24,727 bases of DNA, from positions 1 to 24,727 of the forward strand of contig JBHJGN010000040.1 of NCBI GenBank assembly GCA_050331735.1. Reading direction: 5' to 3'. Position numbers and translations under genes: made by a program. This document shows, piece after piece, positions 1 through 24,727 of the stretch. This DNA is from Cyanophyceae cyanobacterium (GTDB taxonomy: Bacteria; Cyanobacteriota; Cyanobacteriia; Cyanobacteriales; JBHJGN01). The notes under the pieces were generated by a model. That model worked only from the letters and a program-made list of their open reading frames with translations, was not told the origin of the DNA and ran no database searches. Position 1 is the first letter of the stretch. Every line of letters begins with the position of its first letter.

Positions 1-1149
1 GGGAGCATGTCAGGTTTGCAAAGGTAGCAGAAATAGTACACTCTAGAGGAACTCACCCAGAGATGCTTAATTATGACTCCAGACAAAGCCGCTCAATTAC
101 AAACTTATCTCGATGCCATAGCAGAAATTCTCTACCAAGAGAGCGACCCGGCAGCGATGCAGACCTTAGAGGGGATTGAACTGACAGTGAGGGAGAAGAT
201 TCAAGCTCATGTGAGTCCAGCGCTGGGGTGTTTTTTATCCGCGCAGTTAGCGGTACAGAAGCGGGGCGAGAGCGAACCCTAAAGAGTACTCTAGGGACGC
301 TAAAAGTAACTACTCAGCAAGCTAAGCAGCTCGGAGTCGAGTCACATCGCCAGCTCAGCCCTCATCTAGAGAACTGTTGCTTGCGATTGAGCGCCAATGT
401 CTCCTACGAGCAAGCCGCCAACGACCTGTGCTATCTGACGGGGGTGCGAGTGGCGGCCAAAACCCAGCAGCGTCTGGTTCAGCGTCAATCGTTTGCTAGT
501 CCCGCCACTGAAGATAAGCTCAAAGAGGTCAGCGTCGATGGTGGCAAGGTGCGATTGAGAACGGCTCTCGGAGAACCTTGCGCCTGGAAAGACTACAAAG
601 CCGTGACGGGAGATGGAGCTGTCATGGCTAGCTACCGCGACAACAAAGCGCTGGTGGAGTGGGTGAACCAACACCAGTTAGCTACACCGTTAACGGCTTT
701 AGGGGACGGGCATGACGGCATTTGGAACATCATCGCTCAGATAGGAGTAGAGGACAGTAGGCGGGAGATTTTGGATTGGTATCATTTAGTGGAAAACTTG
801 CATAAAGTCGGGGGTTCTCTTAAGCGACTTAACCAAGCCCAAGCACTGCTGTGGCAAGGAGACATTGATGCTGCCCTCGCTTTATTTGACGGACTCCAGA
901 AGCCGTCGGCGAAAAACTTCTGCCGCTACTTGCGCAAGCATCGTCACCGCATTATCAATTACGATTACTATCAGCGTGAGCAAATCTGCTCAATTGGTTC
1001 TGGGGCGATTGAATCGGCTATTAAGCAGATTGGTCGTCGCGTCAAAATTTCGGGAGCACAGTGGAACAAGGAGAATGTTCCTCAAGTGCTAGCTCATCGG
1101 TGCGCTTACCTCAACGGACTCATTGGTTCTCAAAGCTGACATGCTCCCC
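1..1149 (+). mobile_element. ISKra4-family insertion sequence; the first base of the left IR is probably cut by the window edge
   Basis: Terminal inverted repeats GGGAGCATGTCAGgTTTG (1-18) and CAAAgCTGACATGCTCCC(C) (1131-1149) match 17/18. They enclose a two-ORF transposase. The left flank is not visible, so no target duplication can be checked. Confidence 0.92.
73..1139 (+). CDS. ISKra4-family DDE transposase, expressed by -1 frameshift joining ORF 73..282 to ORF 228..1139
   Basis: Motifs VSVDGGKVR, LGDGHDGIWN, EILDWYHLVENL and IGSGAIESAIKQI. A slippery heptamer T TTT TTA (231-237) lies in the ORF overlap. Confidence 0.9.
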
Positions 1150-1724
1150 GTGCAATAGTTGGGAAGAACTTACCTGGATTTGATATAAAAGGTCTTCCAT
1201 GTCAACAACTGAATCAAGTTGGAATTTCACTTCAACAGCTTGCTGAGCTTCTCAACAAACATAAATTTAATGACTGTATCTTTCTTTCTCGTCAAAATAT
1301 CCTTCGCAAGCTTATATCTGTACAGATAGTTGTCCAAGGCTTGCGTAACTCATTTCACTTATCACCTGATTCAGAAACGCGACTCCATGGTTCGCTAACA
1401 ATAGATTTACAAAAAGTTTCCATCCAGGGGAAAAGTGCACCTCTATTAAATATGATTGAATATATCGACGAAGAATCTGAGAAAGCTCTTCATATTCTAA
1501 AAAATTACTTTCGGATATTAACTATAAGCTACGAAGAAGACATTGAAGATGACCCAAAAATTGCCTATCAGAAAGCCTGCTCGTTTTTAAATTTGTCGAA
1601 ATTTGATGACGTAAAAGTAAAGCGCAAACGAATAAATACCATGAAAAATAAAGATTTAATCACAAATTTTAACGAGATAGAGGATTTATTATCTGGAACA
1701 AAGTATGAGTGGATGTTAACTTAA
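1150..1724 (+). pseudogene. 5'-truncated Stf0/NodH-like sulfotransferase-family gene interrupted by the IS
   Basis: The frame of ORF 1341..1724 stays open back to the IS end: AIVGKNLPGFDIKG...CIFLSRQNILRKLISVQI...ISYEEDIEDDP...CSFL...ITNFNEIEDLLSGTKYEWML. The LxRxNxLRxxIS and YEE..DP motifs resemble the 3'-PAPS-binding half of Stf0-like sulfotransferases. The DNA is AT-rich and has no HIP1. Confidence 0.6.
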
Positions 1725-1765
1725 ATGCCTTGGTCGTCTCTAGCTTTTGGGTAGCCTCCCAAATG

Positions 1766-2375
1766 GATAATGTTCTTAATATGTTGTTGCTGTTTAGATT
1801 GCTACTCTAAATTTAGAGTGGTTGATAAACAAGCTAATCACTCAATAACGCATGACTTCTGATCGAGAAAAGCACATGGTTGTCCTTGGTAGCCTTTTGA
1901 TTCTGGTTTTCCAACCAAGTGCTTACTCTCTATCTTAATCTCATCGAGTTCAGTTTTTCCAACGTCTGCCTACTTCATTATCCCAACTTTTATAGAGTCG
2001 GGGTCAATAGCTGCCAGTAACTTTTGATTCACAGCTTCGAGATGCGGGGATTTTTCTGAGTCCCGTGGAGGCCTTTACTTTGAGCTCCGAGCTGTCTCTC
2101 TCACCCCACTGCTGTTGAGAGCTAGTTCGGCTGCTGCTTGACTGTTCGAGTCCGTCCTGGATAGTCGCTACTGAGCACGAAAATGCATCGCAAGTAGTCG
2201 GAGTTTTGACCGAGATAGCGTTACTTTCCTTCTCCTGATTTCCTATGTTTGATGGTCTTGGAAGAGTGGCAGTCAGGTCAAGATACAAGAATCAAAACAG
2301 TCACAGATAAAGCTAAAAGGGAAGCCAGGTCAGTAGGCTCTTAGCGCACTCTTCCAACAGATCAAGAACATTACC
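1766..2375 (-). mobile_element. Degenerate, internally deleted IS1-family element (~610 bp)
   Basis: Imperfect terminal IRs: GATAATGTTCTTAATATGTTG (1766-1786) against the reverse complement of 2355-2375, GGTAATGTTCTTGATCTGTTG, 18/21 identical. GGTAATG is an IS1-type end. The element encloses insAB remnants. Confidence 0.85.
1794..2304 (-). pseudogene. IS1 InsAB transposase pseudogene
   Basis: Manual minus-strand translation across frames: VTVLILVS*PDCHSSKTIKHRKSGEGK*RYL...DYPGRTRTVKQQ / ELALNSSGERETAR / KSPHLEAVNQKLLAAIDP...ELDE / KIESKHL / TRIKRLPRTTMCFSRSEVM..VISLFIN...*. These correspond to the InsA zinc finger and HTH and the InsB C-terminus, with several stops and frameshifts and the central InsB part missing. 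Confidence 0.85.
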
Positions 2376-2497
2376 AAAACCTGGACCAGCTCAATCATAC
2401 TCAATCTATCTACCGTGGGAGCAGCACTCTTGATGTTTTTCCCTCTATTGAAAGACCCTATTTCTCTCACTGGTAAGATTACTCATCTCGCTACGGT

Positions 2498-2506
2498 TGA
2501 TAAATT
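2498..2506 (+). promoter_or_regulatory. Candidate extended -10 promoter (TGnTAAATT) for the structured leader
   Basis: TG-A-TAAATT at 2498-2506 would place a TSS near 2513, just before the first helix at 2521. Motif match only. Confidence 0.3.
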
Positions 2507-2520
2507 AGGAGTGTAAGTTA

Positions 2521-2610
2521 AATAACGTAACGGATGAGGGTTTTGCCGCTGTGACTCATTGCCCAAGACCGAAGGAGAGCGAACTGGCAGGTTAGGGACG
2601 ATACGTTATT
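2521..2610 (+). promoter_or_regulatory. Glycine-riboswitch-like aptamer, GGAnGA-type variant
   Basis: P1 is AATAACGTA(A)CG 2521-2532 paired with CG(A)TACGTTATT 2599-2610. Then junction GGATGA (2532-2537), P2 GGGT...GCCC, and ACCGAAGGAG...CTGGCAGGT TAG GGAC. This follows the glycine aptamer order P1-GGAGA-P2-ACCGAAG..CTYTCAGG..GGAC-P1, with core changes. Confidence 0.65.
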
Positions 2611-2619
2611 AGATTGACA

Positions 2620-2732
2620 AATGCGGTGTGGAGTTTTTATCGCTTCCTCCACTTGACTACCAGCGAGGCGAGGCGCAACCCTCGCTCAGAGCGGTCTGAG
2701 TTGGTAGACGTAATGGGTCAATCACTCGCATT
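2620..2732 (+). ncRNA. Unidentified multi-branch structured RNA domain, possibly a second aptamer
   Basis: Nested helices: AATGCG/CGCATT (2620-25/2727-32), GTGGAG/CTCCAC (2628-33/2647-52), TTGAC/GTCAA (2653-57/2717-21), CTACCA/TGGTAG (2657-62/2702-07), GCGAGG/CCTCGC (2663-68/2680-85), CTCAGA/TCTGAG (2685-90/2695-2700). It is a GC-rich island followed by very AT-rich DNA. Confidence 0.5.
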
Positions 2733-2763
2733 ATTTATTTATATTTAATTCATATATCTTTGG

Positions 2764-2809
2764 CAGCCTTCCTTGTTCGGACAGACGTTCGACGGGAAAG
2801 GCTGTTTCT
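2764..2809 (+). terminator. Long hairpin with a short T-tail; candidate attenuator or expression platform
   Basis: CAGCCTTCCTTGTTCGGAC-AGAC-GTTCGACGGGAAAGGCTG followed by TTTCT. The G-U wobble pairs work on the + strand. Confidence 0.45.
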
Positions 2810-2905
2810 AGAAAGAAGAGAAGCGATCACAGCAAAAACAATTGGCGATGGTCGTCGAACGGAGTCATCTAAATTTCATCAGAGAATAACGCGCTATTTG
2901 TTACC

Positions 2906-3406
2906 ATGATTATGGAGACACTCAGATTAGCTCTCAGGTACTTTGAGGAACAGGATCTCGATTCTCTATCAGCGATTTTGGCCGATCCTGAAGTGATGCA
3001 GTTCTCCGCGGTGGGACCAATGGCGCGAGCGCAAACACAAGAATTCCTAAGAGAAATACTTGCCTCTTATCAGCAGCAAGGCTACGGCCTCTATGCAGCG
3101 ACCCATCAAGAACAGCAGCTAATTGGCTACTGTGGTTTAATTAGACAAGTAGTTGATGGCAATCAAGAAATTGAAGTAGGTTATCGGCTGGCTCGTTTCT
3201 ACTGGGGAAAAGGATTAGCGACCGAAGCAGCAACCGCCGTCCGTGATTATGGCCTGCATCAGCGAGGCTTTAAGCGTCTGATTTCTATGATCGATCCTAA
3301 TAATTATCGCTCTATCCGAGTTGCTGAAAAAATTGGGATGGAATACGAGAAAGATTCTGTGTTTAAAAATATTCCAGTCAGAATTTATAGTCCGTCTAAT
3401 AGCTAA
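2906..3406 (+). CDS. GNAT N-acetyltransferase, RimJ/RimL-like
   Basis: ETLRLALR, IGYCGL, EVGYRLARFYWGKGLATEAA, NYRSIRVAEKIGM. Confidence 0.92.
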   Translation: MIMETLRLALRYFEEQDLDSLSAILADPEVMQFSAVGPMARAQTQEFLREILASYQQQGYGLYAATHQEQQLIGYCGLIRQVVDGNQEIEVGYRLARFYWGKGLATEAATAVRDYGLHQRGFKRLISMIDPNNYRSIRVAEKIGMEYEKDSVFKNIPVRIYSPSNS

Positions 3407-3850
3407 ATGGCTCAAACGGATGTGCTGATTCGACAAGCCAGATTAGAAGATGTTGAACGCGTTACTATACTGTGTCATCAGTTAGGGTACTCAACCTCTA
3501 CCCAGGACGTACAAACATATATCAAAACTTTAGCTGCTCACAGGTGTATTGTTTATGTCGCTTGCCACAGCGATCGCCCAGTCGTCGGTTTGATTAACGT
3601 TTATGTAGCTAATGAGCTGTTGCTAAGTAAACAAGCGGAAATCGGTGCTTTAATTGTTGATGAAGCGTACCGTTCCGGCGGCATTGGTCGCCTACTGGTG
3701 CAGCACGGACAGCAATGGGCCAAAGAGCAAGGCTGTCATGTTTTACAAGTCCGTGCCAACGTCATTCGTGACTCTGCCCACGCTTTCTATAAACGGATTG
3801 GATGTGAGCTTTACAAAAGCCAGCGAGTTTTTCGCAAGCCGCTAGCTTAA
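3407..3850 (+). CDS. GNAT N-acetyltransferase, PhnO-like (possible aminoalkylphosphonate N-acetyltransferase)
   Basis: AEIGALIVDEAYRSGGIGRLL, WAKEQG and NVIRDSAHAFY...FRKPL resemble E. coli PhnO. It abuts the upstream stop (TAAATG) and directly precedes phnJ. Confidence 0.85.
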   Translation: MAQTDVLIRQARLEDVERVTILCHQLGYSTSTQDVQTYIKTLAAHRCIVYVACHSDRPVVGLINVYVANELLLSKQAEIGALIVDEAYRSGGIGRLLVQHGQQWAKEQGCHVLQVRANVIRDSAHAFYKRIGCELYKSQRVFRKPLA

Positions 3851-3890
3851 ACTTGATTTTAAGTCGCTTGCTCAATACAGCTTAGAAACC

Positions 3891-4817
3891 GTGACTCAAC
3901 TCGATCGCTCCAACAGCCAAACAGTATCCAACTCGGCTTCTCTTCGAGAAGATATTCAGCACTCAGAACCAGGATTCAACTTTGCCTATCTAGATGAGCA
4001 AACCAAGCGTTCCCTGCGTCGGGCGTTGCTCAAAGCCGTCGCCATTCCCGGACATCAAATTCCCTTTAGTTCCCGCGAGATGCCGATGTCCTACGGTTGG
4101 GGAACGGGAGGAATCCAGGTAACGGCTGCTGTGATTGGCAAAGACGATGTGCTTAAGGTCATCGACCAAGGCGCAGACGATACCACCAATGCCGTCAATA
4201 TTCGGCGTTTTTTTACCAAGGTGTGTGGAGTCGAAACCACAGAATCAACCGCCGCCGCCACTCTGATTCAAACCCGCCATCGTATTCCGGAAACGCCGTT
4301 ACAGAAAGGGCAAATTATTATCTATCAAGTGCCGATGCCAGAGCCTCTGTATTTTTTGGAACCTTCGCGAACCGAGTGCCGGAAAATGCACGCTCTCGAA
4401 GAATACGGTCCCATGTACGTCAAGCTCTACGAAGATATTACTCAGCATGGAGCGATCGCCCAATCCTACGACTATCCGGTAATGGTCCATCAGCGCTACC
4501 TAATGAAACCCAGTCCAATTCCCCGCTTTGATAACCCTAAAATGCACATGAACCCGGCTTTACAGCTATTCGGTGCAGGACGGGAAAAACGCCTCTACGC
4601 TATTCCTCCCTACACAGAAGTCAAAAGTCTAGACTTTGAAGACTACCCCTTCACTGTCGAACGATGGGACAAAGCCTGTGAGTTTTGCGGTTCTACCGCT
4701 AGCTATTTAGATGAAGTCGTTACGGATGACCAAGGAACCAGACTGTGGCTTTGTTCCGATACCGACTACTGCAACAGCCGCCAGCAATTCCAGCACAAGC
4801 GTCAACTAGGCTCATGA
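3891..4817 (+). CDS. phnJ: Alpha-D-ribose 1-methylphosphonate 5-phosphate C-P lyase PhnJ
   Basis: FAYLDEQTKR, KAVAIPGHQ (glycyl radical Gly), YGWGTGG, KVIDQGADDTTNAV, and CEFCG...CSDTDYC Fe-S cysteines. GTG start. Confidence 0.97.
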   Translation: MTQLDRSNSQTVSNSASLREDIQHSEPGFNFAYLDEQTKRSLRRALLKAVAIPGHQIPFSSREMPMSYGWGTGGIQVTAAVIGKDDVLKVIDQGADDTTNAVNIRRFFTKVCGVETTESTAAATLIQTRHRIPETPLQKGQIIIYQVPMPEPLYFLEPSRTECRKMHALEEYGPMYVKLYEDITQHGAIAQSYDYPVMVHQRYLMKPSPIPRFDNPKMHMNPALQLFGAGREKRLYAIPPYTEVKSLDFEDYPFTVERWDKACEFCGSTASYLDEVVTDDQGTRLWLCSDTDYCNSRQQFQHKRQLGS

Positions 4818-5197
4818 TCAAGCATACCGGAGGATGTCATTGCGCTCGGGTGCGATTTGAGGTGGAAGCGCCAGCAGAACTAGAAGTGGATGAATGTAAC
4901 TGCTCGATCTGTCGCAAAACTGGTTATCTGCACCTCATTGTGCCTCAATCTCGCTTCAAATTGCTGACCGGTAAGGAGGCGCTCACTACCTACACGTTTA
5001 ATACTGGAGTCGCTCAGCACACCTTCTGTTCAGTCTGCGGGATCAAGTCTTTCTATGTACCGCGGTCGCATCCCAACGGCATTAGCGTTAACGCCAGATG
5101 CATCGACTCTGACACAGTAACGAAGCTGACCGTGAATCAGTTTGATGGAGTACACTGGGAAGCCAATGTCGCCAAGCTAGGCCCTTTAGATGAATGA
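4814..5197 (+). CDS. GFA/CENP-V family Zn protein (127 aa)
   Basis: GGCHC, CNCSICRK, HTFCSVCG, VNARC. The true start is probably ATG 4814, in an ATGA overlap with the phnJ stop, rather than 4745. Confidence 0.92.
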   Translation: MIKHTGGCHCARVRFEVEAPAELEVDECNCSICRKTGYLHLIVPQSRFKLLTGKEALTTYTFNTGVAQHTFCSVCGIKSFYVPRSHPNGISVNARCIDSDTVTKLTVNQFDGVHWEANVAKLGPLDE

Positions 5198-5970
5198 CTA
5201 TTACCTCCTTGCTCACCGTCCAGCAGCTCAGTAAAGCTTACGGTCGCATTCAAGCCTGCGATCGCATCTCTTTTTGTCTTTACTCCGGTCAGGTGTTGGG
5301 CATCGTTGGGGAATCCGGTTCGGGGAAAACGACGCTTCTCGGCTCCATTGGGGGGCAAATTCCCGTCGATGAAGGTCAGATCCTCTACACCAGCAGCACC
5401 GGCGAAGTCTTAGAACTCACCACCCTACCCGAACATCGCCGCCGCCGACTAATGCGAACCGAATGGGGCTTCGTGCAGCAGAATCCCCGCGACGGACTGC
5501 GGATGAACGTCACCGCCGGAGCCAATATTGGCGAACGACTGCTGGATGTTGGGGTGCGGCACTACGGTAATATTCGCGCAGAAGCCAGCTACTGGCTTAA
5601 TCAGGTGGAAATAGAGGGCGATCGCCTCGATGGACTACCGAGAACCTTTTCTGGCGGGATGCAGCAGCGCTTGCAGCTAGCCCGCATTTTGGTGACCAAG
5701 CCGCGCCTGGTGCTCATGGACGAACCAACGGGCGGATTAGATGTTTCAGTACAGGCGCGGTTACTCGATCTCATTCGCTCTTTGGTGCGCAATCTACACC
5801 TCAGCGTCATTCTAGTCACCCACGATATTGGCGTTGTGCGGCTGCTAGCTGATCGCCTGCTAGTGATGAAATCCGGCAAAGTAGTAGAGTCGGGATTAAC
5901 CGATCAGGTACTAGACGATCCGCAACATGCCTACACTCAGCAACTGGTTAGTGCGACTCTGACTCCTTAG
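5194..5970 (+). CDS. phnK: C-P lyase system ABC ATPase PhnK
   Basis: GESGSGKT, the PhnK signature LMRTEWGFVQQNPRDGLRM..TAGANIGERL, FSGGMQQR, DEPTGGLDVSVQA, LDDPQHAYTQQLV. ATGA overlap with the GFA gene. Confidence 0.96.
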   Translation: MTITSLLTVQQLSKAYGRIQACDRISFCLYSGQVLGIVGESGSGKTTLLGSIGGQIPVDEGQILYTSSTGEVLELTTLPEHRRRRLMRTEWGFVQQNPRDGLRMNVTAGANIGERLLDVGVRHYGNIRAEASYWLNQVEIEGDRLDGLPRTFSGGMQQRLQLARILVTKPRLVLMDEPTGGLDVSVQARLLDLIRSLVRNLHLSVILVTHDIGVVRLLADRLLVMKSGKVVESGLTDQVLDDPQHAYTQQLVSATLTP

Positions 5971-5974
5971 AAAT

Positions 5975-6062
5975 GGGGGAAAAATGTCCCGAAGGGACGG
6001 GGAAGGGGGAAATAGTTCCTACGGAACGGGGAAGGGGAAAACTGTCCCTCCGGGACGGGTAA
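5975..6062. repeat. Three 29-bp tandem units, each a purine tract plus a 5-bp-stem/3-nt-loop hairpin
   Basis: GTCCC-GAA-GGGAC (5986), GTTCC-TAC-GGAAC (6015) and GTCCC-TCC-GGGAC (6044), separated by GGGGAAGGGG(G)AAA. Confidence 0.8.
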
Positions 6063-6088
6063 AAAACACAGATTTAAGGAGAAAGCTG

Positions 6089-6232
6089 ATACCATTGACC
6101 GAAAGTAGTCAGATAGTTCCTTAAACTAACCAAGCATTGGAGGTTCAAGGGCAAAGAGCTGCTGTGCTTCCCTTTCCCCTTTCCCCTTTCCCCCAACTCA
6201 TCAAGTCTCCGATTACTTTTTCTAATTGGTAT
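6089..6232 (+). mobile_element. MITE-like element, copy 1 (144 bp)
   Basis: Imperfect ~25-bp terminal IRs ATACCATTGACCGAAAGTAGTCAGA ... TCCGATTACTTTTTCTAATTGGTAT. Near-identical to 12829-12974 and homologous to the inverted 21601-21751. Confidence 0.85.
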
Positions 6233-6294
6233 GATTTATTCACCCCTTTCCCCCTTCCCCTTTTCCCGTTGCGGAGCAACTTCTTTCCCTGCGC

Positions 6295-7776
6295 CTACGG
6301 CGCTTGCAGCCTTGCTGCTAAAGCGATTCTGGCTTGTTCTCTGTCGTCGAAGTGAATTTTTTCTGTTCCTAGTATTTGGTAGTCTTCGTGTCCTTTTCCG
6401 GCGATTAACACCCCATCTCCGGGCTGAGCGTCTCGAATGGCGGTGTGGATAGCTTGAGCGCGATCGCTCATCACAATCGGCTCTGCTGACTGAGGGATGC
6501 CTGCTAAAATATCCTGGATAATTCGCTCGGGATCTTCGGTACGGGGGTTATCGGAAGTGACTACCGCGACGTCGGCTTGAGCGGCAATTTTGCCCATCAG
6601 GGGACGCTTGGTGCGATCGCGATCACCACCGCAGCCAAACACGCAGATCGTTCTCCCGCTAATAAAAGGACGGGCGGCTTGAAGCATGTTTTCTAAGCTA
6701 TCTGGAGTATGAGCGTAATCAACGATCACGCTGATGTCTTGGGTTTCATCTATCTGCACCCGCTCCATTCTGCCAGGAACGCCCTTGAACTGGGGTAAAG
6801 CAGTCACTATCGTTGCTAAATCTATCCCGACGTGCAGACAGGCACCAGCGGCAGCCAGCAGATTAGCCAGATTAAACTGACCCACCAGCGGTGAGGTGAA
6901 GGAAGCCTCCCCCCTGGGCGTATGCATCGTACCGCTAACGCCTGTCGGTTCGTAGGTGAGGTTGCTGGTATAGAGATCGGCAGAGGAGTCGCTGACGCTG
7001 TAGCCCCACACTCGCTCTGGGGGAAGCGTCGTCAATAACCGTCTGCCGTAGGGATCATCTACATTGATAATTCCCCGTCCTTGCAGATATTCTGCACTAA
7101 ACAGCAGCGACTTTGCTGCAAAATAGACTTCCATATCTTTATGGAAGTCTAAGTGATCCTGAGTCAGGTTAGTAAAAACTCCCACTTCAAACTGACAGCC
7201 CTTGACTCGTCCCTGGGAAAGAGCGTGGGAACTTACCTCCATCACGGCAACCTGATTGCCTGCCTTAACAGCAGCGGCAAGCTGCTGCTGAAGTTCGACG
7301 GCAAAGGGGGTTGTATGTATTGCCGTTTGTTGAAACCCAGGCCAGCGAGTGTACAGTGTTCCAAATAGTGCCGTTAGATACTGAGACTGGAGAAAGTGCT
7401 CAATTAGGTGGGTGGTAGTCGTTTTCCCGTTGGTTCCCGTCACGCCGATGGTGCGCAACTGCTGAGCCGGATAGCCGTAGAACGCCGCTGCCACCTCAGC
7501 ACAAACGGAGATGATATCCGCGCTTTGAATGACGCAATCTTGAGCAGTCGGGGGATACTTTTGAGCCGCTTGGGGAGAAACAATGGCGGCAACTGCTCCT
7601 CCTGCTAAGGCACTGCGCCAAAACTCACCGCCATCAACCCGCGTCCCCGGCATGCCGATAAACAAATCTCCAGCTTGGCAAGCGTGGGAATTGGTACAGA
7701 TTCCCGTAACTTCGGCTTTCAACGCTGAATGTTCAGCCGATAACTGAATTTGTTTAAGCAAGTCGCGCAGCTTCAT
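6295..7776 (-). CDS. murE: UDP-N-acetylmuramoyl-L-alanyl-D-glutamate--2,6-diaminopimelate ligase
   Basis: GVTGTNGKTT, MEVSSHAL, TNLTQDHLDFH, VDYAHTPD, the DNPR DAP-specificity motif, and AGKGHEDYQ. Start reassigned to ATG 7776 (MKLRDLL) with an upstream GAGGAG; the longer N-terminus in the track is repeat-derived. Confidence 0.97.
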   Translation of the reverse strand: MKLRDLLKQIQLSAEHSALKAEVTGICTNSHACQAGDLFIGMPGTRVDGGEFWRSALAGGAVAAIVSPQAAQKYPPTAQDCVIQSADIISVCAEVAAAFYGYPAQQLRTIGVTGTNGKTTTTHLIEHFLQSQYLTALFGTLYTRWPGFQQTAIHTTPFAVELQQQLAAAVKAGNQVAVMEVSSHALSQGRVKGCQFEVGVFTNLTQDHLDFHKDMEVYFAAKSLLFSAEYLQGRGIINVDDPYGRRLLTTLPPERVWGYSVSDSSADLYTSNLTYEPTGVSGTMHTPRGEASFTSPLVGQFNLANLLAAAGACLHVGIDLATIVTALPQFKGVPGRMERVQIDETQDISVIVDYAHTPDSLENMLQAARPFISGRTICVFGCGGDRDRTKRPLMGKIAAQADVAVVTSDNPRTEDPERIIQDILAGIPQSAEPIVMSDRAQAIHTAIRDAQPGDGVLIAGKGHEDYQILGTEKIHFDDREQARIALAARLQAP

Positions 7777-7796
7777 CGTTGTCTCCTCGCGAATGT

Positions 7797-7930
7797 AATA
7801 GCCCTTCGGACGGGGAAAGGGAAAACTGTTCCTACAGAACGGGAAATGAACATAAAGCACAGGAACAAGCTAATTCTTTTTTCCTTTTTCCCCTTATCCC
7901 TTCCCCTTTTCCCGTCGCGCAGCGACTCAC
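7797..7930. repeat. STRR and mini-hairpin intergenic repeat cluster
   Basis: GGGGAAA-type tracts on the left and TTCCCCT tracts on the right, with hairpins GTTCC-TAC-AGAAC (7828) and GTCGC-GCA-GCGAC (7914). Same family as 5975-6303 and 23511-23712. Confidence 0.7.
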
Positions 7931-7949
7931 TCTATTTTTTACCTCATTT

Positions 7950-8210
7950 TCAAATTTCTGGCACAGTGTATTTCTGTAACAGTCGCTCGATTTGCTGCAC
8001 CGAAGCACGAGGAGAAAGACGCGGTAGCGGCTTTTCTTCTCCTAAACGCTGTTGACAAAGAACGGGAATCTCGTACTGATAAGCGGCAAACCAGTCCTCG
8101 CGGGTGGTAATATCCCGCACCTCTAGCTCCAGGTTTTCAATTTGTGCTAATTTACTCTGGAGTCCCTCGCACAGATGACAGCCCGGTTTACTGTAAAGAA
8201 TTAACCGCAT
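7950..8210 (-). CDS. Glutaredoxin-like protein (DUF836 family)
   Basis: LYSKPGCHLC, YQYEIPVL, LPRLSPR. Lies directly upstream of murE. Confidence 0.93.
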   Translation of the reverse strand: MRLILYSKPGCHLCEGLQSKLAQIENLELEVRDITTREDWFAAYQYEIPVLCQQRLGEEKPLPRLSPRASVQQIERLLQKYTVPEI

Positions 8211-8261
8211 TCGTTTTTAGTCGCTAGTTGAAAAACAGTCGATTACAGAGGAGTCAAGCTT

Positions 8262-8420
8262 TCAGGCGCTCTCACCTATTCCACAACCAGTATACTGACA
8301 GTCTTCAGGTTCATGAAATGCCACCACGATATCTTGCTGAGGAACTCCCATTTCTACTAGCTAATTGGAGATGCCAACTGGCGTTCCGTCGTGTTGAATC
8401 CAAATCTTTCCTTCTTTGAG
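8262..8420 (-). pseudogene. xisI: XisI-family pseudogene: C-terminal half with an internal stop
   Basis: Minus-strand translation LKEGKIWIQHDGTPVGISN*LVEMGVPQQDIVVAFHEPEDCQYTGCGIGESA* matches the XisI signature GKIWIQ.DGT..GI..EL...GVP..DIV.AFH. The TAG is at 8361-8363. Confidence 0.88.
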
Positions 8421-8535
8421 AGCGATCGCCTCCGCATCGCCTCTGCTCATCCGTAACGAGAATATCTGTCGAATTAAGGGTTTCTAGGGGCTATGGCTCA
8501 GGCTAGTCTGCTAAAGTCTTCTCCCAACAGCACCA

Positions 8536-9768
8536 ATGAATCAGCGCTCTCAACAGCGATCGCATCTGCCAACTAGCTTCTGGCTCATTACCCTCGTTGC
8601 CTTGATCAACTCCGTTAGCTTTACGCTCATTATCCCCCTGCTCTATCCCTACGCCAAAGAGTTTGGACTCAGCGATTTTCAGGCGAGTTTGTTAACCACT
8701 TCCTACGCCGTTTCCCAGTTTATCGGTACGCCAATTTTAGGCAACCTTTCCGACCGCCTCGGACGCAAACCACTACTGGTGGTGAGCCTGCTGGGTTCTG
8801 TGGCTGCCAACCTGCTAGCTAGCGTTGCTGGTGTCGCTTGGCTGCTGTTTGCTGCCCGCATTCTCGACGGATTAACCGGAGGCAACAACTCCATTGCCAG
8901 AGCCGTGATTAGCGATGTAACCACCCCAGAGCAGCGGCCAAAAGCCTTTGGCATCTTTGGAGCGATGTTTCGCTTAGGGTTTGTTGTCGGACCGGCTCTT
9001 AGCTACGTGGGGCAACAGCTTCCCACTCTACCCGGGATTTCTTCATTAGGCATGAGTTTTTTGATTGGGGCAGGTATTGCCCTGATTGCCACTCTACTAA
9101 CAGCTTTTTTACTGCCAGAGACCTTAGATACTTTAGATAAGCAAGGGTTTCAACTGAACTGGCAAGACTTTGTGTTTGCCAAAATCCTTCAATCTGCCTC
9201 TCGCCCTCGTTTAGGGAGCATTTTTATTCTGACGTTGTTAAGTGGAGCCACCTTTACGATTTTTACCTTTGCGTTTCAGCCCTTCTTCTTAAATGTGCTC
9301 GATCAAGATGCTAAATCCCTCGCCATCGTCTTTGCCGCCGTGGGCATGTTGGGGTTCATCTGTCAGGTATTTGCCCTCGAACCGCTGAGTAACCGCTTTA
9401 ATCTAGTAGACATTCTCTTTGTCACCCTAGGATTGCGGGGACTCCTGTTTCTGATGATTCCCACTTTTCCTGATATTTCGGCCTTTTTTGTCATCATGGC
9501 GGCGTTTGGCTGCGTGAACTCCTTTCCACTCCCGCTGATCAACTCAATCCTGTCTCTTAACAGCAGCGATCGCGAACAGGGTGAAGTTCTCGGCATCAAC
9601 GCTTCTTACCTGAGTCTCTCCAATGCGATCGGTCCAGCCATTTCAGGAATCCTCGTTAGCTTAGGCTACCTAATTCCTTTTTGGGTGACAGGCATCCTAA
9701 CTCTGTTCACAGCCTGGTTCGCCTTCGGCCTGAGAGCTAATTTCAAGTGTGAAAAAGCGTCAAGATAG
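8536..9768 (+). CDS. MFS transporter, TetA/DHA1-like
   Basis: Motif A GNLSDRLGRKP, ARILDGLTGG, motif C-like GFVVGPAL, and about 12 hydrophobic segments. Confidence 0.93.
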   Translation: MNQRSQQRSHLPTSFWLITLVALINSVSFTLIIPLLYPYAKEFGLSDFQASLLTTSYAVSQFIGTPILGNLSDRLGRKPLLVVSLLGSVAANLLASVAGVAWLLFAARILDGLTGGNNSIARAVISDVTTPEQRPKAFGIFGAMFRLGFVVGPALSYVGQQLPTLPGISSLGMSFLIGAGIALIATLLTAFLLPETLDTLDKQGFQLNWQDFVFAKILQSASRPRLGSIFILTLLSGATFTIFTFAFQPFFLNVLDQDAKSLAIVFAAVGMLGFICQVFALEPLSNRFNLVDILFVTLGLRGLLFLMIPTFPDISAFFVIMAAFGCVNSFPLPLINSILSLNSSDREQGEVLGINASYLSLSNAIGPAISGILVSLGYLIPFWVTGILTLFTAWFAFGLRANFKCEKASR

Positions 9769-9810
9769 CGAGGAGAGTGATTAACTGAAGGGGAGCTTGA
9801 GAGGCTATAA

Positions 9811-9900
9811 GTCCCGCTCCGCCAGTTGTTTTGGCGAGGCGACCTCGCTAAAACAACTGGCGGCTGTAATTTCAATTCAGCGTCGGGACGGGGAGTTCAA
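9811..9900. repeat. Long palindrome nested in an IS200/IS605-like end hairpin; probable terminator between convergent genes
   Basis: 21-bp stem CCGCCAGTTGTTTTGGCGAGG-CGA-CCTCGCTAAAACAACTGGCGG (9819-9863, one G-T pair), inside GTCCCG...GCTGTAATTTCAATTCAGCGTCGGGAC, followed by GGGGAGTTCAA. Confidence 0.6.
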
Positions 9901-9935
9901 GGAACAGGTAAGGGGGATAGATGTTTGACTGACTT

Positions 9936-10523
9936 TCATCGTCTGTAATAGTTCGCTTTGATATTTTGAGCTGCCTGAGCGACGGTATCTTGAATCCGTT
10001 TGGCTCTAGTTTCAGGTCGTTTAGCAGTTTTGATCCATTCCAAAATGCCTCGTTTTGAGGAAGGTGGGAACGCGGCAAAATGCTTTTGAGCCATTGGATT
10101 GCTGGCTAACGCCAGTTTTAAATCGTCTGGTAAAATTAGCGCTTCGACATCATCTAGAAACGACCAGGAACCATCTTTTTTAGCCTGCTCAATTTTTTGC
10201 CACCCTGCTTCATGCAGTAACCTGGCTTGTTGCAGGCGCTCGACCCGCTCTTTATTGGCTTTCGACCAATGACTTTCCGGCTTGCGGGGAGAAATATAGA
10301 GCATCGTTCGCTGTTCGTCGAGTTTACGCGGTAAGCTATCGATCCAGCCAAAGCAAATACACTCTTCAACAATGTCGTTATAGGGGAGATAGGAGTCGTG
10401 AGGTTGTTTGTAGGTCACTAACCACACGCCTTGATTCTGCTCGTAATGCCTCTGTAGCCACGCCCTTAAATCTTTGCGGGTTTTGACTTCTACTTGTGCA
10501 GCACTGGCAGCCGGTCTATTCAT
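9936..10523 (-). CDS. YdeI/OmpD-associated (bacteriocin-protection) family protein
   Basis: CICFGWIDS, SPRKPESHWSKANK, LPDDL, WIKTAKRPETRAKRI. Confidence 0.92.
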   Translation of the reverse strand: MNRPAASAAQVEVKTRKDLRAWLQRHYEQNQGVWLVTYKQPHDSYLPYNDIVEECICFGWIDSLPRKLDEQRTMLYISPRKPESHWSKANKERVERLQQARLLHEAGWQKIEQAKKDGSWSFLDDVEALILPDDLKLALASNPMAQKHFAAFPPSSKRGILEWIKTAKRPETRAKRIQDTVAQAAQNIKANYYRR

Positions 10524-10532
10524 GGGAAAAAG

Positions 10533-11552
10533 TTAGTGATATGCCTGAAGATGCGATCGCATTTTAGACTGAACTCGCTCCCTATTAAAAGCTAAAGCAC
10601 AGCGGGCTAACTGAAGCTGCTGTATCCAGTCTGGCTGACTACACCAGCGGTAGTAAGTCGGCACGGCAACCTTGGTGAGAAAGTTGCGCCATCTTGCCGT
10701 CATTGATGATGGCTGCACTGCTTGAGCACGAACTTGACCATTTTTGGCCATAGCACGACGTAAAGCTGTATCATCTCGTAATCTTTGCAGGGCTGTTATC
10801 AATCCCTCGAGAGAAGAGACTTCGAGGTAATCTAGTTCGCTACGGCGTTCTGCTCGGTAAGCCGACTCGCAGCCTAGGATTGCTGGAACGCCAGCTAGCC
10901 AAGCATTATAGAGTTTGGTTGCGGGTTTGTTGACGTAGCGGCGATGCTTAAAACTGCGGACAGCGATCACGGCATCGACGGTACTGTAGTCGTTCCAGCA
11001 ATTGTTAATGGAGTGGTAGTCGTTCCAGTGATTGCGGTTGAGGATGGCTTGCCAGTTCAAACCGAGGCGGTGAAGCTGCTCGAACCAAGCCGGATGCTGT
11101 AATTCTGCTACTAGGTTATCGGCATGACCAAAAAAAGCAATATTTTCAAAGCGATCACCGCGCTCCGGGTGACGGGGAATTAGGCCCGGTTGAGTCCAGT
11201 GAGGCATGTAGTAGCCCCCAAACGCTCGAGCGAGCGGGTTCTGCACTACGTGGAGTAGAGCGGCAGGATGGGAATTGACGTCTGCTTTAAGGCAGACGAG
11301 CAGCAGGTTGCGTCCTGGCTGGAAGTGAGGGTGCGATCGCAGAGAGTTGCGGTGCGCTAAGACAATGCCTTCTTCTGGAAACTCCTGAACGAGGGTGCAA
11401 GGAAAACCCTCTGCCCGCAGCCGCAGATAAGTTTGCAAAGTCCAGGCATACACTCCAAGGCCAAACCCTTGCCAATTGTCGTCGGCGGCTGGTAAAGTTT
11501 CGATCCAGTGACTAGACGGGATATAGAAGTAAATCGGCGGTAGCTTCGTCAA
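10533..11552 (-). CDS. Glycosyltransferase, GT-B type (Glyco_trans_1_2-like C-terminus)
   Basis: NIAFFG, KPATKLYNAWLAGVPAILG, ALRRAMAKNG. TTG start; co-oriented downstream of the HpsE-like gene. Confidence 0.8.
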   Translation of the reverse strand: MTKLPPIYFYIPSSHWIETLPAADDNWQGFGLGVYAWTLQTYLRLRAEGFPCTLVQEFPEEGIVLAHRNSLRSHPHFQPGRNLLLVCLKADVNSHPAALLHVVQNPLARAFGGYYMPHWTQPGLIPRHPERGDRFENIAFFGHADNLVAELQHPAWFEQLHRLGLNWQAILNRNHWNDYHSINNCWNDYSTVDAVIAVRSFKHRRYVNKPATKLYNAWLAGVPAILGCESAYRAERRSELDYLEVSSLEGLITALQRLRDDTALRRAMAKNGQVRAQAVQPSSMTARWRNFLTKVAVPTYYRWCSQPDWIQQLQLARCALAFNRERVQSKMRSHLQAYH

Positions 11553-11687
11553 GTCGCTTCACTCCAAGATTTTGTCCTATCTATCGCATTACTAAGAAAC
11601 CTGAAACCAGCCGTGAACTTGTAACACCGTAACTTAGTCGCTTAAGCGACTAACAATCAACCCTCAACAGAGAACTAGCATGACCAA

Positions 11688-12656
11688 CTACGTTCTCCAA
11701 AATTTAATTGCTCTTTGAAAAACAGGATAGCGGCTCCAGTGATAAAAAGGACTGAGGAGCCTGTATCGATAGAGTTCTAGCTGACAGGCAGCTACTGTAT
11801 CCTCAGCAACGAGGTGACGGTGCTTGGCGTAGTAGGCAGCGAGCTTGCGGAGGTCGTTAAGGAGGTAGAGAGGTATCACAACAGGATGCTGCCATCGAGG
11901 AAAGCGTAATTTCCGAAGCTGATAGCTGCTTAAGCCAACGCCCTGTAGCAGTTTAAGGAGGTACTCTCTTTGTAAACGCGATCGCGGAATTTCGTGCTCA
12001 ATACACATTTGCGGGTTATACCAAATCTCCCACTCCGCTTTAGCAATGTGGGCCAGAGTTTCGACATCCTCTCCTTTAGAGGCGAGAGAATGACCAGAGA
12101 CGCCAGCTAGAGCCGGTCGTTCGGGAAGACTCTGCCAAGCCTGCTTGCGCACGACTAATCCGGCTCCGGAGGGAAACAGCCACTTGCGGGCCTCGTACCG
12201 GAACGGCTGATCTCCGCGATCGACAACTGCCAGAAAGCAGGCGATCTGCTGAAAATTTGCTGGCGGCTCAATTTCGTACTTTCCCCGAAGGCGACTGCCG
12301 TAGGCTCCTGCTTGCGGATGGATACGACCAAACCGGTAGGCAGCGGATACCCAGCCTGGAGCGGGCAAATTATCATCATCGAGAAAGCCAACCAGTTCTC
12401 CCCGAGCGTGTTTCATGGCGCAGCGACGAGCAAAAGCTAATCCCTGTTGTGGTTCAAAGTAGGAGCGGAGAGGACATATTGACCAGGTAGACTGATACTG
12501 CTGAATAACTTTGGCCGTACTGTCGCTGCTGTTGTTATCAACAACAATTACTTCCCAGCTAAAATCTATGTGAGTTTGCTGCACCAACCGGTTAAGAACC
12601 CGAGGAAGGCGAGCTTCCCCGTTATAAGTGCAAATTGCTACCGTAAAATCAATCAC
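11688..12656 (-). CDS. hpsE: GT2 glycosyltransferase, hormogonium polysaccharide biosynthesis HpsE-like
   Basis: DFTVAICTYNGE.RLP.VL, VVDNNSSD, QGLAFARR, FLDDDNLP, PSGAGLVVRK, GED, HEIP..RL. GTG start. Confidence 0.85.
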   Translation of the reverse strand: MIDFTVAICTYNGEARLPRVLNRLVQQTHIDFSWEVIVVDNNSSDSTAKVIQQYQSTWSICPLRSYFEPQQGLAFARRCAMKHARGELVGFLDDDNLPAPGWVSAAYRFGRIHPQAGAYGSRLRGKYEIEPPANFQQIACFLAVVDRGDQPFRYEARKWLFPSGAGLVVRKQAWQSLPERPALAGVSGHSLASKGEDVETLAHIAKAEWEIWYNPQMCIEHEIPRSRLQREYLLKLLQGVGLSSYQLRKLRFPRWQHPVVIPLYLLNDLRKLAAYYAKHRHLVAEDTVAACQLELYRYRLLSPFYHWSRYPVFQRAIKFWRT

Positions 12657-12828
12657 GCGATCGCCCTAGAGAATTAAACTCTTCGGTTCAAGCCACCAAT
12701 TACTATCTTTTTGAGTGCCAACATGAGTAGCCCCCCAGTTCAAACCGGGGATGCCACCTATAGATTAGGTAAAAAGGTGGAGGAAAGCGAGTCGCTTTGC
12801 CAAATTTTTAAAGAATCTTTGAGCAGTC

Positions 12829-12974
12829 AGACCATTTACCGAAAGTAGTCAGATAGTTCCCAAACCAAGCATTGGAGGTTCAAGGGCAAAGAGCTGCTGT
12901 GCTTCCCTTTCTCCCTTCCCCCTTCCCCTTTCCCCCAACTCATCAAGTCTCCTATTACTTTTTCTAATTGGTAT
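12829..12974 (+). mobile_element. MITE-like element, copy 2
   Basis: AGACCATTTACCGAAAGTAGTCAGATAGTTCC...CAAGCATTGGAGGTTCAAGGGCAAAGAGCTGCTGTGCTTCCC...CTAATTGGTAT, near-identical to 6089-6232. Confidence 0.85.
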
Positions 12975-13047
12975 CAGACCTTTCTAACAGCTTTGAGCGG
13001 CGAACTCACCGCAGGCTTCTTTCTCTTACCAGGTGTTGCTTCCTGTG

Positions 13048-13087
13048 AACATCAAGGAGGAGAGGGAAACCTCTCCTCCTTGATGTT
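13048..13087 (-). terminator. Perfect 18-bp stem-loop downstream of the alkaline phosphatase gene
   Basis: AACATCAAGGAGGAGAGG-GAAA-CCTCTCCTCCTTGATGTT, 22 bp past the stop codon. There is no clear U-tract, so it may be a 3' stabilising hairpin instead. Confidence 0.6.
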
Positions 13088-13109
13088 GCCTAAACCAAAT
13101 AGCAGTTAG

Positions 13110-16100
13110 TTATACAACCGCAAAGGCATCAGCGCCAAGGCTGGTGACATCTACGCTCTGGACAACAGCGAGGTCTTCCTCTCCCAAGGAGATGGTGCTG
13201 CCGCTAAAGCTCAAGTCCCCAAACTCAAGTCCGTCGAGACCAATCAGATCGGTGCCAACCTCAAAGTCAACAATGGTGTCGGTGCCAGCGCCTGCCGCAA
13301 GCACAAAGGTATCGCTACCCTCACCGCCAGAGAAGTCATCGCCCTGAAGGATGTCGTTGCCTTCACCGCCATTAAGCAAGTCATCGCCATCGTCACCAAA
13401 GAGGCTGTCGTCGCCCGCGTCGCCGAACAGTTCGTCGTCACCGCCTTTGCCGCCGAGGCGATCGTCACCAGCGCCGCCGAAGATCGTGTCGTCACCGCCG
13501 ATGCCAACTTGCGGACTGCGGCTATTGAGGTCGCCCCGCAAGACATCATCGCCTTCGTTGCCGAAAATCTCATCGTCACCGAGACCGCCAGCAACGGTGT
13601 CATTGCCTGCCAGTCCTTCAAGGGTTTCTTCCCCGTCAGTCCCTTCGAGCTCATCGTCGCCATCCGTGCCCCGATTCGCGGCCACTTCTTCCGGCGCAAC
13701 GCCAAATAGAGTCTCGTACATTAGGCGATACATATCGGTATTATCCGCCGTTGCCGGTAACTCTTCCGAGTTGAGACCGTAAGCCTTGGAAACAATGCCG
13801 CCATTAACGTCAGTCAGAGAGGCCCAGGCTACACCAAAGTCAAAGATGTCGCCATCAGCATCGGGAGCCCCCGTAACAAACGGCTCGAAGTTGTCGTTGT
13901 TGCTGCCGTCGGTGTCGTCTACCTGCACAGGAACGCCATCGGCATCGTCACCAAAGGCTACCGTTTCCGCCTGAACCCGCAGGGTCGCATCGGGGTTGGG
14001 AACATCACCAAAGCCGTCTAAGGGCACGTCATCCACTTCCAGACCGCCCGCATCGGAGTCGGCAGCGGTGAGGACGAGGGTATTGGGGTCGGTGTTATCG
14101 ACAAAATCGAGGGCTAAACCGATCGCCTCGTCAGCGCGGATAGCCGCCTCAATCGTTCCCGCCGCGTTGTTGCTGTTGCCGAAGTTATCAGTTGCTTCTT
14201 CCTCCAGGGTCAGCATGAAGCCATCGGGGTCGCGGTCGAGGATCGGCAACGCCACCTCCGTCATCTCAGCGATGGTGGGTGGGTTAGGGTTCAGAGGAGG
14301 CTGACCGTAAAGAATCAGGTCGCCATCGTCCTCGACTAAGCCCTGGTCGCGGAGGTTGTCCTCAAAGGTGTCGTTGTAGGTATCTGACGCGGCGAAAATT
14401 CCGAGCAGGCGCTCGGTTTGGGCCGGATCGACGGCCATCAGTTCTTCCCGGGTGAAGACAACCGTATAGCCTGCTGCCTCGGCTTCTTCAATCAGGTTGC
14501 GTCCGTCGGTGCGAGTGCCTTCTTCCCCAAAAACACCCACGGTTCCCTCTGGGAGATAGTCGGTTTCCCCAGCACCCAGGATCACCTCAGCGCCCGAATC
14601 AAGAATTTCAGCGGTAATTTCTTCCGTTTGTCCTCGGTCATCCGCATCGGCCAGGAAAACCCCCGTTCCCGGCTCAGCAATAAAGCCAGAGTTGATCACG
14701 CCAACGGCTTTTCCAGCTTCCTGGGCTTCCTGCATGATGGTGATTGGCTTGCCAGAAAGCGACACAATTTCTTCACCCCCCTCGGCAATGGGAGCATCAA
14801 AACCGTAGCTACCGGCAAAAGGCTTCACTCCGTAAGCATGCACCACCGCCCCAGCATTAGAGGTAGCCACTAACCGATCGTCAATATGGCCGAGATAAAC
14901 GCCAGCGTCGCTCATCTGGTCCCAGTTTAAGCGACCGTCTGTGCCAACAGAAGCAAAGCGAGCAGCAGCGTAGTGGGACGGGCTCGTGCCGTCAGGGTGG
15001 ATGAAGATGACGTTTCCGGTGTCCGCTGTCGGTTCGGGCGCCTCTCGCGGTTCGAGGTCGTCGGGCACCCCTTCTGGAGCATCGAGGCTAACGTCAAATA
15101 GGCTCTCGTACATCAAGCGGTAAATCGCAGTGTTGTCGAGAGTCGCCGGGAGACGCTCTGCACCTTCACCGTAAGCTTTAGAAACAATGCTGCCCGCAAA
15201 GTCGGGTAACCCGGCCCAGAGAACGCCGTACTCAAAGACATCGCCATTGGCATCGGGGGCAGCCACAAAGGGAGCCGTATCGCTACCGGTGGTTCCGTCG
15301 TAGGGAATTTCGTCGCCGGTAAATTCCCCCGCATCGTCTAATCTGGCTTGGGCAATCGTTGTACCAACGGTGTCGCCGTCAACGTCGTCTACTTCCAAAC
15401 TTCCTCCCGCACTGTCAGCGGCGGTGACCACGAAGGTGTTGGGGTTCTCCTCGATGAAGTCTTGAGCGACGCCGAGGGCTTCGTCGGCGCGGATAGTCGC
15501 ATCAATGGTGCCGCGAGCGTTGTTGTTGTTGCCGAAGTTGTCGGTGCCTTCTTCTTCAAGCACGATCATGAAGCCTTCGTCCTCTTCAGCAAAGACGTTC
15601 AGATCCAGGGTCGCCTCAAGCATTTCGCCCACCGTCACCGGGTCAAGATTCTCAGGCGGCTGTCCGTAGGTAATCAGTTCGCCGTCGTCCGTGACAAGTC
15701 CCTCATCGATCAAGGCTCCTTCGGGAACGTCGTTGTAGGTGTCTTCAGCGGCAAAAATCCCTAAAACACGCTCAGTGTCAGGGGAGAGAGCTTCTAGTTC
15801 TTCGCGGGTAAAGACAACTTCATAGCCCATCGCCTCGGCTTCTTCAATCAGGTTCCGGCCATCGGTGCGGGTGCCCTCTTCGCCAAAGAAACCAACTGTG
15901 CCCACAGGCAAGTAATCAACTTCGCCAGCGCCCATGATCACGTTGACGCCAGATTCGACAATCTGAGCGGTGATGCCTTCGCGATCGCTGCGGCTTTCGG
16001 CATCGGCTAAGAAAACACCGGTTCCGGGCTCAGCGATGAAGCCGGAGTTAATCACCGCTGTCGGACGTCCGGCGGCGATCGCCTCTTCTAAAATGGTTGC

Positions 16101-16397
16101 GTCTTCGGCAGATCCCTCAACGTTTTGTCCCTGGAGGGCTGCTAGAGAGAGATACTCATCGCCATTTTCGTCAAAGCCATAGCTGGGGGCTACAGCTTTA
16201 ATGCCGTAAGCGTGAACGACAGCTCCGGCATTAGAGGTAGCAACAATCTGATCGTCGAGGTGTCCGAGGTAGACACCCGCTTCGGGAGCTTCATCCCAGT
16301 TTAGGCGACCATCGGGACCGACCGTTTCAAAACGGGCGGCAGCGTAGTGGGATGGATCGGACCCGTCTGGGTGAATAAAAATAACGTTACTTGGCAT
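13110..16397 (-). CDS. Alkaline phosphatase-superfamily protein with two tandem PhoA-like domains and C-terminal RTX Ca-binding repeats (1095 aa)
   Basis: Two copies of NVIFIHPDG...ATSNAGAVVHAYG...AEPGTGVFLA...EEE(G/A)TDNFGN...TAADS...YRLMYE.LF, at about 16397-15095 and 15017-13701. These are followed by GGxGDD/GDAGDD nonapeptides and a DTF...G.DTIVDF tail. There is no N-terminal signal peptide and the protein is very acidic. Confidence 0.9.
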   Translation of the reverse strand: MPSNVIFIHPDGSDPSHYAAARFETVGPDGRLNWDEAPEAGVYLGHLDDQIVATSNAGAVVHAYGIKAVAPSYGFDENGDEYLSLAALQGQNVEGSAEDATILEEAIAAGRPTAVINSGFIAEPGTGVFLADAESRSDREGITAQIVESGVNVIMGAGEVDYLPVGTVGFFGEEGTRTDGRNLIEEAEAMGYEVVFTREELEALSPDTERVLGIFAAEDTYNDVPEGALIDEGLVTDDGELITYGQPPENLDPVTVGEMLEATLDLNVFAEEDEGFMIVLEEEGTDNFGNNNNARGTIDATIRADEALGVAQDFIEENPNTFVVTAADSAGGSLEVDDVDGDTVGTTIAQARLDDAGEFTGDEIPYDGTTGSDTAPFVAAPDANGDVFEYGVLWAGLPDFAGSIVSKAYGEGAERLPATLDNTAIYRLMYESLFDVSLDAPEGVPDDLEPREAPEPTADTGNVIFIHPDGTSPSHYAAARFASVGTDGRLNWDQMSDAGVYLGHIDDRLVATSNAGAVVHAYGVKPFAGSYGFDAPIAEGGEEIVSLSGKPITIMQEAQEAGKAVGVINSGFIAEPGTGVFLADADDRGQTEEITAEILDSGAEVILGAGETDYLPEGTVGVFGEEGTRTDGRNLIEEAEAAGYTVVFTREELMAVDPAQTERLLGIFAASDTYNDTFEDNLRDQGLVEDDGDLILYGQPPLNPNPPTIAEMTEVALPILDRDPDGFMLTLEEEATDNFGNSNNAAGTIEAAIRADEAIGLALDFVDNTDPNTLVLTAADSDAGGLEVDDVPLDGFGDVPNPDATLRVQAETVAFGDDADGVPVQVDDTDGSNNDNFEPFVTGAPDADGDIFDFGVAWASLTDVNGGIVSKAYGLNSEELPATADNTDMYRLMYETLFGVAPEEVAANRGTDGDDELEGTDGEETLEGLAGNDTVAGGLGDDEIFGNEGDDVLRGDLNSRSPQVGIGGDDTIFGGAGDDRLGGKGGDDELFGDAGDDSLFGDDGDDLLNGGEGNDILQGDDFSGGEGSDTFVLAAGAGTDTIVDFEVGTDLIGLDGLEFGDLSFSGSTISLGEEDLAVVQSVDVTSLGADAFAVV

Positions 16398-16602
16398 TGA
16401 CTAATTTCCTCTTGCAGGTTTTTTAGGGGGTAGGAACGATCACTCAATAATTGAGACAGCCAGCGCTCAGCAAACGGGGCAGCGATCTGAAAAAATTCCA
16501 GCGGTTCAACCGCTCTTTTACAGAACAATGGGATCGTGTTTGCCAGTCTCAACTCATTTAGAGCTAATCACTTTTCCTGACCTCGCAAATTTTCCTACGT
16601 CA

Positions 16603-16632
16603 AGGTTATTTTTTGTTTATTAAGCTGTTAAA
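16603..16632 (-). promoter_or_regulatory. Candidate SphR/PhoB Pho box upstream of the alkaline phosphatase
   Basis: Minus-strand 8-mers TTTAACAG, AATAAACA and AATAACCT at exact 11-bp spacing, resembling the cyanobacterial PyTTAAPyPy(T/A) repeat. Degenerate and in AT-rich DNA. Confidence 0.4.
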
Positions 16633-17048
16633 AAAACGCAAAATAGGTATAAGTATATACAAAAATGCTTAAGTAAGATTTTTCTCTAGCCATTGAACAG
16701 ATTTTGCGCTTGTCATCCATATTCCTTCTTAAGAGAGATGACAAAAAACGACACCAATATTGTTTTTAATCTGCTAGCTTAAGCCACATCTGCATCGATA
16801 TGACAGCAGATTTCTAAAGCTTTTTTTGAAATTCAAAATAGGCCGTTTGATCGCCAAAATTCTTTTCCGGTGAGCCGCTTCCAGAATCAGTTTATTTTGA
16901 CGGTGGCTGGTTTCCAAAGAAGACCTGAAGAGTTAATGGTACCGGCGATCGCTTAGAAAAAAACCTTGACTTTTTATCCCTTTTAGCAGTAGCTCTCCTA
17001 GAAAGTACAGAGGTATTTAAGAATTAGTTAATTTTTAAATAAGAGCTA

Positions 17049-17130
17049 ATTAACATTAGATTAAGTATGCGAGTTTCTACGGAAACTTTACCAAGTCTTT
17101 ACAAAAAAACTGGGGATCAGTCGTGATAAT
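17049..17130 (+). promoter_or_regulatory. Candidate Pho box and -10 element upstream of the 5'-nucleotidase
   Basis: TTCTACGG (17075), CTTTACCA (17086) and CTTTACAA (17097) at an 11-bp period. ATTAACAT (17049) and ATTAAGTA (17060) are also 11 bp apart. GATAAT is at 17125-17130. Confidence 0.45.
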
Positions 17131-17290
17131 TACTAAAAGAAAGCAGTAGCAAAACCTACTTTTTCGCTGCTGTTGTCGCTCAAAAACTTCTCAAGCTAGT
17201 CTTCAGTTTCAACTAAGCTGGCAAATGCCCGTTTTTGGGCTTTATATCATCAACACCAACACTAACAGTCGCAGGATAGTTACAGTTCTT

Positions 17291-19165
17291 ATGGGAATCC
17301 ATTCATCAATCAAGGTGAGCTTGATTGGCTTGACACTGGGCATTTTTCAGGCTCAGTCAATTCAGGCTCAGACGTTCGATCTGACCATTTTTCACAACAA
17401 CGATGGCGAATCCGCCCTCCTCGCCGATGAGGACGAAGGCGGCATTGCTAATTTTGTTGGGTTGCTCGAAAATCTCCGCGAGGCGACAGATAATCCCTCG
17501 ATTACCCTCTCTTCCGGTGACAACGTTTTGGCGGGATTGTCTTTTGAAGCCAGCCAAGAAGACGATTTTCTCTACGATGCGGCGGCCCTCAGCGAAATCG
17601 GGTACGATGCGATCGCCCTTGGCAATCACGAATTCGATTTCGGTCCTGATTTCCTCGCCACCTTCATCGAGGAGTACAGCAATCAGGGCGGCACAGCCCC
17701 TTTTCTGAGCGCTAATTTAGAGTTTGATGGTTCGCCCCTAGAACCGCTAGTTGCTGAGAGTCCCGTTACCTCTCCCGTCACAGAACCCACCGTTGCCGAA
17801 AGCGCGATTATCAACCGCGATGGGGAGCAAATTGGCGTTGTCGCTGCGATTACTCCCACTCTCCCGTCATCTTCTAGCCCTCAATCGGTCGGGGTAATCG
17901 AGGACGTCCAGGCAGAAGCTCAGCAAGAGATCGATGCTCTAGAGGAACAGGGCATTAATAAAGTTATTTTGATCAGTCACCTCCAGGGGATTGACACTGA
18001 ACTCGACTTGATTCCTGAGCTTAGCGGCGTCGATGTTGTCATTGCCGGCGGCGGCGACGAACTGCTGGTCGATGAAGAAGACCTTGAAACAAACGTGCTG
18101 CCCAGCGATCAAGAAAACATTGCCGATGGGAGCAGTAGCCGTTTTGGTGATTATCCAGTCACGGCAACCAATGCTGACGGCGCGACGGTTCCTGTGGTAA
18201 CAACGCCAGGGGAGTATGGCTACCTGGGTCGTTTAGAAGTTGTGTTTAACGATGCTGGTGAAGTCACCGAGTTTGGAGGAGAGCCGATTCGCGTACTCGC
18301 CGAAGATCCTAACGTCGAACCCGATCAAGAGATCGTTGCTAATATCGTTGACCCCCTAGAAGTAGCCGTTGCCGATTTAGAGCAAGAAATTGTCGGCACG
18401 ACTAACGTTTTCCTCAACGGAGTGCGTGAATCTGTCCGCACTGAAGAAACCAACTTAGGTGACCTCATTGCTGACTCACTGCTCTGGCAGGCCCAGGAGG
18501 AAGCCAGTGCTTTTGGGGCTCCGATTCCCGCGATTGGTCTTCAAAACGGAGGCGGCATTCGCAATAGCAATACCTTTGATGAGGGCGAAGAAATTTCAGT
18601 CGCTGAAACCATTGACGTGCTTCCGTTCCCTAACTTTGTTGGCATTGTTGAAGACGTAACCCCCGAACAGCTCAAGGCCGTTTTTGAGAACGCCTATGGC
18701 GGAATTGAAGACGTAAGCGGTGCGTTTGCTCAGGTATCTGGGGTGCGAGTGGGAATTAATGTTGAAGCTGAACCGGGCAGCCGTGTCGTCAGCGTGATCT
18801 TAGATGACGGGACTGAAATCGTTATGAATGGTCAACTGGTTGCTGGCGCTCCGACTGTTGCTCTCGCCACAATCGATTTTCTAGCTGGGGGGGGAGATGA
18901 TTATCCGCTGGCTGATAATCCGTTTACCCCAGTGGGGGTTTCCTATCAGCAGGCCCTGCGAAACTACATTGAAGACGAACTCGGTGGAGTGATTCCGGCT
19001 GAGCTGTATCCGACCGATCCCGAAGAAGGCGATTTGGCTGGCGGCAACGCACGTATCTTTGATGCCGAGGCCGTCGTAGACGAGAACGTTCCTGAACCCG
19101 CTACGATTCTAGGGTTGCTGACCTTCGGCGTCCTTGGTAGCGCGGTTCGCCGTCGCAAAGCGTAG
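17291..19165 (+). CDS. Secreted 5'-nucleotidase/metallophosphoesterase (UshA-like) with PEP-CTERM anchor
   Basis: Signal peptide ending IQA-QT, HNNDGES, SSGDN, ALGNHEFDFG, FLSAN, VRTEETNLGDLIAD, NGGGIRNS, LPFPN, FAQVSG, FLAGGGDDY, and C-terminal VPEPATILGLL...RRRK. Start reassigned to ATG 17291. Confidence 0.92.
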   Translation: MGIHSSIKVSLIGLTLGIFQAQSIQAQTFDLTIFHNNDGESALLADEDEGGIANFVGLLENLREATDNPSITLSSGDNVLAGLSFEASQEDDFLYDAAALSEIGYDAIALGNHEFDFGPDFLATFIEEYSNQGGTAPFLSANLEFDGSPLEPLVAESPVTSPVTEPTVAESAIINRDGEQIGVVAAITPTLPSSSSPQSVGVIEDVQAEAQQEIDALEEQGINKVILISHLQGIDTELDLIPELSGVDVVIAGGGDELLVDEEDLETNVLPSDQENIADGSSSRFGDYPVTATNADGATVPVVTTPGEYGYLGRLEVVFNDAGEVTEFGGEPIRVLAEDPNVEPDQEIVANIVDPLEVAVADLEQEIVGTTNVFLNGVRESVRTEETNLGDLIADSLLWQAQEEASAFGAPIPAIGLQNGGGIRNSNTFDEGEEISVAETIDVLPFPNFVGIVEDVTPEQLKAVFENAYGGIEDVSGAFAQVSGVRVGINVEAEPGSRVVSVILDDGTEIVMNGQLVAGAPTVALATIDFLAGGGDDYPLADNPFTPVGVSYQQALRNYIEDELGGVIPAELYPTDPEEGDLAGGNARIFDAEAVVDENVPEPATILGLLTFGVLGSAVRRRKA

Positions 19166-19202
19166 TGCTTTGTTAGAGTATCAGTCGAATTGGCATAGCG
19201 TA

Positions 19203-19227
19203 GGCGCTGCTAAGCAGCGCTTTTTTT
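19203..19227 (+). terminator. Rho-independent terminator
   Basis: GCGCTGC-TAA-GCAGCGC followed by T7. Confidence 0.85.
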
Positions 19228-19618
19228 GTCACAAAACCTAGACTAGAATTGGTGCTTGACCTCGGTCAAGGAGAAAGGAGAAGAGTAGGACAAGGCTAGA
19301 GATGGCAGCTATAGCCATTTTAGATTAGCAGTCAGTCTGGTTTGACATGACTAATCGGTTTCCAGTGCTTGCTATCAGCAAAAGATAACTTGAGGGTGCC
19401 GCCCTCTTGAATAGTACCTAGCCAGTATAGAGCATAGAAAACCCATGCGTAAGCGATCGCAGAAGACAAAAGCCAAAAAACTCAGAAGTGGTGATCGCCT
19501 GACTCAGTAAGATAAGTACGGTAATCCGAATCTCCCCCAGTGTGTATTTCCTACGCCACAATAAGAAAGTGAAATGGCATGATTAGTGACTAATAGAAGA
19601 CTAGTTGAGCAAAGCAAT

Positions 19619-21601
19619 ATGACTGTACTCGAACAGGGCAATATTACGATCCATACCGAGAATATTTTTCCCATTATTAAAAAATCTCTCTATACGGATC
19701 ACGAGATTTTCTTGCGGGAGCTGATTTCTAACGCGGTAGATGCGATCGCCAAGCTGAAAATGGTGTCCTACAGCGATGATTTTAGCGGGGAAGTAGGCGA
19801 ACCGGAAATTACCATCGCCGTTGATAAGGAGAAAAAGACGCTATCGGTGACCGACAACGGCATCGGCATGACGGCTGATGAAATCAAAAAATACATCAAC
19901 CAGGTCGCCTTTTCCAGCGCCGAAGAGTTTATTCAAAAGTATCAAAAAGAAGACCCCAACGCTTTGATTGGGCACTTCGGTTTGGGATTCTATTCCTCAT
20001 TTATGGTAGCGAAGCAGGTAGAAATCGATACCCTTTCCTACCGCGATGGTGCGCAGGCGGTCCACTGGTCCTGCGATGGTTCTCCGGCTTTTCAGCTTGA
20101 AGATTCCTCCCGCACCGAGCGCGGCACTACCGTTACCCTTACCCTGATGGAGGAGGAAGAGGAATACCTAGAGCCTGCCCGGATTCGGCAGTTGGTGACG
20201 ACCTACTGCGATTTTATGCCCGTCTCGATTAAGTTCGAGGACGAAGCAGTTAACAAGCAGCGGGCGCTGTGGAAAGAGTCGCCACGAGACCTAACTGATG
20301 ACGATTATTTAGAGTTCTATCGCTACCTCTACCCGTTTCAGGAAGATCCTCTGCTGTGGGTGCATCTCAGCACCGACTATCCGTTTCTGCTCAACGGGAT
20401 TTTGTTTTTCCCCAAGCTGAAGCCGGATGTAGACCCCAATAAAGGGCAGATCAAGCTGTTCTGCAATCAGGTTTTTGTCAGCGACCACTGCGAAGAAATT
20501 ATTCCCGACTTTCTGTTGCCGCTACGGGGAGTGATCGACAGCCCAGACATTCCCCTCAACGTCTCTAGAAGCGCTTTAACGAACGATCGCACCGTGCGCC
20601 GCATCGCCGACTACATTGCGCGGAAAATTGGCGATCGCCTCAAGTCTCTCTATAACGAAGATCGCCAAGAGTACGTTCGCTGCTGGCAGGATATCGGAAC
20701 TTTCGTCAAGTTTGGCTCGCTTAAAGACGACAAATTTAAAAAGCAGGTGGAGGACTTCATCATCTATCGCACCACCGCCGACCTTGGGACTGCCAAGGAT
20801 GAGCCGAAAGTAGAGGTGCAAACGGGTGAGGATGATGCTTGGCAGGATGCCACTACAGAAGCAAACATGAGCCAAGGGGACAGCGGAGAATACTATACCA
20901 CTCTCGCCGAATACCTAGAGCGCAATAAAGAGCGGCACGAAAATCGCGTGTTCTACTGCTCCGATCCCTCCACCCAGGCCACTTACGTCCAGCTTTACCA
21001 AAATCAGGGTCTAGAAGTTCTCTACATGGACTCCTTCATCGACAATAACTACTTTGTTCCCTTTCTAGAAAGAGAGCATTCGGATGTTAAGTTTACCCGC
21101 GTTGATGCGGAACTCGACCAAACTCTACTCGAGAAAGATCAGTCCGGGGAAATTGTCGATCCAACTACCAACAAATCCCGCAACGATCAGATCAAAGAGC
21201 TGTTCGAGAAAGCCCTCAACAAGCCCAAGGTGAACGTTAAAACTCAGGCGCTCAAGTCCGACGATCCCCAAGGAACGCCACCAGCGATGGTGTTGCTACC
21301 AGAAGCAATGCGCCGAATGCGGGAAATGGCCGCGCTGATGCAGCAGCAGGAGCTAGAGTTTCCCGAAGAGCACGTGTTGGTGGTCAACACTGCTCATCCT
21401 CTGGTGCAAAACATCCTTGACCTCAACAAGGGCAGCATTATTGGAGCCGGAGGACAGTCTACGCAAGGCGAACTAGTGAACATGATGTGTCAGCACGTCT
21501 ATGACCTGGCGCTGATGTCTCAAAAAGCGTTTAACGCCGAAGGCATGAAAGCATTTGTTGAGCGCTCTAATCAGGTACTTACAAAACTGACGGGCAAGTA
21601 A
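19619..21601 (+). CDS. htpG: Molecular chaperone HtpG (Hsp90)
   Basis: IHTENIFPIIKKSLY, FLRELISNAVDA, DNGIGM, IGHFGLGFYS, GVIDSPDIPLNVSR. Start reassigned to ATG 19619 (MTVLEQG). Confidence 0.97.
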   Translation: MTVLEQGNITIHTENIFPIIKKSLYTDHEIFLRELISNAVDAIAKLKMVSYSDDFSGEVGEPEITIAVDKEKKTLSVTDNGIGMTADEIKKYINQVAFSSAEEFIQKYQKEDPNALIGHFGLGFYSSFMVAKQVEIDTLSYRDGAQAVHWSCDGSPAFQLEDSSRTERGTTVTLTLMEEEEEYLEPARIRQLVTTYCDFMPVSIKFEDEAVNKQRALWKESPRDLTDDDYLEFYRYLYPFQEDPLLWVHLSTDYPFLLNGILFFPKLKPDVDPNKGQIKLFCNQVFVSDHCEEIIPDFLLPLRGVIDSPDIPLNVSRSALTNDRTVRRIADYIARKIGDRLKSLYNEDRQEYVRCWQDIGTFVKFGSLKDDKFKKQVEDFIIYRTTADLGTAKDEPKVEVQTGEDDAWQDATTEANMSQGDSGEYYTTLAEYLERNKERHENRVFYCSDPSTQATYVQLYQNQGLEVLYMDSFIDNNYFVPFLEREHSDVKFTRVDAELDQTLLEKDQSGEIVDPTTNKSRNDQIKELFEKALNKPKVNVKTQALKSDDPQGTPPAMVLLPEAMRRMREMAALMQQQELEFPEEHVLVVNTAHPLVQNILDLNKGSIIGAGGQSTQGELVNMMCQHVYDLALMSQKAFNAEGMKAFVERSNQVLTKLTGK

Positions 21602-21751
21602 TACCAATTAGAAAAAGTCATGAGAGACTTGATCTGTTGGGGAAAAGGGGAAAGGGTAAGGGGGAAAGGTAAACACAACAAGCCTTTCCCTTTTAAGAGC
21701 CAACTCTTTGTTAGTTAGGAGAACTATCTCACTCCTTTCGGTAAATGGTAT
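21601..21751 (-). mobile_element. MITE-like element, copy 3 (inverted, more diverged)
   Basis: The reverse complement reads ATACCATTTACCGAAAGGAGTGAGATAGTTC...ATCAAGTCTC...CTTTTTCTAATTGGTAT. It begins at the last base of the htpG stop codon. Confidence 0.82.
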
Positions 21752-21763
21752 AAGCTTTTAACG

Positions 21764-21788
21764 AAGGGGGCAAAGCCCCCTTTTTTTT
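21764..21788 (+). terminator. Rho-independent terminator of htpG
   Basis: AAGGGGGC-AAA-GCCCCC followed by T8. Confidence 0.88.
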
Positions 21789-21872
21789 GTTCGTGACGTT
21801 CCGCTTTGTCCGTCGCTAGAATCTTTCGTTTTCAACTAACTTAATCCAGTCAGAGCGCAAGCGGGTTAAAGC

Positions 21873-22028
21873 TTACAGGCTCTCAATGAACACTTCCACT
21901 GTGACTTGCGCTTGCTTGATAATGCCGCTCAATGTACCGATCTTTAATTCTCGATGCACAGGAAAAACGCAACCAATTTCTCCTGCCTCGGTTGCTTTCT
22001 TTATTACTACATGACTACCCGTTTGACT
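21873..22028 (-). pseudogene. hicA: HicA-family toxin remnant with the N-terminus missing
   Basis: SQTGSHVVIKKATEAGEIGCVFPVHRELKIGTLSGIIKQAQVTVEVFIESL* carries the HicA motifs GSH, P.H and GTL..I.KQA. There is no in-frame ATG before the upstream stop at 22071-22073, and no hicB is adjacent. Confidence 0.85.
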
Positions 22029-22492
22029 AAAACTCAGTTCTAAACGATAGTTATTAGTTAGACAGTCTTCTTACGACGATTACTTTAAAGTGTCCGCTGA
22101 TGTTGAAAATATATACTCGCTACTGAGTATTACAGGTTCTTTAATTACAGGTAGTTTCTTCAACAGAGCCATAGGAATAGGGTCCAGGATAGCGGTCAAG
22201 ATAGTGAGTATGAATAATTAACCCTTCCCCCTCTCGCCAGACGTGAAGCTGGCAAGCCGCAGGCTCCATCAAAAACTGACCGGGAGCATTGGGGCGAAGA
22301 TCGAGCTTAGAACGATACAAAACAGAGCAAGTAGGCAGATATCAAAACCATTGAATTCGTGCTGACTTATTAAGAAACTTGCATGTTTGCGTAACGGATA
22401 CACCAACATCTCAAGGGAATCATGATTCATCTCATTTCCCTCCCGGCTCAACCTCTACTCAAGTATCCAGACGATTACCAATCAATCATCTT

Positions 22493-23392
22493 TTATAACC
22501 TCGCCAGCCACGGCAGCAGCAACGTCACGAAGTAATAAATAATTGGAGCCGTAAACACGTAGCTATCGGTTCTATCTAAAATCCCTCCGTGTCCGGGGAT
22601 GAGCTGCCCAGAATCTTTCACTCCGGCATCCCGCTTCATCATTGATTCGGTCAAGTCTCCCAGCAAGCTCACGATCCCAATGAGCATTCCTAAGGTTGCA
22701 CCAGTGATGTACCAGAAAGGCCAGCCTAAATACCAGGCTCCGGCTTCGGCCACTGCGATACTGGCAGAAATCCCAAACAAAGCTCCTTCTACCGTTTTCT
22801 TAGGACTAATCGCTGAGAGAGGGGTGCGACCAAAAAATTTTCCCATCGTGTAGGCTCCAATATCGGCAGCCCAAATGCAGCTAAAGGCCAGTAGCGTTAC
22901 TTTGAGAACTTCAGGAAAACTACTCATATCGGTCCAAGATTCGGGCCAGTAGTTGAGGAGTGGCAGATGGGTGTTGATATTGGCAACGGTGACTTCGGTG
23001 GAGGTACTGCTCAAGCCGACCCGAAGCCGAATCCAGTAGCTAGGCAGATAACCGCCGTAAAACAGACCCAAGATTGAGGTAGAAATGTCGGCAATGGTGG
23101 CTAGCTTGGGCTGAAACAGCAGGTAAAAACAAATTAAGGCTCCAGCTAGGGGAAAGACCACATCGGTTAGAGAGGGCACCACTGCCGCCGTCAACAGCAG
23201 CAGTTGCGAAACCACCAGCGTGGTTTTTGCCGCTGGAGCGATTCCTTTAGAGCGAACGAGCTGAAAGTATTCTAGCTGTCCGAGAAAAACGATGCCGCAC
23301 ATCCCAATTGTAAAGTACCATCCTCCAAACAGAATCATCCCAAAAGCAACGGCGATCGCCACTGTTGCGCTAATAATTCGAGACCAGGGCAT
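22493..23392 (-). CDS. cdsA: Phosphatidate cytidylyltransferase
   Basis: WAADIGAY..GK.FG, ISPKKTVEG, GDLTESMMKRDAGVKDSGQLIPGHGGILDRTDS. Probable start MPWSRI at 23392. Confidence 0.96.
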   Translation of the reverse strand: MPWSRIISATVAIAVAFGMILFGGWYFTIGMCGIVFLGQLEYFQLVRSKGIAPAAKTTLVVSQLLLLTAAVVPSLTDVVFPLAGALICFYLLFQPKLATIADISTSILGLFYGGYLPSYWIRLRVGLSSTSTEVTVANINTHLPLLNYWPESWTDMSSFPEVLKVTLLAFSCIWAADIGAYTMGKFFGRTPLSAISPKKTVEGALFGISASIAVAEAGAWYLGWPFWYITGATLGMLIGIVSLLGDLTESMMKRDAGVKDSGQLIPGHGGILDRTDSYVFTAPIIYYFVTLLLPWLARL

Positions 23393-23510
23393 TACGTACA
23401 TCGTCAATTATAGGGAGAATAGGTATCAAACAGACCTAATGTCAGATTAGCAAATTCTTGAAATTCGGTTTTGTTAACGAGAGTCATCTTTGGAGCTATT
23501 TTAAACAAAG

Positions 23511-23712
23511 ATGTGCCATCGGCGCGAGGAAAGGTTGCTACGCAACGGGGAAAGGGCAACGGGAAAAGAAAAAATAAATAACGATAAAACCCACTGGATT
23601 TAGACCTGAAATCATTGATGAGGAACAAGCACAAGGATTAGAAGCAAACTCAATTCCCTCCGCTTTCCTCCTTTTCCCACGCCTGCGGCGTTTCCCCGTC
23701 CCGGAGGAACTT
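23511..23712. repeat. STRR and mini-hairpin intergenic repeat cluster
   Basis: Hairpins GTGCC-ATC-GGCGC (23513), GTTGC-TAC-GCAAC (23534), ACGCC-TGC-GGCGT (23679) and GTCCC-GGA-GGAAC (23698), with GGGGAAA and TTTTCCC tracts. Confidence 0.7.
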
Positions 23713-23714
23713 AC

Positions 23715-24305
23715 TTAAAGCTTTTCCCCACTGAGAATAAAGGTGGGATCGACAGCGGCGAAGGTTTGATGAATTCCTCGAGTTTCCAAACGGTTAACTG
23801 CGGCCTGAACCACTTCTACATTGCGAGCCTGTAGTTGTGCGAACCCCTCTGAAAGAGCATAAAGAGCTTCTAAATTTTCCGCCGTGGCCACAACGCGGCC
23901 AGTGGGCTGCAAATGCTGCCAGACCTGTTTGAGAATTTCCTTAACGGGTCTTCCTCCTTCAATGCAAACGCGATCCGGTTGAGGACGAAGAGTGTGAATA
24001 CACTCCGGTGCTTTCCCAGAAAAAACTTCCACATTTGTGACTCCAAAGCGAGCACAGTTGCGATGAATTAAGTCAACTACCTCCTCATCTCTTTCCACGG
24101 CGATCACTCTCCCTTGAGGGCAGAGCATGCCTGTTTCTACAGTAACGGTGCCAGTTCCTGCTCCAATATCCCATAGGACTGAGTTTGCCTTCAGTCGTAA
24201 AGCAGAGATCAACAATAGTCGCACTTCTCGCTTACTTAAGGGAATACCGGGTAATCGTTCAAAAAGATCGTCGGGAATACCGGAAGTGGTATAGGGCCAG
24301 AGCAT
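23715..24305 (-). CDS. cbiT: Precorrin-6B C15-methyltransferase (decarboxylating) CbiT
   Basis: GIPD.LF, SKREVR, WDIGAGTG, AVERD, NCARFG, G.APE, GRVVA. Probable start MLWPY at 24305. Confidence 0.93.
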   Translation of the reverse strand: MLWPYTTSGIPDDLFERLPGIPLSKREVRLLLISALRLKANSVLWDIGAGTGTVTVETGMLCPQGRVIAVERDEEVVDLIHRNCARFGVTNVEVFSGKAPECIHTLRPQPDRVCIEGGRPVKEILKQVWQHLQPTGRVVATAENLEALYALSEGFAQLQARNVEVVQAAVNRLETRGIHQTFAAVDPTFILSGEKL

Positions 24306-24419
24306 AGATTCGGAGCTTAGTGGAATGCAGGAAGCTAAATCAAGAGCCATACCGGCCCCAGTTGGTGAGGCGGATGGTTCTATTTAACGTTACCCAATTA
24401 TTCCCGGCTATTCACTAGG

Positions 24420-24453
24420 AGCAGTGAGCAGTCAACGGTTAGCAGTGACCAAC
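24420..24453. repeat. STRR-type heptamer tandem repeat
   Basis: AGCAGTG AGCAGTC AACGGTT AGCAGTG. Confidence 0.55.
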
Positions 24454-24466
24454 ATTGATGAATCGG

Positions 24467-24727
24467 TTAAAGGGAAACAACTTGGAAAGTTTTTAGAGTG
24501 GAATCGCTACAGCCTGTGATGCTGCTACCGGTCGTGAGGACTTGTTGAAGATAGGTTAAGGCTTCAGCAGAAATCGTTTCTCCAGGCATTAAGGTCGGAA
24601 TTCCTGGCGGATAGGGACAAACTAGTTCAGCGCTGATGCGTCCAACCGCTGACTCTAACGGTACAGTTTTGAGCGGGGCAAAATAAGCGGTGCGGGGGGA
24701 AAGAGCAGGCAACGAGACAGGGGGCAG
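24467..24727 (-). CDS. Orn/Lys/Arg decarboxylase family protein, C-terminal part (5' end outside the window)
   Basis: SPRTAYFA, AVGRISAELVCPYPPGIPTLMPGETI. The frame is open to the window edge. Confidence 0.9.
   Translation of the reverse strand: MPPVSLPALSPRTAYFAPLKTVPLESAVGRISAELVCPYPPGIPTLMPGETISAEALTYLQQVLTTGSSITGCSDSTLKTFQVVSL

Follow-up and report, generated by a model that had tools for sequence, protein, structure and literature searches.

A conserved RNA domain downstream of CyVA-1 in cyanobacteria, predicted to interlock with it through crosswise loop-loop helices

Introduction

Two folded RNA elements lying one directly after the other raise the question of whether they act separately or as parts of a single molecule. 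The question arises at positions 2620-2732 of a cyanobacterial contig (the window, here, is the whole stretch of 24,727 nucleotides that was analysed). The original prediction, made from the letters of this DNA, took the element upstream for a glycine aptamer and the flagged stretch for a second, unrecognised multi-junction domain built from six helices: either an orphan aptamer forming a two-input tandem switch, or an independent sRNA, for which a TTGACA hexamer at 2614-2619 was noted, with no convincing -10 element.

The upstream element proves to be a member of CyVA-1, an orphan Rfam family without an assigned role. In the available part of the report by Weinberg et al. (2017, PMC5737381), CyVA-1 is found among large intergenic regions and its RNAs average 78 nt. 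The accessible part of a halite metatranscriptome study names CyVA-1 as a detected sRNA (PMC7002113); the supplements of that study do not mention it. In the searchable literature these two papers are the ones that mention CyVA-1, and no second domain beside it was found in print there. What is new here is thus the second domain and its predicted interlocking with the first, which extend the known CyVA-1, the upstream domain itself being already catalogued.

Results

The upstream domain and its constant companion

A covariance-model search against Rfam identifies the upstream domain (D1) as CyVA-1 (RF02965): it scores 61.8 bits, and the gathering score of this 77-position model is 41.4.

2527-2604, plus strand: D1, a three-way junction of P1 (2527-2532/2599-2604), P2 (2535-2538/2555-2558) and P3 (2563-2570/2590-2596), based on the RF02965 match and on covariation

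The glycine aptamer is thereby lost: a permissive Rfam scan of 2450-2920 returns no row for the glycine riboswitch (RF00504) at E up to 10, and the first reading was misled by the strings CCGAAGG and CAGG, which resemble those of that riboswitch. For the flagged stretch, Rfam at E up to 10 gives only chance-level rows, in agreement with the absence of a known family anticipated for it.

The genome of the window carries CyVA-1 three times, every time with the flagged stretch repeated behind it; the three copies are 76-87% identical over the RNA only, and their flanks are unrelated. By blastn the flagged stretch is found in 14 of 40 relatives from the same order, often more readily than CyVA-1. 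A covariance model built for the second domain, D2 (the model is called R1), and the Rfam CyVA-1 model match exactly the same 16 genomes in a phylum sample of 151. At all 21 CyVA-1 places in this sample D2 follows on the same strand after 13-74 nt, and 21 of the 22 D2 places have CyVA-1 upstream. Among 151 genomes of the window's own order, D2 is present in 61 genomes at 76 places, often in two or three copies. Over all 79 loci an HMM of D1 places D1 upstream of D2 in 77, the CyVA-1 domain being 13-86 nt away, which bears out the tandem arrangement originally proposed; the two exceptions (G014b and G216), where D2 has no recognisable D1, look decayed. Phage and plasmid collections yield no blastn match to 2520-2730.

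Further duplication of the unit is seen at several places. Two whole D1-D2 units stand head to tail at L011 (G039:C120:9780-10204) and at L022 (G025:C2:67869-68192), the second unit of the latter genome being degenerate. At L082:248-326 (minus strand, genome G261) a degenerate third CyVA-1-like domain of 44.6 bits follows directly after D2; its L2 loop is decayed, it has no D2 of its own, and it appears to be what is left of a duplicated unit.

Anatomy of the second domain

Judged by conservation and covariation among its homologues, the flagged stretch is a genuine RNA domain, both folded and conserved, with a core at 2612-2723. It is predicted to form a three-way junction (P1, P2 and P3) with an extra closing helix, P0.

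2605-2611, plus strand: variable linker before P0; the gap from the D1 match to the start of the D2 model is 5-86 nt across loci
2612-2618, plus strand: 5' strand of P0, GAUUGAC, pairing with 2717-2723 (7 bp) and containing the TTGACA originally read as a -35 element
2622-2625, plus strand: 5' strand of P1, UGCG, pairing with 2709-2712; 82.1% paired, double changes at 4 of 4 pairs
2628-2633/2647-2652, plus strand: P2 hairpin with the conserved 13-nt loop UUUUUAUCGCUUC; 98.9% paired, double changes at 5 of 6 pairs
2657-2664/2700-2707, plus strand: P3, enclosing P4 and a conserved 3' internal-loop strand; 95.6% paired, double changes at 8 of 8 pairs
2669-2673/2680-2684, plus strand: P4 hairpin inside P3, loop CGCAAC; 98.4% paired, double changes at 5 of 5 pairs
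2685-2699, plus strand: conserved strand CUCAGAGCGGUCUGA, containing AGCGGU at 2690-2695, the 3' strand of the loop-loop helix K1; not a conserved hairpin
2709-2712, plus strand: 3' strand of P1, CGUA, within the strand ACGTAATGG (2708-2716)
2717-2723, plus strand: 3' strand of P0, GUCAAUC, the partner of 2612-2618

As in CyVA-1, P1 encloses P2 and P3, and all three helices show covariation. P3 is not a simple hairpin, as it holds P4 and a large internal loop. The plus strand is favoured by the many G-U pairs in the helices and by the CyVA-1 match on that strand. The sequence of the linker between D1 and D2 is not conserved among homologues, and in many of them P0 is a helix of 8-13 bp of unrelated sequence. 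Cognate linkers and tails form duplexes with a mean of -7.18 kcal/mol, non-cognate ones with a mean of -4.30 kcal/mol, and none of 2000 permutations is as good.

The multi-helix domain of the original prediction is therefore present on the plus strand, with an anatomy that differs from the one proposed. Half of its six helices stand, namely GTGGAG/CTCCAC (P2), TACCA/TGGTA (the core of P3) and GCGAGG/CCTCGC (P4), each supported by covariation in alignments of 19 and of 77 sequences. The remaining three do not. The hairpin CTCAGA/TCTGAG (2685-2690/2695-2700) is paired in 54.3% of cells, is equalled by 474 of 500 shuffles and shows no covariation; the outer helix AATGCG/CGCATT (2620-25/2727-32) is by eye not seen in the two paralogues of the same genome and competes with the covarying P1; and GTCAA (2718-22), assigned to the TTGAC at 2654-58, more likely pairs, by homology, with the linker copy of TTGAC to form P0. 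The strand at 2708-2716, supposed to be unpaired, contains the 3' strand of P1, whose pairs all carry double changes.

Covariation and folding statistics

Minimum free energy alone says little about this stretch. At 2620-2732 it amounts to -37.9 kcal/mol on the plus strand, with an unremarkable z of -1.28 (26 of 200 shuffles are as good) and a z of -3.02 on the minus strand. Within the homology-derived bounds 2612-2723, z falls to -2.73, 2 of 200 shuffles are as good, and P0 to P4 are recovered. The full 2527-2723 gives a z of 0.03 with D1 misfolded, because minimum free energy folding cannot model loop-loop helices. The z-score that the original prediction looked to for a check is thus of little help at its own coordinates, and the support is carried by comparative evidence.

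RNAalifold finds four helices of D2 in an alignment of 19 sequences (A3), where 97.9% of cells are paired against 40-56% in slid controls and 18 of 23 pairs have changes on both sides. None of 500 shuffles matches the observed values, although such shuffle statistics overstate the support, since the sequences are kin. A larger alignment (A6) takes in 77 full-length sequences, aligned by MAFFT and fitted to no structure, and covers the seven helices of D1 and D2; it excludes G014b and G216, whose D1 is unrecognisable, and includes G050, whose D1 has an insertion of about 40 nt. Here 91.5% of cells are paired against 40-46% in slid controls, and 40 of 41 secondary-structure pairs show double, compensatory changes. 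Compensatory and G-U changes are already visible among the three copies within the window's genome, which agrees with the earlier view that the stretch is not a multicopy repeat or an IS end.

Kinship of the two domains

To judge from its alignment to the CyVA-1 model, D2 resembles a copy of the CyVA-1 fold that arose by duplication and then diverged, its L3 loop opened by the inserted hairpin P4. The model aligns to D2 over its full length in each of 4 loci (29.3-31.5 bits, E 9e-4 to 4e-3), where P4 appears as a 30-nt insertion in L3, and at E up to 1 it does so in 10 of another 20. In these 14 of 24 loci the D2 homologues score 21.7-32.4 bits against RF02965, below the gathering score; the window's own D2 has no CyVA-1 match at E up to 10. 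Conversely, R1 weakly matches D1, with 25.9 bits in genome G171.

The aligned features comprise P1, the GG after P1, P2 with its GUUUU.YCGYU loop, the UUA joiner, CCGA(A)GG, AGAGCG, and the AC that precedes the 3' strand of P1. The L2 motif of CyVA-1, GUUUUaCCGUU, recurs in D2 as UUUUURYCGYUUC, and the L3 motif, GAAGGAGAaCGAcGUCA, is split in D2 by P4 into GAGG ... AUCAGAGCGGUCUGA. D2 is thus not the unrelated orphan aptamer it was thought to be: its homologues at 14 of 24 other loci align end to end with the CyVA-1 model, and D2 has L2, J2/3, CCGA(A)GG, AGAGCG and AC motifs in common with CyVA-1. The similarity of D1 and D2 could also be convergence on one fold.

Crosswise loop-loop helices

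The conserved loops of D1 and D2 are complementary in a crosswise manner, and comparison of homologues predicts that the two domains are joined through two loop-loop helices, K1 and K2.

2545-2550, plus strand: 5' strand of K1, hexamer GCCGCU in loop L2 of D1, pairing with 2690-2695 in the L3-derived strand of D2
2578-2582, plus strand: 5' strand of K2, pentamer AGCGA in loop L3 of D1, pairing with 2640-2644
2640-2644, plus strand: 3' strand of K2, UCGCU, in loop L2 of D2, UUUUUAUCGCUUC

In the 77 sequences K1 is 93.9% paired with double changes at 4 of 6 pairs, and K2 is 98.4% paired with double changes at 3 of 5. Taken together, the two helices are 96.0% paired against 32-49% in slid controls; 7 of 11 pairs are changed on both sides, in 111 cells, and the covariation of 0.451 compares with 0.257 in shuffled alignments, no shuffle among 500 being as high. 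The loops occur in 39 distinct combinations, for example GCCACU/AGUGGU with UCGCC/GGCGA, or GCUGUU/AACAGC with CCGUU/AACGG.

The same loops could instead pair within each domain, and this alternative was rejected. Intradomain pairing reaches 83.2% against 81.1% in shuffled alignments, and its pairs are broken in 44 and in 29 of the 77 sequences; a pseudoknot between L2 of D2 and the 3' strand of D2 itself amounts to this alternative and fails with it. The number of standard pairs per sequence is higher for the crosswise arrangement in 66 of the 77 sequences, equal in 10 and lower in one. By mean Watson-Crick pair count the crosswise arrangement is better in 23 of 25 families, and the two exceptions, the window's own family (f1) and f28, slightly favour the intradomain one. 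The window itself, with 11 of 11 pairs crosswise and 10 of 11 intradomain, cannot discriminate between the two, and its family is exceptional because its four loop strands are nearly identical. Two domains predicted to be base-paired together in this way are at odds with the idea of a two-input switch made of two independent sensors.

Single domains on viral contigs

A pattern scan of viral contigs (IMG/VR) returns six stretches, two of which are CyVA-1 above the gathering score: L107 with 43.0 bits and L109 with 54.6 bits. R1 scores of 34 and 25.9 bits are obtained for the two, and no second R1 match is found within 250 nt of either. These single domains combine a P2 stem and L2 loop that resemble those of D2 with an L3 loop that resembles that of D1. 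Each has an L2 and an L3 hexamer that match perfectly as complements within the domain (GUCGCU/AGCGAC and AUCGUU/AACGAU), a complementarity that does not appear in the structure line printed by Rfam for CyVA-1. Pairing in the viral domains would thus be intradomain, whereas in the cyanobacterial tandem such pairing is swapped between D1 and D2. Given this self-complementarity, the tandem resembles a self-kissing single domain in domain-swapped form. One viral domain (L109:206-300) ends about 10 nt before AAGGAG and an ATG, a leader-like placement; the other (L107) is followed by a GC-rich hairpin.

Transcript ends

The ends of the putative transcript are suggested by motif frequencies and by a predicted hairpin.

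2501-2519, plus strand: promoter-like -10 candidates TAAATT (2501-2506) and TAAGTT (2514-2519)
2764-2809, plus strand: terminator-like hairpin (2764-2804, -20.8 kcal/mol) followed by UUUCU, the likely 3' end of the RNA

Across 76 loci TANNNT hexamers number 71 in the 17 positions from -37 to -21 before D1, about twice the frequency further upstream (66 in 33 positions), and are rare from -20 to -1 (16 in 20 positions). A consensus scan of the window finds no sigma-70 site on the plus strand. In 52 of 79 loci the 220 nt after D2 contain a stable hairpin with a U-rich tail, a weak terminator signal, as the reverse complement gives 35 of 79; a stricter consensus scan finds no terminator in the window. 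In the window 47 nt separate the hairpin from D2, and across loci the hairpins end at a median of 82 nt after D2. The stretch between D2 and the hairpin does not align among the three paralogues of the window's genome.

Discussion

The observations are best explained, with a probability of about 0.78, by a single composite, interlocked non-coding RNA that stands alone and depends on its shape, with CyVA-1 D1 as its 5' half and 2612-2723 as its 3' half. The two halves would fold together, L2 of D1 with the L3-derived strand of D2 (K1) and L2 of D2 with L3 of D1 (K2), into a pseudo-symmetric, self-interlocked "dimer in one chain" of about 200 bases. Transcription would start from a promoter some 25-30 nt upstream of D1 and end at the terminator-like hairpin some 50-100 nt after D2. 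Such a stand-alone RNA would act by its shape, for instance by binding a protein or a small ligand at the junctions or at the interface, and neither by antisense pairing nor as the leader of the next gene. A shape-dependent role appears likelier than an antisense one in view of the unaligned stretch between D2 and the hairpin and of the loop strands engaged in K1 and K2.

One competing explanation, which we consider unlikely, places the RNA in the 3'-UTR of a membrane-protein gene or has it co-transcribed with that gene, the window's copy being a dispersed paralogue that lost this context. In 27 of the 61 RNA-bearing genomes of the order sample, a gene for a predicted membrane protein of 230 aa does precede the RNA on the same strand (for example L030:1997-2689, minus strand), although one of the 27 has a small gene between the two; by locus, it adjoins the RNA in 12 of the 49 loci with at least 1.9 kb of sequence. 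RNA and protein occur together in 44 genomes of that sample, the RNA without a protein match in 17, the protein only in 18 and neither in 72, counts in which kin are not independent. The association is set against a distance of 120-300 nt from the stop codon to D1, against the enrichment of -10-like hexamers just before D1, and against the 17 RNA-bearing genomes that gave no match to the protein. Nor does the gene adjoin any of the three RNA copies in the window's genome, where its homologue lies at G000:C15:76619-77305; a degenerate RNA copy after this homologue (L050) was looked for and not found. The protein has no family in Pfam or NCBIfam, and its ESM Atlas matches are each a "hypothetical protein", mostly from cyanobacteria.

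Quite improbable, too, is a cis-acting tandem riboswitch in which each domain senses a ligand and the pair together governs the GNAT gene at 2906. Two related junctions in tandem recall the tandem glycine aptamers, a terminator-like hairpin does stand between D2 and the GNAT gene, and one of the viral single domains comes directly before a Shine-Dalgarno-like AAGGAG and an ATG. The genes downstream, however, differ at every locus. Among the nearest downstream ORFs of at least 80 aa at 22 loci, 12 run on the opposite strand, and the other 10, on the same strand, belong to differing Pfam families or to none at all (GNAT in the window; GT4, HAD, caspase, Wzy_C and NAPRTase elsewhere); genes of glycine cleavage or transport, which a glycine switch would be expected to precede, are not among them. 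Such variety makes it unlikely that the RNA serves some conserved gene as a leader or riboswitch. The hairpin, clear of both P0 and P1 at its distance from D2, leaves no alternative-pairing platform visible, and no conserved expression platform is seen after D2 across loci. No riboswitch model, for glycine or otherwise, matches at E up to 10, and domains base-paired together argue against independent inputs. As to the genes themselves, the window carries two adjacent GNAT acetyltransferase genes (2906-3406 and 3407-3850, plus strand) followed by PhnJ of C-P lyase (3891-4817, plus strand), and the three may be the start of a phosphonate-use cluster.

An independent sRNA covering only 2620-2732 and driven by the TTGACA at 2614-2619 is very hard to uphold. 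The hexamer is a perfect -35-like match, but no -10 is found for it, and TTGAC is one strand of the covarying P0 in a linker of unconserved sequence; the near-constant presence of D1 upstream, and the pairing of the D2 loops with D1, also speak against a separate start. The view that the fold is due to chance, or that it is what remains of a repeat or an IS end next to a transposase fragment, could appeal to the modest z at 2620-2732, to the three copies in the genome and to the fragment at 228-1139, and has a negligible probability in the face of copies alike over the RNA only and of covariation, spread across 25 families in A6, that rules it out. The fragment itself is a 303-aa ORF on the plus strand of the ISKra4 transposase family (NF033572, 276.7 bits, profile positions 60-420 of 422), and looks truncated at its N-terminus.

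With its varied and often opposite-strand neighbours, the D1-D2 unit is thus, most probably, a single structured RNA that stands alone; it is not a two-input switch, nor is the flagged stretch an sRNA of its own. A broader reading is more tentative, and we give it somewhat worse than even odds: that CyVA-1 in cyanobacteria is one half of a pseudo-symmetric, domain-swapped kissing-loop RNA of about 200 nt with a closing helix, derived from a single-domain form of which viral contigs still carry examples. Such an RNA would be the equivalent of a 3D-domain-swapped dimer among proteins, and as a rigid scaffold with two sites it could be a new trans-acting class that binds a ligand or a protein and is possibly tied to the membrane protein.

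Comparison with known systems sets the unit apart in several respects. The tandem glycine riboswitch consists of two homologous three-way-junction domains in contact, with an extra helix that involves the linker between them. The contacts between D1 and D2 differ from those of RF00504 in being Watson-Crick loop-loop helices, and the unit has no glycine-related or conserved downstream gene. In the guanidine-II (mini-ykkC) and ZTP (pfl) riboswitches, two modules separated by a variable linker dock by loop-loop or pseudoknot pairing. D1 and D2, by contrast, are full three-way junctions, show no similarity to the models of these riboswitches at E up to 10 and have no visible expression platform. 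The closest relative remains CyVA-1: D1 is a member of RF02965, and D2 shares with that family the three-stem junction, an L2 loop of the form GUUUU(U)RYCGYU and the other motifs that line up with its model. The 77 positions of RF02965 include neither D2 nor P0 nor the cross-domain helices, and D2 adds P4 to the fold.

If the two-domain unit is true, the CyVA-1 family model and its boundaries cover half of the molecule, and probing, structure determination or ligand screens carried out on the 77-nt piece would miss the partners of both conserved loops. The unit would also be a rare case in nature of duplicated RNA domains that have swapped parts. The swapped-loop architecture is amenable to compensatory-mutation experiments, and the recurrent adjoining membrane-protein gene would provide a first handle on the function of the RNA.

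A few loci carry additional features near the RNA. Two complete D1-D2 units stand about 730 nt apart in genome G171 (L035 and L046; G171:C1:404302-405226), and each is followed within about 45-100 nt by an ORF of 137-142 aa without a Pfam family, whose N-terminus resembles a double-glycine leader. An ADYC-domain gene and an ABC transporter with a C39 peptidase lie nearby. CRISPR repeats (CRISPR-DR5, 43-48 bits) are found at L047:29-216 in genome G114, some 1.2 kb ahead of an RNA copy. In one genus (L036 and L039-L042, group g33) a conserved imperfect palindrome, TGTAAAGAATTCTGTACA, lies about 150 nt upstream of D1 and may be a binding site for a regulator.
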